DNA of 64,000 nt from a bacterium (GCA_027483535.1 JAIXUN010000001.1:101432-165431), one strand, 5' to 3'; counted from the first letter of the stretch, positions 1 to 64,000 are shown. Notes: a model not told the origin generated them from the letters alone. Translations and numbers: made by a program.

Positions 1-21
1 AGCGATATGGGAAACATACAA

Positions 22-54
22 AAAAGGTCGAGAGAACTAAGCTCTCGACCTTTT
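22..54. terminator. Intrinsic (probably bidirectional) terminator
   Basis: AAAAGGTCGAGAG / CTCTCGACCTTTT 13-bp inverted repeat with A/T tracts, just downstream of the minus-strand PEP-CTERM gene. Confidence 0.8.
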
Positions 55-73
55 CTAGGGTGATTCGGTTTGC

Positions 74-721
74 TTAAGCAGACTTGCGTCGTCGAGCGAA
101 AGCGGCTAGACCGAGGCCAAGCGCGGCAAGGGTCGCGGGCTCAGGAACCAGAGCCGCCTCGGCTGCGAAGTTGTCGTAATAAGTTGAATTAGGAAAGTTA
201 CCGGTACCCGCTTGAAAGAGGAAAGACTGAGCCACTACCGAAGAGTTTCCACCGTTGTTCCAACCCACGCCAGCGTAGCTGGGAAAAACTCCGTTGTGCG
301 GGTCACTGAACACGGTTGCGAGCAACGTTCCTGTACCGTTTGGACCGGAATAAGCGTAGATCACGGCTTGGTCTTGGTCGTTATTGAAATCGCCGAATTC
401 GAATTCGAAGGCAGAGACGGGGCTGCTGAAATTCGCCATGAAGATTCCGTTCCCATTGGAACCGGAATTGTTTGGATTTAGACTGCGTGATCGCCAAGAC
501 AGCGGAAACTGGAATGCTGTTCCTCGGAAAGGATTCGTGTCGATGATGTCAAACGTGGTGCTGGGCCGCGTCAGGGTCATCGTCAGCCCATTGTCGGTTA
601 GGACAAGTGAACTCAGGGCACCACCTGAAGTAGCGGCAAGACCTTCGAACGTGTACATCGAAAACGCCTGTGCTCCACCAACAATGCCGAACGCGGCAAT
701 AGCAATTCCAAAACCTTTCAT
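74..721 (-). CDS. PEP-CTERM sorting domain protein
   Basis: N-terminal signal peptide; C-terminal VPEPATLAALGLGLAAFARRRKSA (PEP motif, TM helix, basic tail). Confidence 0.92.
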   Translation of the reverse strand: MKGFGIAIAAFGIVGGAQAFSMYTFEGLAATSGGALSSLVLTDNGLTMTLTRPSTTFDIIDTNPFRGTAFQFPLSWRSRSLNPNNSGSNGNGIFMANFSSPVSAFEFEFGDFNNDQDQAVIYAYSGPNGTGTLLATVFSDPHNGVFPSYAGVGWNNGGNSSVVAQSFLFQAGTGNFPNSTYYDNFAAEAALVPEPATLAALGLGLAAFARRRKSA

Positions 722-822
722 AGTTTCCCCAGATAAATACTAGCCCAGATTCAGACAAGAGAGGAAACGACCAGAGTCGTTCCCGTATTAATACTAGTCA
801 AGAAAAGGTTAGGAAGGACCCG

Positions 823-1467
823 TCAGATCGGGATGGCGTACGTTTCAACGGGCCCAGAAGCGGGTTTCACGAACACCCCATAGGTCTTCCCGGAGGCGGC
901 ATTGAGGTTAATACTTGTTCCAGTGATAGTGGTGCTGCCAGGAGCAGTGAGGAAGAGCTTGTAGGTGCCTTTGTCCAAGATCACCTCACCCATGCCACCC
1001 GCAACCACGTTAGACCATTTTTGAACGGCTCCCGCGACAGTTGTGGCGGTCGAAAGAACCAAGTGAGCATCCACCGCTTCCGTACCGGAATTCACGAAGA
1101 AAACGGCCGCTTCATTGGAGGTTGGAAGCCGGAAAGGATCGATGAGGAAGACACCTGGATTGGTGAGAACCCAGAACGGCGTTTTGTCGGTCCCCAAGGT
1201 TCGGGTGACGTTCACGATATCCGTCGTCGTTCCGGAAACGCGCACATTGATGTTCTTCGACCCACTTGGCACAAAGAACTTGGTGAAGTTCCCTTTTGCG
1301 GTGGTCGCCGCAAGAGTGCCGTCCACGCGCGTTTCAAGCCCGGGGGTGTCGTAGCCAATGTTTACAATGCCGAAGTAGGCCGTATTTGGAGTCGTCGAAT
1401 TGCCACCCGAACCGCCACCGCAAGCGATGAGACAGAGAAGGACGAGCAAGCCAAGATAGCGGACCAT
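823..1467 (-). CDS. Lipoprotein, DUF4397-like beta-rich domain
   Basis: Lipobox LIAC-GGG; two repeats resembling the DUF4397 pattern (VN...G..T.VDG; FVNSG..AVD.HL); TATAAT 5 nt before ATG. Confidence 0.7.
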   Translation of the reverse strand: MVRYLGLLVLLCLIACGGGSGGNSTTPNTAYFGIVNIGYDTPGLETRVDGTLAATTAKGNFTKFFVPSGSKNINVRVSGTTTDIVNVTRTLGTDKTPFWVLTNPGVFLIDPFRLPTSNEAAVFFVNSGTEAVDAHLVLSTATTVAGAVQKWSNVVAGGMGEVILDKGTYKLFLTAPGSTTITGTSINLNAASGKTYGVFVKPASGPVETYAIPI

Positions 1468-1548
1468 ACGCGATTATAGCGACCCAAGGAACGGTTTAGG
1501 AATCGGAGCGCCTGAACGGAATACGGGAAATCCTGATGAACCCTGGAC

Positions 1549-2271
1549 CTACTTTTTCAAGACGAATCGTAAGAGTTCTTTCTCCCCGCGCGACAGCACG
1601 AGTTCCCCTTCTTCCACGTAGCCCCGATTCACCTTTTCCAAGAGGCGAATGAACTTGGACTCTAGCTGCATCGCGGCTTCCTCACCCGCCATCATGGTCA
1701 TTCCGCCTGGGTCGATTTGCATGAGCGGACCCTCGGACTGATAGTTACCGAAATAGCGGTTCACTCCTCCAAAGCCGTTGATCTTTAGCTCTCGGGAATC
1801 GAAGCGGATGGTGGGTGGCTCTTCGATGCCTTCAAGCTTTTTGCCCTCTACCGCAAAGAGAGTCCAGTTCTTTTCCGATAAGCTCCACGCGGCCATTGAA
1901 GCCACTTTCACCAGAGGCAATACAGGCCGAATCTTCGAGTTTGGACTAATCATGAAAGCCTTGGCCGTCTCGAACATTCTCTTCCCATTGAGCACTACTT
2001 CGGCCCGGAGACCGTACCGGACTCCCTTTTTATAGGCTGCGCGGGGGATGGGCAGTTGGAAAGGGAGAGGCGACTGCTTTCCTGTAAGCGTTTGGGAGAC
2101 CTCGGCCACATTGGTTTGACCTTCCTTCGCAAAGGCATCGAGGCTGACCGTCAGCACGGCTCCAGCCGGGATCGCGATTCTCTCGCGGTGAACGGCCTCA
2201 CCCGCAATCAACTCGAACCCGCTCTGGGTCTGCGCGATGAGAATGCCTGTGACTGCAAGTGCGGAAATCAT
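1549..2271 (-). CDS. YbaY-like lipoprotein domain fused to META domain
   Basis: N-half IPAGAVLTVSL...QSPLPFQL...YGLRAEV (YbaY-like); C-half W.L..VEG...PTIRFD...GFGGVNRYFGNY...MTMMA (META/HslJ). Confidence 0.8.
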   Translation of the reverse strand: MISALAVTGILIAQTQSGFELIAGEAVHRERIAIPAGAVLTVSLDAFAKEGQTNVAEVSQTLTGKQSPLPFQLPIPRAAYKKGVRYGLRAEVVLNGKRMFETAKAFMISPNSKIRPVLPLVKVASMAAWSLSEKNWTLFAVEGKKLEGIEEPPTIRFDSRELKINGFGGVNRYFGNYQSEGPLMQIDPGGMTMMAGEEAAMQLESKFIRLLEKVNRGYVEEGELVLSRGEKELLRFVLKK

Positions 2272-2373
2272 ACAGTGCTTAGACGTCTCAAGCCTCGGAA
2301 AGGCTAACCAAAAAATCCTGGCCGGTGAGCTAAAAGGGCACCGGCCGTTGGTTCAACGTGTCAAGGCTTGGCT

Positions 2374-2901
2374 TTACTTGAAGATCACCTTTGCCGAGGG
2401 ATCAACCTTGTAGAGCGTTTCCCGTCCCGGCATCCAACGTTCTTTGGCGAAGTATTCCGCTGTGACAAGGATGGTTCCGTCCGACTTCAGTTCGCTGATT
2501 CCACGCACCTTGCTGATTCCGTTGGCATCGCCTTTGACCTCTTCTATGGAGGTGAATTTTCCTGCCGAGAGTTCGAGAGTGCCTTCGGTGCGGAATCCGG
2601 CCGTCGTCAGATAGAAGTACCCGACCGCCTTCTTTTCGGCATCCCAGTAGATGAGCGTCTCGCCGCCGTACTCGCCCTCGTTCAGGCTGTGCATGGTTCG
2701 GATGGCCTTTCCGTTCATCGCACGTTCCATACGCATCACGTCCACTAAGGGCTTCTCTGGGGTTGAGTTCTTGAAAACTCCTCGATACGTCTTGTTCAAG
2801 AACGGTCGCAAAGGCTCAAGATGCGGGTCGAGCGATTCCTCCGCAGACGGTCCACTCCCCAGGGGAAGCGCGATGGCGATAATGGCAAGAGCACAATTCA
2901 T
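2374..2901 (-). CDS. Secreted hypothetical protein (beta-barrel-like)
   Basis: 175-aa ORF with signal peptide-like N-terminus; -10-like TAGAGT 6 nt upstream of ATG. Confidence 0.7.
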   Translation of the reverse strand: MNCALAIIAIALPLGSGPSAEESLDPHLEPLRPFLNKTYRGVFKNSTPEKPLVDVMRMERAMNGKAIRTMHSLNEGEYGGETLIYWDAEKKAVGYFYLTTAGFRTEGTLELSAGKFTSIEEVKGDANGISKVRGISELKSDGTILVTAEYFAKERWMPGRETLYKVDPSAKVIFK

Positions 2902-2938
2902 ATTTGAACTCTATCACTCCTTTTGGCGGAGCCGTTTC

Positions 2939-2974
2939 AAAAAAATCCCCCGTCGGACCTTGCCGACGAGGGAT
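2939..2974 (-). terminator. Intrinsic terminator of chemoreceptor gene
   Basis: On minus strand ATCCCTCGTCGG-CAAGGT-CCGACGGGGGAT followed by T tract. Confidence 0.7.
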
Positions 2975-2999
2975 CTCAGGACCTGCTTTCCCGAACGGG

Positions 3000-5432
3000 T
3001 TAGGCGGCTTTCTTGTACGACGGCGTCGTCGTCGCTAGATTCGACCCATCGTCCTTCAGGCGGAACTGTGCGGCGAGCTCTTGCATCTTGACCGCAAGTT
3101 CGCTGAGTTCTGCCGACTGAGCGGTGAGCTCTTCGGTCGCTGCCATCTGCTGTTGAGCGGAGGTGCTGACGCTCTCCACCTGATTCGCGACCTCGTTGGT
3201 CGTTGCCGACATTTCTTGGGCAGCAGCGGCGTTCTCCTCGGCGGCGGCAGCGGCTTGCTCAACAGAGCTCTTCACTCCGTGCGACAAGGTGTCTACACGA
3301 CCCATTCGATTCTCGACTCGCTTTACCGGCTCAGAGAGAGCCTGAACTTGCTCGAGAATGCTCGCGAGCGACTCCTTCGCCGAAGACGAAAGCTTTACGC
3401 CGCTATCGACGGCATCGTTGGCCTCCGACATGGCAGAACTCGACTCGCCGACCAGACCTCGCATCTCCTCGATGAGAGAAGCGATATCGCGGGTAGCTGC
3501 GGCGCACCTTTCGGCGAGCTTTCGGACCTCATCAGCAACAACCGCGAAGCCGCGTCCATGCTCTCCGGCTCGAGCCGCCTCGATGGCGGCGTTCAAGGCA
3601 AGAAGATTGGTTTGACCCGCAATTTCGTCGATGAGATTGACGATCGCTCCGATCTGACCCGACTTCTCGTTCAGGTTCTCAAGACGATTCGCAACCGTGG
3701 CGGTGCGGTTCTTGATCTGATCCATTCCGTCGAGCGTTTGTTGAACAGCCTGACCACCTTGGTTGGCAGTCTTTGCAGCAAGCGTGGTTGCCTGACTGAC
3801 TTCGGTGAGAGCCGTCGTCGCCGACTCAATGGATTCCGCCATTTCGCTCACCTCGTTCATGACCCGATTCAGCAGCATTGCCTGATGCTCGGAAGCCTTA
3901 GCGACTTCGGAAGAAGCATTAGACGTTTCGCCAGAAGCGTGCTGAATGTTGATGGCGCTGTCTGCCACCGACTCGGAGGCGTTCGCAATTTGTCCGGCGG
4001 CACCGGACAACATCTTCGAAAGGTCGGTGACTTTGCCACTCACCTCTTGAAGCGTCTTGATGGTTCCGGCAACGCTCGATACAACGGTTCTCATGGCATG
4101 ACCCATGACATCCTCTTCGGCTTGCGCTCGTTCGTCGTAACGAAGTCGCAGATCACCTGCGGCGATCCTACTTGCCCAGCCCGTGTACTCGCGCATTTTC
4201 GAAACAAGGAACCGCATGCCTGTGGCAAGCCCACCGATTTCGTCGTTACGGCTGTAGCTGATTTCGACGTCGAGATCGCCATGCTGCAATCGGTCGAGCG
4301 CGCCTGCCATTTGCTCGATCGGCTTGGTGATCGAATTTGCGATCATGACCGCTCCGAAAAGGAGGATGGCCACGGTTATGAAAGCGAGGAGTGTGAGTTG
4401 AGAACGCGCGGCATTAGAGGTGGCAAAGAAGTCACTCGCTGCATCAGAAACTAGAACGCTCCACTTGAGCCCCGGATATCCCAGAGCACCCTTGGAGTGG
4501 GTGTAACCAACGGCAACTTCGTTTCCGGAAGCATCTTTGTACACCGAGGTCCCGGATTTTCCGGCGATGGCAGCCTTTGCACCCGGATCTCCCTTTTCAA
4601 CAAGGTTAGCGGCAGCAAATTTTGTTTCGTTGCTCTCGATAGGTTTTTGGGTACCCGCATCCACCATGTAACGGTCCAGAATCAAACCCTTCGAGTCGAT
4701 CAGCGTGAGTACGGGCGACTTCATGCCCGCCTGGGTCATTTCTCCGTGACCCTCGGCGAGGATGTTCTCCACAACCGCCATTCGCGCGTAGTTTCGCCAA
4801 ACGCCGATGACCTTGCCTTTCGCGTCCTTCACAGGGGCACTGAACGCCATGAGAGCACCCGGGTCGTTCTTGAAAATCTGATCCAGGTCCGCGAACTCCG
4901 CGGGTTCGTCTACCCAAGTTCCGGTGAGCTTCTCGGTTTCGACAAACTTGCCTGCAAGGCAGTTTTTGAACCATTCCGAGTTCGCAAAACTCTTCTTGTA
5001 GAGAGACTTGGTGTTGACCGCATTTCCTTCGAAGTCGATGCCGTTAACGGCAACAACACGCCCTTTCAGATCGACCATCATCATGAGGCGATAGACGGGG
5101 CTGTAATTCACCATGTATTTGTTCATGGCGGCGGCGATGGCGTTGTCAGCGGTCGGCTTGTACCAACTGGCCGAGTCTTTGACAACATCGTTCAGTCCAA
5201 AGGCCTGAACGTCACCGTATCGTTCAAAAAGGTTTCGCTCTATCCGACTCACAACGGTTTGAGACTGAGACTGAAGGCTCTCTTCTCTCTGCATCGTGAG
5301 TTGACCAATATTTCCAAGCGCAACAAAGGTGGCAATGATGAGGGGTACCAAGCCAAAGGCTAGGAACATCAGCACCAAGCGGTGCTTCAACGAACGAACT
5401 TTAAACATGTTTTTTCGCGGTCCTGCTCTCAT
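3000..5432 (-). CDS. Methyl-accepting chemotaxis protein (Cache-like sensor, HAMP, MCP signalling domain)
   Basis: Two TM helices, HAMP segment, hairpin-tip motif [37 protein letters not shown]; start may be at 5408. Confidence 0.95.
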
Positions 5433-5663
5433 TTTTGGCAGGTCGGAGCCGTTAGGTTAGGTTTTTGACAATAAGACAAAAAACTGAACAATGAGCTCTT
5501 GGGCGAAATCTGATATTCTTTAGATGAGTAGGGTTTTTTGCTAGGATGGCAAAGTCGTCTCTCCTCGAAAACACACGGATGTGAAAAAATGGCCATTAAA
5601 GGATTGGCGTTAAGGGCACCGACTCGCGGGACGATTTTGTCTACTCAAGACGATCCTCGAAAC

Positions 5664-6770
5664 ATGACGAACCCGGATCCTTCGCAAACGCCGAAGGTTC
5701 AGCGGAATGAAGCTATCGACGTCTTGAAGGGGATCGGTATCACATTCGTCCTGCTCAATCACTGCTTCGCGCGAGGATCGCGAAAGTTTTTGGGAATGTC
5801 TGTCGAAGACGATCCGATCTTATACGCCATCAACCGAGCCATCCACTTTGCGGTTCCGGTTTTCCTTTTCATCTCGTGCGCACTTTTGGCAAGGAGTCTG
5901 GCGAAGCGATTTGATATTGGCAAGTACGCCAAGTCTCGCGCGCGGAAGACCCTTGTTCCGTACCTGGTCGCAAGCCTGCTCTACTTCCTCTGGGCGAACG
6001 GAAACCCGTTCACAACCGCCTGGGATTGGCAGCGTTTAGGCGTGAACCTTCTGACAGGCAAGTCATCGTTCCACTTGTACTTCACGGTTGTTTTGCTTCA
6101 GGCAGGTGTAGCAATACCGTTCTTGATTTCGCTGAGCAACGGCAAGAAGTGGTCGATTCCGGTGGCGTTTGGCGCGGGAATTGCCGCGCAACTTGCGGTT
6201 TACGCAGCACAAAGGGCGTTCTTTGGGTGGCAAAATCCAGGCTCGGTCCTGCTGTGGTACATCCTACCGCTCGTCCTAGGAATCGCCGTCGGCATGGATA
6301 CCGAAAGCACGGTTAAGCTCCGAAAGTATCTGCCGCATTTGGGCGTTGCGACACTTGCAGGGCTTTTGGTTTATGTATGGGTTTCGGTTGGGAAGTTCTT
6401 TGAGCACCCCGGAACGAGCGACCAGATCAACGGCTCGTACGCCATCTTCACCGCCACCTTGAGTCTCTTCCTTTGGACGATTGCTCAGGAATGGCCCAAG
6501 GGTATTGCTCGGCAATACTTCAACGCGATTGGGAAGGTGTCTTTGCCCGTTTTCCTGGTTCACCCGTTTGTAATGAGCCTTGCGGGCGGACCGAGGTTGA
6601 CGAACATCTTCTTAGCAATTCCCGGTGGATGGATCTTTTACTTCCTCACCATCGTGAGCGTGAGCTACGGGTTTGCCGTCGCCTTTTCCAAACTTGGCGT
6701 TGGTCGGTGGGTATTGGGTCAGGGTCCGCTCTTTAACAGAATGAAGCCGGCTGCCGTCAAGGCGGGGTAA
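5664..6770 (+). CDS. Acyltransferase 3 family (OafA/WecH-like) membrane O-acyltransferase
   Basis: IDVLKGIGI...VLLNH, FAVPVFLFIS, FHLYF and SLPVFLVHP motifs; multiple TM helices; ORF track starts at 5538, ATG 5664 preferred. Confidence 0.85.
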   Translation: MTNPDPSQTPKVQRNEAIDVLKGIGITFVLLNHCFARGSRKFLGMSVEDDPILYAINRAIHFAVPVFLFISCALLARSLAKRFDIGKYAKSRARKTLVPYLVASLLYFLWANGNPFTTAWDWQRLGVNLLTGKSSFHLYFTVVLLQAGVAIPFLISLSNGKKWSIPVAFGAGIAAQLAVYAAQRAFFGWQNPGSVLLWYILPLVLGIAVGMDTESTVKLRKYLPHLGVATLAGLLVYVWVSVGKFFEHPGTSDQINGSYAIFTATLSLFLWTIAQEWPKGIARQYFNAIGKVSLPVFLVHPFVMSLAGGPRLTNIFLAIPGGWIFYFLTIVSVSYGFAVAFSKLGVGRWVLGQGPLFNRMKPAAVKAG

Positions 6771-6780
6771 CGTCCGACTC

Positions 6781-7635
6781 GTGATCACTGGGATAATCGG
6801 CGTGCTGTCTTCCGTTGTTGGAACTGTCGTTGGGATGAACCGGGCAGGTGGTGACTTCGAAGCGAATCAGTCGCTGATTGTCATGACCTATAACCTGCGT
6901 TACGGCACGGCCCCAGACGGTGAGAACAGTTGGCAGTATCGACGAGAGTCTGTGATCGAGCTCATTCGATCGGTTTCGCCCGACGTGATCGGGGTTCAAG
7001 AAGCCCTCGCCGGACAAATCGATGAGCTTGTCGCGGCTCTCCCGGAGTACGCGGCGTTTGGCGCGGGAAGGGACGACGGATTGCGCGGCGGCGAACACAG
7101 TTCGGTTCTCTACCGCAAGGATCGGTTAGGACTGATCGAGGGCGGGACGAAGTGGATCAGCGCCACCCCAGATAAGCCGGGTTCCAAGGGTCCGGGAGCG
7201 AACCTACCGCGCGTATTCACCTGGGGTGAGTTCGTCACCAATCAGGGATACCGATTCCTCGCTGTTAATGCCCACCTCGATCACCAATCGGATGCGGCCA
7301 GATTGCTCGGCACGACAAACATGCTCGAGTTCGTCAAGGCGCGTGGCACCAAAGCGGCGCTTGTGATGGGCGATTTCAACTGCACTAAGGGAAGCGCTCC
7401 CATAGACGTGCTGGACAAGAGCGGAATTCTGACCCCTGCCCGACCCGCAAAGGGTCCATACGTGACCTTCAACGGATTCAACCCGACGGTTACGGAGGGC
7501 GAGATGATCGATCACATCTTCTTCACCTCGGGCTGGACGATCAATGAAGTGAGTATCGACCGCCGTCTAACCAAGGCGGGCCGAGCCCCCAGCGATCACT
7601 ACCCCGTAATTGCTAAGGTTTCGCTGGTGCCCTGA
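6781..7635 (+). CDS. Endonuclease/exonuclease/phosphatase family protein
   Basis: MTYNLR, PDVIGVQE, NAHLDH, MGDFN, IDHIF, SDHYPV motifs. Confidence 0.92.
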   Translation: MITGIIGVLSSVVGTVVGMNRAGGDFEANQSLIVMTYNLRYGTAPDGENSWQYRRESVIELIRSVSPDVIGVQEALAGQIDELVAALPEYAAFGAGRDDGLRGGEHSSVLYRKDRLGLIEGGTKWISATPDKPGSKGPGANLPRVFTWGEFVTNQGYRFLAVNAHLDHQSDAARLLGTTNMLEFVKARGTKAALVMGDFNCTKGSAPIDVLDKSGILTPARPAKGPYVTFNGFNPTVTEGEMIDHIFFTSGWTINEVSIDRRLTKAGRAPSDHYPVIAKVSLVP

Positions 7636-8669
7636 GGGAGGCGCTGCTCCTCCTGAGCGAGCACTTCAAAGAACTCTTCGAGCGTTTGGGTGAGCTTGAG
7701 CGCCTCGAAGTGCGGAAAGTCGCCGTGATTGTTCGCAAACTTGATCCACTGCTTCAGGCGAAATAGACCGCCCACCCCGCCTTGCCCAAGGGGACCTTGA
7801 GTCTCTAGCCTGCGTTGCGATCGAAAACCGCTCTTCTCCTTCTTGCGAGCCATTTGAGCGTGAAGGTCGAGTAAGAACTCTTTGAAGAGGGTTTCCCAAA
7901 GAAAATCAGGTTGAGCTTCGTGAGTCAGTCCGAGTTCAGTGGCGATTTGCCAGGACAAGATGGGATTCGCAAGAGCGCTGCGGCCGATCATGAACTTATC
8001 GCACCCGGTCTCTTCGCGGCATCGGCGGAACTCATCGATTGTCCAAATGTCGCCGTTTGCGATGACGGGAATGGCTAGTTGTTCGCGCACTTTTCCGACC
8101 TGTGCCCAGAAGACTGGCGGCTTGTAAGACTGCACTCGGGTTCGAGCGTGGATGGTGATCCAAGAGGCACCCCCTTCTTGCACCATCGCCGCGTTCTCGA
8201 ACACGGGGTCGATGGAGTCCCAGCCGAGTCGGATCTTTGCCGAGACCGGAATCTCTGCGGGAACGGCCTCTCGAACGGCTTGCACGATCTCCCGGATACG
8301 ACACGGGTAGCGGAGCAAAGATGCCCCTCCGTCGTTGCGATTCACCGTGGGTGCCGGACACCCGAAGTTGATGTCGATAGCGGTTGCGCCGACCTTCACC
8401 GCGGTTTGAGCCGATTTTGCCATTCGCACCGGGTCGCCACCAAGGATCTGCACTTGCACGGGCAGACCCGTTTCGGTTTGAGCTCCGGTCAGGAGTTCGG
8501 GAACCTCTCTTCGAAAAACTTTGCCCGGAATGGGCGTTTCGCTCACGCGGAGGAACTCCGTGACGGCATAGGAGAATGCGCCCCATCGACCCTGGAAAGC
8601 CCTCATGGCGGCGTCGGTGACGCCGTCCATGGGAGCCAAAACCAAAGCGGGACCATCTTTGGGGAGCAC
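7599..8669 (-). CDS. dus: tRNA-dihydrouridine synthase (DusC-like)
   Basis: LAPMDGVTD, IDINFGCP, VSAKIRLG, TIHART, VIANGDI, MIGRSAL motifs. Confidence 0.92.
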   Translation of the reverse strand: MLPKDGPALVLAPMDGVTDAAMRAFQGRWGAFSYAVTEFLRVSETPIPGKVFRREVPELLTGAQTETGLPVQVQILGGDPVRMAKSAQTAVKVGATAIDINFGCPAPTVNRNDGGASLLRYPCRIREIVQAVREAVPAEIPVSAKIRLGWDSIDPVFENAAMVQEGGASWITIHARTRVQSYKPPVFWAQVGKVREQLAIPVIANGDIWTIDEFRRCREETGCDKFMIGRSALANPILSWQIATELGLTHEAQPDFLWETLFKEFLLDLHAQMARKKEKSGFRSQRRLETQGPLGQGGVGGLFRLKQWIKFANNHGDFPHFEALKLTQTLEEFFEVLAQEEQRLPQGTSETLAITG

Positions 8670-8696
8670 CTCTTTATTGTGAAGGGTTTCTCTGGC

Positions 8697-9461
8697 CTAT
8701 CGAACGAGCCCGCGCTCTTTCAGGTTCAAGATAGAAACGGTTGCGGTTTCCAATCCGGTGAGATGGCGTAGACGATCCTGCTCGACCACACCCCATTCGA
8801 TGCCAAGTTCAAGAGCCTTTCGCATCGCTTGCTCGATGGGCACCGCACCCGTTCCAACTGCCGTCCACTTTGGTTCTCTCGTTGGCGCCTCGATGACGTC
8901 CTTGATGTGAATGCAAGGGACTCGCCCCGCAAAACGTTCGAGGATCGTGACGGGATCAGCCCCGCCGATGGCGATCCAAGCGATATCAAGCTCAAAGAAG
9001 ACCGAGTCTGGATCGGTCTGGTCGGCGAGAATATCCATTGCCGCCGCACCCCGGAAAGTGTTTCTAAACTCTTGATCGTGGTTGTGATAGCAGAGCTTCA
9101 CCCCGTCTTGGATGAGAACCTGCCCCGCTTTATTAAGCACTTGCGAAACATCGTCGAGTTCTTGCCGGGTCTTGCAAGGAGCCCACCACATGCTCACTTT
9201 AGGGGACCGAATCGATGCCGCTTTGTGCCGAATGCCATCCAGATCTTCGACCAAATCTTGGAGCGAAGCACTTACCGTCAAGGGCTGAAGACCAAGGCCG
9301 TGAAATCGCTTGAGGTTCTCGGAAACATCGCCTTCAAGAAGGAACTCACATCCTTCGATTCCCCGATAACCAAGGGCAGCGACTTTTTCGAGTGTCCCCC
9401 ATAGGTCGACCTTATACTCGTCGCCGACGATGCCGATGAGTCCGATGTTCATTGAATCCAT
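8697..9461 (-). CDS. Sugar phosphate isomerase/epimerase (xylose isomerase-like TIM barrel)
   Basis: YHNHDQEF, FELDIAW, IHIKD, VVEQD motifs. Confidence 0.9.
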   Translation of the reverse strand: MDSMNIGLIGIVGDEYKVDLWGTLEKVAALGYRGIEGCEFLLEGDVSENLKRFHGLGLQPLTVSASLQDLVEDLDGIRHKAASIRSPKVSMWWAPCKTRQELDDVSQVLNKAGQVLIQDGVKLCYHNHDQEFRNTFRGAAAMDILADQTDPDSVFFELDIAWIAIGGADPVTILERFAGRVPCIHIKDVIEAPTREPKWTAVGTGAVPIEQAMRKALELGIEWGVVEQDRLRHLTGLETATVSILNLKERGLVR

Positions 9462-9519
9462 ACGGTTAGGTTAGCCAATCCCGGCGAGGGCCTAACTGTA
9501 TTTACTTACAATGCGAATC

Positions 9520-9969
9520 TCAGAGATTGATCTCGAAGATTCGCCGACCCGTCTGGGGCTTGAGTCCAAGTTTGCGATAGAAGTTTTCCGCCCGGGTGTT
9601 GTGATCGAGCACGGCAAGTTCAAGATGCTTGCACCCCAACTGCTTCGCTTGTTGGATCACTTCTTGGAGGACTTGCGATCCCAAGCCCTGTCCCCGTGCC
9701 TCTTCTACTAGGTAGAAGTCGGTGACGACACCGAGCTTTCCTCCGAACTCGTGGTCGAAACCGAAGGTGAGGACGATGTATCCCATGGGCATTCCATCCC
9801 GCTCGACTTGCCAAAAGCGTCCTAGTTCTGGACTGACCAGTAACGCAGAAATGGCTTTCCGAACTTTCTCATCAAACACAAGTTCGTCGAGTTCGTAGTA
9901 TCGGCTCACCCATCGCTCAGCGGCAATGGCATCAGCGATTACCAATTCTCGGAGTCGAAAACTATCCAT
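9520..9969 (-). CDS. GNAT family N-acetyltransferase
   Basis: DFYLVEEARGQGLGSQ acetyl-CoA motif A; N..AENFYRKLG. Confidence 0.9.
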   Translation of the reverse strand: MDSFRLRELVIADAIAAERWVSRYYELDELVFDEKVRKAISALLVSPELGRFWQVERDGMPMGYIVLTFGFDHEFGGKLGVVTDFYLVEEARGQGLGSQVLQEVIQQAKQLGCKHLELAVLDHNTRAENFYRKLGLKPQTGRRIFEINL

Positions 9970-10062
9970 GTTCAGAGACTATATCTGAGGTCCTTTTTAC
10001 TGACTGAATATGACACTAGCAAATATCTATCGAAAAGAATAGGATGCTGGCGAGGGGAAGAA

Positions 10063-11214
10063 ATGCCATTTTTTAGAAAATTGCTCTTGGGCGTTCTGGG
10101 ATTAGTCGCTTGTTTGGGACCGTCGGGTTGTGGGTGCGGACCAAGTGGGCTCCCTTCCTCTACTCCAACGCGATTCCTTTACGGAATTGATCCATTCGGT
10201 TCTATCAGGATTTGGGGAATCAACCCAACGACCAAGAAAGCGACCGTTTCCAACACTCTCTCGGTGAACGGACCTTCTTCGACGAAGCCGATTGATCTCG
10301 CCTACCATGCTCCTTCGAAACGGCTGATTGTCTTGTACGAATCGGTTCGAACAAGCCCGCCTAACGTTACGGATCCCTCCTCTCCCGGTGTTGTGAGCTA
10401 CGAAGTGACTCTTGGTGGGAACCTCATCAATCCAATCGTTGGCCAAATCTTAGGTCTGCCGACCACGGCGCGGCCAGAGCCACAATCGATTGCGATAGTG
10501 GGTGATAAGGTTTACGTCGGCTTCGACGACGGTGCAGGAAGTTCCCCGGTTGGTATTGCCGAGATGGAGATCCAGCCATCAGGCGCCGTTGTTCAGTTGG
10601 GCACCGGGACAACATCCCTAACCGGGCTAGACCCCACATCCGTTTACGATATGGACGGATTCAACGGCCAGTTGATTTCGGCTCGGAGACCGAGTCAGAT
10701 CGACGTGCGGAATCCGGACTCTTCCGGCAGACTTGCGAATGGGTTCACGACCTCATTCATCGACGCTTTCACCCTGTCGGTGGATGATCCGAGAGCTCGC
10801 CTATTCGTTGGCGGCTTCAATGGTCGTTTGGGTTCTTACTCGATTTCTTCGACCGCTCTCACGACCATCAGTTCGGTTAATCCGGCTTTGTACACCTCTA
10901 GCATGGTGTTCTTGAAGATCCATCCTTCCGGCACCACGCTCTTTGTTGGCGGAGATTTTGTTCGGACGATTTCTTCTTTTGAAGTTGCGCCCGACGGGTC
11001 GATCGGCTCCGTTCGAAACACGGTTGACATTCCCTCGCTCACGGGAGCCGTTTTTGGTGTGGACTGCTCAGAAGATGGATCACTTCTCTTTGTTCTTAGC
11101 CAGGATAATTCACAGGTCTACCTTTACGATGCTTTGGCCGATGGATCGATAGGCGCTCTCACCGATACGGTTGCATCCGGCGGAGTGAATAAGATTCTTT
11201 ACGTCAATCCGTAG
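10063..11214 (+). CDS. Lipoprotein with beta-propeller (lactonase/YncE-like)
   Basis: Cys-containing signal peptide; repeated blade motifs (IHPSGTTLFV, SEDGSLLFV, LSVDDPRARLFV). Confidence 0.7.
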   Translation: MPFFRKLLLGVLGLVACLGPSGCGCGPSGLPSSTPTRFLYGIDPFGSIRIWGINPTTKKATVSNTLSVNGPSSTKPIDLAYHAPSKRLIVLYESVRTSPPNVTDPSSPGVVSYEVTLGGNLINPIVGQILGLPTTARPEPQSIAIVGDKVYVGFDDGAGSSPVGIAEMEIQPSGAVVQLGTGTTSLTGLDPTSVYDMDGFNGQLISARRPSQIDVRNPDSSGRLANGFTTSFIDAFTLSVDDPRARLFVGGFNGRLGSYSISSTALTTISSVNPALYTSSMVFLKIHPSGTTLFVGGDFVRTISSFEVAPDGSIGSVRNTVDIPSLTGAVFGVDCSEDGSLLFVLSQDNSQVYLYDALADGSIGALTDTVASGGVNKILYVNP

Positions 11215-11239
11215 CCATTAGAAGCTGTTTCAAAGGCAT

Positions 11240-11254
11240 TGGCACGATTCTTGC
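11240..11254 (+). promoter_or_regulatory. Sigma54 (-24/-12) promoter
   Basis: TGGCACGATTCTTGC matches TGGCAC-N5-TTGC with GG-N10-GC spacing; ATG 16 nt after the -12 C. Confidence 0.75.
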
Positions 11255-11269
11255 GGGCAAGGGTCTTTG

Positions 11270-11956
11270 ATGAAAACTCTGGTTTCATTCAATACCCTCT
11301 CGCGAGTTGCCGTAGTCGGCGGCGTGCTTGCGGCAGGTTCTCAGGCAATGGCTATCGATCTCCAGTTTTTGGGATCGGGTCAAGGCCGAACTCTCGCCAT
11401 CTCGACCAACTCAGGCGGTAGCTTCAAGAACGTGTTCGGCGGTGAACTTCAAATGAAGGAAGTCGCATCGAATCTCTCGTTCCTGGGCTTCTGCTCCGAC
11501 CCGGTCACGACCATGTCTAGCAGCGCATATGGCACCAGCTTTGGCGGTTCCGATCTCTTGGGTTCCAAGGGACTTCGGGCCGGCTACTTGGTGAACAAGT
11601 ATGCGCCTTCGATCTTCTCCCTTCCGGCTGGCAACGCCCGAAAGGATCAAGCTTTCGCCCTTCAGGTGGCAGTTTGGGAGATCTTGCTCGACAACTCGCC
11701 CAACGACATCACCAACGGAACCTTCCGGGCAAAGGACGAGAGCGGCAACGCTCTTAGCTCTGGCCTGACTTCGCTGATCAACGGCTACCTTTCCGACAAC
11801 GGTAGCGGTGTTGCGAAGTATTACCAATCGAATCTCGGTTCGAACGGTAAGCCTCTCAGCCAGGGCGTTCTCGCTCCGGTTCCAGAGCCTGCAACCATGC
11901 TTGCTCTCGGCGCAGGTCTCGCTGCGTTCGCTCGCAAGCGACGCAACAAGAAGTAA
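11270..11956 (+). CDS. PEP-CTERM protein (thioester/Cys-Gln-bond-like fold possible), paralog A
   Basis: Signal peptide ..QAMA; VPEPATMLALGAGLAAFARKRRNKK tail. Confidence 0.92.
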   Translation: MKTLVSFNTLSRVAVVGGVLAAGSQAMAIDLQFLGSGQGRTLAISTNSGGSFKNVFGGELQMKEVASNLSFLGFCSDPVTTMSSSAYGTSFGGSDLLGSKGLRAGYLVNKYAPSIFSLPAGNARKDQAFALQVAVWEILLDNSPNDITNGTFRAKDESGNALSSGLTSLINGYLSDNGSGVAKYYQSNLGSNGKPLSQGVLAPVPEPATMLALGAGLAAFARKRRNKK

Positions 11957-11989
11957 CTCTCCGGAGTGACTAGCCTTACGGATTGAGGC

Positions 11990-12029
11990 AAAAAAGGAGC
12001 CCTCCTGCATTTGCAGGGGGGCTTTTTTT
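11990..12029 (+). terminator. Intrinsic terminator
   Basis: GCCCTCCTGC-ATTT-GCAGGGGGGC followed by T7. Confidence 0.85.
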
Positions 12030-12056
12030 GGGTGTTTTGGCCCGCTGGAGGCCTTC

Positions 12057-12071
12057 TGGCACGAAACCCGC
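12057..12071 (+). promoter_or_regulatory. Sigma54 (-24/-12) promoter
   Basis: TGGCACGAAACCCGC, GG-N10-GC; ATG 15 nt after the -12 C, mirroring the paralog. Confidence 0.65.
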
Positions 12072-12085
12072 TTCTTAGGGTTTTC

Positions 12086-12772
12086 ATGCTTTCACTTGAC
12101 CGAAACATCACTACTCGCCTAGCCATCTCCCTTGGAGCGGTTGTGCTTGGCGCACAAGCAATGGCTATCGATCTCCAGTTCCTGGGCACGGGCGAAGGAC
12201 GCAACATCAGCATCTCGACAAACTCCGGTTCCAACTTCTCGACCGTCTTCGGTGGAGAACTCAAGATGAAAGAAGTCAGCCCGACGCTGAACTTCACCGC
12301 ATTCTGCGCCGATCCGAAAACGGGAATGGTCTCTGGCCCGTTCGGCACCAGCGAGCTGGATTCGAACGTTCTCGGTTCCCGGGGTCTCCGAGCGGGTTAC
12401 TTGATCAACAAGTACGCCCCGAGCATTTTCAACCTTCCCGTTGGCAACGAGCGCAAAGATAAAGCGGTCGCGCTTCAGGTTGCACTTTGGGAAGTCCTCG
12501 TAGACGGTTCTTCCAGCCCAAACATCACGGGTGGAACGTTCCGAGCCCGCAACACCGATGGCTCCGCACTCAGCGGCTCGGTTTCGTCGCTCGTCCACAC
12601 TTATCTTAGCGACAACGGCAGCGACATCGCTCGATACTACAAGTCCGACGTGGACAGCAAGGGTAAGCCGATCAGCCAAGCCGTCATCACTCCTGTGCCA
12701 GAGCCGGGAACGATGCTCGCCCTGGGTGCAGGAATCGCCGCTTTTGCTCGAAAGCGACGCAACAAGAAGTAA
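12086..12772 (+). CDS. PEP-CTERM protein, paralog B (tandem duplicate)
   Basis: Shares QAMAIDLQFLG, VFGGEL.MKEV, LRAGYL.NKYAPSIF.LP, ALQVA.WE, GTFRA, YLSDNGS and the tail with paralog A; ORF track starts at 12011. Confidence 0.92.
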   Translation: MLSLDRNITTRLAISLGAVVLGAQAMAIDLQFLGTGEGRNISISTNSGSNFSTVFGGELKMKEVSPTLNFTAFCADPKTGMVSGPFGTSELDSNVLGSRGLRAGYLINKYAPSIFNLPVGNERKDKAVALQVALWEVLVDGSSSPNITGGTFRARNTDGSALSGSVSSLVHTYLSDNGSDIARYYKSDVDSKGKPISQAVITPVPEPGTMLALGAGIAAFARKRRNKK

Positions 12773-12796
12773 AGAGCAATCCTGTTGACTCAAAAC

Positions 12797-12833
12797 AAAG
12801 AAGCCCCGATCCAACTTGGATCGGGGCTTCTTT
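12797..12833. terminator. Bidirectional terminator between convergent genes
   Basis: AAAGAAGCCCCGATCCAA-C-TTGGATCGGGGCTTCTTT perfect 18-bp inverted repeat. Confidence 0.85.
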
Positions 12834-12852
12834 AAGCTGTTAGTTACCTAAC

Positions 12853-13722
12853 TTACGGGTTGAAGATCGGAGTCCAGCCCTTCACGCGAACGTTGTTTCC
12901 ACCGTTCGTCGAAGGCGGCCAGCTAAGGAGCGGGTTGCCGTTGCTGCTCACGCTGCATTCGCCTTGCGGTCCCCAGGTGGTCTTGCGCCACTTGGCGTGA
13001 CCGTCCAGGTAGGCAATCGTGGTTCCACCCGCGTGACCACCCCGAGTTGCATCGGCGTTATCAGCGTCGGGGAAGTTCGTGCAGTTCAGGGTTCGGCTGT
13101 ACAGTTCGTCCAGTTCGTCGCCCTCGATCTCACTGTCGGTTGCCTCCAGTAGGAAGAAGGACTCTGCCGGAGCTTCCCAAGCGGTCATGCTTCCTGCACC
13201 GGTTCCCTGCCAGTCACCAATGTGCTCGTTGAAGCCGTATGTGGTGAAGTACCGGATGCTGTCGCAAGTTGCACCGGAACCGTTTGCGCATTGGAGACCC
13301 CAAGATTGTGCGGGTTGCGGCCAAACGCACTGAGCGCGCGCACCGCTTAGCTCTTGCGGATTGGACTCAGGAGCGTTCGGGTTCCAGTAGAAACCGCCTC
13401 GCGACTTCTGAATGGTTTGCGGCTGTTGCTTGCAGTAAGGTTGCAGCAAGAACGGCCAGTAGTAGTTGCCCCAGCGATCGATTTGGCCCGATCCCGTGTT
13501 TCCGGACGGACAGTTGTTGATCAACGGGTCGACCATCAGTTGGTCGTCGTTGTCGGCTGCGTAGAGCATCGCGGCGGTACCGAGCTGCTTCAGGTTGCTC
13601 AGATTCTCCGTTTGCTTTGCGGCCGCCTTAGCCTGGGCGAAAACCGGGAAAAGAATCGCTGCGAGGATCGCGATAATTGCGATCACGACGAGCAATTCAA
13701 TAAGAGTAAATGCTTTTTTCAT
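12853..13722 (-). CDS. Prepilin-type N-terminal cleavage/methylation domain protein with H-X9-DG motif
   Basis: [33 protein letters not shown]-terminus; C-terminal [17 protein letters not shown]. Confidence 0.93.
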
Positions 13723-13777
13723 CAATGCACCAGGGGCGACCGAGTCACCCTCCCCGCGCATAATGGTGAAAGCCAAT

Positions 13778-13817
13778 TGTTAAGAGATCGTAAAAGAACC
13801 GTTAAAGAAATGTTAAG
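13778..13817 (-). promoter_or_regulatory. Four direct repeats with 11-bp period (PhoB/OmpR-type box candidate)
   Basis: Plus-strand TGTTAAG, CGTAAAA, CGTTAAA, TGTTAAG start at 13778, 13789, 13800, 13811; about 55 bp upstream of the pilin-like start codon. Confidence 0.6.
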
Positions 13818-13848
13818 AAAGCCTCCCCGTGAATCTGGGGAGGCTTTC
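13817..13848 (-). terminator. Intrinsic terminator after S9 peptidase
   Basis: GAAAGCCTCCCC / GGGGAGGCTTTC 12-bp stem; T-rich tail on minus strand. Confidence 0.7.
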
Positions 13849-13875
13849 GGTGGCTTCTGTCTTTGGTCGTTCTGA

Positions 13876-16836
13876 TCAGTTCCCGGGCTTGCCGGTAGAG
13901 AGACCCATGTTCGCTCCCTTCTCGACAGCCGGAATTCCCTTCTCCATCCATAGCGGCATCGGAATGCCCTTGAGATAGTGATCGAAGAACTGGCTGAGAC
14001 GGATGCTGAAGTCCTTGCGGTTGCGCCGCTCGACCAGGTTGTGGGCTTCCCCGTTGTAGTTGAGCATCCAGCAGGCCTTCTCCAGACGCCGCATGGCGGT
14101 AAAGAACTCGATGCCTTGCTGCCAGGGCACCGCGCCATCCTTATCGTTCGCCATGATGAGCAGCGGAGTCTTGATCTTGTCCGCGTGGATGAGCGGAGAG
14201 TTCTCTAGATAGCGAAGCGGATACTCCCAAATGGAGCCTCCGATTCGCGACTGACCGCCTTCGTACTGACCCTCTCGGACCACACCCGACTCGCCTCGGA
14301 TTCCGCCGTAGGCGCTGAGCATGTTAGAGACCGGAGCACCTGCGCAGCCCGCTGCGAACATGTCCGTCTCGGTGACCAAGTAGCCCACTTGGTATCCACC
14401 CCAGCTCTGACCCTGAATGCCTACGCGCTTCTCATCGACAAAGCCCTTGCGGAGCACTTCGTGAGTGGCAGGCAGAATGCAGTTGACCGCAGACTCGCCT
14501 GGATAGCCCGTTTTGTACTTGATGTCGGTGACCAGCACGATGTAGCCGTTGCTCACGAAGAGCGGGATGTTGATGGTCGAAGCGCTTGGCGCGGGCGATC
14601 GGTGAAGGTGCAGACCCTCCGAGTCTCGCTCGTAGAAGTAAACGATCATCGGATACTTCTTGGACGCGTCGAAGTTGTTGGGCTTGTAGAGAAGACCTCG
14701 GAGCGGATCACCGTCGTTCGACAGGTAGTCCACGTGCTCCACGGTTGGCCAAACGTAGTCTTTGATCTGCGGATTGGCGTCGGTGATCTTGGCTCGGTTT
14801 TCGAACTTGATGTTGTCTGCCACCCAAAGGTCGGGGAATTCCTCAACGCTTTGCCGAGCGTAAACGATGGTATCGGCTTCCTTGGCTTTGGTGACCGTGT
14901 TCGACGCTTGTCCTCGGAGACCCGCGACCGATCCGAACGACTTCGACTCGAACAGAATCGGTTTCGGCTTGGAGCCGATCTCGTCCAGAGAAGCGAAACC
15001 GCTATCCAGGGTTCGAGTATCCACCGCGCTTAGGAAGAGCGGTTTGGAGAGGTCGACATAGTCAGCATCGCGGTCTAGAGGCACGATGCGGTAGCGCATC
15101 TTGAGGGTTCGACCCCAGCCGTTGGTGAGGTTCTTCGGAGCGGTCTTGCCCGCGATGTCGACATGCCAGATGTCGAACGCGTCGTAAACGAGCACTCCGC
15201 CATCTTTCGTGAAGCCACCAAAGCCGATGAGTCCGGCCGGAGAGGGAACGTCGTTGAGCTCATCCCAGATCGGGGGCAGATCCTTGTTAAGAACCTTTTT
15301 GTCCAGCGATTTGAGATCGTACGAAACGAGTTGCTTGCTCTCTTCCTCGTAACCAATGGCGAACTTGCCATCGGGAGTTTGCGAGAGACCCGCTTCGGTC
15401 TTCTTCACCAGCGGACGCTGCTCGCCGGATCGGAGATCCTTGACGTAGTAGTCTGCGAAAGATTGACCCCAACTGGAGCCTTTTCGATACTTCTGGTTGT
15501 CTGAAACGAGACCGTAGGGGTGATCGAACTTGTTGGATACCGAAGCGTTTTGGAACTCCGGCGACTCTAGTTGGACCTTCTTGTTCGATCCCAGATCGAC
15601 GAGGATTTCGTAGGATCGATTCTTCTCAATAGCAACCTGGTTGAGCTGTTGCGACTGCAGAATGCCGTCTTGCCAGTGCCACACGTCCAGCGCGACCGCC
15701 TCATCCGGGTTGACCTCGGGAGGGGTTTGCGGCTTCGGAGCGACCGCGAATCGCAGTCGCTTTCCAGACTCACTGAAGCTAAGCGCTCCCGAAGAGATCA
15801 CGAAGTCTTTAGGCAGGTCCGCATCACCGACCTTGGCGATTTGCTTGAGTCGGTTGGGCCCCACTTCGAATCGGTAAAGGGACAGGTTGGGAGTCTTTGC
15901 CGCGTAGTCGTCCTTATCGGTAAGGAACGCCAGTTGCTTTCCGTCATCGCTGAGCGTCATGCGCGGATAGCGACCTAGTTGCTTGACGACGTCTACGTTT
16001 TGACCCGTGGCGAGGGTGTGCACAAAAATGCCGTCTCCCTTGCCATCCTTGTCGCTGATTGCCACCGCAAGAACTTCTCCGGTCTTGTTGAAGCTTGCCG
16101 AGGTGACGTTCTCGAGCTTGGTTTCCTTGGCGTCGGAGAGTCGGCGCAAGACGTAGAGGTCACCCGCTCGGTGATCGCTTTTCTTCTTGACTTCGTCCTT
16201 CTTTGGCTCTTCTTTCTTCTCTTGACCCTCACCCGCAGGCTTGATCTCGGTTGCCTTTACTTCAGCTGGTTTCTCTGAAGCGGGCTTTTCGGTCGCAGGA
16301 GTTGGGGCAGCAGGCCGGGCCGCGGGGGCGGGTTCGGGGCGATAAAGCAAGAAGCCTTTGTCTTCTTCGGCGAGTTGCCAAGAGGTCACCTTTGGAACCA
16401 CCGTCTCTTTGCCCGATTCTAGATCGACAATGAGCAGGGCGTTCTTGGGTTGGTCTTCCGGCTTGGCCTTATCCTTACGCGCTTTCTTATAGTCTTCCCA
16501 CTTCGGAAGAACCGTTGCGACAAGGAACTTGGAGTCTCCGGAGAACGAGACGCGCGGAGTGGTTGGTGAACCCGCCGGAAGGGTTAGGCTTTGCCCAACC
16601 GGGAAGGCGTACTTCTTTTTGGTCTTTGTGTTTTGAACTTCCAACACCATGTCTCCCTCTTGAGGAGCGATGGCGTAGGCAACCCACTGACCGTTGTTAG
16701 AAAGAGTGGTGCCTCGAATCGACTTCCAACCGTCGTACACCGAGTGGTCGAGAACTTTCTTGCCGCCGGGCGTTTGCACACCCATCACAAGAACGAGAGC
16801 CATTAAGGCAGATGATTTCATGGCGATAAACCGCAT
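13876..16836 (-). CDS. S9 family (prolyl oligopeptidase/dipeptidyl aminopeptidase-like) peptidase
   Basis: Beta-propeller N-region; GQSWGGY nucleophile motif, NDKDGAV (Asp), GEAHNL (His). Confidence 0.93.
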   Translation of the reverse strand: MRFIAMKSSALMALVLVMGVQTPGGKKVLDHSVYDGWKSIRGTTLSNNGQWVAYAIAPQEGDMVLEVQNTKTKKKYAFPVGQSLTLPAGSPTTPRVSFSGDSKFLVATVLPKWEDYKKARKDKAKPEDQPKNALLIVDLESGKETVVPKVTSWQLAEEDKGFLLYRPEPAPAARPAAPTPATEKPASEKPAEVKATEIKPAGEGQEKKEEPKKDEVKKKSDHRAGDLYVLRRLSDAKETKLENVTSASFNKTGEVLAVAISDKDGKGDGIFVHTLATGQNVDVVKQLGRYPRMTLSDDGKQLAFLTDKDDYAAKTPNLSLYRFEVGPNRLKQIAKVGDADLPKDFVISSGALSFSESGKRLRFAVAPKPQTPPEVNPDEAVALDVWHWQDGILQSQQLNQVAIEKNRSYEILVDLGSNKKVQLESPEFQNASVSNKFDHPYGLVSDNQKYRKGSSWGQSFADYYVKDLRSGEQRPLVKKTEAGLSQTPDGKFAIGYEEESKQLVSYDLKSLDKKVLNKDLPPIWDELNDVPSPAGLIGFGGFTKDGGVLVYDAFDIWHVDIAGKTAPKNLTNGWGRTLKMRYRIVPLDRDADYVDLSKPLFLSAVDTRTLDSGFASLDEIGSKPKPILFESKSFGSVAGLRGQASNTVTKAKEADTIVYARQSVEEFPDLWVADNIKFENRAKITDANPQIKDYVWPTVEHVDYLSNDGDPLRGLLYKPNNFDASKKYPMIVYFYERDSEGLHLHRSPAPSASTINIPLFVSNGYIVLVTDIKYKTGYPGESAVNCILPATHEVLRKGFVDEKRVGIQGQSWGGYQVGYLVTETDMFAAGCAGAPVSNMLSAYGGIRGESGVVREGQYEGGQSRIGGSIWEYPLRYLENSPLIHADKIKTPLLIMANDKDGAVPWQQGIEFFTAMRRLEKACWMLNYNGEAHNLVERRNRKDFSIRLSQFFDHYLKGIPMPLWMEKGIPAVEKGANMGLSTGKPGN

Positions 16837-16891
16837 TTTCCCCGATTTCCCGCTTTAAGAGTTCAGGGAAAATGCGATTCACCGTTGGGAG

Positions 16892-18169
16892 TTAGCCTCT
16901 TCCCTTTCCGAGATAGAGTTCCACCGGGTTTTCGAACTCGAGTTTGAGCACCGTGGCGTTTGGATTTGCCTTCACTTGTGCCACATCTATCCATAGGATT
17001 CCGGGCGTTTCGCCCAGTCCTCCGATCATGGTATACGAGAGTTCCTCGCCATTAAGGACGCTGACTCGGGTGGGTTTGGCGCGGAGTCCTTTGACCGCGA
17101 CCTGATCGACAGGCATATCGAAGACGAACAGATAGAGATTCTTTTTGTCTTTGGAGAAGGTGGATGCTCCGTAGAAGAGCCCAGGGGGCAGACCCGCGAC
17201 CGTACCGTAGATGGCCTCTGCGTTTGGCTTGATCCAATCGCCGAGTTTTTCTAATCGGTCGATTTGCTCTGGCTGAAGGGACCCGTCTTCGTAAGGACCG
17301 ACATCGAGCAGCATGTTTCCGCCCATTCCGATGGTCTCGGCGAACATTCGCACGATTTGCCGGACGGACTTGTGGTTGTTATCCTGCGTCTGATAACCCC
17401 AGCTATCGTTGATGGTGACGCAGAACTCCCAGGGACCTTCTGGCGGGACGATAGGGATTCCTTGTTCGGGCGTGGCGTAGTCGCCGTGATCCAGTAGTCG
17501 GGAGTTGAAGATCGCGTTCGGCTGCCAGTCGGTGAGCTGATCGCGCAGTCCTTTCATGTCGAACTGCTCCGGGTCTCGCTCCCATTCGCCATCGAACCAG
17601 TAGATATCGACGTCTCCGAACTGAGTCGAAAGCTCTTCGAGCTGCGCTCGGTGGAATTGGATGAATCGCTTCCACGCCTCGGGATTCTCCGTGCCCGGTT
17701 CTGGGTAGGCGAACCGGTTCTTGTAACGATCGGTACCGGGTTGCTCGACGCTGTGCCGACTGGGATAGACGGTTGCGTAATCCGGATGAGACCAATCGAG
17801 GTGGGAGTAGTAGAAGCCCACTTTAAGGTCATGCTTCCGAAGGGCGTTGACGTAGGGGGTGATGAGGTCTCTGCCCGCAGGGGTTTTCTTCACCACGCTC
17901 AGATCATTCGCCTGGGTGTCCCACAGAGCGACACCGTCATGGTGCTTCGTAGTGAGCACGGCGTACTTGGCGCCGGATCGGGCGAAGAGGTCGGCCCATT
18001 CCTCGGGGTTGTACTTACACGCGGTGAAGCCGTCGAGCTGCTTCATGTAGTCGTCGTAACTGATCTGGCCGTTGAAGAACGACCACGATTCGGAAATTCC
18101 GTTGACGGCGTAGATTCCGTAGTGAATGAAGATGCCAAGTTTGGCGTCGGGAAACCAGGGTTGCATCAT
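16892..18169 (-). CDS. Alpha-L-fucosidase (GH29)
   Basis: WFPDAKLGIFIHYG, VLTTKHHDG, YWFDGEW, WEFCVTINDSWGY, GGNMLLDVGP. Confidence 0.93.
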   Translation of the reverse strand: MMQPWFPDAKLGIFIHYGIYAVNGISESWSFFNGQISYDDYMKQLDGFTACKYNPEEWADLFARSGAKYAVLTTKHHDGVALWDTQANDLSVVKKTPAGRDLITPYVNALRKHDLKVGFYYSHLDWSHPDYATVYPSRHSVEQPGTDRYKNRFAYPEPGTENPEAWKRFIQFHRAQLEELSTQFGDVDIYWFDGEWERDPEQFDMKGLRDQLTDWQPNAIFNSRLLDHGDYATPEQGIPIVPPEGPWEFCVTINDSWGYQTQDNNHKSVRQIVRMFAETIGMGGNMLLDVGPYEDGSLQPEQIDRLEKLGDWIKPNAEAIYGTVAGLPPGLFYGASTFSKDKKNLYLFVFDMPVDQVAVKGLRAKPTRVSVLNGEELSYTMIGGLGETPGILWIDVAQVKANPNATVLKLEFENPVELYLGKGRG

Positions 18170-18275
18170 TGCGTTGTGACTCTCCGATCTTGAAGCTTAG
18201 GCGATACGGAACTGCTCAACACGTCCCGATTGCGCGAAATCTGCAACCGAAGAACGATTTTGCTAACATGGAACC

Positions 18276-18638
18276 ATGAACCGAGCGATACCCATTGTTG
18301 GTTGGGCGGTGATTCTTCTTTGGTTCATCTCGCTGGGTTTGGGGACCCTGTTGCATAAGGTGTCCTTACTCTGGATTGCGACCGTGCTCCTTTTATCTGT
18401 GGGCGGCGTTGCTTTGATGGCGATAGACAAGCGCCGAGCGCAAGAAAATCGACCCCGCATCTCCGAACGCACCCTGCTCACCTTGGGCGCGCTGGGGGGA
18501 TTCCCCGGTATCTGGTTCGGCATCGATGTCATTCGCCACAAAAGCAGCAAGCCGAGCTTTCTGTGGAAGTTTTTTGGACTCACGGCATTGCATCTCCACC
18601 TCTTCTGGGCAGTCGTATGGTTGACCGGTAAGCGCTAA
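18276..18638 (+). CDS. DUF1294 family membrane protein
   Basis: AIDKRRA...RISERTLL...GG..G......RHKSSK..F. Confidence 0.88.
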   Translation: MNRAIPIVGWAVILLWFISLGLGTLLHKVSLLWIATVLLLSVGGVALMAIDKRRAQENRPRISERTLLTLGALGGFPGIWFGIDVIRHKSSKPSFLWKFFGLTALHLHLFWAVVWLTGKR

Positions 18639-18699
18639 CTCGATAGTTCTTGAACATTCTTTGTAAGGATTCAGGTTTGCCATGAGAACAACTCTTTGA

Positions 18700-19194
18700 A
18701 TGAAGTTCAGGGAACGATCTAAGGTTGCAGACAAAGAGCGGTTTGAGACGCTTGTTGCTCGGCATTCGGGGATCGTTCAAAAGGTCGCGTTTGCTTACGC
18801 GTGGTCGGCTGATGACAGGGCCGATCTAGCGCAGGAAATTCGAATTCGGCTCTGGCAAGCGTTCCCTTCATACGATTCGCAACGGTCATTTTCGACTTGG
18901 ATGTACCGGGTGGCGCTGAACACTGCCCTCACCTACGTGCACCGCAAGCCCCAGGCGACTCTGGCGATCGACGAACAATCGGAAGTTGGAATCGCTGGCA
19001 ACGAGCAAACCGAAAGTCGATTCTTGATCGAATCGATCTTGAGAAGTCTGGACGCGCTTAATCGTGCGCTTTTGATTCTGCACCTGGAGGGCCTTTCCTA
19101 TGCCGAGATCGGCGAGACCTTAGGGCTGAGCGAATCGAACGTAGGTGCAAAGCTCTCGCGCTTGAGGGAGCGACTTCGAACCGATTTCCAATAA
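18700..19194 (+). CDS. ECF RNA polymerase sigma factor
   Basis: DLAQEI...W, FSTWMYRVALNT (region 2); EGLSYAEIGETLGLSESNVGAKLSR (region 4). Confidence 0.93.
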   Translation: MKFRERSKVADKERFETLVARHSGIVQKVAFAYAWSADDRADLAQEIRIRLWQAFPSYDSQRSFSTWMYRVALNTALTYVHRKPQATLAIDEQSEVGIAGNEQTESRFLIESILRSLDALNRALLILHLEGLSYAEIGETLGLSESNVGAKLSRLRERLRTDFQ

Positions 19195-19202
19195 CCGTAC
19201 CG

Positions 19203-19847
19203 GTGATAACTACTATGACTCTGGATCAGATGCAACAACAATGGCAACAGCTAGAAACGCGTGTGGAGGCATTGGAAACAAAGCCCGCGAGGAAACTCAA
19301 AAAGGTGAGTCTCTACTCCTCTCCCGCTTTCGACATTCTGTTCGGAATCCTAATCAATGCGTTCGCTGGAGAGTATCTCTTCCGAAATGTTGAGCTGATG
19401 AGAACCGCCCCGATGTCGTTGCTCCCGATGGCGCTTCTTCTTGCGACGGGTATCGGATTGATTGCCACCGCCGCACGTCAGTTCCACCTACTCAGCGGCT
19501 TTGGCTTGGCAAATAGTCCGTTGCAAAATTGGGAAGCTCTTACTGCAGTGAGAACGCTGCGAGTGAAGACTTTTGCCTGCCTGATGGCAGTTTGGGTCCC
19601 CTTCTGGTTTCTTGTTCCGGTCGCCTTGCTGCAATCACTTGGAGCACATTCGATTTTGGAGAAGTTGAACCCGGGGTGGATGATCGCCAACGTGTTTGTA
19701 GGCGCGGCGATGTATGCGCTATCGGCATGGGCGGCAAAGAAGTGGCTTCCGTCCTCGTCGATCACGACCTTGCTCACGGGTGCAGCCTTGAATCAAGCGA
19801 TTGAAGATGCAAAAGCAGTGAAGCGCTTTGCTACTGATCTCAGCTAA
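19203..19847 (+). CDS. Membrane protein, putative anti-sigma factor
   Basis: 8 bp after the ECF gene; short coiled N-terminus then about 4 TM helices. Confidence 0.6.
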   Translation: MITTMTLDQMQQQWQQLETRVEALETKPARKLKKVSLYSSPAFDILFGILINAFAGEYLFRNVELMRTAPMSLLPMALLLATGIGLIATAARQFHLLSGFGLANSPLQNWEALTAVRTLRVKTFACLMAVWVPFWFLVPVALLQSLGAHSILEKLNPGWMIANVFVGAAMYALSAWAAKKWLPSSSITTLLTGAALNQAIEDAKAVKRFATDLS

Positions 19848-19908
19848 TAAGTCATTGGATAACGGTCCTGATCACCCAGTGTGATCAGGACCGTTTTGTA
19901 GTGATGTC

Positions 19909-21243
<1,335 letters not shown>

Positions 21244-21259
21244 CTATTATGAAGCTATG

Positions 21260-21514
21260 TCAACGAGATGCGCCTGCTACGCGCTCGAAGATGACGTACT
21301 CTCCGAGAACCACCTCCGCAACCTTGTATCCTGCCCTCTGCCAGGACTGGGCGTGAACGTGAGATCCCACAGCTTCGTTTGCCCACCAGGCGCGGTGGAC
21401 GAACGCCGACTTTGGTAGACCGCCAACTAGTTCCCCGACTTCATCGAAGTTCATCCGGACTACATTGGACGACGAATTGTTCAGATGGATTTGGATTGGA
21501 TCGTACTTAGCCAT
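21260..21514 (-). CDS. Small hypothetical protein, DUF7662-like
   Basis: MAKYDP..HL......MNFDEV..LVG.LP.SA..H.AWW.N.....H...W..AGY pattern; SD GGGAGA upstream. Confidence 0.7.
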   Translation of the reverse strand: MAKYDPIQIHLNNSSSNVVRMNFDEVGELVGGLPKSAFVHRAWWANEAVGSHVHAQSWQRAGYKVAEVVLGEYVIFERVAGASR

Positions 21515-21543
21515 TCGTTTCTCCCGATGCTTCAATCATCATT

Positions 21544-21858
21544 CTAGTCAAGGTTGAACACTTCGCGGAGTTCTTTCGAGACGGGCCGGTTATCGGATTC
21601 GGTGGGCATCAGGTCGCTCATGTGCGCCCACCACTTTTGGCACTCGGGAGTCTGCGCGATCGCGTCCCACTCTTCCCTGCTTGTTACCTCGGCGTAACCG
21701 AAGAGATCTCCCGTGGTGGGGTCTAGGAAGATGGAGTAGTTTTGAACGCCGTGGCGCTTGAGCACCTGCTCCAACTCTGGCCAAATAGGATTGTGGCGAG
21801 CCTCGTACTCTTGCTCAGCGCCCTGGCGGACGCTCATTCGGAAGCCGATTCGCAGCAC
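21544..21858 (-). CDS. rhaM: L-rhamnose mutarotase
   Basis: EYEARHNPIWPEL..LK.HG..NYSIFL...LFGY.E...CQKWW..M..LM; GTG start 1 nt after the upstream stop. Confidence 0.92.
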   Translation of the reverse strand: MLRIGFRMSVRQGAEQEYEARHNPIWPELEQVLKRHGVQNYSIFLDPTTGDLFGYAEVTSREEWDAIAQTPECQKWWAHMSDLMPTESDNRPVSKELREVFNLD

Positions 21859-21859
21859 G

Positions 21860-23224
21860 TTACTCTCCGGAAGCGGCCGATGCCGGAGCCGGAGCCGTGA
21901 CAGAAACCTGAGAACCAACGAGGTCGATTACGCGCACCACTTCGTTAACCGTCTTCCGGAACGCGCCCGACTGTTCGATGGCAAGCGCCTCGCATCGATT
22001 CCGAGCGTCTTCGCTGGCTACCGGATCGTTGGCAAACTTCACAAAGAAGTCGGCGAGCAACCCGGATTCGCCCACTCGATAGCCCACCCCGTGAGATTCG
22101 CAAAGAAGTTGGAGCGCTCGGAAGTGACCCCGTCGCCGACCGTACGCCACCGGAACACCCCACGCCACGGGTTCGGTGACGTTGTGACCCATGCCGTCCC
22201 AAGCTCCACCCACGTAAGCGGCCTTGCAGTGCCGGTAAGCCACGGCAAGTTCGCCCATGGTGTCTAAGATCAAAATGTCTTCTTCGCCCGGCGTCACCGG
22301 CGGACCGTAAGGACCGGATCGAACGCGGACCTTTAGTCCCATCGACTTCGCAAGTTGGGCAAGCTCGTCGCGCCGTTCCACCCGCCTTGGGGCGATCATG
22401 AGGCGCATGGGGCGTCGTTCTCGAGCCTTCATAAAGGCTTCCAGAACCCATTTGTCTTCGGCAAGGCTATCGGTGCTGCCACTCACCATGAGCGCCTTTT
22501 CAGCGTCTGGCTTGAGCCAATCTTCCAGGTCTTTCTCTCGAACCGCGCCGAGTTCGGCCTTGCGGAGTTCGAGTTTGATATCACCCGTTACAACGAGGTT
22601 GGTGTTGGTAGAGATGAACTCTTTGGCCCAATCGGCTTCTTGCTGAGTGCGGACCATGACGGTTCGCACATGCTTGAGGAGCCACCGATCAAGCGGGGTT
22701 CGTTTGATGCGGCTGTTCAGTAGAACCACGTGCGTGCCGCCGAGAGCGGCTCCGACCACCAGCACCGGAAATCGGTAGCGCTCGGTGAGGATCATCACGT
22801 CGGGCTTCACTTCGGCCAGATAGCGCATGACCGGATAGAAGAAGTCGAACGGCCAGTAGCTAAGCTCCCAATCGGGGTGGGTTTGACGAACGTCGGAGAT
22901 GGTTTTGGCGTCTCTCAGGGTCCAAGCCAGTTGCACGCGGGGCCTTAGCTCGGTGAGCGCGCCCGCAATTTGTCGCATGATGACGAGTTCACCGTCGCTG
23001 GCGCCGACAAGCGCCACTCGGGGACCGTCTAGCTTGGGTTCTGGACTGTGCTGAACGATTCCGCTGAGCCACCGTTCGGGGTTGATCTCGTCGATCTTGC
23101 GGTACTTCAGGTATCGGCGCACCTTGTGAGCGATGAAGTAAGGCGAGAGTGCCAGGCCCAGAAGAGACCATCCAAGGAGCCCGGGGGACAGGCATAGCCG
23201 TAGAGCTTTGTGACTCGTGCGCAT
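21860..23224 (-). CDS. waaA: Kdo transferase WaaA/KdtA family glycosyltransferase (GT30), diverged
   Basis: GSTD, IAPRR.ER, LDTMGEL..AY....AYVGG....GHN..EP.AWGVPV..G; the 23434 start in the ORF track runs into the tRNA array and is not credible. Confidence 0.75.
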   Translation of the reverse strand: MRTSHKALRLCLSPGLLGWSLLGLALSPYFIAHKVRRYLKYRKIDEINPERWLSGIVQHSPEPKLDGPRVALVGASDGELVIMRQIAGALTELRPRVQLAWTLRDAKTISDVRQTHPDWELSYWPFDFFYPVMRYLAEVKPDVMILTERYRFPVLVVGAALGGTHVVLLNSRIKRTPLDRWLLKHVRTVMVRTQQEADWAKEFISTNTNLVVTGDIKLELRKAELGAVREKDLEDWLKPDAEKALMVSGSTDSLAEDKWVLEAFMKARERRPMRLMIAPRRVERRDELAQLAKSMGLKVRVRSGPYGPPVTPGEEDILILDTMGELAVAYRHCKAAYVGGAWDGMGHNVTEPVAWGVPVAYGRRRGHFRALQLLCESHGVGYRVGESGLLADFFVKFANDPVASEDARNRCEALAIEQSGAFRKTVNEVVRVIDLVGSQVSVTAPAPASAASGE

Positions 23225-23380
23225 TCGACCGCTCGGAGCCTTCCTACGCCCCAATGTCCACAAGTTTACTGCTCTGCCGGCAAGTTTTGGGGTTTTCGGG
23301 GAATGGGAATGGGTCGTTTGGCGATAAACAAAGGGCCCGCGAGCGACGGTAAGTGACGAGTCAGACTGAACGAGACTAGG

Positions 23381-23386
23381 TACAAT
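23381..23386 (+). promoter_or_regulatory. -10 box upstream of tRNA-fragment array
   Basis: GG-TACAAT 11 nt before the first unit; similar GG-TAAACT/TACACT recurs 9 nt before each later unit and the tRNA. Confidence 0.6.
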
Positions 23387-23397
23387 ATCAATCTTCC

Positions 23398-23682
23398 GGG
23401 CGGTTAGCTCAGTGGTAGAGCATCCCGACTTCATCGGGAGTGTCGCCAGATTTCTAGAAAGCCATTCAAGGAATCGGTAAACTTAACTAAGCGGGCGGTT
23501 AGCTCAGTGGTAGAGCATCCCGATTCTATCGGGAGGGTCGCCAGATTCCTAGAAAGCTGTTCAAGGAATCGGTACACTTAACAAAGCGGGCGGTTAGCTC
23601 AGTGGTAGAGCATCCCGACTTCATCGGGAGGGTCGCCAGATTCCTAGAAAGCTATTCAAGGAATCGGTACACTTAACAAAGC
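23398..23682 (+). repeat. Three tandem 95-bp units: tRNA-Val 5' fragment + palindromic pseudo-anticodon arm + promoter-like tail
   Basis: Units start at 23398, 23493, 23588 (tRNA at 23683); first 25 nt identical to the tRNA; unit 1 differs from unit 3 at 5 sites, unit 2 from unit 3 at 4 sites. Confidence 0.97.
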
Positions 23683-23757
23683 GGGCGGTTAGCTCAGTGG
23701 TAGAGCACTTCGTTCACACCGAAGGGGTCGTAGGTTCAAGTCCTATACCGCCCACCA
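23683..23757 (+). tRNA. tRNA-Val (anticodon CAC)
   Basis: GGGCGGT/ACCGCCC acceptor stem, GCTC-AGTGGTA-GAGC D arm, CTTCG-TTCACAC-CGAAG anticodon arm, GTAGG-TTCAAGT-CCTAT T arm, encoded CCA. Confidence 0.97.
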
Positions 23758-23771
23758 TTTTTGAAGGTCCC

Positions 23772-24032
23772 ATGTGGACTCTTTACATCCTCCAAAGCGA
23801 ATCGTCCGGTCGGTTTTACGTCGGCCATACAAACGACATGGTGAGGCGGCTCGAAGAGCATCAATCCGGCCAAACAACCTCAACGCGAAATCGAGGACCC
23901 TGGAAAGTCGTCCACCGCGAGGTGTTCGAATCTAAACAACTCGCTGCGAATAGAGAGCGCCAGATCAAAAGTTGGAAGTCGCGGGTGGCGATTCTAGCTC
24001 TCATCGAGGAGTCCGAAACCGACGATCGGTAG
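23772..24032 (+). CDS. Stand-alone GIY-YIG nuclease (86 aa)
   Basis: MWTLYILQS...FYVGHTND..RRL.EH...T..RGPW.....E.F.....A..RE.QIK.WK: GIY/YIG dyad, conserved Arg, His and Glu. Confidence 0.93.
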   Translation: MWTLYILQSESSGRFYVGHTNDMVRRLEEHQSGQTTSTRNRGPWKVVHREVFESKQLAANRERQIKSWKSRVAILALIEESETDDR

Positions 24033-24087
24033 AGCTTCCCGATTCCATCGGGAGGGTCGTCCCGACCAGTCGGGATACGGCCCACCA
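24028..24087 (+). pseudogene. tRNA 3'-portion mimic with anticodon and T arms replaced by TCCCGA..TCGGGA palindromes
   Basis: GGTAGAGC-T-TCCCGATTCCATCGGGA-GGGTCG-TCCCGACCAGTCGGGA-T-ACGGCCC-ACCA, colinear with tRNA positions 17-75. Confidence 0.85.
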
Positions 24088-24100
24088 CCTCCAGATCCTG

Positions 24101-24289
24101 ATGTGGATCCTCTACATCCTCCATAGTGATTCCTCCGGCCTATTAGGCGAACCCAATCTGCGAATCGATCAGGCTGAAATTCCACCGACTCAACATATAC
24201 GCTCCGTCTTGCAGAGACCAGCCAATACAGAGGTGAATCGCTCGGGTCTGACGACGGGACGAGGAAACCCGACCAACACCCGACCTTAG
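24101..24289 (+). pseudogene. Degenerate second GIY-YIG copy
   Basis: MWILYILHSDSSG versus MWTLYILQSESSG; homology lost after about 13 codons; ATG exactly 329 bp after the first ATG. Confidence 0.8.
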
Positions 24290-24416
24290 ATAAATCAACT
24301 CCAAAACATCGCCTCAGCAAAATTGCCGGTAGCAAGATTGCTTGATCGGATGTATGGTGCCGTTAGCTGCAAAAGATTTGCTCTGTTGCTTCTATTGCTT
24401 TTCTGGGAGGAAAAAC

Positions 24417-24977
24417 ATGAAATCGATTAGAATTTTGGCAATTGCCACCGCACTCGGCGCCCTCGCCACCGCGCAAGCCGCTCAACAAACCTACACCTTT
24501 TCCGGAACCATCACCGGTTCCCTCGGAGGAACAAACTTCTCGGCCAAAGAGTTCAGCATCGTCGGAATCGGCGATAGCTCGACCATCGAAAGTCGGAGCT
24601 TTGGTTGGATCAACACGCTCTCTTCCAACACTTTGACCGTTACCGGATTCGCCCCGGTTTCCATTGCCAACCTTGGCGTGTTCATGAACAACGATGTCGA
24701 CGTAGTCGGTGCCTGGAGAACAGGAACGGAAAACCTCGACGTTTACAATGTCACGATCGGTGAAGATCACGACCTCACCGGTCCCTTTGGGCCAAAGTCT
24801 GGAGCCGCGTTTGCGAACCCGGGATCACCCTTTGCCACCAGCGGTGGCGAGTTCGTCATTGATAGGTTCGATTCTCCTGGTACATACAGCGTAAATGCGG
24901 TTGTTCCTGAACCGGCAACGTTTACGGCTTTGGGAATCGGTGCCCTTATGCTTCGACGACGACGGACTAGCGCTTAG
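24417..24977 (+). CDS. PEP-CTERM protein
   Basis: SD GGGAGG, signal peptide, VPEPATFTALGIGALMLRRRRTSA. Confidence 0.92.
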   Translation: MKSIRILAIATALGALATAQAAQQTYTFSGTITGSLGGTNFSAKEFSIVGIGDSSTIESRSFGWINTLSSNTLTVTGFAPVSIANLGVFMNNDVDVVGAWRTGTENLDVYNVTIGEDHDLTGPFGPKSGAAFANPGSPFATSGGEFVIDRFDSPGTYSVNAVVPEPATFTALGIGALMLRRRRTSA

Positions 24978-24992
24978 TCCGGCTTTAGTCGT

Positions 24993-25029
24993 AAAGGAGG
25001 GCGAGCAGCAGAAGCTGCTTGCCCTCTTT
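24993..25029. terminator. Bidirectional terminator
   Basis: AAAGGAGGGCGAGCAGC-AGAA-GCTGCTTGCCCTCTTT between convergent genes. Confidence 0.75.
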
Positions 25030-25035
25030 GTTTCT

Positions 25036-27735
25036 TCACCGTTGGGGTAGGAAGTCCACCCTACTGGAGGACTTGCTTAGCAGGACACTCACCGCCCCTG
25101 CATCGACCGCAAACTCGCCCTGGACCTCATACTTTCTTAAACCCTTCGCGGGCGACTCCACCCGCAACCGAGCGACCTTCGTAGCAGCGTCCGCCGGACT
25201 CAGCACCACCCGCACTTGCCTGGACGAAGGGTTGAACTCCACCGCCTCGAAGGTTCCGGCATCCAGAGTCAAATACAGACCAACCGGGGCTAGATAAACC
25301 CGCTTTTGGAAGGAATCTTGGGGCTCGACGCGCACCCAACCCGACTTCTGAGACACCCTACCGCCGAACGCCTGCCAGCCGAAGTCGGGCGAGTTCACCA
25401 GATAGGTGCCCGTGTTCATCGAGTGGCCAAAGAAGTTCGGACCGTAGTCGCCGGAATACGCATCCCACTTCAAGGTCGATGGGAACGAGTGGAAGGCCGC
25501 CGATCCGAACCCTTCTTGATCGATGTTCGAGATCGCGCCCATCGTTCCGCCATAGCCGACCCTCAACAGGTAGAGATCGTCGGGATTCTCGCGGAACTCG
25601 TTCAGTACGGGTATAGCGTTTAGTCCCGATCCATAGTGGTGGAGTTGCCGCTCGATTCGGCTGAGCTTTCCGCCGTACAAGAAGTCCCAATATCGCCGAG
25701 CGTTGCCGTTGTAGCCCCAGTGCGGAACGGTTGGCATGTAAGCCAGAATCGAGTTCAAAGAGACCAGCGCCTTATCGTTATAGCCGAAGTATTTGCACCA
25801 GGCGTAAACCTCTTCTTGACCCGTGGAGTCCCACGCCATCTCGCTGCCGAACGGATACTTCTCTTCCTTCCACCTATCGGCTCGCTCTTTCATTCTTTGT
25901 TCGATGAGGGCGAACTTCTCTTGCCAACCTTCTCGTTTCAGGTCTTCCAGAAGCGACTTAAAGATGGTGCCTTCCATCAGCCCCAATCGCCAATAGCCCA
26001 CTCGATCCCAGCCCCGCTCGCTACGGCTCGTCATGAACCGAGTTGTTTCGTAAGCTTGGTCGAGATAGTAAGTCCACGGATTTCTCGTGAGCCCAGGATG
26101 GTTGCGCGCGATTCGGTACAGCGACCACCAGGCCGCAACCACGTGCGGGTAGTTGTATCCGCGACCGATATCGGCCGCATGCGACTTATTCCAGCTGGTC
26201 CAAGTGGTCCAGTTCCGCTGGGGATCATAGACGTAGCCGGGCATCTGAGCGGGTTCGTAGAAGAAAACGCTCTTCCGAACTCCGAACTTGTCCGGTCCTT
26301 CAGAGACCTGGATTTTCCCCCAAAGCACTTTTTCGGCGAACTCTTCTAACTTAGAAACCTCGTCCGAGGTCGGTTGTCCGAACGCCTTCATGGAGTGGGC
26401 CAGCCAGTTCCCCGATCCTCCCTCATCCCCGAGCCCCGCGATCCAAACTCGACTGTCTTGCAGCACCTGTTTGTCGGCTTCACGGTCGTAACTAATGGCG
26501 GCAGGGGCTCTGCCGAACGGGTCTTTGGCGTCGTTGAACCACGATTTACCCGTAAGGAACTTGCCTAGATCGGCAACAGCGGTTGCGGCGGGCTTGATGA
26601 TGTAGTAGCTCACCGTTTGAAGGGTGCCGTCGGTGTAGGTGATGCTCAGGCGGGCTCGGCCCCAAGACTTCCCTTGCACGGTGTAGCCCTTCCATCCGTT
26701 GCGAGCTTCGCGGTTCGGTTGCCAGGAAAGGGCTTCGGGGGGATCGGCTTGAATGGACTTCACCGACTTCCCGTACTTCAAGAACAGCTTGGCTTCCTGA
26801 TCCATGGGCAGGACATAGCCGGGAATCCCGGCAGCCACCGGTCGACCTGCTTTGGCAAGGGTCGATTCCACCTCTCGAAGCGCGGGCGAAGGGAGGAAGG
26901 TTAGCCCGTAGGTTCGCGTTTGCTTAGGTTGAAGGGTTGATGCGGTGGGTACGTTCCACTGCTTCACGCCCTTCCACTCTTGGTCCGCAAAGGCGGAGGT
27001 GTGAACCATCCATTCCATCGTCCCTTCAAAAGTTTGGTTGGACCGCATGGGCTCGTTCAGCAGCCGATACGCTTCCAGCGGGGTTTTTCCGTGAGGGACC
27101 ACCACCATCGTCGGTCCGGTTCCGGTGAGCTGAGTGACCTGAAGGTAGCCCGCCTCTTGACCAATGTACGGATCGACAAAAGAGCAACGCGCGTGGGCTT
27201 CCTCTAACGATCGATCCGAGATGATGTTGTTGAAGGGGACGGGAATACCAAGAGCACCAACTTCTAGGGGATTTTCAGAGAGGTTGGTGATCTCGAAAAT
27301 CAGCGAGAGGTTCCCTTCTTGTTGAACCCATCTCCGGACTACTTTCACGGGGATGCTCGCGGGCAGCGTTGGAGTAAGGTCGGCAACCGCAAGATCAGAA
27401 CCCGACGGGGTAAGTGCCGTTACCGGCTTGCGATTCAGAGCTGTTGATCCGCTCACCCATTCAGTTTTGCCCGACTCTCGGACGCGCAGGGTGAGGTCGC
27501 CAAGGTGAAAGAAACCGTTCGCTCGCCGAATAGAGAGGCGATCGGACGGGAGGAAATCGAAGCCGCCGTAGAAATTGGGGCGAAGGGCAATTGCGGTTTG
27601 AGAGTCCTTGTCTAGTTCAAGAGCATAATCGGGAGTTCGAAATTCTAGGCGACCGGTTTGCTGCCCGGCAAAGGCACTGTTCGCAGAGAGGCTAGCGGCG
27701 ATGGTCAACGTAAGAAGATTTCGAACTGCTGTCAT
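25036..27735 (-). CDS. DUF5695-like secreted glycoside hydrolase
   Basis: Signal peptide; GFYHLGD-like, RGYNYPHVVAA, SEMAWDSTGQEE, WGYNGNARRYWDF, HHYGSGLNA segments. Confidence 0.75.
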   Translation of the reverse strand: MTAVRNLLTLTIAASLSANSAFAGQQTGRLEFRTPDYALELDKDSQTAIALRPNFYGGFDFLPSDRLSIRRANGFFHLGDLTLRVRESGKTEWVSGSTALNRKPVTALTPSGSDLAVADLTPTLPASIPVKVVRRWVQQEGNLSLIFEITNLSENPLEVGALGIPVPFNNIISDRSLEEAHARCSFVDPYIGQEAGYLQVTQLTGTGPTMVVVPHGKTPLEAYRLLNEPMRSNQTFEGTMEWMVHTSAFADQEWKGVKQWNVPTASTLQPKQTRTYGLTFLPSPALREVESTLAKAGRPVAAGIPGYVLPMDQEAKLFLKYGKSVKSIQADPPEALSWQPNREARNGWKGYTVQGKSWGRARLSITYTDGTLQTVSYYIIKPAATAVADLGKFLTGKSWFNDAKDPFGRAPAAISYDREADKQVLQDSRVWIAGLGDEGGSGNWLAHSMKAFGQPTSDEVSKLEEFAEKVLWGKIQVSEGPDKFGVRKSVFFYEPAQMPGYVYDPQRNWTTWTSWNKSHAADIGRGYNYPHVVAAWWSLYRIARNHPGLTRNPWTYYLDQAYETTRFMTSRSERGWDRVGYWRLGLMEGTIFKSLLEDLKREGWQEKFALIEQRMKERADRWKEEKYPFGSEMAWDSTGQEEVYAWCKYFGYNDKALVSLNSILAYMPTVPHWGYNGNARRYWDFLYGGKLSRIERQLHHYGSGLNAIPVLNEFRENPDDLYLLRVGYGGTMGAISNIDQEGFGSAAFHSFPSTLKWDAYSGDYGPNFFGHSMNTGTYLVNSPDFGWQAFGGRVSQKSGWVRVEPQDSFQKRVYLAPVGLYLTLDAGTFEAVEFNPSSRQVRVVLSPADAATKVARLRVESPAKGLRKYEVQGEFAVDAGAVSVLLSKSSSRVDFLPQR

Positions 27736-27855
27736 GTCTGGATAGCCCGATGAAGGGAGCGGAATTGGGGTCTGCGACCTTCCCTGTGCGAGGAGTCTAG
27801 TTGCTAAAGGAGCCCCCTGTCTATACAGTCGAGGACACTGTTGGGGGCGTTGCCG

Positions 27856-28359
27856 CTAATACATCGCTTTATCGCCGTAGAGCGTTTGAATGTAGTTGAT
27901 CTGCCCAAGATGGTAGGTCATGTTCCAGTAGTGCAAACCAGCAATGCCCTGCAACGTCATTTGCTCTCCCCAGGGCATTGTGTGAACTTCGGATAGCCTT
28001 TCTGGCGGTAGGTTGCGAATCGCTTCAACCAGTTGTGCAGTGTTCTCCTGTAGAGCGGTTAAGCACTCCTCGACCGTCTTCCACTGACTCTGTAACGTTG
28101 CGGCCTCTGCATAAGAGTTCGCCTTCCGCTTGTAGTTGGGGTCGAGATAGGCTAAGTACAAGTCCGGCGCAATGGCGCATTCTTGAAGCTGACTGAGTGT
28201 GGTTCGTCCTTGATCGAGAGGCGACCATTCGATCTTCTCTTCGGGCATTCGTTTCACCGTATTCGCCAATGCTTCGGCTGCCCAAAGGGTTGAATTGATC
28301 AGGTTTGAGTTGATCAGGGAGTCCACGCTCAAAGGGTAGCACTGTGAATAGCCTTTCAC
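27856..28359 (-). CDS. DinB/DUF664 family protein
   Basis: Four-helix pattern; W.P....RT...QL.E; C-terminal HYWNMTYHLGQI; true start may be slightly downstream. Confidence 0.8.
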   Translation of the reverse strand: MKGYSQCYPLSVDSLINSNLINSTLWAAEALANTVKRMPEEKIEWSPLDQGRTTLSQLQECAIAPDLYLAYLDPNYKRKANSYAEAATLQSQWKTVEECLTALQENTAQLVEAIRNLPPERLSEVHTMPWGEQMTLQGIAGLHYWNMTYHLGQINYIQTLYGDKAMY

Positions 28360-28409
28360 GAGACTCCTCTTTTTTCACAGAAACGTGAAAAAAGGGGCAC
28401 TTTACGATC

Positions 28410-29414
28410 ATGCTGCAAGTATCTGAGGCGATGCTGCTCTCCTCCCTGGCACTTGGTCTCCTTCTCAACCAACCAATCCTATTGGTGCTTAACAAAGGCG
28501 ACAACACGGTTTGGATCACCGACATGGGTTCGGCGAAGGTTCGGGCCAAGCTGCCGACGGGTCCGAACCCCAATGAAGTTGCGATTTCTCCCGACGGGAC
28601 CATCGGTGCCATCAGCGATATGGGGACCGGCCGGGAGCCTGGGAAATCCATCACGCTGGTTGATCTGAAGAAGGATGTCGTCTTTCGAACCATAAAGATC
28701 GACTCCCAAGCGCTGCCCCACGGGATTCACTGGCTGAACAACAGGAAACTTGTCTTCACCTCCCACGCAACGGACAGCGTCGTAGAGCTCGATGTGGAGA
28801 AAGGGGAGATCACCCGGACCATTCCCACCGAGCAAAAAGGAACGCACTTGGTTGTGTTCTCCCCCGACCAAACCATGGCATACACCGTGAACGCCGTATC
28901 CGAGACGGTGAGCGTGATCGACTTTGTTGCGGGCAAGGTTCTCAAACAGATCACCTGTGGAACTCGAGCCGAGGGAATCTCGATCTCTGCAGATGGGAAA
29001 TGGGTTGCGTGTGGAAATGTCGCTGCCAACACCGTGTCCATCATCGACACGAAATCCCAAGCCGTTTCGCATACGATTGATGGAGTGGGCGGTCCCATCC
29101 GAACTCTCTTCTCAGGAGATGGCAAACACCTTGCGGTCAGCAGCGTGGGTTCTGGCAAGCTGGAGGTTTACGAGACTTCCTCTTGGAAGAAAACAAAATC
29201 GGTTGATCTGAAGCAAAAGCCCGTCGCTAGCCCTCAATACGGAGACCAGTGGCCCGTACCCATGAATCTCTTCCGGATGAAGAACGGCAACCTCCTGGTG
29301 GTTCTTGTGACCTCGCACGTCGTTGCGGAAGTGGATACGAAGCGCTGGGAAGTCATTCGCACGTTCGAAACGGGTCCCCTTCCCGATGGCATGGCGGTCG
29401 CAGGTGGAATCTAG
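28410..29414 (+). CDS. YncE/YVTN beta-propeller repeat protein
   Basis: Repeated TG..P..VAISPDG / VSVID blades; signal peptide. Confidence 0.88.
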   Translation: MLQVSEAMLLSSLALGLLLNQPILLVLNKGDNTVWITDMGSAKVRAKLPTGPNPNEVAISPDGTIGAISDMGTGREPGKSITLVDLKKDVVFRTIKIDSQALPHGIHWLNNRKLVFTSHATDSVVELDVEKGEITRTIPTEQKGTHLVVFSPDQTMAYTVNAVSETVSVIDFVAGKVLKQITCGTRAEGISISADGKWVACGNVAANTVSIIDTKSQAVSHTIDGVGGPIRTLFSGDGKHLAVSSVGSGKLEVYETSSWKKTKSVDLKQKPVASPQYGDQWPVPMNLFRMKNGNLLVVLVTSHVVAEVDTKRWEVIRTFETGPLPDGMAVAGGI

Positions 29415-29486
29415 GCATCGTCTGTGAACCGGAATTGTTCGTTCCGAACCGCTTGACGTCTTCCGGGTGATCCTCAAAAATAGGGC

Positions 29487-31292
29487 GTGGTGCTTGCAAC
29501 CTTCTCGACGCTCGTTCTGCTGGGCTCTTCTCAATCGCAAGCCACGCTCACAAACCTCTCACCCGGAGACTCAGTCGTTTCGATTCGGGCGGTGGAGAAG
29601 TTCCCTCCACTCGCTTCGGACTGGAGCCTTCTGCCGTGGAAAGACCGGTCTGATCAGTTTCTGGACTTAGTATTGAGGCCCGCCGCGCAAGGCGAATATC
29701 TGCCCCTTTTCTGGTGGGACGACACGCAGATTTGGGAAAAGAAAACCACATTCGGCTTGCCGAGCTTTATCGGCATGAAGGGGCAGTGGCAGGTCTTTCG
29801 CAACGCCCATGAAGCCATTGTTACGTCCGGGACGGTTCTGAGCGGGGCGTTGATCGGTCGAGACATGACGCAGGCTCGTCTCCCGGGAAACTCTTCGGCC
29901 GTGAACCTGGTGGGCATGCAATCTGCCTACTTCTCTCCGACGGAGAAGGTTTTTCTGGACGGGATCGGGAGCAAGTCTGGGCAAAGTTTTTGGTACGACC
30001 TCTTTCCGAACATCCTGGTTGGGGCGTTAGTCGCCAAGTATCCGGATCAGGTCGATCTGTCGTCTAAGTGGGAAAACGCCTGCCGTCAATGGCTTCGGGC
30101 GACAAACTCGATGGCGGGCGGAGCCGGATTCAATCACCAGGGATTCGAGATTGCAACCAATCGGCCATTCTTCAAGACGCATCGAGAGACAGACGCTCCG
30201 GCGGGTTTGGCCTATTTGCTCTTGGGCGGATACGGCAAAACGAAGGACCCGAAGTTGCTAGAGGGCGCAAAGTCGTGCCTGGATGCCCTTCAGAAGATCC
30301 CGGTGGATGAGAATCCGAACTACGAGATTCTCACCGCGTTCGGGGTGTACGCCGCGGCCCGGATCAACGCCGAACACCAAGGCAAGTACGACGTTTCCAA
30401 ACTTGCGAACTGGTGTTTCGATCCGAGCTACGTTCGAGGGCGATCACCGAACATGCCAAAGACTGACCTCGGCGATCGGTACGGGGTGATCGGCGGGGTT
30501 TGGGGCAAGCGACCCGTGGCGGGCTTAGTGGGCGCCTCTCACTACACTATCAGCGAAAAAACGGGACCCTCGGGCTATGGTTTCGGTTTCGACACCTTCG
30601 CCTATGCCTGGCCTCTGGTGGCGGCGGTTCGGTACGAACCAAGACTGGCTAATAGTGTCGGGAAGTGGATGTCTCATGCGGTCGATTCGGTGCGGCTGAC
30701 CTATCCGGACCAGATATCTAAAGACAAGCAGACCTGCTTCGATTGGGCAAGCAAGAACACCTTCGCCATTCCCTACGAGGGGCTCATGGAGCGGGACTAT
30801 CGCACCGGGGAGCCGGGTCCCTTTGCGGCGGGCGATCCTCTGCGGGCGGGCTGGGGTCCGCTGGATTTATCCATTTACTCAGGATCCCTCGTCGGTGTTT
30901 TTGGGGCACTCATCAAACCGAGCCCGAATCCAAAATTGCTCCGCCTTTCGCTGAACGCCACCGATTTTCATGCTTTGCCCAGCTATCCAACGGAGCTCTT
31001 TTACAATGCGAATGCGATTCCCGTTAAGGTGCCGTTAGCGATTGGTCCAGATATTCGGCTCTACAATCTCACCGGCCGCCAATGGGTCGCCTCCCCGGGA
31101 GTCACGCTCGCTCCCGGGGAGGCGATTGTGATCGTAGAGACGCCTGCCAAGTACCCACCTGTTCGCACTGGGGGCAAGTTGACGGTGAACAACATCGTTG
31201 TCGACCACGGAATCGTTCCTCTTGCGGCGGAGGCCCGATCTTCGTTCACAGAATTTGCAAGACGAGGAACCAAAGCATCAATCAGCAAGTAG
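29487..31292 (+). CDS. Secreted hypothetical protein, possible (alpha/alpha)6 carbohydrate-active enzyme
   Basis: 601-aa ORF with signal peptide; Trp/Tyr-rich helical segments (SFWYDLFPN, ETDAPAGLA, NPNYEIL); function inferred only. Confidence 0.6.
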   Translation: MVLATFSTLVLLGSSQSQATLTNLSPGDSVVSIRAVEKFPPLASDWSLLPWKDRSDQFLDLVLRPAAQGEYLPLFWWDDTQIWEKKTTFGLPSFIGMKGQWQVFRNAHEAIVTSGTVLSGALIGRDMTQARLPGNSSAVNLVGMQSAYFSPTEKVFLDGIGSKSGQSFWYDLFPNILVGALVAKYPDQVDLSSKWENACRQWLRATNSMAGGAGFNHQGFEIATNRPFFKTHRETDAPAGLAYLLLGGYGKTKDPKLLEGAKSCLDALQKIPVDENPNYEILTAFGVYAAARINAEHQGKYDVSKLANWCFDPSYVRGRSPNMPKTDLGDRYGVIGGVWGKRPVAGLVGASHYTISEKTGPSGYGFGFDTFAYAWPLVAAVRYEPRLANSVGKWMSHAVDSVRLTYPDQISKDKQTCFDWASKNTFAIPYEGLMERDYRTGEPGPFAAGDPLRAGWGPLDLSIYSGSLVGVFGALIKPSPNPKLLRLSLNATDFHALPSYPTELFYNANAIPVKVPLAIGPDIRLYNLTGRQWVASPGVTLAPGEAIVIVETPAKYPPVRTGGKLTVNNIVVDHGIVPLAAEARSSFTEFARRGTKASISK

Positions 31293-31294
31293 TG

Positions 31295-32314
31295 ATGCTT
31301 GTGAAATACTTATTCTCAAAATTGGGATTGATAGCCCTTTCTGGGGTGATTATTGCCGGTTGCGGCGGCTTTGGTTCAAATTCAGTTTCCGACACTCGCT
31401 TTTCAAAGATTGAAGAAGTTCTCAGCCGAGTGACCGCTGCCAGCGAGCGTCAGTCTCTTCGAACTCAGAACTCTCGCAGCGCGACTCGGTCCCGCGCAAA
31501 CTTTGGCATTGACTCTGAGGATTTCATCAAAACCGCGCGTCGGGGAATGCTCCTTCCGCCAGCCCTCAGTTCTCGTGATGGAGATGGTGGCGGAGACGGT
31601 TCCACGGGTGGGGGAGACGGCGGTTCCACGCCTCCCGAACCATCCTTGCGGGATAAGTACAAGGTCGGCGATCGTATTTTTGAAGAGATCTACCAACTCC
31701 ACGCAATTGTTGATGAGTGGGAGATCGGCGAAAATGGCGCTTTTTTGGGTGAGTATGTCAAACGACAAGCCTTCCGCTTCTTCGAGGACGACACCTACTC
31801 CAAGTTGCTCTTTACTTCGCGCGGCTCCACCGACCAAAACGCTGATGGAAGTTGGACATTCACGCAGACACAGGAAGTAACGAACCCGCTTCCTTGGATG
31901 GATTTCATTCGGACCTCGTTCTCAAACACCACGAATTTTGAGACACAGACGGGTCGGCTATCGAGCGAAGTTGAGGCAAAAGATTACATCTTCTCTTCCT
32001 CTGGAACCTACGGAGCAGGTCTCTCCAGATGGGAGGGCGCATACACCTGGAAAGCAACCGGCGAGCGAGTCACCTGGCTTACGACCTACGACTCCGAAGC
32101 CGGCACAGCTCGGTCCCAATACAATGATTCGACAGGATACGCCCTTGATTGGACGACCAACTCGGACGGGTCAGGTTCGTTTACGATCACCAATCCAAAC
32201 GATCCCCTCACTCCGGCAACCGCTACGTTTAATGCGGAAGGAAAGGGTGTGATCCGATTCGCCGACGGAACTGAGAAGGAATTCGACCTGTACGCCGACT
32301 CCATTTTCGGCTAG
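31295..32314 (+). CDS. Hypothetical lipoprotein
   Basis: Lipobox IIAG-C; G/D/S-rich linker; beta-hairpin-rich C-half; ORF track start 31082 overlaps the previous gene. Confidence 0.7.
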   Translation: MLVKYLFSKLGLIALSGVIIAGCGGFGSNSVSDTRFSKIEEVLSRVTAASERQSLRTQNSRSATRSRANFGIDSEDFIKTARRGMLLPPALSSRDGDGGGDGSTGGGDGGSTPPEPSLRDKYKVGDRIFEEIYQLHAIVDEWEIGENGAFLGEYVKRQAFRFFEDDTYSKLLFTSRGSTDQNADGSWTFTQTQEVTNPLPWMDFIRTSFSNTTNFETQTGRLSSEVEAKDYIFSSSGTYGAGLSRWEGAYTWKATGERVTWLTTYDSEAGTARSQYNDSTGYALDWTTNSDGSGSFTITNPNDPLTPATATFNAEGKGVIRFADGTEKEFDLYADSIFG

Positions 32315-32331
32315 TCTCTCCCATCCCTAAC

Positions 32332-32370
32332 GTTGCTCGCTTCAAGCTTGAAGAACTTGAAGCGAGCAAC
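32332..32370. repeat. 15-bp perfect inverted repeat between co-directional genes
   Basis: GTTGCTCGCTTCAAG-N9-CTTGAAGCGAGCAAC, no T tract. Confidence 0.8.
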
Positions 32371-32436
32371 TTCGAGCATTTCTCCCGATCACCGTGGGAG
32401 GTTTCCGTTTCAACCGACTTCACATAGAATGAGCCT

Positions 32437-32781
32437 GTGAAGTTAACCGTTCGGATCATAGATTGCCCTACTCATTCCCCGGGCGAAGGGGCTATAGAAG
32501 TTTTTTGGCAGTCGCGCATTCGGCCTGACGAGTTCACTTCCTCTCCCGATGCGACTTGGACGATTGAAGTTCCGGAAAAGGATGGGAAGTGGACGGGCAA
32601 CTTCGTGGGTCGAAACTCGGACGGTCGACGGTTCTTGTACTTTTCTTGGCAGAACGAACGAGGGATGCGATTTCGCCGAATCAAGCTCTATCAGGAGCAA
32701 GTGACGGGAGACTCGGTGATCATTCGCGGGACGATGCCGGATGGGTCCCCCGCTTGCTCGACCGCGCGAGTCGTTAGCTGA
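32437..32781 (+). CDS. DUF5990-like protein
   Basis: GNFVG....RRFLYFSW....FRRIKL...I.GT.PDGSPACST pattern; TAGAAT 6 nt before GTG. Confidence 0.75.
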   Translation: MKLTVRIIDCPTHSPGEGAIEVFWQSRIRPDEFTSSPDATWTIEVPEKDGKWTGNFVGRNSDGRRFLYFSWQNERGMRFRRIKLYQEQVTGDSVIIRGTMPDGSPACSTARVVS

Positions 32782-32813
32782 TCGCCCCTGTCTGAACCCG
32801 ACTATTTGGCAAG

Positions 32814-32850
32814 AAAAAACTCCCCCGAGACCGTGTGGGTCGGGGGAGTT
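32814..32850 (-). terminator. Intrinsic terminator of PEP-CTERM gene
   Basis: AACTCCCCCGA / TCGGGGGAGTT stem with T tract on minus strand. Confidence 0.75.
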
Positions 32851-32880
32851 GATCATCCGCGAAGCGGAGAAGGTTTTTTC

Positions 32881-33693
32881 TTACTTGCTTCGCTTTCGGC
32901 GAACAACGGCGAGAGCGCCAAGACCAAGCGCGATCAGCGTGCCGGGCTCCGGCGTTTGCTGAAGGTTATAGTTGTCGAAGTAGGCATAAGCCGTTGCTCC
33001 GTTACCAAGACCCAGGTTAAAGATTCGCGAGGTCATATCGAAGTCAAAAACCGTCATTCCGGTTCCCGTTCCGGTGTAGCTCAGATCAAACCCACCCGAG
33101 AGAACGGGCACTCCGTTTACCTCATAGGAAACGACCGCTTCGGTCTGGGAAGCATATTCAACCTTTACTCCGAATCGGTTCCACGTTCCCCGCGTGACGT
33201 TGGGAACATCGGTCAAGAAGAAAGCGAGGGCACCCTGGGCGTTAGGAGCCAAACCGATGACTCGACCGTCACCGAGAATGCCGACCGATCCGAGAAGACT
33301 CGTTCCCCATGCCTCGAGCCCAAAGAATGCATCATTGTTGGCAATGGTCGGAAGGAAGATATCGACGGAAGAAGACAGCGTCCGCTGCGGTGCCGAGTAA
33401 ACGTAACCCGTTGCACCGTTCACGTCCGCCCATGCGAAAGACGAACCCGTTGCCAAGGTTCTTTGAAGTTTGATGGACTGAGTACCGCCGTTCGCTTGCT
33501 CATTGCTGAACGTGTACGTTCCAGACGTTTCGATACCGCCGTAGTTGCCAGTGGAGATGCCACCCTGGACAGCTGAACCAACCAAGAACGAGCCCAATGC
33601 ACCCGATTCGAAGTTGTCGTTTGCAATGACGGTTACCTGCGCCTGCGCCGCCACCGCGCCCAGAAGGACGAGAGAGATTAAGCCAATTTTCAT
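32881..33693 (-). CDS. PEP-CTERM protein (beta-sandwich/lectin-like)
   Basis: MKIGLISLVLLGAVAAQA signal; TPEPGTLIALGLGALAVVRRKRSK; ORF track extension to 34047 not credible. Confidence 0.9.
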   Translation of the reverse strand: MKIGLISLVLLGAVAAQAQVTVIANDNFESGALGSFLVGSAVQGGISTGNYGGIETSGTYTFSNEQANGGTQSIKLQRTLATGSSFAWADVNGATGYVYSAPQRTLSSSVDIFLPTIANNDAFFGLEAWGTSLLGSVGILGDGRVIGLAPNAQGALAFFLTDVPNVTRGTWNRFGVKVEYASQTEAVVSYEVNGVPVLSGGFDLSYTGTGTGMTVFDFDMTSRIFNLGLGNGATAYAYFDNYNLQQTPEPGTLIALGLGALAVVRRKRSK

Positions 33694-33898
33694 TTTAACT
33701 ACCGGGTGCCGAAATCCACATCGATCACGGACACACCCTATGTTAACGCGCAATTTTACGGATACAAGGAAGAAAGAACGTAACCGGCAAAAAAACTGGG
33801 GCTCCAAGCAGTTTTTACAGCATTTTCGGGCAGTTGAAGCGCCTCGATGCCTCATACAACCGTAAATCAACCCCGGCTGGGTGGATCGGCGGTCGTCG

Positions 33899-34450
33899 CT
33901 ATATTTCGTCTTGGTACCAGTCTTTCGCGGGATTGAAATTGGTGTCGCCGCAACCTGGAACTTGCTCGTAGCCAACTTCAATGGCGACCACTTTCCCACC
34001 TTTGATAATGTAGTCGTTGTAAAGATAGGCAAAATCTGCTCCCTCATGGTCCACTTTCACGGCATAACGCCAAATGAGGGAAGCCTTCATTCTGTGAACG
34101 TAATCCGGCGAACTAAGTTTCTCTTTCAACTCTTTAGATTTGATGCCAAGAGCGATTCCGTGCTTCGTCACTTTGTGCAGGCGACGTGTTTCGCGCTGAC
34201 TGCAAAACTTTTCGCTTTCGCAGGTGCTACGGGGTCCAAGGCGGACCAAAACGTGGGAATAATCGCAATCCACAACTTTTAAGGCAACGACATCTTCCCT
34301 TGGATCCAACCAAATGACTTGGGCAACTTCTCGCCTCCGAACCGACAATCCAGCGACCGCATCGGTGACCCTCGGCGAAACTCGCTTAATCGGAGGCTCG
34401 AGCCTTACTGGACTGAACGTAACTGCGGCGAGAATGGCGAGACCGATCAT
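33899..34450 (-). CDS. Secreted hypothetical protein
   Basis: 183-aa ORF with signal peptide, starts 3 nt after the S10 stop. Confidence 0.6.
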   Translation of the reverse strand: MIGLAILAAVTFSPVRLEPPIKRVSPRVTDAVAGLSVRRREVAQVIWLDPREDVVALKVVDCDYSHVLVRLGPRSTCESEKFCSQRETRRLHKVTKHGIALGIKSKELKEKLSSPDYVHRMKASLIWRYAVKVDHEGADFAYLYNDYIIKGGKVVAIEVGYEQVPGCGDTNFNPAKDWYQDEI

Positions 34451-34453
34451 TTC

Positions 34454-35887
34454 CTAGACACCCTTCAAAAAGTCCGCGACATCGACCTTGAGCTTGTCAA
34501 GACACTTCTCGTCGATGTACATCATGTGACCCGCTTCATAGTACGCCTTTGTGATGTTACTTTTGAGGGAAAAATCCAAGCCTAGGTGAGCAACAGTGTG
34601 CTCCGTCGCAAAATACGGCGTGGCGAGGTCGTAATAGCCCGATGCGATGAACACCCGCATGTGAGGGTTCTTCGAAAGAGCCGCTCGTAGGGCTTCGCTG
34701 GTGTCTGGGTGACCCGCGCCCGCGTCTCCATAAGACCAATTCTTCCAAAGCTCACCCGGATTGAAAACGTAATACGGCATATCCGTTTCCCAACCCAAAT
34801 CTCGGGAGAGGAAGTCGTTGATGGTCGACGTGTAGGGGGGCAGAATGATCGTCATCGACGGATCATGCTCGGGGTTCTCAGTCGATGCATTTTCGTCGAT
34901 TCCCTTGAACCGGCTGTCCAATCGCCCAACCGTCCGGCGATCCTTCCTGAGCAGTTCTTTGCAGAAGCGGTGAATGTTGACTCGAAGGTCGGTGGATTCC
35001 ACATATTCGGGGCTGAGGCCAGTGAGCGAGGCCAGTTTCGTCGCAATTTCGGAACGCTCAGAGTCGGTGAGACGATCTCCCTTCGCAAGCGCAAGAACGT
35101 ATTCCCCGTTCGCAAAAGTCTCGGAGTCTTTCAAGGCCTGTTCGAGAGTCTGCGTTCCCAGTTTCTTGTGATACCAAGCGGTTGCGGTGTAGGTTGGGAG
35201 AAAGAGTGGGTAGGGCAAATCGTTGCCTTTGTTGAATCGAGCGGTTTGGAAGTTGAGAATGCTGGAAACCAGGACGATGCCGTTGAAGGCAATCCCTTGA
35301 TCGATCAGGTGTCCAGCGAGTCCCGCCGCTCGGGTGGTGCCGTAACTCTCGCCCACCATGTACAAAGGCGACGCCCATCTCTTGTTGCGCGTGAGATAGA
35401 GGCGGATGAACTCGCCGATGGAAGCGATGTCGCCTTCTAGACTCCAAAACTTCTTCCCACCATCTTGCTTGGCGGGTCGGGAGTACCCGGTGCCGACGGG
35501 GTCGATGAAAACGAGGTCGCAATGCTCCAGCCAGGTGGCGGGGTTGTCGACTAATTCAAAAGGAGGCGCGGGCATGTCTCCGTCCGGCTCCATCTTTACG
35601 CGCTTGGGTCCCACGGTTCCCAAGTGCAGCCAGACCGAAGACGACCCGGGTCCACCGTTGAAGCTGAACATCAGCGGCCGCTTGGAGCGATCTTCCACGC
35701 CGTCTAGCGAGTAGGCCATGTAGAAGACGCCCGCCTCCACCTCGCCAAACTCGTTCTTGATCGGGAGCATGCCAACCGTGGCGGTGTATTTCAGGTCCCC
35801 AACCTGATGGTGCGTGACTACCGGAACCTTCTCAACATCTAGTGGATAGGCTTTTTCTGACTGGGTCGGCGACGGTTGATCACTCAT
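34454..35887 (-). CDS. S10 family serine carboxypeptidase
   Basis: FNGGPGSSS, FIDPVGTGYS, GESYGT, SGYYDLATP, EAGHMMY. Confidence 0.93.
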   Translation of the reverse strand: MSDQPSPTQSEKAYPLDVEKVPVVTHHQVGDLKYTATVGMLPIKNEFGEVEAGVFYMAYSLDGVEDRSKRPLMFSFNGGPGSSSVWLHLGTVGPKRVKMEPDGDMPAPPFELVDNPATWLEHCDLVFIDPVGTGYSRPAKQDGGKKFWSLEGDIASIGEFIRLYLTRNKRWASPLYMVGESYGTTRAAGLAGHLIDQGIAFNGIVLVSSILNFQTARFNKGNDLPYPLFLPTYTATAWYHKKLGTQTLEQALKDSETFANGEYVLALAKGDRLTDSERSEIATKLASLTGLSPEYVESTDLRVNIHRFCKELLRKDRRTVGRLDSRFKGIDENASTENPEHDPSMTIILPPYTSTINDFLSRDLGWETDMPYYVFNPGELWKNWSYGDAGAGHPDTSEALRAALSKNPHMRVFIASGYYDLATPYFATEHTVAHLGLDFSLKSNITKAYYEAGHMMYIDEKCLDKLKVDVADFLKGV

Positions 35888-36112
35888 TCCCCGAGTATCT
35901 CACACCGCGCATCAGCGGGTGAAGCAAGGGGAAAAACCACTCGGTCTGGACGTTTCGGCACCTTCTTCGAAACAGGACTTCAATGAGAACAATGCAGGAA
36001 CAAACTCTACGCGGGCGTTGTTTTTAGCCGAATGAACGTTAGCCAATGGCCGTTAACTGATTAAAGCAGTCATTTTTCGTACCAGGACTAGCCGTCATTT
36101 CTGGATATTTGA

Positions 36113-37645
36113 ATGTTTCACGTCGACCTAGATTCGCCCGCGGCGAGACCAATACGGACGCTGTTTTGGGTCCTTACCGCTGCAGCAGCTTTGATGCTCG
36201 CACCGATTCGGAATCCAGGATTCCTTGACTATATGAACCACCTCGCGCGGTTCTTTGTGATGACGCGAGACTTCCACACTCCGTTCTATCACGCACATTA
36301 CGTCGATAATTTCCATATCTTCCCGAACCTGGGCGTTGACCTTCTTGTGGTTGGATTAGGTCAGATCCTGCCGACCGAAATCGCCTTGAAGCTGGTTGTG
36401 ATGAGCTCGGTTGTCCTGGTCTGTGCAGGCTTCTACCGCCTTTCTCTGCAAGCCCACGACAACAAAGTGTCACCCGTCGTGCTTCTCTTTCCGGTGCTGG
36501 CTTATAGGTTCCCTCTCTTCTTGGGCTTTCTCAACTTCTTCCTTGGGATGGCGCTACTTCCATGGGCGCTGATGGCGTTACGCTCTAAACCGGTCAGCCA
36601 CAAGTGGTATCTAGCGATCTTTGCCTGGGCGATTTCGCTTTACTTCACGCACTTCTTTGCTCTTCTGGTTTTCCTGTTCCTTGCTTTGCTCGATAGCTTC
36701 TTGGATCCGGAAAAGGTCTACCAAAACGGACAGCGGGCCGCCCTAGCGGTGACCCTGTTGCTAGCATTTGTGCTCTATAAGCTGAGTCCTACCAGTCAGG
36801 AGCAGTCGGGAATCGTGTGGTCAAGCCCGGCCGACAAAGTGAAGTTCTTCTTTGCGATCTCAGCGTTTGGTCCCTATTGGATCCTCCCAACGATTCTGTT
36901 CTTCGGCCTTCTGATTTTCATCCTGATTAGAGGGAAAGTTTCCTACGCATCGAAGGATCTCCGCTGGGTCCTCGCGATGACGGGCCTTTTCCTAGTTTGT
37001 CCGTTTGGTTTAGCCATCGCGGCTAGCTACGATGCTCGACTCCCGGTGCTCCTGTTCGCACTCGTGATCTCTTTAGGCACCGTCAGAGCGTCTTCAGACA
37101 CCCTTCGCAAGGGAGTCACCTTCGTTGCGGCAGCCCTGGCTGTTACTCACCTCGGGATCACCTTTGCCACAATGCGCATCACGGATCGTGAAACGGCGAG
37201 AGTTGCGAGCATCTTGAAGCCGATTCCATCAGGAGCATCGGTGGTGACGGTGCCGCTCAATCCTTCCTCGGCCCGGAATCGTTGGACCTGGTGGCCCAAC
37301 CTCAACATGATCCAGTTCGCGGCGGTTCCAGAGCGTCCCATGCTTGTCCATGGAATGTTCAGTTTCAAATCACAGCAGCCGGTGCTGATCAAGGATTCGG
37401 TAATGAACGCTCTCTCCATTCCAATCCTCGACCCCAGCGGAGACGTGGCAGTCCAACAAAAAGGTTACGACTCCTGGCGAGCCAAATTGCCAACCCTCAT
37501 CGAGGGAACATCGCTGAAAGAGGTTTACGTCCTGGTCATCGACTTCGAAAGATCCGGTGCCAGGATCAAAACCGACGACGAGGTTCTGTATGCCGACAAC
37601 ACGTTCCAGTTGATTCGGTGCCTCCTTCCAACCGCGAGGGAGTGA
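36113..37645 (+). CDS. Multi-pass membrane protein, putative GT-C glycosyltransferase
   Basis: DYMNHLAR, PNLGVD, GFLNFFLG, YDARL motifs with about 11 TM helices and soluble C-tail. Confidence 0.6.
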   Translation: MFHVDLDSPAARPIRTLFWVLTAAAALMLAPIRNPGFLDYMNHLARFFVMTRDFHTPFYHAHYVDNFHIFPNLGVDLLVVGLGQILPTEIALKLVVMSSVVLVCAGFYRLSLQAHDNKVSPVVLLFPVLAYRFPLFLGFLNFFLGMALLPWALMALRSKPVSHKWYLAIFAWAISLYFTHFFALLVFLFLALLDSFLDPEKVYQNGQRAALAVTLLLAFVLYKLSPTSQEQSGIVWSSPADKVKFFFAISAFGPYWILPTILFFGLLIFILIRGKVSYASKDLRWVLAMTGLFLVCPFGLAIAASYDARLPVLLFALVISLGTVRASSDTLRKGVTFVAAALAVTHLGITFATMRITDRETARVASILKPIPSGASVVTVPLNPSSARNRWTWWPNLNMIQFAAVPERPMLVHGMFSFKSQQPVLIKDSVMNALSIPILDPSGDVAVQQKGYDSWRAKLPTLIEGTSLKEVYVLVIDFERSGARIKTDDEVLYADNTFQLIRCLLPTARE

Positions 37646-37672
37646 ATGAAAGGCTCTGGTAACCTCTGATTC

Positions 37673-38686
37673 TTGCAACGGCGGAATATTCTTTTCAGCA
37701 CCACACGGGGGTGGAACAGCGGCGACGAGTTCATTCTGTTCGGCGTTCGGCGAGTTTTGGACGATCTCGGGATCGAATACAACCCGGTGATCTTCAACCG
37801 GCACCCGAGCATCACGCCAAAGAAATACACCGCCAAGCGTCCCTTCTTCCCCGCCAAAGCGGCTCCCCACCTCGATAACTCGCATTCGCTAGAAGGGTTT
37901 TCTGGGATCGATTACGTGGTGTTCGCGGGTTCACCGGAATGGGTTGGCGGACCCAGAAACGAGGCCCTTCAGAAGTTCATTCTTGAGAACAATCTTCGCT
38001 GTGCCTTTATCGGCATGGGACTCGCGGGTCCAAGAACCATCGGCGAAAAGCTGGACCGCATCCTCAAGGAACGGACCGAGGTTTTCTTTGCCAGAGACGC
38101 GGCGTGTTACGACCTTGTGAAGCAGTACCCGAACACTCACTTTCAGGTCTGCCCATCCATTTTCAGCGTCCCAAACCCCACTCTCCGAACCGTGACCGGA
38201 CCGAAGAAGGTCGGGTTCGTCATTCAAACCGATAAGACGCCTCATCAGAAGATTTCTTCCGAGTTAGAGACTTACTGTTACGCCCAGTTTGAGATGCTCC
38301 GCAAGAAGTTTCCGACCACGCTGATCGCGCACTACATCGATGAGTTTAAGGCGGCGCGGAGTCGAGGCTACGATGTGGCCTATTCGAGCTATTCCGAGGA
38401 CTACCCGGACATTTTCCGACGCTTCGACGTGGTGGTATCTACACGGGTTCACGGCTGTGGCATGTGCACATCCATGGCGATTCCAAACGCGATGATCCCG
38501 CACGACAAGCGGTCCGATACGGTCACGAAGTTTCGCAGCTACATCGCTCAGCCCGGCGAGAATTTGGCGGATTGGGTGGAGAACTTGGACGTTGAGAAGA
38601 CCTCCGCCGCGATGCTGGACTATCGCCAAGAGATGCACGAGGTTTACATGGGACTTCTCAAAGGCAAGCTATCCGTGCAAAGTTAA
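37673..38686 (+). CDS. Polysaccharide pyruvyl transferase family protein
   Basis: WNSGDEFI, FARD, STRVHG motifs. Confidence 0.85.
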   Translation: MQRRNILFSTTRGWNSGDEFILFGVRRVLDDLGIEYNPVIFNRHPSITPKKYTAKRPFFPAKAAPHLDNSHSLEGFSGIDYVVFAGSPEWVGGPRNEALQKFILENNLRCAFIGMGLAGPRTIGEKLDRILKERTEVFFARDAACYDLVKQYPNTHFQVCPSIFSVPNPTLRTVTGPKKVGFVIQTDKTPHQKISSELETYCYAQFEMLRKKFPTTLIAHYIDEFKAARSRGYDVAYSSYSEDYPDIFRRFDVVVSTRVHGCGMCTSMAIPNAMIPHDKRSDTVTKFRSYIAQPGENLADWVENLDVEKTSAAMLDYRQEMHEVYMGLLKGKLSVQS

Positions 38687-38691
38687 GGGCA

Positions 38692-39675
38692 ATGGGACGC
38701 CTTTCCGGACGACGCTTCTTGGTGATCCGGTACCGCAAGATGGGAGACACTCTCATGGCAACGCCCATCATTCGGTCGCTGGTGGAAGAGGGCGCCGAGG
38801 TGTTCACCATCGGCGAAAAACCGTGGGAAAGAATCTTTTCCACGCTTCCTGGGGTGCAAGGCAATCTCAACGTCTCGAGCGGCAATCCAGGCTACTGGGA
38901 GTGCATTAAGATTGGCTGGGCCGCTCGAAAGTGGAAGTGCGATGCCGCCTTGGTCCTTCGGTTCAGCAACCGAGCGGCGCTCATTGCAAAGGTGGCCGGA
39001 TGCAGTTCTCGGGTGGGAGCGGTTCGGAAAAACAAACCCGTTCTCTGGCGATTGACGAAGAACGTGTTCGGAGCCACGCAGTCGCTTCCGCATCAGGTGG
39101 ACAAGTACTACGCGGTTGCCGATGCCGCAGCCGGCTTTGAACTGACTAGGCGGCCAACGCTCTTCCAATCGAGCGCAGAAGCGGTTGAACTACCCGAGAA
39201 GTTTCTGACCGTTCACCTTGGAAACGGAGGCTCGAATCTTTCCTGGAGCCCGGAACGATTTGCCAATCTTGTCTCGCGACTAAAGGAAACGGGCTGGGCG
39301 GTTGCGGTGACAGGTGATCAGAAGGAGCGCAGTTCTCATTCGGAGGCCATTTCTTGCGCCGACCACGATTTGGTCGGTGCGACCGATCTCGATAAACTCG
39401 CATCAGTATTTGCGAAATCTTCCGTGGTGATTGCTCTCGATGGTGGCGGTTGCCGACTCGCTACGGCGGTGGGCACACCGATTGTCAATTTATCGATCGG
39501 CTTCAACTGGAGCACCTCCACCGTTATGCCTTGGATGGCTCCGGGCGAGGTTGTTGAGCCGAGCCAACGGTGCGCCCAGTGCTCACCTGGCAAGTGCACC
39601 CTCACCGGTACGACGTGCGGGGACAGCCTTCCCGTCGATCAGGTTTTGGCAGCGGTCCAACGCCTTACTGCTTAA
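38692..39675 (+). CDS. GT9 (LPS heptosyltransferase-like) glycosyltransferase
   Basis: RKMGDTLMATP, W..ERFANL, DLVGATDL..LA, DGG..LA.AVGTP. Confidence 0.88.
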   Translation: MGRLSGRRFLVIRYRKMGDTLMATPIIRSLVEEGAEVFTIGEKPWERIFSTLPGVQGNLNVSSGNPGYWECIKIGWAARKWKCDAALVLRFSNRAALIAKVAGCSSRVGAVRKNKPVLWRLTKNVFGATQSLPHQVDKYYAVADAAAGFELTRRPTLFQSSAEAVELPEKFLTVHLGNGGSNLSWSPERFANLVSRLKETGWAVAVTGDQKERSSHSEAISCADHDLVGATDLDKLASVFAKSSVVIALDGGGCRLATAVGTPIVNLSIGFNWSTSTVMPWMAPGEVVEPSQRCAQCSPGKCTLTGTTCGDSLPVDQVLAAVQRLTA

Positions 39676-40469
39676 TTCGCGGTCACTTCTAGATAGCTGG
39701 CGCCTTGCACAATCCGAAAAACGGGGAGGCTGGGCAGCATGGTCTGAACCGCGTCCTTCAGCGATTCCATGGCGCAATCTTCGCTGACGCCGTGGTTCAC
39801 CACGATCAGCGGGTCGCCCGAATCGTTGCAGTACTCGCCGACAATCCAGGCCCGAGCGATATCGTCGACCGTAATCGCCAAATCAGCGCCGAGATCGTAC
39901 AGCGCCATCGCCTCGCTGCAGCAACCCGTTCCGATTCCAACTTTGGTTATGCGGCGGTTGGGGTCGCCATAGAACTCCAGAGTGGACTGACCAACTGGTG
40001 CAGTGCGCTTCGCCATCGACTGCGTGAACTCTAAAGCGCTGGTCTCCGGAATCTCGTAAACGTGCAAATATCGCTGTGAAGCCACGAGTTTCTCAAGTCC
40101 CAAGAACGGTCCCCATAGGAAGGGCGTGCCAACTTCTGGGATCGCATCCCAAACGTCGTGACACCGCAGGATGGTGAGTCCAAGCTCTTCGATGAGGCGA
40201 GCTTTTTCTTCTTTCGCGCGCTCCATTCGCGGGTGTCCCGGCTGGTTTCTCAGCTCAAAGTGATCGAAGAAGGTGGGCTCGTGCGCGACAACAATGTTCG
40301 CGCCTTTTGCGGCCGCTTCTCGGAGGGTGGATGAATAGGGCATCCAGCAGACGGCTACACCTTTCGCTTCGCGATCGGGATCACCCGCAATCACCCGGTC
40401 GACCGTTTTGGCGGGGTCGCAGTGCGGCCATAGGGCGTGCAGGGCTTCGGATATTTGGTGTGCGGTCAT
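39672..40469 (-). CDS. Nif3-like dinuclear metal centre protein
   Basis: AHEPTFF, RCHDVWD, GTGC, VNHGVSE. Confidence 0.85.
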   Translation of the reverse strand: MTAHQISEALHALWPHCDPAKTVDRVIAGDPDREAKGVAVCWMPYSSTLREAAAKGANIVVAHEPTFFDHFELRNQPGHPRMERAKEEKARLIEELGLTILRCHDVWDAIPEVGTPFLWGPFLGLEKLVASQRYLHVYEIPETSALEFTQSMAKRTAPVGQSTLEFYGDPNRRITKVGIGTGCCSEAMALYDLGADLAITVDDIARAWIVGEYCNDSGDPLIVVNHGVSEDCAMESLKDAVQTMLPSLPVFRIVQGASYLEVTAN

Positions 40470-40656
40470 CCTAACTGTCCGATTATCGTCGCTAACATTC
40501 TATCGAGTAGGCATGTCGAGGCGGAATTTTTCTGCTTCGAGACCGAGACAATCAAGCCGTTCGAAATCTATGAACTCCGAAAAGGCAAATCCAAACTTCT
40601 TGGAGTTTGGAACAGGGACATTCCGGACCCTCTCCAAACGCTTTAAGATTGGAACG

Positions 40657-41145
40657 ATGGTCGATTTGTTGAAGACCCAGTACCTCGCCGCCTACGCAAT
40701 GATTCGCAGTTGCATCGAGCTTTGTCCAGACGAAGAGTGGACGAAAGGCGAGCACCCCCGAGCCTTCTGGCGAGTGGCATACCACGCGCTCTACTACACC
40801 GACCTCTATCTCAGCCCATCGCTTGAAAGTTTTGAAAAGCCTGCTGGATTTCAATGGCATCACGTTGTGACTTGGGACGACGACGAGCGTGGCGTTCCAC
40901 CCGTTGAGCACCCTATGACTCGCGCCGACGTTCTTGCCTACTTATCGACTTTGGAGCAAAAGTTGGAGCAGCAGTTGGCGGTCTTGAACCTTGAGGGCGC
41001 CTCCGGGATTCCGTGGTATCCAGTTTCAAAAGGCGAATTGGCTCTGATCACGTTGCGACATTTGTCGGTCCACACGGGTCAGCTTCAAGAACGGCTCTAT
41101 CCGCACGGGCTAGAACCGATCTGGGCGGGTAGTCGAACGAGCTAG
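40657..41145 (+). CDS. DinB family protein
   Basis: IELCPDEEW, FWRVAYH.L.Y, LRHL..H.GQ; alternative start 40570; TAAGAT 7 nt before 40657. Confidence 0.8.
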   Translation: MVDLLKTQYLAAYAMIRSCIELCPDEEWTKGEHPRAFWRVAYHALYYTDLYLSPSLESFEKPAGFQWHHVVTWDDDERGVPPVEHPMTRADVLAYLSTLEQKLEQQLAVLNLEGASGIPWYPVSKGELALITLRHLSVHTGQLQERLYPHGLEPIWAGSRTS

Positions 41146-41212
41146 GGCCAAAGTTTCGTTGGAGTGACAATCCTCACAGTGGGGTCTCTCCGGTTCGGAG
41201 AAGAATATCGGC

Positions 41213-42424
41213 ATGCACTTCCATCGAGCAGGCCTTGCCGCCGTTCTGACCTTAGCGTCGTTGATCTCCTCCGCGCAACAGAATCCCTTTGCGCCGATGG
41301 AGGCAGCGAGGGATCGAAAAGACTACGTCTCGATGGAGCGCATCTGCCGGGCGAACGTGATGAACGGCTCCCGTGCCGAGTACATGGTTCGGTCTTGGAG
41401 TTGGGCGCTTTCTCGCCTCGACCGTTCTGAGGAAGCCATTCAGGTGGCTAGGCAAAATGTGGCTTGGAATCCTTGTGGCTGGAGTTGGGCAAATCTCGCC
41501 GAGGTGTTCTGCAACGCAGGCGAGTTTGCAAAATCTCGTTCCGCCCTTCTGGAGGTGCCCAAATATCGGAGAGCGGGCGAGGATACGCGCGGTGTCGAGA
41601 ATCACTTGCAAAACCGACTCCAGCGAAAGACTTACGAGATCACGTGGAACTTCCCCGTTCTCGATTCGACTCGCGACCGCGTCCGCAGGATCGTCATTCC
41701 GCAGCAAGAGGGTCGAGTTCAGTCGGACGTGACGCTTAGTATCCGGGGAATTGATAACCCGGTCCGCAAGGTTTCGGGCGATGGAATCGCCTACCTAGAG
41801 GTGACCCAAAAACGGGGAGAGCGCCTTCAGATGTCTGGAACCGTCACTATGTCGCCGTTTAGCTGGCGGCCCTTGTTGAAGAATTTCGACCCATCGGCAC
41901 CTCTTTCTGCAGAAGCAATGCTGTGCTTGGGCAGGTCTGTTGAAGGACAGTTTGTCGGAGTCGATCCTGCCTCTCCCGAGATTCAAGCCCACGCCAAGCT
42001 TCTAAAAGGCGCTAACGACTTGGAGACCATTCAGAGAACGATTCAGTGGATTGAGAAAGAGATTCCGTGGACCGATATTCCCGGTCGGCTCAACTCTACG
42101 GATTGCTTCAAGCTCCGCAAAGGGAGTTGCACGCCCCGCAGTCTGGTAGCGATAGCCCTGCTGAGAGCGAACGGAATTGCGGCGAGGGCATGGCGCGGGT
42201 ACTCCGGCGTAGACGGCATGCGTCGTAATCCCAGTCCTCACACCATTCCTCAATTTTTCGTGCGAGGGGTCGGTTGGGTCGACACCGATTTTGGTCTACG
42301 GCCTTGGGAGGCTCCAACCGCCTATTTGCGGATGTATCACCGAGCGGGGTCGGACTATGGATTTCTCGGCGATGGGATCGACCCTGCGAAGGAAGTCACC
42401 GTCCGGCTCTTGAGCGCAAAGTGA
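41213..42424 (+). CDS. Secreted TPR + transglutaminase-like protein
   Basis: Signal peptide, TPR-like helices, GSCT...LLRANGIAAR (Cys), PHT (His), GWVDTD (Asp). Confidence 0.82.
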   Translation: MHFHRAGLAAVLTLASLISSAQQNPFAPMEAARDRKDYVSMERICRANVMNGSRAEYMVRSWSWALSRLDRSEEAIQVARQNVAWNPCGWSWANLAEVFCNAGEFAKSRSALLEVPKYRRAGEDTRGVENHLQNRLQRKTYEITWNFPVLDSTRDRVRRIVIPQQEGRVQSDVTLSIRGIDNPVRKVSGDGIAYLEVTQKRGERLQMSGTVTMSPFSWRPLLKNFDPSAPLSAEAMLCLGRSVEGQFVGVDPASPEIQAHAKLLKGANDLETIQRTIQWIEKEIPWTDIPGRLNSTDCFKLRKGSCTPRSLVAIALLRANGIAARAWRGYSGVDGMRRNPSPHTIPQFFVRGVGWVDTDFGLRPWEAPTAYLRMYHRAGSDYGFLGDGIDPAKEVTVRLLSAK

Positions 42425-42511
42425 ACCTTCGTTTATCTCAGATGACAACTTTCTCTCATTAGGATCAAGGGTTCGCAACTGTCTCAAGGTTCAGCGCGTT
42501 ATTTTGAAGCA

Positions 42512-42871
42512 GTGAATATCCTCTGTCCGAAGTGTCACGAGCTGATGGTGATTGTTGATCGTCAGGGCATCCACATCGACTATTGCGCGCAGTGCCACGG
42601 CGTGTACCTAGATCGAGGTGAGTTGGAAAAGCTGATCGAAATGTCGAATCACCCTCGTTACAACCAGGGTCATCCAGCCCAGGGGCAGCCCTATGGTCAG
42701 CAGGGTTACGGGCAGTCCGCACCCGGATACGTTCCGCCTGCCCCGGGTTACGCTCCGCCTGTGCCGCCGCAACGACAGCCACAGCGCGGATACGACTCGG
42801 ATTACGACTACAACTATCGGTCGAGAAAGAAGAAGAGCGGATTCCTCTCTGAAATCTTCGATTTCGATTGA
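42512..42871 (+). CDS. zf-TFIIB-like zinc ribbon protein with P/Q/Y-rich tail
   Basis: CPKC...IDYCAQCHGVYLDRGELEKL; C-terminal KKSGFLSEIFD. Confidence 0.88.
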   Translation: MNILCPKCHELMVIVDRQGIHIDYCAQCHGVYLDRGELEKLIEMSNHPRYNQGHPAQGQPYGQQGYGQSAPGYVPPAPGYAPPVPPQRQPQRGYDSDYDYNYRSRKKKSGFLSEIFDFD

Positions 42872-42893
42872 GGCAAAGGGTCCTCTGACTTAC

Positions 42894-43460
42894 CTACGAA
42901 GCGGTCTGCTTGATCAGGTGGATCGCTTCCTCGATGCTCAGCCCAGTTAAGTCTACGACCGGCACACCGATCAGTTGCCATTCTTCAGGCAGTGAACGAG
43001 CCATCTCGTTAATGAACCCTTCGAGCAACTCCGGCTCGAAGGACTTGTTTGCTCGAAGCCGATTCCGGCGAAGGTTCTCTTCTAACTCCAATGTGAGGCA
43101 CACAAAGACGGTCCAAGGGCACTCCTCCTTTGCGAACTTTGCCCAGTGAACGTGTGAGCAGTGATCGATGAAGACGTCAAACCCAGCCTCCGAATAAAGT
43201 CGCGCCTGTAGACCGATCGAGCGGTGAGCCAGCTCGAACTGTTGGCTCATTTCGTCTGTCCAAGGGTGTCCCGGATTGGCACGCCCTCCGATGACAAGTT
43301 CGCGAATACGGTCGCCTTCAAGGTGAACGCCTTTTTCTGATTGACTTGCCATCATGCGGCAAAGGGTTGTTTTGCCGATACCTGGTGGCCCGGTTAGGTA
43401 AAGCACCTGCCCTGTTCTTTTGTTCGGGTCCTTCTCCATCAATCTCTCATTCTTGCTCAT
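42894..43460 (-). CDS. AAA/P-loop kinase family protein
   Basis: LTGPPGIGKTT Walker A; nucleoside kinase-like size. Confidence 0.82.
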   Translation of the reverse strand: MSKNERLMEKDPNKRTGQVLYLTGPPGIGKTTLCRMMASQSEKGVHLEGDRIRELVIGGRANPGHPWTDEMSQQFELAHRSIGLQARLYSEAGFDVFIDHCSHVHWAKFAKEECPWTVFVCLTLELEENLRRNRLRANKSFEPELLEGFINEMARSLPEEWQLIGVPVVDLTGLSIEEAIHLIKQTAS

Positions 43461-43506
43461 GTCGGGGGCTATTCCTAGGGAGGGCAGGGGCTAAACTTGG
43501 GCGGCG

Positions 43507-44523
43507 ATGGCAGCAAATAGTGGGGCAGCAAGCAATGGGGCAACTCGCCTTGGATGGATCGGAACGGCTCATATTCATACTCCTGGCTTCTCAAACGAAG
43601 TCTTGAAACGGGGCCTTGAGTGCGGCGGCATTTGGGATCATGACGAGGCACGCGCTCTGAAGAACGTCGAGAAACTAGGCGGTGAGGTTCGTTCTCTGGA
43701 GTCAATGATCGGAGACGATTCAATCGACGGTTTCATCGTTTGCAGCGAGACGGTTCGGCACCTTGAACTGGTCACCGAACTAGTGAAAGCGAAGAAGCCC
43801 ATCTTCATCGAAAAGCCGATGGGATTCAGCGTCGAACAATCTTTGGCGCTGCTCGAGCTTCTCGAACAGAACCAGATTGTCTTCCAAACGGGATATTTCA
43901 GCCGAGGTCAGGCCAATTACAGACTTCTGAAGCAGAAGGTGGAAGAGGGCTTCTTCGGAACGGTCACTCGAGTTCGAGCGAGCAACTGTCACAGCGGAGC
44001 GCTTGGAGGATGGTTCGACACCGATTGGCGATGGATGGCAGACCGATCGCAGTCGGGTGTGGGTGCTTACGGAGATCTTGGAACTCACGTCTTGGACCTC
44101 CTGCTGTGGATTTTTGGAGGCATCACCTCGGTTACGGGATCGCTCTCCATGGGAACGGCTCGATATGAAGGTTGCGACGAACTCGGTGAGGCGTTGCTCA
44201 AATTCTCGTCCGGCGCGATCGGCACTTTGGCCGCCTCTTGGGATGATGTTGCCGACCCGATTCGGATTCAGGTGATGGGCACGAAGGGCCATGCGATGGT
44301 CGGCTCCGAATTCCAACTGGCAGGACCGGATGGGAAGTTTGAAAAGGTCGATGCGGGCGAAGGTGTCCCCGCCGGCTTTGGTGCTTTCCTCGACTATCTC
44401 GAAGGAAAGTCGGTTGAGCTCGTCACGCCGAGAGAGGCTGCGAATCGCGACATCGTGATGGACGCCATCTACCGGGGTGCCGAATCGCAAACTTGGCAAA
44501 GCATCGACTCGCGCTGGCACTAA
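43507..44523 (+). CDS. Gfo/Idh/MocA oxidoreductase
   Basis: FIEKPM, GAYGDLGTHVLD. Confidence 0.92.
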   Translation: MAANSGAASNGATRLGWIGTAHIHTPGFSNEVLKRGLECGGIWDHDEARALKNVEKLGGEVRSLESMIGDDSIDGFIVCSETVRHLELVTELVKAKKPIFIEKPMGFSVEQSLALLELLEQNQIVFQTGYFSRGQANYRLLKQKVEEGFFGTVTRVRASNCHSGALGGWFDTDWRWMADRSQSGVGAYGDLGTHVLDLLLWIFGGITSVTGSLSMGTARYEGCDELGEALLKFSSGAIGTLAASWDDVADPIRIQVMGTKGHAMVGSEFQLAGPDGKFEKVDAGEGVPAGFGAFLDYLEGKSVELVTPREAANRDIVMDAIYRGAESQTWQSIDSRWH

Positions 44524-44533
44524 GCCCTCATCT

Positions 44534-44561
44534 TTCCTCCCGCTCACGAGAGCGGGAGGAA
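44534..44561 (+). terminator. Terminator-like hairpin
   Basis: TTCCTCCCGCTC-ACGA-GAGCGGGAGGAA. Confidence 0.65.
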
Positions 44562-44713
44562 CAGTGCTTTCTTTGTTCGCTAGAGTAACGCTGGCGAGAG
44601 ATCAACAGACCAAAGGTTGCATTACAGTCTCTTTAATCGACTTGTTGGGAGACAACGCCCTCATCCGAGGGCCTTTGGTGTCTTTTGATTCACTACAAGC
44701 GATAGAATCTTAG

Positions 44714-45790
44714 TTGTTGGGACAGTTTCTCCAAGCGACAGGCGCCATTTGTCTGTCTTTCACCCTTGCGTTTATTGTGATGCTCGCCCTCGGACGCGCG
44801 AGATTCAAGTTTGTGCGCAGTCGATTAGAACTGCTGGGCGGTAGCTTAGTCCCTGCCTTTATTGAGCTTGTCCCTGCCGAGCAAGTGTCGTGGAAGTCCA
44901 AATCGAAGCATAAGGATTACACCGAACAGCTTAAAAAGCTGGGATTTCGCTCGGTTGGACTCTTTGAAATTTCTCCGTTGCAACTGGCTTACACGGACGG
45001 CTACTACCGAGATGCCGATCACCTTTTTGCAGGCATCAGCCAGCACCCTCTGGGCGGAATGTGGCTGGACTTCTTTTGCATTTTAGAGAACGGAAAGGGT
45101 GTTGTCTCCACGAATAGCAAGGAGCAAAACCTCAAGTCGAGATCGCCCATGCGCCTTATCTATCGCAACGAGGGGGCCTCGGTTGACACGCTACTATCCG
45201 AGGCGGAACGCCTTCTGCGAGAGAGTGGATCGGAACCGAATCGGTCGCTTAACTTCAAACAGACTCTGCAAGAGTCCTACCACCTTGAGGCGAAGTGGCA
45301 ATACACGGAAGGGGTTTTCAAAGACCTGCAAGTGGATGATCCGCGCATCATCGGGTTTGGGCTCACCGCAGACGAACAGACGCTTGAATGGCTGAAGTCG
45401 GTCCGCGGGGGTCACGTTCCCGTGGAGCCCAGTGCTTCGGTGGACGAACTCGTTCGAGAATTCCTCGGCGAACCCGATTTGACCCCCGATCAGATTTCCG
45501 AGCGGTACTTGCTCGTGCACGATAATCTGGACCTTAAAGAGTTTCGAAAGGATCTGGAGAAGCGATTGGAACTCCCAGAAGGGTCGGTTCAAAACTGGGA
45601 GCCGGAACGCACCTTAACCGGGGCGAGAAACTTCCTCTTTTTTGCGTCGAAGAGCCTGCACTTAAGCGACCATCTCACGAAGGTCGGTGAGGTGCCTGGG
45701 GCGCTTCTGATCGAGATTTACACCGTTAACCTGGCTTCCCAAACAACGGGCGATGAATCTTTGACCGCCGATAAGGACTCCAATGACTAA
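44714..45790 (+). CDS. Hypothetical protein with N-terminal TM anchor
   Basis: 358-aa ORF, TAGAAT 5 nt before TTG, 8-bp overlap with next gene. Confidence 0.6.
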   Translation: MLGQFLQATGAICLSFTLAFIVMLALGRARFKFVRSRLELLGGSLVPAFIELVPAEQVSWKSKSKHKDYTEQLKKLGFRSVGLFEISPLQLAYTDGYYRDADHLFAGISQHPLGGMWLDFFCILENGKGVVSTNSKEQNLKSRSPMRLIYRNEGASVDTLLSEAERLLRESGSEPNRSLNFKQTLQESYHLEAKWQYTEGVFKDLQVDDPRIIGFGLTADEQTLEWLKSVRGGHVPVEPSASVDELVREFLGEPDLTPDQISERYLLVHDNLDLKEFRKDLEKRLELPEGSVQNWEPERTLTGARNFLFFASKSLHLSDHLTKVGEVPGALLIEIYTVNLASQTTGDESLTADKDSND

Positions 45791-48023
45791 TCTTGCCCTG
45801 GTCTGTTTCGCTCTCGTAGGCTCCGGTGCTGGCCAATCCAAGTATCTCCAAGCAGGACCGATTCAGGTCGGTGAGATTGCTGGACCCGCTCAGGTGCGAG
45901 CCGGGGAATCCACGGAATACCTCCTCAGTGTTCAGGGGTCTTACGACAACCCTTTTGATCCGAAGCAGATCGATGTGGAGGCGGTCATCGAGAGCGATGG
46001 CCAAACGGTCCTTCGCCGCCCTGCGTTCTTTGCCGAAGACTTTGAGCGTCGGCTTGTCGATGGCAAAGAGGTCGTGCAGAGTATCGGCAAGCGGGGCTGG
46101 CGGGTTCGAGTGAACTTTCCGGCAGCGAAAAGCTACCGGATGACCATCGTCGCGAAGGATCGATCTGGAACCGCCACCTCCAAACCGTTCAACGTATCGG
46201 TATCGAACCCCTCACCCACGAATCCAGGCTTCATTCGCGTTGCTCCCGATCAGAAGTTCTTTCAGTACGAGAACGGAAAACCGTACTTCCCTGTCGGTTC
46301 CAACGTGTGTTGGGGCGGCGATGCGGGCGTGTTCAATTTCGAATCATGGCTCCCGAAATACGCCCAACAAGGTTGCAACTACTTCCGAGTTTGGCTGAGC
46401 CCGACCTGGACAACCTTTGGGATGGAATCGAAGGGATCCAAGACGGATGGCAAGGGTCCAGGATTTCTCTCCCTGGAGGCGGCTTTTAAGCTGGATCGAG
46501 TGATGGAGCTTGCCCAGACGCACCAACTACGCGTCAAGCTCTGCTTTGAAAGCTACAACGTGTTGCGAGACAAAGACGCTTATCCGGCTTGGGAAGATAG
46601 CGTCTACAATCGCGATAACGGGGGTCCGCTTGTGGCCCCTCACCAGTTTTGGCGGGATCCAGACGCGCAGCGGATGTACCGCAACAAGATGCGCTATTTG
46701 GTGGCTCGCTATGGGGCAGATCCGAACGTGTTCGCCTGGGAGTTCTGGAACGAGGCGGACCTCACGAGAGACTTCCCAGCGGAGGAAGCCCGGGAGTGGC
46801 ATCGGGAGATGGGGGGTTATCTCCGCTCGATCGACGCCTACAAGCACTTGATCACCACGAGTTTTAGCAACGCGATGGGCGTTCGGGCGATCGACACGAT
46901 TCCCGAGATCGACTTCATTCAGACCCACCACTACGGCGGTCCCGATGTGATCTCGCAAGTGGCCATTCAGCAATCTCGAAAAGGGGGCTGGAACAAGCCG
47001 CATTACGTTGGGGAAATCGGAGCCGATTTCACCGGACCGCGTGCCTCGGACGACCCGGAAGGGCTACAGATTCACGATCCGCTCTGGATCAGCACGTGTA
47101 TGGGTTCGAGCGGAGCAGCGATGCCTTGGTGGTGGGATAGCCACATTGAGCCGTTCAACCTCTATCCGCTGTTTGGAGCGTTGGCGAGATTTGTGAAGGA
47201 CATCGACTTCCCGAACGAGGGCTTTCGACAAACCACTCCAAAATTCGCTTGGCAGTCGCCCGCACAGTCGGTGGCGCTTCGCGACCTAACTGTTCCGTCC
47301 GCGGCGGGCGTGTGGGAAGACTCGCCTTTGCATAAACCGAAGACGGTAGTGATCAACAAGGATGGCAAACCCGTATCCGGCGCGCCGATCGCCTCGTTCT
47401 TCCACGGAAGGCGGAACCACCCCAGTTGGTCCAATCCGGTGACGATCCAGGTCGATCTTCCCAGGAAGACGCGTTTCGACGTTGTTGTCGGCGATGTGTC
47501 TGGCTACGGTGGGGCTCGGCTGGAGATTCAGCTCGATAACCAAGTGGTGATGACGAGGGACTTTAGCGATCCTGACGACAACTCGAAGACAGATTCATTG
47601 ACCTCATATCGGGGGGCATACGGTTTCGATGTCTCCGCGGGCAAGCATACGATCGTGGTTCGAAACACGGGGAACGACTGGTTTGAAGCGAGCCTGCGAT
47701 TCAAGAATCTTCAACAGACCCTCACACCGCCTCTTATCGGCTGGGGCACGGTGGGTGATTCAGTAGTGTTGGCATGGGCTCGACTGGCCGACCGAACTTG
47801 GAAGAGAGTGTGTGAGAACAAGGAAACCATTCCGGCCTGCCCACCTTCCATTCTCACCATGAGCGGACTAGCGGCAGGCACATATGAGACCGAGATTTGG
47901 GATACCTGGAAAGGAGCCGCGATTCAGAGTCAAACCATTCGCGTAGGACTTGATGGAGTGCTTCGCGTAAGGCTTCCCGAAATGGATCGGGACTTCGCGG
48001 TGAAAGCCGTTCTTAAGCAGTAA
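45783..48023 (+). CDS. DUF5060-like domain + clan GH-A (GH5-like) glycoside hydrolase
   Basis: Y.NPFDP.QIDV N-domain; AWEFWNE acid/base and HYVGEIG nucleophile motifs. Confidence 0.82.
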   Translation: MTNLALVCFALVGSGAGQSKYLQAGPIQVGEIAGPAQVRAGESTEYLLSVQGSYDNPFDPKQIDVEAVIESDGQTVLRRPAFFAEDFERRLVDGKEVVQSIGKRGWRVRVNFPAAKSYRMTIVAKDRSGTATSKPFNVSVSNPSPTNPGFIRVAPDQKFFQYENGKPYFPVGSNVCWGGDAGVFNFESWLPKYAQQGCNYFRVWLSPTWTTFGMESKGSKTDGKGPGFLSLEAAFKLDRVMELAQTHQLRVKLCFESYNVLRDKDAYPAWEDSVYNRDNGGPLVAPHQFWRDPDAQRMYRNKMRYLVARYGADPNVFAWEFWNEADLTRDFPAEEAREWHREMGGYLRSIDAYKHLITTSFSNAMGVRAIDTIPEIDFIQTHHYGGPDVISQVAIQQSRKGGWNKPHYVGEIGADFTGPRASDDPEGLQIHDPLWISTCMGSSGAAMPWWWDSHIEPFNLYPLFGALARFVKDIDFPNEGFRQTTPKFAWQSPAQSVALRDLTVPSAAGVWEDSPLHKPKTVVINKDGKPVSGAPIASFFHGRRNHPSWSNPVTIQVDLPRKTRFDVVVGDVSGYGGARLEIQLDNQVVMTRDFSDPDDNSKTDSLTSYRGAYGFDVSAGKHTIVVRNTGNDWFEASLRFKNLQQTLTPPLIGWGTVGDSVVLAWARLADRTWKRVCENKETIPACPPSILTMSGLAAGTYETEIWDTWKGAAIQSQTIRVGLDGVLRVRLPEMDRDFAVKAVLKQ

Positions 48024-48030
48024 CAGAACC

Positions 48031-49545
48031 ATGGACCAGGTGCAGTTCGATTTTGTCGTCATTGGGAGCGGGCTCGCGGGTCTTACCTTTGCTCTGGAGG
48101 TTTCTCAGTTAGGTCGAGTCGCCGTGCTCACAAAGGCAGAGGTGACCGATTCGAACACTCAATGGGCGCAGGGTGGCATCGCGGCGGCGGTGAGCCAAGA
48201 CGATTCTTGGAAACTCCACGAAGAGGACACGCTTGTCGCGGGGAGCGGCACCAACGACTCGGATGCGGTGCGCTTTCTTGTACAGGAAGCATCGGCCGCA
48301 ATCGACTGGTTGGTGAACCTAGGAACCCGTTTTGACAGTCATGATGCCCAGCTTGCTCTTGGAAGAGAGGGCGGACATAGTCGAAACCGAATCGTTCACC
48401 ACGCCGACAAAACAGGCTGGGAGGTTGAGCGAGCGATCGTTCAGGCGGTTCGAAACAACCCCAATATCGAGGTATTTGACCACACCTTCGTTGTGAATCT
48501 GCTCACCCACGAAGGACGCTGCGTAGGGGCTCATGCCGTTATCGAGGGCGAAGAGAGGGCGTTTTTGGCACGAGCGGTCATGCTTGCCACAGGGGGCTGC
48601 GGGCGCATGTTCCAGCACACCACCAACCCTCGAGTTGCAACCGCGGATGGGATTGGCCTTGGACACCGAATCGGTGCCGAAATCACGGAGATGGAATTCA
48701 TGCAATTCCACCCCACAACACTTTTCCACCCTCAGCTCCGAAGTTTTCTGATCACTGAGGCGGTGAGGGGCGCGGGCGGCACGTTACGGAACCACCTTGG
48801 GAGACGGTTCATGTACGACTATGATCTTCGGCTGGAGTTGGCGCCAAGAGACATTGTTGCAAGAGCCATGGATAGCGAGATGAAGAAGCACGAGACCTGG
48901 TGCCTCTATCTGGATACCACCCATCTTTCGCCAGAGCTTTTGAAAGCGGAATTCCCCACCATCTATGATCGACTCCAGACCATTGATATCGAGATGGAGA
49001 AAGACTGGATTCCGGTGGTTCCGGCGCAGCACTACTCCTGTGGTGGCGTCGTGACCGATCTGGACGCTCGAACTTCTATTCCCGGCTTGTACGCCTCGGG
49101 CGAGGTTGCTCGAACGGGAGTTCATGGTGCGAACCGGTTGGCGAGCAATAGCCTCTTGGAGGCGATCGTTTTCTCGAAGTCAGCATCGAAGGCGGTTGAA
49201 TCGGAATCGGGTCCTCTCCCCACGAAGTTTGAGCCAAGCCGGTATCGAAGCATTCCGGAATCGGAGGCCATTCGCCTGCGCCGGATCCTGCAAAAGCAGA
49301 TGACTCAAGGGGCGGGCATTGTTCGAACGGACAAAGGGCTACGTGAGACGATCTCGATCATCGATAAGTTGGAGGAAGACTACAATTCCATCCATCGAGC
49401 TCCCTTTGGTCGATACAGCTTGGAGACGTTGAACCTGATTCAGGCCGCAAGATACGTGGCGACGGGCGCCTTGGAGCGTCGCGAGAATATCGGGTTGCAC
49501 TACAACCTAGACATCATCGATCCCAGTTCTGTGTCCACGAAGTGA
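48031..49545 (+). CDS. nadB: L-aspartate oxidase
   Basis: GSGLAGL, WAQGGIAA, EGGHS, QFHPT, LITEAVRG, LAPRDIVAR, HYSCGG, GVHGANRLASNSLLE. Confidence 0.96.
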   Translation: MDQVQFDFVVIGSGLAGLTFALEVSQLGRVAVLTKAEVTDSNTQWAQGGIAAAVSQDDSWKLHEEDTLVAGSGTNDSDAVRFLVQEASAAIDWLVNLGTRFDSHDAQLALGREGGHSRNRIVHHADKTGWEVERAIVQAVRNNPNIEVFDHTFVVNLLTHEGRCVGAHAVIEGEERAFLARAVMLATGGCGRMFQHTTNPRVATADGIGLGHRIGAEITEMEFMQFHPTTLFHPQLRSFLITEAVRGAGGTLRNHLGRRFMYDYDLRLELAPRDIVARAMDSEMKKHETWCLYLDTTHLSPELLKAEFPTIYDRLQTIDIEMEKDWIPVVPAQHYSCGGVVTDLDARTSIPGLYASGEVARTGVHGANRLASNSLLEAIVFSKSASKAVESESGPLPTKFEPSRYRSIPESEAIRLRRILQKQMTQGAGIVRTDKGLRETISIIDKLEEDYNSIHRAPFGRYSLETLNLIQAARYVATGALERRENIGLHYNLDIIDPSSVSTK

Positions 49546-51355
49546 GCTTCGGCAACTCCGGGGCCCAATCGGGAAAGCCGATTGGAGCGGTGCATTCACC
49601 TGCGGCGATGGGCTCGTAGCGCGCGTCAAGCCCTCCTGGTTTTGGCGTCACGAAGAACGTGCGTAGGTTCTCTCCCTTTTCCGCACTGAGCGAGAAAGCA
49701 GAGGCGAGGCGGAGGATTCCGACCAATTTTTCGCGAACGAAGAACCGGAGTTGTGGTTTCTGGGGCACCTTGTCCGTCTCCTCTCCGGCACGAATCCAAA
49801 CCGGGACATCGCCAAGAGAGCGAATGGGGCTGAAGATTGCCGACGCGAGGGGATCGGAAAGGCCCAAGGGGTTGCGGAGCGAGTAGATTGGGCTTCGCCA
49901 GTCTTGCAACGGAAGGAAAAGATCCTGGGCGGCGACAGACTCACCTCGACGTTGCCGATACGTCCGAAGGCCTTCTTCTGCCGATAGTCCAACCTGAGCC
50001 CAGACTCCTACAAGACGATCGCTATCATGTGCTGAAAGGGCACCCGCCACGGCCATTGCCGCAAGGGCTCTTCGGTTCTCCCCTTCCGGCACCCCTCGAA
50101 AGCGAGAGGTCTGCCAATCGAGCCGATAGTTCAGCGCGGTGAGTTGTTTCTCACTCTCTTTTGCGCCGCCGAGTGCGGCTGCATTCACGAGGGAGAGCAG
50201 CGCGTGAGCGGCCGATGCGTATAAGCCCTCCCCGTTCTGCTTGTACATAGCGATGTGTCTCGACCAAGGTTCCCGTTCCATGGGCGACGACTCGTAGAAC
50301 GACGTTTCTAGCTCTCTCGACCAATCTGCGAGGACTTGTCGCCGGGATGCGATGAGGTTCCAAAGGGCGAGACGCTCGACGCCTAGGGGGTCTCTCCAGG
50401 TGGGTTTGGCAAGTTCTGGACCCACGCCTTCCGCTTGAACCACGGCTCGGCCTGCTGGAATCCTTCGCGCCGGAAAAGTGATGGAGAGTCGCCCCCCTTG
50501 GCCCACAAGGATTGGACCCTCGCCCGTCTCGATATCGGTGACCGTGTAGGCCGATGTGACGTTCGCGTAGTATCCGGCGAGTTTTGCCAGATGTAGGGAG
50601 ATCGGCGGGCAGAAGAGTTTTCTGTTGAAGGTGTAATCCACCTTGATGGTTTGACCATCGGCCCGGACACGTGTGTTCTTTCTCGCCAGGATCGGCCCCG
50701 ACCATAGCTCGCTCCATTTTTTTGTCTGTTGAACCAGTCGACCCAAGGCAGCCGCATCTCCGGTTGGGAAGGGTTTCACCCCGGAGGGCAGCCCAATTCT
50801 CAACCAACCACGGTAGGCACGATCGGATCGGATGCGGAAATTGCCCGGTTTGCCCGTGACTTGCATGCCGCATCGCCCATCGATGAAACCAAAAACCAGC
50901 GGCGCTTGACGGTCGCGAAAGCTAATCGTGATCCAATCGGACGCGGGGGTTGGAACTCCGGAATCTACACTTCCTTCGCTCCAAGAGAGATAAGGGGACG
51001 CGGTTGACCGTACGCCAAAGTCGATGACGCCTTCATAGTAGAGAAGGATCCCCGAATCCCACGAATCACAGCGAATCTTGGACGGCTTCCCGTTTCCGCC
51101 ATCCACCGCGATGACCATCGCCTCTCTTGAAACGGCTTGCGGGGTCCAGGATGCGAGTGTCTTCGGAAACCGGAGGAGATCGCTCCCCCCTCCGACGCAT
51201 CGAACGCCCTCTGGGGTGACCCGCACACCCGCCACTTCTGGGGACGTGGTGTATCCGTATCTTCCAAAGCCCTCGAATTCGGAAAGTCCCACTTGAGCGG
51301 GCACCAGCGATGCCAAGCCAAAGAGAAGACTAAAACTAGAAAGGCGCGTTAACAA
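49514..51355 (-). CDS. Secreted hypothetical protein
   Basis: 613-aa ORF with signal peptide; overlaps upstream gene by 20 bp and nadB end by 32 bp. Confidence 0.65.
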   Translation of the reverse strand: MLTRLSSFSLLFGLASLVPAQVGLSEFEGFGRYGYTTSPEVAGVRVTPEGVRCVGGGSDLLRFPKTLASWTPQAVSREAMVIAVDGGNGKPSKIRCDSWDSGILLYYEGVIDFGVRSTASPYLSWSEGSVDSGVPTPASDWITISFRDRQAPLVFGFIDGRCGMQVTGKPGNFRIRSDRAYRGWLRIGLPSGVKPFPTGDAAALGRLVQQTKKWSELWSGPILARKNTRVRADGQTIKVDYTFNRKLFCPPISLHLAKLAGYYANVTSAYTVTDIETGEGPILVGQGGRLSITFPARRIPAGRAVVQAEGVGPELAKPTWRDPLGVERLALWNLIASRRQVLADWSRELETSFYESSPMEREPWSRHIAMYKQNGEGLYASAAHALLSLVNAAALGGAKESEKQLTALNYRLDWQTSRFRGVPEGENRRALAAMAVAGALSAHDSDRLVGVWAQVGLSAEEGLRTYRQRRGESVAAQDLFLPLQDWRSPIYSLRNPLGLSDPLASAIFSPIRSLGDVPVWIRAGEETDKVPQKPQLRFFVREKLVGILRLASAFSLSAEKGENLRTFFVTPKPGGLDARYEPIAAGECTAPIGFPDWAPELPKLTSWTQNWDR

Positions 51356-53420
51356 GGTTGAATCCGATTCGACGCGTTAGATAGGAGTAACCCAGGGAGA
51401 CTTCTCGGGGGCCGATTTTGCGCCCAATGAGAATAGTGTAGTCCACGAAGGTCGATCGATCGACGCGGTCGAAGGTGTAACTGTAACCGATTCGCCAGTC
51501 GGAATCAAAGTAATAAAACGAGTCGATGAAGAACGACTGCCTGTCGAGGTCGAGGCTCTGGTTCCAAAACGCGCCCACACCCAGGTTTCCGTTTCTTACT
51601 GCGAACTCGGTAGAGAGTCGGTAAAGCCCGGTGCCGATCTCCGTAAAGCCATCTCGAACGTAGTCTAGGCTGATTCGGTTAGTGATGTTGTACGGCAGTT
51701 GGTTGTACATGGAGATCTGCCCCAGAAGTGTGATTGGGACAGGCACGTTGGTTCCTTGCACCTGAGCGATGGTGAAGCCTGCTTGGACGGTGGAATCTTT
51801 GGTGAGTTGCAGGGGGTCTGTGGAGCCGCGCAACTGGGCGCCGTACGCTGACTGATTGATCTGCGTGATTACGGGCACGAGATCGCCGTTCCCATCGATT
51901 TGAAGGCTCTCGATGGTTCGATCTCCGACATCGGCCCGCACGCCCGGAAAGAGACGCAGTGGCAGTTTGCCAACTTTGATCGGATCCTTTTCAGCAACAA
52001 GGTTTGCGGCGGCACCGTCGGAGCGGAGCCCCTGGATGCTTCTTTGGACGTTCGAGTTTAGGGTCCATTGGAAACCTTTGTTCTGGTTGCTAACAGAGGT
52101 GTTGAAGAACAAAGACTGTCCTGCGGGGGAAAGCAATTGGAAGGAAGCCTGCGTCCGATCTGAGAGTCGTGAAAACTGGCGGAGTCCCACCTGATAGTCG
52201 TCTCGACCCATGCCCGTGTAAGTAAAAGCCCCTTGCCCTCTGTCGCCGTTGCTCCAGTTGAGTTCGTAGTCAAAGAAGACGCCGCGGTTGGCGTTGAAAC
52301 CTCGTCCCAAGTTTTGTCCGGTGCGGAACCGGACCAAGCTTTCTTGGTTCGGGGAGAGCGTGAGATATTGGGGGTAGTTGACGCTGAACTGGTTATCGAA
52401 GACGTTAACGATGTCGTCTGCAAACAACTGCCCTGGAGGAGCGTTCAGGTCAATTTGGTAGAGCGGGATCGGAAGGATCCCTTTCATGTTCAGGCGAATG
52501 ACGGCCTTGGTGAAGATGATTTTTCTTCCCGGAACGACCAACGCACTCCGGGCGTTGATGCTCTGCGGTTTGTTGATGTCTTTGAATTCGAACGCACCTT
52601 CTGGAACGGCTGTCACGGGACTAGAAATCCCTACCCGGCTAATCTCTCCAAGCGCGAAGACATCCTTTTTTTGCATTGGAACCGGACGGTCTTGATCGTC
52701 TAGGTCAAAAAAGAGGTAGCCCCAAAGAGGCATAAACCAACGAAACTGCGGTCGATAACCCTTGTAGCGAGTCGTTCCAAATCCAGTTCGTTTCTTGAGG
52801 TCTAGGTAGATATCTTGGAAGTAGCCCGACCACGCTGAGGTCTTTACCTGTGCAAACTGGGCCTTGACGATCCCAGACTTCACGTCGTATTCGAGCTTCT
52901 TTGCCTCGATCGTTAGGTCTTTGTAAGCAAGCCGCACCTTTCCCTTCGCGCTAGCTGCAGAGATGAGATATTCGAGTTGAGAGTATTCGAGATTATCGTC
53001 TGTAAATACCTCTACCTTTTCTTGCCCTTGGAGCAGTTCCGACTTGTCCTTCACATAGTCGATTTCAAGGACGCTAGGAAAGGTTCCACCACCAACCTCG
53101 CTTGCGGTGACCTTATCAATGCCGGGGGTGTTGCCGGCGATAAGAATCGCCTGAGCGATGCCTGAGCGTGTGGTAACCACTGACTCCCGGAAGAAGCCGA
53201 GTTTGCTACGGAAGAGAATTCGGGTGCCATCGGGAGCGAACTGTCCCGTCGATACTTCCCGCACTTCAGCGGTAATGGTGATCGCCGAGCGGCCGTCGGC
53301 AACGACCGCCGCAGGAAAAGCACTTAACCGAATCGATCTCTGGACAGCCTGCGCACTTGCGAGGCAGGTAGCCAGGATCATTAGGATCAGGCAAGCGAGA
53401 CGAGATAGACCTCTCTTCAC
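51336..53420 (-). CDS. Invasin-like Ig domain + LptD-like outer-membrane beta-barrel protein
   Basis: A.VADGRS.ITITAEVR Ig start; OstA-like IEAKKLEYD; amphipathic beta strands; terminal Phe; GTG 53420 preferred over 53468. Confidence 0.6.
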   Translation of the reverse strand: MKRGLSRLACLILMILATCLASAQAVQRSIRLSAFPAAVVADGRSAITITAEVREVSTGQFAPDGTRILFRSKLGFFRESVVTTRSGIAQAILIAGNTPGIDKVTASEVGGGTFPSVLEIDYVKDKSELLQGQEKVEVFTDDNLEYSQLEYLISAASAKGKVRLAYKDLTIEAKKLEYDVKSGIVKAQFAQVKTSAWSGYFQDIYLDLKKRTGFGTTRYKGYRPQFRWFMPLWGYLFFDLDDQDRPVPMQKKDVFALGEISRVGISSPVTAVPEGAFEFKDINKPQSINARSALVVPGRKIIFTKAVIRLNMKGILPIPLYQIDLNAPPGQLFADDIVNVFDNQFSVNYPQYLTLSPNQESLVRFRTGQNLGRGFNANRGVFFDYELNWSNGDRGQGAFTYTGMGRDDYQVGLRQFSRLSDRTQASFQLLSPAGQSLFFNTSVSNQNKGFQWTLNSNVQRSIQGLRSDGAAANLVAEKDPIKVGKLPLRLFPGVRADVGDRTIESLQIDGNGDLVPVITQINQSAYGAQLRGSTDPLQLTKDSTVQAGFTIAQVQGTNVPVPITLLGQISMYNQLPYNITNRISLDYVRDGFTEIGTGLYRLSTEFAVRNGNLGVGAFWNQSLDLDRQSFFIDSFYYFDSDWRIGYSYTFDRVDRSTFVDYTILIGRKIGPREVSLGYSYLTRRIGFNLVNAPF

Positions 53421-53423
53421 CGT

Positions 53424-53453
53424 CGCTCCATAGAATAGCGCTCCATAGAATAG
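53424..53453. repeat. Perfect 15-bp tandem duplication
   Basis: CGCTCCATAGAATAG x2. Confidence 0.9.
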
Positions 53454-53475
53454 TCGAAACAACTTCACAAAGAAC

Positions 53476-53506
53476 GACGCCTCCCACTTTAGAAGTGGGA
53501 GGCGTC
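53476..53506 (-). terminator. Terminator-like hairpin
   Basis: GACGCCTCCCACTT-TAG-AAGTGGGAGGCGTC. Confidence 0.75.
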
Positions 53507-53523
53507 CATTAGTTTCGCTTACT

Positions 53524-56370
53524 TTAGCGAGTTACGGTTACAGGAACGTAGCGTCGAACTCGCTCGCCACCATCGCTTTCCGCGAGGATTTCCACCTGGT
53601 AGTTTCCAGGAGCAACCGCTCGGTTGGCGTTGTCTCGAAGGTTCCAGGTCACCGAGTTTTGTCCGGCCTTATCGGCTCGGCCTCGGGTCACGGCGAACAC
53701 TTCTCGACCGTTGGCAGAGAGGACTCGCACGCTAGTCGTTGCATCCGATCCGAGGGTGTAGCTCACAACCACCGGAGCGTTTCGGTTGTCGCCTCGTCCG
53801 TCTCGTCGGACGACGACGCTACCGATGACTGCTCGGCTGGCATATCCCGGCTCGAGTTGAATCTTGAACTCTCGGGTGCTTCGAGCGTCGGCTTGGAAGG
53901 TGTAACCGGAGTTCTTTCGAAGGTCTCGGCTATCTCCCGTCGTGACGTCTACGAGTCGTGCTCGAACGTTCTTCGGAATCGTCGAGAGGTTCGGCCAGGT
54001 GACAGTCACGGGACCTGCGTCTCGTGCTTCTACGGTCATGACGAACTCTTGTCGACCCGTCTTCTCGCTGAGCACCTGAGCCATTCGGCTGGGCTGACCT
54101 GCAACATCCTTTCGGATTGCGAGGCTAACCGCACCATCGACCGGAGCGATCGGAGGCTCGTTGACGACCAGCTTCTGAGCATTCTCAGGGCTGCTTGCCA
54201 CACCGACGAAGTTTTGATCGTCAGCGGTCTTGTCGGTTCGAGCGACGAGCTGGAGTCTCCACTGCTTCTCGGACTGGGTCCAAGCTTGCTTCGCCTCTTC
54301 TCGAACATAGAGTTCGTAGACGGGCGGGAATCGGAGAATCAGGTCCTCGTTCGTGTTGACAAAGATCCAATAGCCTCGCTGAGCCTCAATTCGGTCGGTT
54401 GCTCGGTCGATGAATCGGTAGGTTTGCGTGATGTTGTCCCAGAATGCAAGGCTGCTACCGATGTAACCACGTTGCACCAGTTCCGAGTAGGTGAGAGCGC
54501 CGGTGGAGTCAGCATTGCTGGCACCGATGATCTGACCGAGTTGAATGGCTACCGGATACGGGTTACCGATCAGGTTCCAACCGCTTCGGAGACGAATCAG
54601 AGGTGCACCACCCGAACCATCCGGTTGCGGCTGGCCGTCCGTCGGAGCAGAAGGTCCGCCTTGGAGGGTCAAGAATCCCCGCTCTTGTCGGCTGATGATG
54701 AACGAACCTCGTCCTCGCTCCGGACCCGTTTGCGGGATGTAACCCTTTTGCTCGGGGTCGTAAGCGAAGGCTTGGAAGTCGCTGTCAACTTCGAGACCAA
54801 GAATTTCTTCCCAGACCGGTGCCGAGTAGGACCACGGCGAAGCGACCAAGTTTGCACCAGATCGAAGCACCAATCGCGGTTGGCTGACGGCTCGGATCAC
54901 TCCGTTGAGAGTCTTTACGGGACCTGGATTCGGCTCAACTCGAACTTGGTAGGTGAGTTCTCCCGTAACCGTGTCATCGGCAGTGACCGTGAAGTCAACA
55001 AATCCAATGGTTCGAGGGTTGATTCTCGGGATGACTCGGCTTGGTCCGCCTTGAACGGTGAGACCGCTCGGCAGACTAAGAGTGACTCGTACATCTTCCA
55101 GTTGAATCTCTCGGTCAACCGTTGCGAAACCTCGGTTATTGTCGACGTAGACGCGGATGTTGAACGGATTCTGGCTGAATTCGCTCGGGTTAGCCGGGTT
55201 CAGGTTGATGACCTTCGGCGTATCGACAACCATGCTGTACGGTCGACCGTACTTGGCATCGCCCCAGGTGGTTCGATAGTAAGCGATGATTCGTCGCGAA
55301 GCGCCCGGGTTAACAGGCTGCGGATACCACTTCTGAATGAAGCCAGAGTCATCCGTCATGAGCGTGTCGGACTTTGGCTCGAAGAAGATGATGTCCGGGT
55401 GTCGATCGTTGGCTCCACCGTAGGCTCCGTTCAGGAAGAACGAGTTACCTGCAACGAACTCATCGGCCGGGGTTTGCGATTCCAGCGGGAAGTCAGGATC
55501 GGTGGTCGCATCCGTTGGGCTGTTCTCAACTCGAAGTCCGTAGCCAAGTTGCTGCGAGAGCGAGAAGTTGGCGAAGGATGGGAACAGCGATTGATCGACG
55601 GTTCGTCGGAACCGTTGCTCAACTCGAAGCGGCTTCAAACCAGGGACGGTGACGTACGTATCACCACCGAGAGGTCCACCTGTTGACAGAGCGGGCTGTT
55701 GCTCGGTGAGCAGCGCTACCCAAGCTCCGTACCATAGACCAACAAACTGAGTTGCAGCGGCGTTGTTCTGGAAGTTCCAGTCAAGGCGAGCGGCATCGGC
55801 AACCACGTCAAGGCGAAGAGTGATCAAGACGTTCTCGATCGTCGTTCGCGCGAATATGTAGGTATCCGAAGCACCCGTGAAAAGCGTGTCGAAGCCGTTT
55901 CCACCGAATCGATCACCTGCTGCATTAGCGGCAGCTAGAGTGTCACCGACAAGGACAGAAGCATACGACCAGTTACCACCCGCACTGAACGGCGCGCCAA
56001 ACGTGAGCGCCATGTCGTTGTCGGTATCGGTCTGCGAGCTTCCAATGGGACCATAGGAAAACCCAATTCCACCCGCTGCTTCTGCGGTTGTAGCCGCGCC
56101 AAAGCAGAATCCGGTGTCGCTTCCGTAGGTCGTAGTACCACTTACGCCGAAGGTGATTCGGAATAGATCGTTCTGAATGATCGACGCACCGTAGTCGTCC
56201 GAGAAAACTGCTGTATTTGGATCCGCAGGGCGACAGACGATCCAGCCACCTTGGGCAGAAGCGAGGGCCGTCGCACCGAGCAAGGTTGCGATGGGTACCA
56301 GGCGATTCAATGAAGACTTCATCATTAGGTTTCCAGTTGATGGATGGTTCCCTCCCCCAGAATGTTCCAA
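53524..56370 (-). CDS. Large secreted protein with C-terminal FlgD-Ig-like domain
   Basis: Signal peptide after MMKSS (about 56325); GWNLIGNPY repeat-type motifs; C-terminal SYTL..DA...V..L..NGR.V.......AGQNSVTWN.RD..NR.VAPG.Y. Confidence 0.75.
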   Translation of the reverse strand: MEHSGGGNHPSTGNLMMKSSLNRLVPIATLLGATALASAQGGWIVCRPADPNTAVFSDDYGASIIQNDLFRITFGVSGTTTYGSDTGFCFGAATTAEAAGGIGFSYGPIGSSQTDTDNDMALTFGAPFSAGGNWSYASVLVGDTLAAANAAGDRFGGNGFDTLFTGASDTYIFARTTIENVLITLRLDVVADAARLDWNFQNNAAATQFVGLWYGAWVALLTEQQPALSTGGPLGGDTYVTVPGLKPLRVEQRFRRTVDQSLFPSFANFSLSQQLGYGLRVENSPTDATTDPDFPLESQTPADEFVAGNSFFLNGAYGGANDRHPDIIFFEPKSDTLMTDDSGFIQKWYPQPVNPGASRRIIAYYRTTWGDAKYGRPYSMVVDTPKVINLNPANPSEFSQNPFNIRVYVDNNRGFATVDREIQLEDVRVTLSLPSGLTVQGGPSRVIPRINPRTIGFVDFTVTADDTVTGELTYQVRVEPNPGPVKTLNGVIRAVSQPRLVLRSGANLVASPWSYSAPVWEEILGLEVDSDFQAFAYDPEQKGYIPQTGPERGRGSFIISRQERGFLTLQGGPSAPTDGQPQPDGSGGAPLIRLRSGWNLIGNPYPVAIQLGQIIGASNADSTGALTYSELVQRGYIGSSLAFWDNITQTYRFIDRATDRIEAQRGYWIFVNTNEDLILRFPPVYELYVREEAKQAWTQSEKQWRLQLVARTDKTADDQNFVGVASSPENAQKLVVNEPPIAPVDGAVSLAIRKDVAGQPSRMAQVLSEKTGRQEFVMTVEARDAGPVTVTWPNLSTIPKNVRARLVDVTTGDSRDLRKNSGYTFQADARSTREFKIQLEPGYASRAVIGSVVVRRDGRGDNRNAPVVVSYTLGSDATTSVRVLSANGREVFAVTRGRADKAGQNSVTWNLRDNANRAVAPGNYQVEILAESDGGERVRRYVPVTVTR

Positions 56371-56388
56371 GGGAGGGAGAATTGCCGA

Positions 56389-58446
56389 TTAGTTAGCAGG
56401 AGGCGGCGGAGGCGTTGTTGGCCTCGTTAGTCGGACGTAGTTGCTGAACACATATCGTTCTCGTGTCAGCGCGTCCGCCTTCGGACCTGGTCGGTCGGCG
56501 ATGTTCTTAGCTCCGATTCGGTAGTACACCACGTTCGCATTCTTGATGAATGCCGGGATTTCAGCCCCCGTGAAGTCAATCGAGTCAGATGCGAGAGTTC
56601 CCGAGTCGTTGCGTCGGAAGAGCACTCGTTGATAAACGGTGTTCCGTGCAAAGGTCGGCGTCGTTGCTACCTGCAGAACGTATTCGGCAGTGAACGGGAA
56701 GGCTCCGGAGACGATCGAGGTGAACGAGAACGTTTGAATGTTCTGGAGCACACCTTGTACCGGCGAGATCAACTGAGGACCTGCGGTCGGAGTTGCCTGA
56801 CCGGAGGCGGTTCGAGCGCTTTGGAAGAGACAGAGTGTCTCACCGACTTGTCCCGTCGTTCCCGACGTCGTTCCAGTCGTACCTGCGGTCGTTCCCGTGG
56901 TCGTCGTCGTGCCTGCCGTAGTCGTGCCTGCGGTTCCAGCGGTTACACCGGTGGTACCCGTCGTGGTCGTCGTACCGGTCGTTCCTGCGGTGGTTCCAGT
57001 GGTTACACCGGTAGTTCCTCCGACGCCTCCGTTGGCTCCACCAACTCCTCCACCTGCGAGACCGCCACCTGCGGCTCCACCGGAGTTACCTCCATCGGGA
57101 AGGTCGATTCGGTTGAGACCGTAGATCAACTCTACTTCGAAGACGTAGGGCCGACCCTCTTGAAGGGCAAGCGCCGTACCGGTTCCGTTAGGAGCAGCGT
57201 TCGGGAACGTACATGTCGTTCCGCCGATCGTTTGGAATCGGTAGTAGCTCGTCCCGGTCGGGATGAGCGTGTCCAATACGTTGGTTTGGTTTCCGGCAAC
57301 TACTCGGACAGGAATCTGCGAGTCGTCGTTTCGATAAACCTGCCACTGGATGCGCTGGGTGTTGCCCTTTGCAAATCCGTTCGGCTTCCAAGAAACGTTG
57401 ATCGAAGGTCCGTTGGTCGGGTCGCTCACGGGCTCAGCAATCACTTGACCGACAACTTCTTGCGTGTTGCTGCCAGGGCCAGATGTCACCATCAAGACCA
57501 GTGCAACAATAAGAATTGCGGTAAGCACGCCAGAGCCATCGTTTCGACCGCGCACTCGCTTGGCCACCGCTTCACCCGATTGAGTAAAGCCAGGTCCAAT
57601 TTCCGGCACAGCGAATACGGCTCGAACCTTGTCTCCAGGTTGGAGACCAAGATCACTTCGGCCAATTCGAACGGTGGAGTTCGTAGGTTGAGCTTCAACA
57701 ACTTCCGCAGAAGCAACTTGTCGCTGTCCACGGGTGATGATCACCTGCGTACCGCGCTTGAAGCCTGCTCGAGTTCCAGCGTTGATAAGAGCGCTCTGCT
57801 CAAACGTGTTCAGAACCGTTGCCTCAGGAAGGTTTCGGCTTTGAATGTCTTGAACAGCCTTTTCGCCGGCTTGCGTAAGAGCATCGTTGATGAGAGCCTC
57901 ATCAGAAACGTCTCCCGCTCGAACCGTCGACACTCCGTAAGTGGCCGATCCGTTGATTGGCAGGCCAGAAGCGATGTCGTAGCAAACTACTCGCATTGAA
58001 GCGCGAGCGAGCTTGCCGCCGTTGACTTTTTGAACCACGTAGTCGACGATCTCACCACTGATAATCGTCTTTGAAGCTCGGGAGTTTCGATTGAAAATCT
58101 CTTGACCCACGCGAAGCAAGCTAGTTACCGTCGGGATCGGTTGGGAGAGACCAAGGGTCTCAACTCCCCGAACCACGGTATCTCGCGGCTTCACGTCGTA
58201 CTTCGGATTTTTAGCAAGGGTGCTGGAGATTGCTTCAGCAGCAACTTCTCCAAACTTCGTCCCTTTCTCTTTGCGGTTGTCGAAATCAACAACTGCCCAC
58301 TCCGGCAACTCTACCGACTGCGACGCTCCTGCCTTTGCCGTTGTTGCCGAGAAGGCAACAGCCAGCGAAAATGTTGGCAAAATGAGCGAGGCAGCCACCA
58401 CGTGGCTCACCACTCGACCTGCGAGCGAATTGATGAACCGTCTCAT
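56389..58446 (-). CDS. CsgG/TolB-N-like + FlgT-C-like protein with Thr/Gly-rich linker
   Basis: AVVDFDN...IISGEI...YDIASG; LINAG..AG...G...GLQPGDKV; internal hydrophobic helix; GTTG/TTAG low-complexity tract; Pro tail. Confidence 0.6.
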   Translation of the reverse strand: MRRFINSLAGRVVSHVVAASLILPTFSLAVAFSATTAKAGASQSVELPEWAVVDFDNRKEKGTKFGEVAAEAISSTLAKNPKYDVKPRDTVVRGVETLGLSQPIPTVTSLLRVGQEIFNRNSRASKTIISGEIVDYVVQKVNGGKLARASMRVVCYDIASGLPINGSATYGVSTVRAGDVSDEALINDALTQAGEKAVQDIQSRNLPEATVLNTFEQSALINAGTRAGFKRGTQVIITRGQRQVASAEVVEAQPTNSTVRIGRSDLGLQPGDKVRAVFAVPEIGPGFTQSGEAVAKRVRGRNDGSGVLTAILIVALVLMVTSGPGSNTQEVVGQVIAEPVSDPTNGPSINVSWKPNGFAKGNTQRIQWQVYRNDDSQIPVRVVAGNQTNVLDTLIPTGTSYYRFQTIGGTTCTFPNAAPNGTGTALALQEGRPYVFEVELIYGLNRIDLPDGGNSGGAAGGGLAGGGVGGANGGVGGTTGVTTGTTAGTTGTTTTTGTTGVTAGTAGTTTAGTTTTTGTTAGTTGTTSGTTGQVGETLCLFQSARTASGQATPTAGPQLISPVQGVLQNIQTFSFTSIVSGAFPFTAEYVLQVATTPTFARNTVYQRVLFRRNDSGTLASDSIDFTGAEIPAFIKNANVVYYRIGAKNIADRPGPKADALTRERYVFSNYVRLTRPTTPPPPPAN

Positions 58447-58653
58447 CGTGACGCGTCCTCCATGTTTTCCTCAGTATTGCGGGCGATTTGCCCAAAGAGC
58501 GATGCCGGCCCGTTTTTAGGCGTGCACCCAAGTTGATTCCTAAAGATGGTGTCCAGCAAGCTTAGTTCCTCTACAAAGCGCCCGCATTGAACCCAGCGAC
58601 ATCTCACATGGAGACGCCTCCCGGTTACGGGTCGGTGGAGTATAGCATGATCC

Positions 58654-59211
58654 CTAATCGCAAACAACAGGGTTTCGACGCACTCTTTGAACCTCTTTTT
58701 CTACGATTTTCCAAGTAGTCGCCTCAGGGGCGTCGGTTCGGAAGATAACGTCGCTCGAGATGGCCTTAATTCGGGTTGGCAACTGCCACCGAAGGTACTT
58801 GGAAACGTCCTCTCCGGGGTATCGTAGCGCGAGCCTTCGAAGCTGTTCTTCTGGCCCGCAAGTCACCACCCAGACTTCGTCAAAGTCCATCTGAAGGCAC
58901 GCTTCGTAAAGAAGCGGGATCTCTACGACCTCCGCATCGCCCGTTAGGATGCGCTCCATCACCGGGGCGTGCATGAGAGCATTGATCTTTCTCCGCAGAT
59001 CGGGATCTACGGTCAGGGCCATCCTCAGGTGGTCTCGATTAACGGGCGAGGATTGACCAAGGAGTGCGGCGATCTGATCATTCACGAAGGGATCGTCGAA
59101 AAGGTCTCTCGCAATCGCATCTGCAGACGCGACGGTGAGCCCCAGTTCTGCAATCCAGTTGAGGATAGTGGTCTTTCCCTCGCCTATGCCTCCGGTGAGT
59201 GCGATGCGCAT
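58654..59211 (-). CDS. coaE: Dephospho-CoA kinase
   Basis: IALTGGIGEGKTT, ADAIAR, L.KINALMH, EIPLLYE. Confidence 0.92.
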   Translation of the reverse strand: MRIALTGGIGEGKTTILNWIAELGLTVASADAIARDLFDDPFVNDQIAALLGQSSPVNRDHLRMALTVDPDLRRKINALMHAPVMERILTGDAEVVEIPLLYEACLQMDFDEVWVVTCGPEEQLRRLALRYPGEDVSKYLRWQLPTRIKAISSDVIFRTDAPEATTWKIVEKEVQRVRRNPVVCD

Positions 59212-59257
59212 ATCTCTTATCTTATAGATGCTTGTGATGAGCGCAACATCCGGACAC

Positions 59258-59291
59258 AAAAAAAGCGGGGCGATCTTTCGAACGCCCCGCT
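59258..59291 (-). terminator. Intrinsic terminator after rpsA
   Basis: AGCGGGGCG / CGCCCCGCT stem, T7 on minus strand. Confidence 0.8.
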
Positions 59292-59307
59292 CCTTGCCTT
59301 CTTTTCC

Positions 59308-60879
59308 TTAGGACTCAGTCTCAGGAGTTGCTTCGGGCTCAGCGTCTCGCAGAAGACCTTTGAGCATTCCCAAGCGCTCGCCGATGGTGGCACCGCCGGT
59401 AGCGACGCCTCGTCGGCTGGTGTCCTCGAAGTTGTCGTCGCGACCACGTCGACCGCCTCGGCCAGGAGCACCTGCTCGCGGCTTTCGGAACTCGTCGTGG
59501 AAGTCGCCAGACGAAGGTCGAATCTCTCCGCCGCCGCCAAGGGCTCGCATGGAAAGAATCATTCGTCGCTCATCCGGTCGAAGGTCGAGCACCTGCACGT
59601 CGACTTCTTGACCCTCTTCAACGACTTCTTGAGGTCGCTTCAGACGGCGGTAGCTCATCTCGCTCAGCGGAAGGAACGCTTCTGCGTTCTCAGGAAGCTT
59701 AACGAATGCGCCGCTTTGAACCAATCGACCGATCGTAACCTTAAGGTTTTGACCCGTTCGGTAGTTCTGCTTGATGAGGTTCCACGGATCAGGAAGAACT
59801 TGTCGGTGACCCAACGAGATCTTGCCTACACCCGGATCGAGTCGGAGAACCATGACTTGAATGTCTTGGCCTTCCTTAAACATTTCCTTCGGGTGAGAAA
59901 TGCGTGCCCAGCTCATTTCAGAGATGTGCAGCAGACCGTCAACTCCGCCGAGGTCAACAAACGCACCGTAGTCGGTGAGTCGTCGAACCGCACCCGTAAG
60001 GATGTCTCCGACGTTGACGTTCTTGAAAATCTCGTCCTTGACGTTGGCTCGCTTCTCTTCCTCAGCAAGTCGGTTGGAAAGAACAACTTTCTTTCGCTCT
60101 CGGTCGATTTCAATGACCTTGAGTTCCAGAGGCTGACCCACAAACTTGTCGAGGTTGCGGAGCTTGCCGCTGCCAACGTGAGTGGCAGGAACGAATCCTC
60201 GAACTCCCACGTCGACCACCAGACCACCCTTGACTCGGTCGATGACCTGCGCAGTGATGGCGCTTTGATCTTCGAACGAACCAACGATTCGATCCCACTG
60301 CTCTTCAAACTCAGCGCGCTTTCGGGAAACGATCGCGTTTCCGTCGCCGCCTTCGCTCTTGATGACAACAACGTTGATCTTGTCGCCGATGTTGTAGAGG
60401 CCTTCTGCCGTCGAAAGGTTTTGCTCGCTCAATTCGTTGAGCGGGATGATGCCTTCGGACTTACCGCCAAGGTCAACAAAGAGTCGATCCTTTTCGATTT
60501 GGATAACGGTCGCAAGGACGCGATCACCTTTTTGGTGTCGCTTGTAAGATCCGTCTCCACCGTTCGCATCTTCGATCGTGCCCGCATCAAAAGCGGTCAT
60601 GTACTGATCAAAGAGGTCGGTATCGTCTGCGCTGACCACACCTTCTGCGGCTTTCGGCGCTTCGTCAACTGCTGGAGCAGCGGCTTCGATTTCTACAGCC
60701 GGTGCTTCGGCAACTGCCGTTGCTTCTACCTGGGTCGTGGCCTGTTCGGGTTCAGGCGTGGTCGTCACGGCAGCTTCAGGGGCTGCTTGGGTGGAGTCGG
60801 GCGCCACTTCCGGCGTCTCGACCACCGGAGTTTGACCGCTTTCGTCGGTCGTGGGCGTAGTCATTTCGTCGATCGTCAT
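59308..60879 (-). CDS. rpsA: 30S ribosomal protein S1 (four S1 domains)
   Basis: VDLGGKSEGIIP, VKGGLVVDVGVRGFVP, LTDYGAFVDLGGVDGLLHISE, LVQSGAFVKL. Confidence 0.95.
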   Translation of the reverse strand: MTIDEMTTPTTDESGQTPVVETPEVAPDSTQAAPEAAVTTTPEPEQATTQVEATAVAEAPAVEIEAAAPAVDEAPKAAEGVVSADDTDLFDQYMTAFDAGTIEDANGGDGSYKRHQKGDRVLATVIQIEKDRLFVDLGGKSEGIIPLNELSEQNLSTAEGLYNIGDKINVVVIKSEGGDGNAIVSRKRAEFEEQWDRIVGSFEDQSAITAQVIDRVKGGLVVDVGVRGFVPATHVGSGKLRNLDKFVGQPLELKVIEIDRERKKVVLSNRLAEEEKRANVKDEIFKNVNVGDILTGAVRRLTDYGAFVDLGGVDGLLHISEMSWARISHPKEMFKEGQDIQVMVLRLDPGVGKISLGHRQVLPDPWNLIKQNYRTGQNLKVTIGRLVQSGAFVKLPENAEAFLPLSEMSYRRLKRPQEVVEEGQEVDVQVLDLRPDERRMILSMRALGGGGEIRPSSGDFHDEFRKPRAGAPGRGGRRGRDDNFEDTSRRGVATGGATIGERLGMLKGLLRDAEPEATPETES

Positions 60880-60964
60880 TGGAAATCTCGAAAAGGTTTC
60901 GGTGAATGGGAATGTACCTTAAATCTTGACTCCACCACCGAAACCTGCTTCCGAATCTACGTGG

Positions 60965-62389
60965 TTACGTTAAGGAACGGTAAAGCGATCTGAACTTATC
61001 GTAGGAGTTCTGCGATAAGGATTCGTTCGGTTGCACAACCTTTCTTGTTCGAATCGTCTTCTCTGCCGCTTCTTTCACCGAGGCAAACACTCCTGTGCCG
61101 ACTCCGGCCAGAATCGCGGAGCCCATTGCGGGTCCCTCATCCGATTCCAAGAGAACACAGGGAGCTTCGAAGGCGTTGGCGATAATTTGAACCCAAAAGT
61201 CGGACCCGGCTCCTCCGCCCGTCACCCGCACCTCGGTTGACGAAGCACCTAGCCCCTTTAAGAGCCTGAATCCGTCCAAGAGGCCGAAAGTGATGCCCTC
61301 TAAAACCGCACGGTCAAAGTGAGCCTGGGTATTTCCCAGATGGAGTCCGGTGAAAGAACCTGTGGCGGAAGGGTTGTTGTGAGGACACCGCTCGCCCGCC
61401 AAATATGGCAAGAACACCAGCCCTTCGCTGCCCGTGGGAACGCTCGCCGCCGATTCGGTGATCTGGTTGTAGTTTCGACCGCCCCCGAGGGTGTCGCGAT
61501 ACCAGCGAAGTGCACCTCCGCAAGAGAGCATCACGCCCATCGCGTGCCAGGCTCGGTTCGCATGACAGAAGACGTGCGCCGCACCGCTCGGGTCGTGGGA
61601 AGGTTGATCGAGCGAGGTGAAGACCACTCCACTCGTGCCGAGGCTCACGCTGGTGACTCCTGGAACAACCGCGCCTGTACCGACAGCGGCCGCAGCTTGA
61701 TCGCCGCCGCCACCCACCACCGGGATACCGTCGGCAAGGTTTGCGACTCCGCGCGTGTGCCCCGTGATCTCATCCGATTCAACGACTTTCGGGAAGAGAT
61801 CGATGTTGAAGTTCAGGCCCGTGATGAGATCTTTCGACCATTGCCGAGCGCTCACGTCGAGCAGACCGACACCAGAGGCGTCGGAAACCTCGGTGGCAAA
61901 CACTCCGGTGAGCTTGTAGCGAATGTAGTCTTTGGGCAAAAGAACCTGGGCGACCTTCGCGAAGTTGGACGGCTCGTGATTGCGAAGCCACAACAGCTTT
62001 GGCGCTTGAAAGCCCGTGAGCATGGGGTTCTTGGCGATCTTGAAAAGTGTGTCTCGACCAAGAGTCCGCTCGATCTCCTCGCACTCGGCGACTGTCCGCT
62101 GGTCGTTCCACAGTAGCGCAGGGCGCACCACGTTTCCGGTTGCGTCTAGAAAGACGCTGCCGTGCATCTGCCCGGTAACGCCAATGGCATCCACGTTTGG
62201 CTCATTCAGTTCGGCAAGGCAGTGCTGAACCCCTGCCCACCACGCTTCAGGATCCTGCTCGGTCCACATCGGCTTTGGGGTGAGAAGCGGATACTCTGCC
62301 GATGCCTGCTTCAAGACTCTTCCGGTCTCGTCGATCACGATGCACTTGCATCCGGAAGTGCCGATATCAATGCCGAGCAACTTTGCCAT
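60965..62389 (-). CDS. xylB: Xylulokinase (FGGY family)
   Basis: GIDIGTSG, GQMHG, LWNDQR, GGGDQAA, SLGTSG, FLPYLAGER, TGGGA. Confidence 0.93.
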   Translation of the reverse strand: MAKLLGIDIGTSGCKCIVIDETGRVLKQASAEYPLLTPKPMWTEQDPEAWWAGVQHCLAELNEPNVDAIGVTGQMHGSVFLDATGNVVRPALLWNDQRTVAECEEIERTLGRDTLFKIAKNPMLTGFQAPKLLWLRNHEPSNFAKVAQVLLPKDYIRYKLTGVFATEVSDASGVGLLDVSARQWSKDLITGLNFNIDLFPKVVESDEITGHTRGVANLADGIPVVGGGGDQAAAAVGTGAVVPGVTSVSLGTSGVVFTSLDQPSHDPSGAAHVFCHANRAWHAMGVMLSCGGALRWYRDTLGGGRNYNQITESAASVPTGSEGLVFLPYLAGERCPHNNPSATGSFTGLHLGNTQAHFDRAVLEGITFGLLDGFRLLKGLGASSTEVRVTGGGAGSDFWVQIIANAFEAPCVLLESDEGPAMGSAILAGVGTGVFASVKEAAEKTIRTRKVVQPNESLSQNSYDKFRSLYRSLT

Positions 62390-62531
62390 GTTGTCCTAAG
62401 GATATCCAAGGTACATGGTTGTATCAAACACAGATTCGCGAGAATCGGTGAGCGGTCATCCTCCTAATCGGGCGTTGCCAATGGGTTCTCGGCTGGGCTC
62501 GTACCATTCTTAGATAGACTGGCTGGCAAAT

Positions 62532-63524
62532 ATGTCGATGGACGAATCCCAATCCAACCCTTCTCCTAGCGCTCGCCCGAGGCGCGCCGTCCTCGATGTC
62601 GGTTCGAATAGCGTTCTGCTCACCATTTGCGAGTGGAATGAAGTCGAAGGGCGGTGGATTCAAATCTTCGAAGACACTGCCGTCACCGCGTTAGGTGAAG
62701 GGACGAAGTCGACAGGTCTTCTGGGCGAGCGCGGAATGACCGCTTCCCTAGAGGCCATGAAGCGGTTTTTCGAAAAGGCACAGGCTCTTGGAGCGTCCAC
62801 CGTTGCCGCAGCGACCATGGCGGCAAGGATCGCAACCAACGCGGAGGATTTCAAGACACGAGCCCTCGCTCAGGGCACACCCGTCGGCATTCTTACCGGA
62901 GACGAAGAAGCCGAACTTGGGTTCGAAAGCGTCGCCAACGACCCTCGATTTTCCGCAGATAACCGCATCTCTATCATCGATCCGGGCGGTCACTCTACAG
63001 AGGTCACCACCGCTCTCCGGCAGCCGGATGGCTCTTGGCAGACTCTTTTTAAGAAGAGTCACGCCATTGGGACGCTTGGATTGAAGTCGACTTCCCTCCC
63101 TGAGGAACAGATCAACGGTTTGTCGCTTCTCCGCGCTTCCTCCGAGATCGATGGGGTCATCGGCTGGCGGACTCGGCCCAACGAGGCCGGAACTTGTGTG
63201 GTGCTTGGTGCCACCGGAACGAACCTTGTATCTATCCGAGAAAAGCTCACCTCTTGGCAACCCGAAGTGGTTCACGGAGCGTGGCTGGATTACGAAGAGG
63301 TGAGCAAGGCGGTCGGATGGATGTCGCCAATGACCGACACCGAACGAGCTGCGATTGCTGGAATGGAACCCGGACGGGAAAAGACCATCCACCTCGGAGC
63401 GTTGATCTTGGAAAGATTCCTCTTCGCACTCGGGGCGGAAGGATGCGTGGTCAGCGTTCGGGGTTGGCGACACGCGGTTTTGGAATCTGATCGCTGGTTC
63501 CAACTCGTTGAAAGCAGGAGTTAA
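62532..63524 (+). CDS. ppx: Ppx/GppA exopolyphosphatase family
   Basis: DVGSNSVL, ATMAAR.A.N, GDEEA.L.F, IDPGGHSTE, G.EPGRE..I..G, GWRH. Confidence 0.88.
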   Translation: MSMDESQSNPSPSARPRRAVLDVGSNSVLLTICEWNEVEGRWIQIFEDTAVTALGEGTKSTGLLGERGMTASLEAMKRFFEKAQALGASTVAAATMAARIATNAEDFKTRALAQGTPVGILTGDEEAELGFESVANDPRFSADNRISIIDPGGHSTEVTTALRQPDGSWQTLFKKSHAIGTLGLKSTSLPEEQINGLSLLRASSEIDGVIGWRTRPNEAGTCVVLGATGTNLVSIREKLTSWQPEVVHGAWLDYEEVSKAVGWMSPMTDTERAAIAGMEPGREKTIHLGALILERFLFALGAEGCVVSVRGWRHAVLESDRWFQLVESRS

Positions 63525-63531
63525 AGTTGCC

Positions 63532-64000
63532 ATGGAACAGAGAGCGACTTGGCGCGGAAAGAAGATCGCTTCGTTCGGCTTTACCGCTCTTGTGATTGGG
63601 GCCGTTCTCGTGGTCGGGCGGAATGTCCAGCGCGGCGGGGCTTCCTCCTCGGCCGACCAGATTACGGTGACCGTTGTCGGCGAGATCACCAAACCAGGTC
63701 CGGTACGACTCCCAAAGGGCTCGACCGTTGAGTACCTGCTCTTACAAGTGCGCCCGAAGTCGACCGCCTTGCTTGAGGGGCTGGATCTCAATCGTCAGCT
63801 GAGTGACGGCGATAGAATCGCGGTCCCTCGAAGGATAAAAGCGACGTCTAAATCCACGAAGTCAAAGATTGAAGTGCTCGACTCACTCTGGGCAAAGGAA
63901 CTAGCAACCGCAAGCCCGGACCTGATTGCCAAAATGCTTGGGATTGAGAAAGGTCTCGCCGTTCAAATCAGTCAGCAAGTGAAGGAGAGCAAGCAAGGTC
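63532..64000 (+). CDS. ComEA-like SLBB + helix-hairpin-helix protein (truncated by window end)
   Basis: My translation: MEQRATW...TM helix, VTVVGEITKPG...LP.GSTV, LNRQLSDGDRIAVP, then ELATAS..LI...GI; open to the window edge. Confidence 0.7.
   Translation, partial: MEQRATWRGKKIASFGFTALVIGAVLVVGRNVQRGGASSSADQITVTVVGEITKPGPVRLPKGSTVEYLLLQVRPKSTALLEGLDLNRQLSDGDRIAVPRRIKATSKSTKSKIEVLDSLWAKELATASPDLIAKMLGIEKGLAVQISQQVKESKQG

Follow-up and report, generated by a model that had tools for sequence, protein, structure and literature searches.

Organization of the tRNA-Val(CAC) locus

The window, by which we mean the whole 64,000-nucleotide stretch of bacterial DNA that was analyzed, contains a functional tRNA-Val(CAC) gene preceded by tandem partial tRNA copies and followed by a small GIY-YIG nuclease gene, a further partial tRNA copy, and the stub of a second nuclease gene. 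These features are as follows:

23397..23682, + strand: three 5'-type pseudo-tRNA units in tandem, 95 bp each (TRF)
23683..23757, + strand: functional tRNA-Val(CAC) (ARAGORN; Rfam RF00005, 71.1 bits; cloverleaf fold)
23772..24032, + strand: intact GIY-YIG nuclease gene of the Slx1-like/UPF0213 branch, 86 aa (Pfam PF01541)
24028..24087, + strand: pseudo-tRNA 3' module, 5'-truncated (two-hairpin fold; match in the related locus L002; homologous modules elsewhere)
24028-24035, + strand: D-loop remnant GGTAGAGC of this module
24037-24053, + strand: hairpin 1, TCCCGATTCCATCGGGA, in place of the anticodon arm
24060-24075, + strand: hairpin 2, TCCCGACCAGTCGGGA, in place of the T arm
24076-24087, + strand: acceptor 3' strand of the module, with CCA
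24088..24100, + strand: second-unit spacer of 13 nt, which does not align with that of the first unit (14 nt)
24101..24139, + strand: stub of a second GIY-YIG gene, codons 1-13 only (MWILYILHSDSSG)
24140..24416: unconstrained stretch between the stub and a PEP-CTERM gene, with a cluster of CCCGA/TCGGG words at 24242-24283

The upstream array extends over 23397-23707 with a period of 95, 3.3 copies, and 94% matches in TRF. Each 95-bp unit combines the 5' acceptor strand and D arm of a tRNA with the hairpin TCCCGAnnnnnTCGGGA, which stands where the anticodon arm would be, with GGGTCG, and with a 47-nt tail. Against the Rfam tRNA model the units score 24 bits, which is below threshold, and local alignments of the 47-nt tail with the cassette, the tail of the second unit, and the upstream leader score no higher than shuffles. 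The contig depth of the 95-bp unit is 3.8-4.7 times that of the flanks in runs X1 and X2. Metatranscriptome contigs span these units and their junction with the tRNA, and one of them runs from the last 95-bp unit through the tRNA to the start of the nuclease gene, which is compatible with co-transcription and also with carry-over of DNA. A consensus scan of the locus for promoters and terminators found none on the + strand, and the tRNA was the sole match in an Rfam scan.

The 14-nt spacer between tRNA-Val(CAC) and the nuclease gene contains GAAGG, a Shine-Dalgarno-like sequence. At its other end the gene stops with a TAG at 24030-24032 that lies within GGTAGAGC, the D-loop motif of the next pseudo-tRNA. 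This motif occurs 6 times in the 64-kb window against 0.98 expected, and the inverted repeat TCCCGA-N(3-9)-TCGGGA occurs 6 times against 0.11 expected; in both cases 5 of the 6 copies are in the nuclease locus. The variable loop GGGTCG joins the two hairpins of the downstream module, which folds with a z score of -3.3 and is not called as a tRNA by ARAGORN or Rfam. Beyond the stub, the PEP-CTERM gene starts at 24417.

The GIY-YIG protein and its relatives

The 86-aa protein matches PF01541 over residues 1-71 (E 4.9e-16, Pfam) as a single domain, and its structure matches are PDB 1zg2 (E 4.6e-14), 1ywl (E 2.6e-09), and SLX1 (E 3.8e-05). It has the GIY and YIG elements and the conserved Arg, His, and Glu of the GIY-YIG core, with Y5, Y16, G18, R26, H30, and E62 invariant or at least 90% conserved among 45 homologues, and consists of this catalytic core alone, with neither an auxiliary nor a DNA-recognition domain. 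These features place the protein in the minimal Slx1-like/UPF0213 branch of the GIY-YIG superfamily, as a predicted nuclease. Searches with PADLOC and PHROGs gave no meaningful match of a defence or phage kind, and IMG/VR contains only 4 relatives. We know of no cleavage activity or target for the cassette-linked clade and, to our knowledge, bacterial Slx1-like/UPF0213 proteins have no known role, their structures being about twenty years old.

In the three closest relatives the gene is found at the syntenic site, beside a DUF5695 gene. Comparison of the window with two relatives, L002 and L003, gave pN of 0.08-0.14, pS of 0.56-0.76, and dN/dS of 0.03-0.2; the nuclease gene is under strong purifying selection. 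When its divergence is set beside that of the flanking DUF5695 gene, the values are 85-86% against 87% and 79% against 83%. Since the gene has diverged in step with its neighbor, it appears to have been a long-term, vertically inherited resident rather than a recent invader.

The relatives differ in what follows the gene. L003 has tRNA-Val(CAC) and an intact gene without a tRNA-like tail, so the pseudo-tRNA module is not indispensable. L002 has two copies of the gene, separated by a dS of 0.41, each with its TAG stop in GGTAGAGC. Copy 2 lies next to a module in which both arms are substituted, as in the window, while the module downstream of copy 1 is decayed and breaks off within the T arm.

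The second unit is truncated and probably a duplicate

The sequence-only reading had proposed that a second unit, consisting of a tRNA mimic and a dead nuclease gene, begins at the stop codon of the first. Its measurements were accurate: GGTAGAGC is present at 23699 and 24028 and the ATGs at 23772 and 24101, both offsets being exactly 329 bp, the intact gene stops inside the duplicated GGTAGAGC, and the acceptor ends differ as ACCGCCC versus ACGGCCC. The 3' acceptor blocks are 330 apart (ATACCGCCCACCA at 23745 versus ATACGGCCCACCA at 24075), and the two 329-bp offsets on either side of them are accounted for by two single-base indels (+1/-1) that cancel. The similar blocks of the two units are collinear. 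Positions 24028-24059 are 94% identical to the upstream 95-bp units and just 66% identical to the true tRNA, and 24101-24138 is 82% identical to 23772-23809.

The profile of the family (45 homologues) matches only MWILYILHSDSSG (24101-24139, E 0.005), with no match beyond it in any of the six frames of 24088-24420, and tblastn over the whole window recovered the same 13 stub residues (E 0.004). As the profile matches 13 residues and nothing further, the second gene was truncated, not worn down. The sequence-only reading correctly saw that the second open reading frame keeps the start of the first, 13 residues being common to both, before homology is lost, and that the gene is dead; its picture of later decay gives way to a clean truncation after codon 13. 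A decayed full-length second gene was accordingly rejected as a candidate, the stub alone having matched the family HMM in six frames of 24088-24420.

The open reading frame 24101-24289 was also considered as a gene of another family and rejected, with no match in Pfam or NCBIfam and no true homologue. A search of 1.84 billion representative proteins gave a lone match, to a tandem-repeat protein with which it has the short motif EIPPT..IR in common, and this match was judged spurious. Past the stub, 24140-24416 has no similarity to the syntenic relatives L002 and L003. The CCCGA/TCGGG words at 24242-24283 make this one of 4 places in 64 kb with at least 3 such words per 60 nt, so that the half-sites pointed out earlier amount to a real local excess; as a folded element the CCCGAC/TCGGG half-sites were rejected (z -0.1), which leaves a modest excess of words.

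Independent contigs from four public runs cross the second unit (X1, 23681-24500; X2, 23700-24500; X4, 23590-24269; and X5, 23840-24351), and it is therefore not an assembly artefact. The organism itself occurs in freshwater samples. Strain X4 has 0 differences from the window over the tRNA and gene (23623-24035), one at 24036, and 12 in 24105-24233, 11 of them in 24140..24416. The change at 24105 is G>A, which converts TGG to TAG and places a stop at codon 2 of the stub. Strain X5 has the same trend in constraint, and the related strain X6/X8 diverges from the window at 24047, within the loop of hairpin 1. The stub and the sequence after it are dead, and the pseudo-tRNA module is not decaying.

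The same layout recurs in other genomes

Two surveys were made, one of 80 loci gathered by family alignment from species-representative genomes (Set 1) and an independent one of 84 loci from metagenomes and viral contigs (Set 2). Together they hold about 175 homologous genes from at least 8 named lineages, and the elements of the layout are distributed as follows:

Same-strand tRNA end at most 100 nt upstream (mostly 5-30 nt): 61 of 85 testable in Set 1, 51 of 76 testable in Set 2
T-loop motif at most 80 nt past the stop: 63 of 87 in Set 1, 57 of 81 in Set 2
Perfect hairpin of at least 5 bp between the stop and the T-loop motif: 61 of 63 in Set 1, 56 of 57 in Set 2

About 70% of the homologous genes have a same-strand tRNA within 100 nt upstream and about 70% a partial tRNA copy downstream, and homologous 3' modules are found behind about 120 related genes. 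The resulting cassette, made up of an intact tRNA, a 5-30-nt spacer, a GIY-YIG gene of about 85 aa, and a 5'-truncated copy of the same tRNA, recurs in more than 100 loci of several bacterial phyla. The tRNAs with which the cassette is paired are Val-GAC, Val-CAC, Ala-GGC/CGC, Pro, Leu-TAA, Ile, Asn, Asp, Gly, and Lys. Among its hosts are Acidobacteriota, Armatimonadota, Bacteroidota, Verrucomicrobiota, Omnitrophota, and NC10, with further examples in MAGs of Smithella/Syntrophales and Deltaproteobacteria. Of culturable bacteria, Pedobacter xixiisoli and P. polaris have a copy linked to a Gly/Leu tRNA, and isolates of Fimbriimonas and Acidobacteriaceae are further carriers. Inside a phylum the protein tree tracks the type of tRNA, a pattern that would be compatible with vertical descent too.

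The downstream piece copies the local tRNA, from the 3' part of the D arm through the variable loop and T arm to the acceptor strand, and its last 33 nt are often identical to it. In every locus with an alignment bridging the hairpin, the junction between gene and tRNA falls in the D arm, at tRNA positions 9-22. Because tRNA similarity begins there, the last codons and stop of the gene are themselves D-arm sequence; in one subfamily the stop codon lies within the hairpin loop. Unit boundaries elsewhere are in this way tied to tRNA sequence, with the junction in the D arm, and the 24101 open reading frame is no conserved gene; neither of the outcomes by which the sequence-only reading would have been refuted was observed. 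ARAGORN labels some of the tRNA hybrids as 'tRNA-???' or with the wrong isotype.

In the window, 24028-24087 is the module with which this small cassette, lying directly behind tRNA genes, regularly ends at its 3' side. We found no description of a cassette of tRNA, minimal GIY-YIG gene, and partial tRNA in full-text literature searches, an absence that is not proof, and the tRNA-linked minimal GIY-YIG cassette is apparently a widespread and undescribed association.

A hairpin replaces the anticodon arm

All groups have a GC hairpin, its loop 3-17 nt long, where the anticodon arm of the partial copy would be. The hairpin is GGCCGAC..GTCGGCC with Val-GAC and [CT]CCCGG..CCGGG[GA] with Ala, while TCCCG[AGC]..[TCG]CGGGA is found in Armatimonadota, Bacteroidota, Smithella, and a Lys-tRNA locus; the form TCCCGA..TCGGGA recurs across different tRNAs and phyla. 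Other arms and positions are involved as well. In the window and L002 the same hairpin is substituted for the T arm too, in L006 (Verrucomicrobiota) and L072 (Omnitrophota) it instead replaces the T arm of an upstream pseudo-tRNA-Pro, and in L039, L075, L022, L028, and L061 it is part of a full-length hybrid 'tRNA' upstream of the gene.

In an alignment of 49 hairpin sequences, 98.6% of cells are paired and the CCG/CGG core is invariant. Compensatory changes (GC/UA/CG) are seen in 3 of 6 pairs, a count to be read with the caveat that related sequences contribute fewer independent events, and one-sided (G-U) states do not occur in the stem. Loop length varies from 3 to 17 nt across loci with the stem retained. 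By this pattern the hairpin is a family trait of the cassette and not a result of random decay.

The window module is 53/60 identical (88%) to L002 1863-1922, and this is far above what saturated neutral sites leave; the module, like the gene, is therefore constrained. The decay of the tRNA mimic supposed by the sequence-only reading runs up against both of these results, the compensatory hairpin changes and an identity of 53/60 that persists where synonymous sites are saturated. Nor does the module mark a decaying second unit, since well over 100 loci have it behind a gene present in a single copy.

Tandem arrays, stubs, and dispersed copies

Intact two-copy tandem cassettes with periods of 306-329 bp are found in five loci, and the units within these arrays are 84-100% identical:

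L021: tandem cassette, 317 bp
L029: tandem cassette, 323 bp
L030: tandem cassette, 320 bp
L054: tandem cassette, 306 bp
L064: tandem cassette, 329 bp

N-terminal stubs like that of the window occupy 4 of 82 terminal positions (the window, L037, L048, and L073). Arrays that are free of the nuclease gene also occur, those of the 5' type upstream of the tRNA in the window, L004 (96 bp x 7), L052, and L066, and those of the 3' type downstream in L039, L049, and L061 (x8.8). Of the earlier proposal that a unit of tRNA 3' part plus nuclease gene propagates in tandem with later decay, the tandem unit is upheld by the five intact arrays and the later decay of the mimic is not.

Copies are also found away from tandem arrays. 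In one genome, a 313-bp segment reaching from the T arm to the 5' arm of the hairpin is present in two copies of 97% identity, with 11 kb between them and metabolic genes around them. Upstream of nine 'orphan' genes lies a tRNA fragment beginning exactly at anticodon-loop position 32, a known crossover sublocation. Such a fragment may represent the left end of a unit that was transposed, or else a tRNA half displaced by island integration. No integrase was found in the examined flanks of L047/L068, and an integrase origin is possible for the other orphans. Against the co-divergence with the flanking gene in the three closest relatives stand the 97%-identical copies within a genome, the two copies in L002, and structural variants among strains; the first two of these also speak for mobility of the unit.

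Boundaries recur at three places, namely the D arm, anticodon-loop position 32, and the junction of variable loop and T stem, and several breakpoints fall in hairpin loops. A break or crossover site in the D-loop/anticodon region, as the sequence-only reading had it, is from the sequence no more than a possibility.

A recombination model for the cassette and its alternatives

The best explanation as a whole, and one that we regard as reasonably probable, is that of a tRNA-linked cassette whose unit is duplicated by recombination between repeats, with breaks made by the nuclease stimulating the process. Direct repeats, tandem arrays, truncations, and the pattern of constraint are all observed. 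The intact tRNA and its truncated copy are direct repeats on either side of the gene. Unequal homologous recombination between them would yield a head-to-tail duplicate of the tRNA 3' part, spacer, and gene, and the reciprocal event would delete a unit. The second unit of the window may be such a duplicate, from which a later deletion removed everything past codon 13 and the rest of which drifts.

The part of the nuclease in these events is more conjectural. Homology to the structure-specific nuclease SLX1 and the breakpoints in hairpin loops suggest that the nuclease may itself provoke duplication and deletion, if only tentatively. Breaks at or near hairpin- or cruciform-prone DNA of tRNA genes could, with less certainty, lead to recombination between the repeats, and they may let the cassette copy into cassette-free alleles of the tRNA or, rarely, into other sites. 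Sequence-specific homing is hard to picture for an 86-aa protein without a DNA-recognition domain, and the intact tRNA of an occupied locus would keep any target internal to the tRNA. The hairpin-substituted copy would be kept by selection, probably as a homology arm immune to cleavage, as structure at the 3' end of the mRNA for the nuclease, or as both.

A bolder version, which we consider very unlikely, would make the hairpin-substituted tRNA copy no scar but a working partner of the nuclease in a structure- or RNA-directed GIY-YIG system for tRNA genes. The substituted arm could then make the occupied allele immune, given that a true anticodon arm adjoining the native 3' flank is found only in alleles free of the cassette. 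A structured RNA overlapping the 3' end of the gene could take on target recognition, a function missing from an 86-aa catalytic domain. Such an arrangement would be reminiscent of the omega/reRNA of TnpB/IscB, with the structured RNA here overlapping the 3' end of the gene and reaching the boundary of the element.

A serious rival to the recombination model, though unlikely in our estimation, is that of a domesticated host gene for repair or RNA/tRNA metabolism that is co-transcribed with the tRNA. The truncated copy would be an element of its mRNA, either a processing signal or a 3' stabiliser, and the tandems and stubs would be neutral by-products of the repeats. Several of the results above would be expected of such a gene, including its co-divergence with the flanking gene under strong purifying selection, the conservation of the module between the window and L002, and the metatranscriptome contig that passes from the last upstream unit through the tRNA to the gene start. 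A stem that is kept while its loop varies from 3 to 17 nt is likewise more in keeping with a strand that folds than with a duplex binding site; the absence of G-U intermediates in that stem argues the other way, and L003 does without the module. The branch is reported to include a fusion of GIY-YIG with TrmH, which acts on the D loop of tRNA (Gm18) (PMC1564403). Domestication gives no account of at least 10 tRNA species each with a locally matching partial copy, of multiple copies per genome or locus (L002, L047/L068, and the tandem arrays), or of the nuclease-free arrays, frequent truncations, and contig breaks. The two readings are not exclusive of each other.

The second unit could also be an older, separate insertion of the cassette into the same tRNA that was displaced downstream by a later one. 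Independent insertion of a diverged copy is possible, the spacers being unalignable and the stub 18% off the first unit (82% identity), and the pseudo-tRNA is closer to the upstream units (94%) than to the resident tRNA (66%); L002, with its two copies at a dS of 0.41, would be a parallel case. We nevertheless hold serial insertion to be quite improbable, for the units of all five intact arrays are 84-100% identical, as local duplication would have it, and the doubly substituted pseudo-tRNA predates the split from L002, where no stub follows.

That the partial copy is a scar of the attL/attR type, left by integrase-mediated insertion into the tRNA gene, is scarcely credible and for the window already contradicted. 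Integrative elements classically leave partial tRNA duplications as their signature (PMC9897764), and the nine orphan loci do begin exactly at position 32. In the window, however, the repeats enclose just 270 nt with the nuclease as the only gene and no integrase, the repeat has its start in the D loop instead of the anticodon or T loop, a conserved hairpin stands in for the arms, and the layout is identical in more than 100 loci. Chance resemblance or an assembly artefact has a negligible probability and is likewise already contradicted, for although this is repetitive sequence, with breaks of short-read contigs in the 95-bp array, contigs of four runs cross the second unit, the motif counts are far above those of shuffled sequence, the two similar blocks are collinear, and L002 has a homologous module.

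Comparison with known systems

The nearest parallel is SegB of phages T4 and T6, a free-standing GIY-YIG homing endonuclease in a tRNA gene cluster (PMC2330249, PMC13096335). In T6, tandem units of tRNA and segB, whose amplification SegB drives, arise through homology that the 5' end of the tRNA shares with the segB 3' end (PMC13096335). Both systems place a GIY-YIG gene beside tRNA genes and form tandem units through homology between tRNA and the 3' end of the nuclease gene, with copies that may be truncated, and here too head-to-tail units are joined where the tRNA meets the 3' end of the gene. The window array is made up of one complete and one truncated unit. The differences are that SegB, a protein of phages, includes a DNA-binding part, in contrast to the bare 86-aa catalytic domain found here in bacterial chromosomes, and that SegB arrays amplify a functional, useful tRNA. 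The cassette pieces are 5'-truncated with arms replaced by hairpins and, lacking the 5' acceptor strand and anticodon arm, do not raise the dose of a functional tRNA. As for homing endonucleases in general, the gene does adjoin a conserved gene, a same-strand tRNA upstream in 61/85 and 51/76 cases, but its 86-aa core does not combine a catalytic domain with a DNA-recognition domain for a long target.

Among GIY-YIG proteins the closest likeness is to UPF0213 (BH0048, 1zg2; EF2693, 1ywl), which has the same domain and size and no auxiliary domains. The Slx1-like/UPF0213 branch has been classed as vertically inherited proteins of the repair type, and that account makes no mention of tRNA linkage, partial tRNA copies, hairpins, or tandem arrays (PMC1564403). 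The cassette clade (YILQSE...IKSWKS) is, in contrast, defined by its tRNA context. A large Slx1-like/UPF0213 clade is tied, across several phyla, to tRNA genes, hairpin-bearing copies, and tandem expansion and decay, which offers a testable hypothesis for the substrate of UPF0213, namely DNA of tRNA genes or hairpins, or tRNA-like RNA. It would also explain the recurring contig breaks at cassette tRNA loci.

Integrase att sites differ from the cassette in that a recombinase lies inside the insert and an exact repeat of the tRNA 3' end starts from the anticodon or T loop. The GIY-YIG gene is the sole gene between the cassette repeats, the insert, about 270 nt long, contains no recombinase, and the repeat starts in the D arm, at the D loop in the window, with a conserved hairpin substitution and, in the window, both arms substituted. 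A review of prokaryotic partial tRNA genes gives integration and CRISPR as their only sources. Alongside integrases and CRISPR spacers, the cassette would be a third origin of partial and aberrant tRNA genes for genome annotation to take into account.

Sequence around the cassettes

Comparison of the window with its syntenic relatives L002 and L003 identifies the small interval between the cassette (tRNA, GIY-YIG nuclease gene and 5'-truncated tRNA copy) and the conserved DUF5695 gene as a variable spot. Genes for secreted proteins with a PEP-CTERM tail lie within this interval in the window and in L002, where they differ in both sequence and orientation, and L003 has no PEP-CTERM-tailed gene there.

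PEP-CTERM-tailed secreted protein genes between cassette and DUF5695 gene
Window 24417-24977: one gene
L002 429-1160: first gene
L002 2198-2854: second gene

The two-cassette segment of L002 is bracketed by a 42-nt inverted repeat (L002 40-81 and 1944-1985, 95% complementary), both arms of which contain the motif GTNACCNATGTGTCCGG. This motif is not found in the window and occurs again at 92-108 of L017, an Acidobacteriota MAG locus, before a GIY-YIG gene that lacks a tRNA. The inverted repeat bearing GTNACCNATGTGTCCGG may represent a second type of flanking or carrier sequence; alternatively, it may be an artefact at the start of the contig.

Breakpoints, insertions and a possible deletion

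A related strain represented in 2 public sequencing runs (X6 and X8) is 97% identical to the window through the GIY-YIG gene and diverges exactly at 24047, in the loop of the first GC hairpin that replaces the anticodon arm, beyond which its sequence (ACTGGTAAATCATTAGG...) is unrelated to that of the window. The hairpin loop of the L068 copy contains a 38-nt insertion, ggagcgtgtcatgctgagcggagcgaagcatctcgttt (2768-2805), which resembles a short palindromic repeat element. A similar insertion of ~22 nt (...cagggcaagcg) is present in the T loop of the downstream pseudo-tRNA in L014 and L083.

The gap between tRNA and gene is 81-82 nt in L022 (2919-2998), L038, L044, and L070, where the order is an intact tRNA-Ala, then ...ATGAAGTAG joined to a pseudo-tRNA, and only after these the gene. 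This stretch looks like a first cassette with its ORF deleted down to a start, one codon, and a stop.

Hybrid tRNAs and arrays of partial copies

ARAGORN detected full-length hybrid tRNAs, in which the hairpin substitutes for the anticodon arm, in 2 loci, and labelled them "tRNA-???" or tRNA-Arg(ACG). Lists of tRNA genes can take in such hybrid by-products of the cassette under wrong isotypes.

Hybrid tRNAs
L039 2415-2487
L075 2414-2489

Partial copies also form arrays. Downstream units, present in up to 8.8 copies, consist of the T arm, acceptor, CCA, a ~33-nt spacer, the 3' part of the D-stem, and the hairpin, and lack the nuclease gene. The L061 array is flanked by tRNA-Ala and tRNA-Met.

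Downstream arrays, units of 85-87 bp
L061 3081-3840
L039 2883-3092
L049 2285-2493

Upstream of the tRNA, the window carries 3.3 assembled 95-bp units. Since the 95-bp unit contig reaches 3.8-4.7x the flank depth in 2 runs, copy number in the population may be higher than assembled. Metatranscriptome contigs cover both the units and the unit/tRNA junction.

Upstream arrays
Window 23397-23707: 95-bp units of tRNA 5' half, TCCCGA hairpin and 47-nt tail
L004 1752-2428: truncated hairpin-bearing pseudo-tRNA units, 96 bp x 7
L052 2228-2439: the same, 87 bp x 2.4
L066 2191-2472: the same, 74 bp x 3.4

The units of L004, L052, and L066 end at the T arm or just within it, and their arrays are analogous to the 95-bp array of the window.
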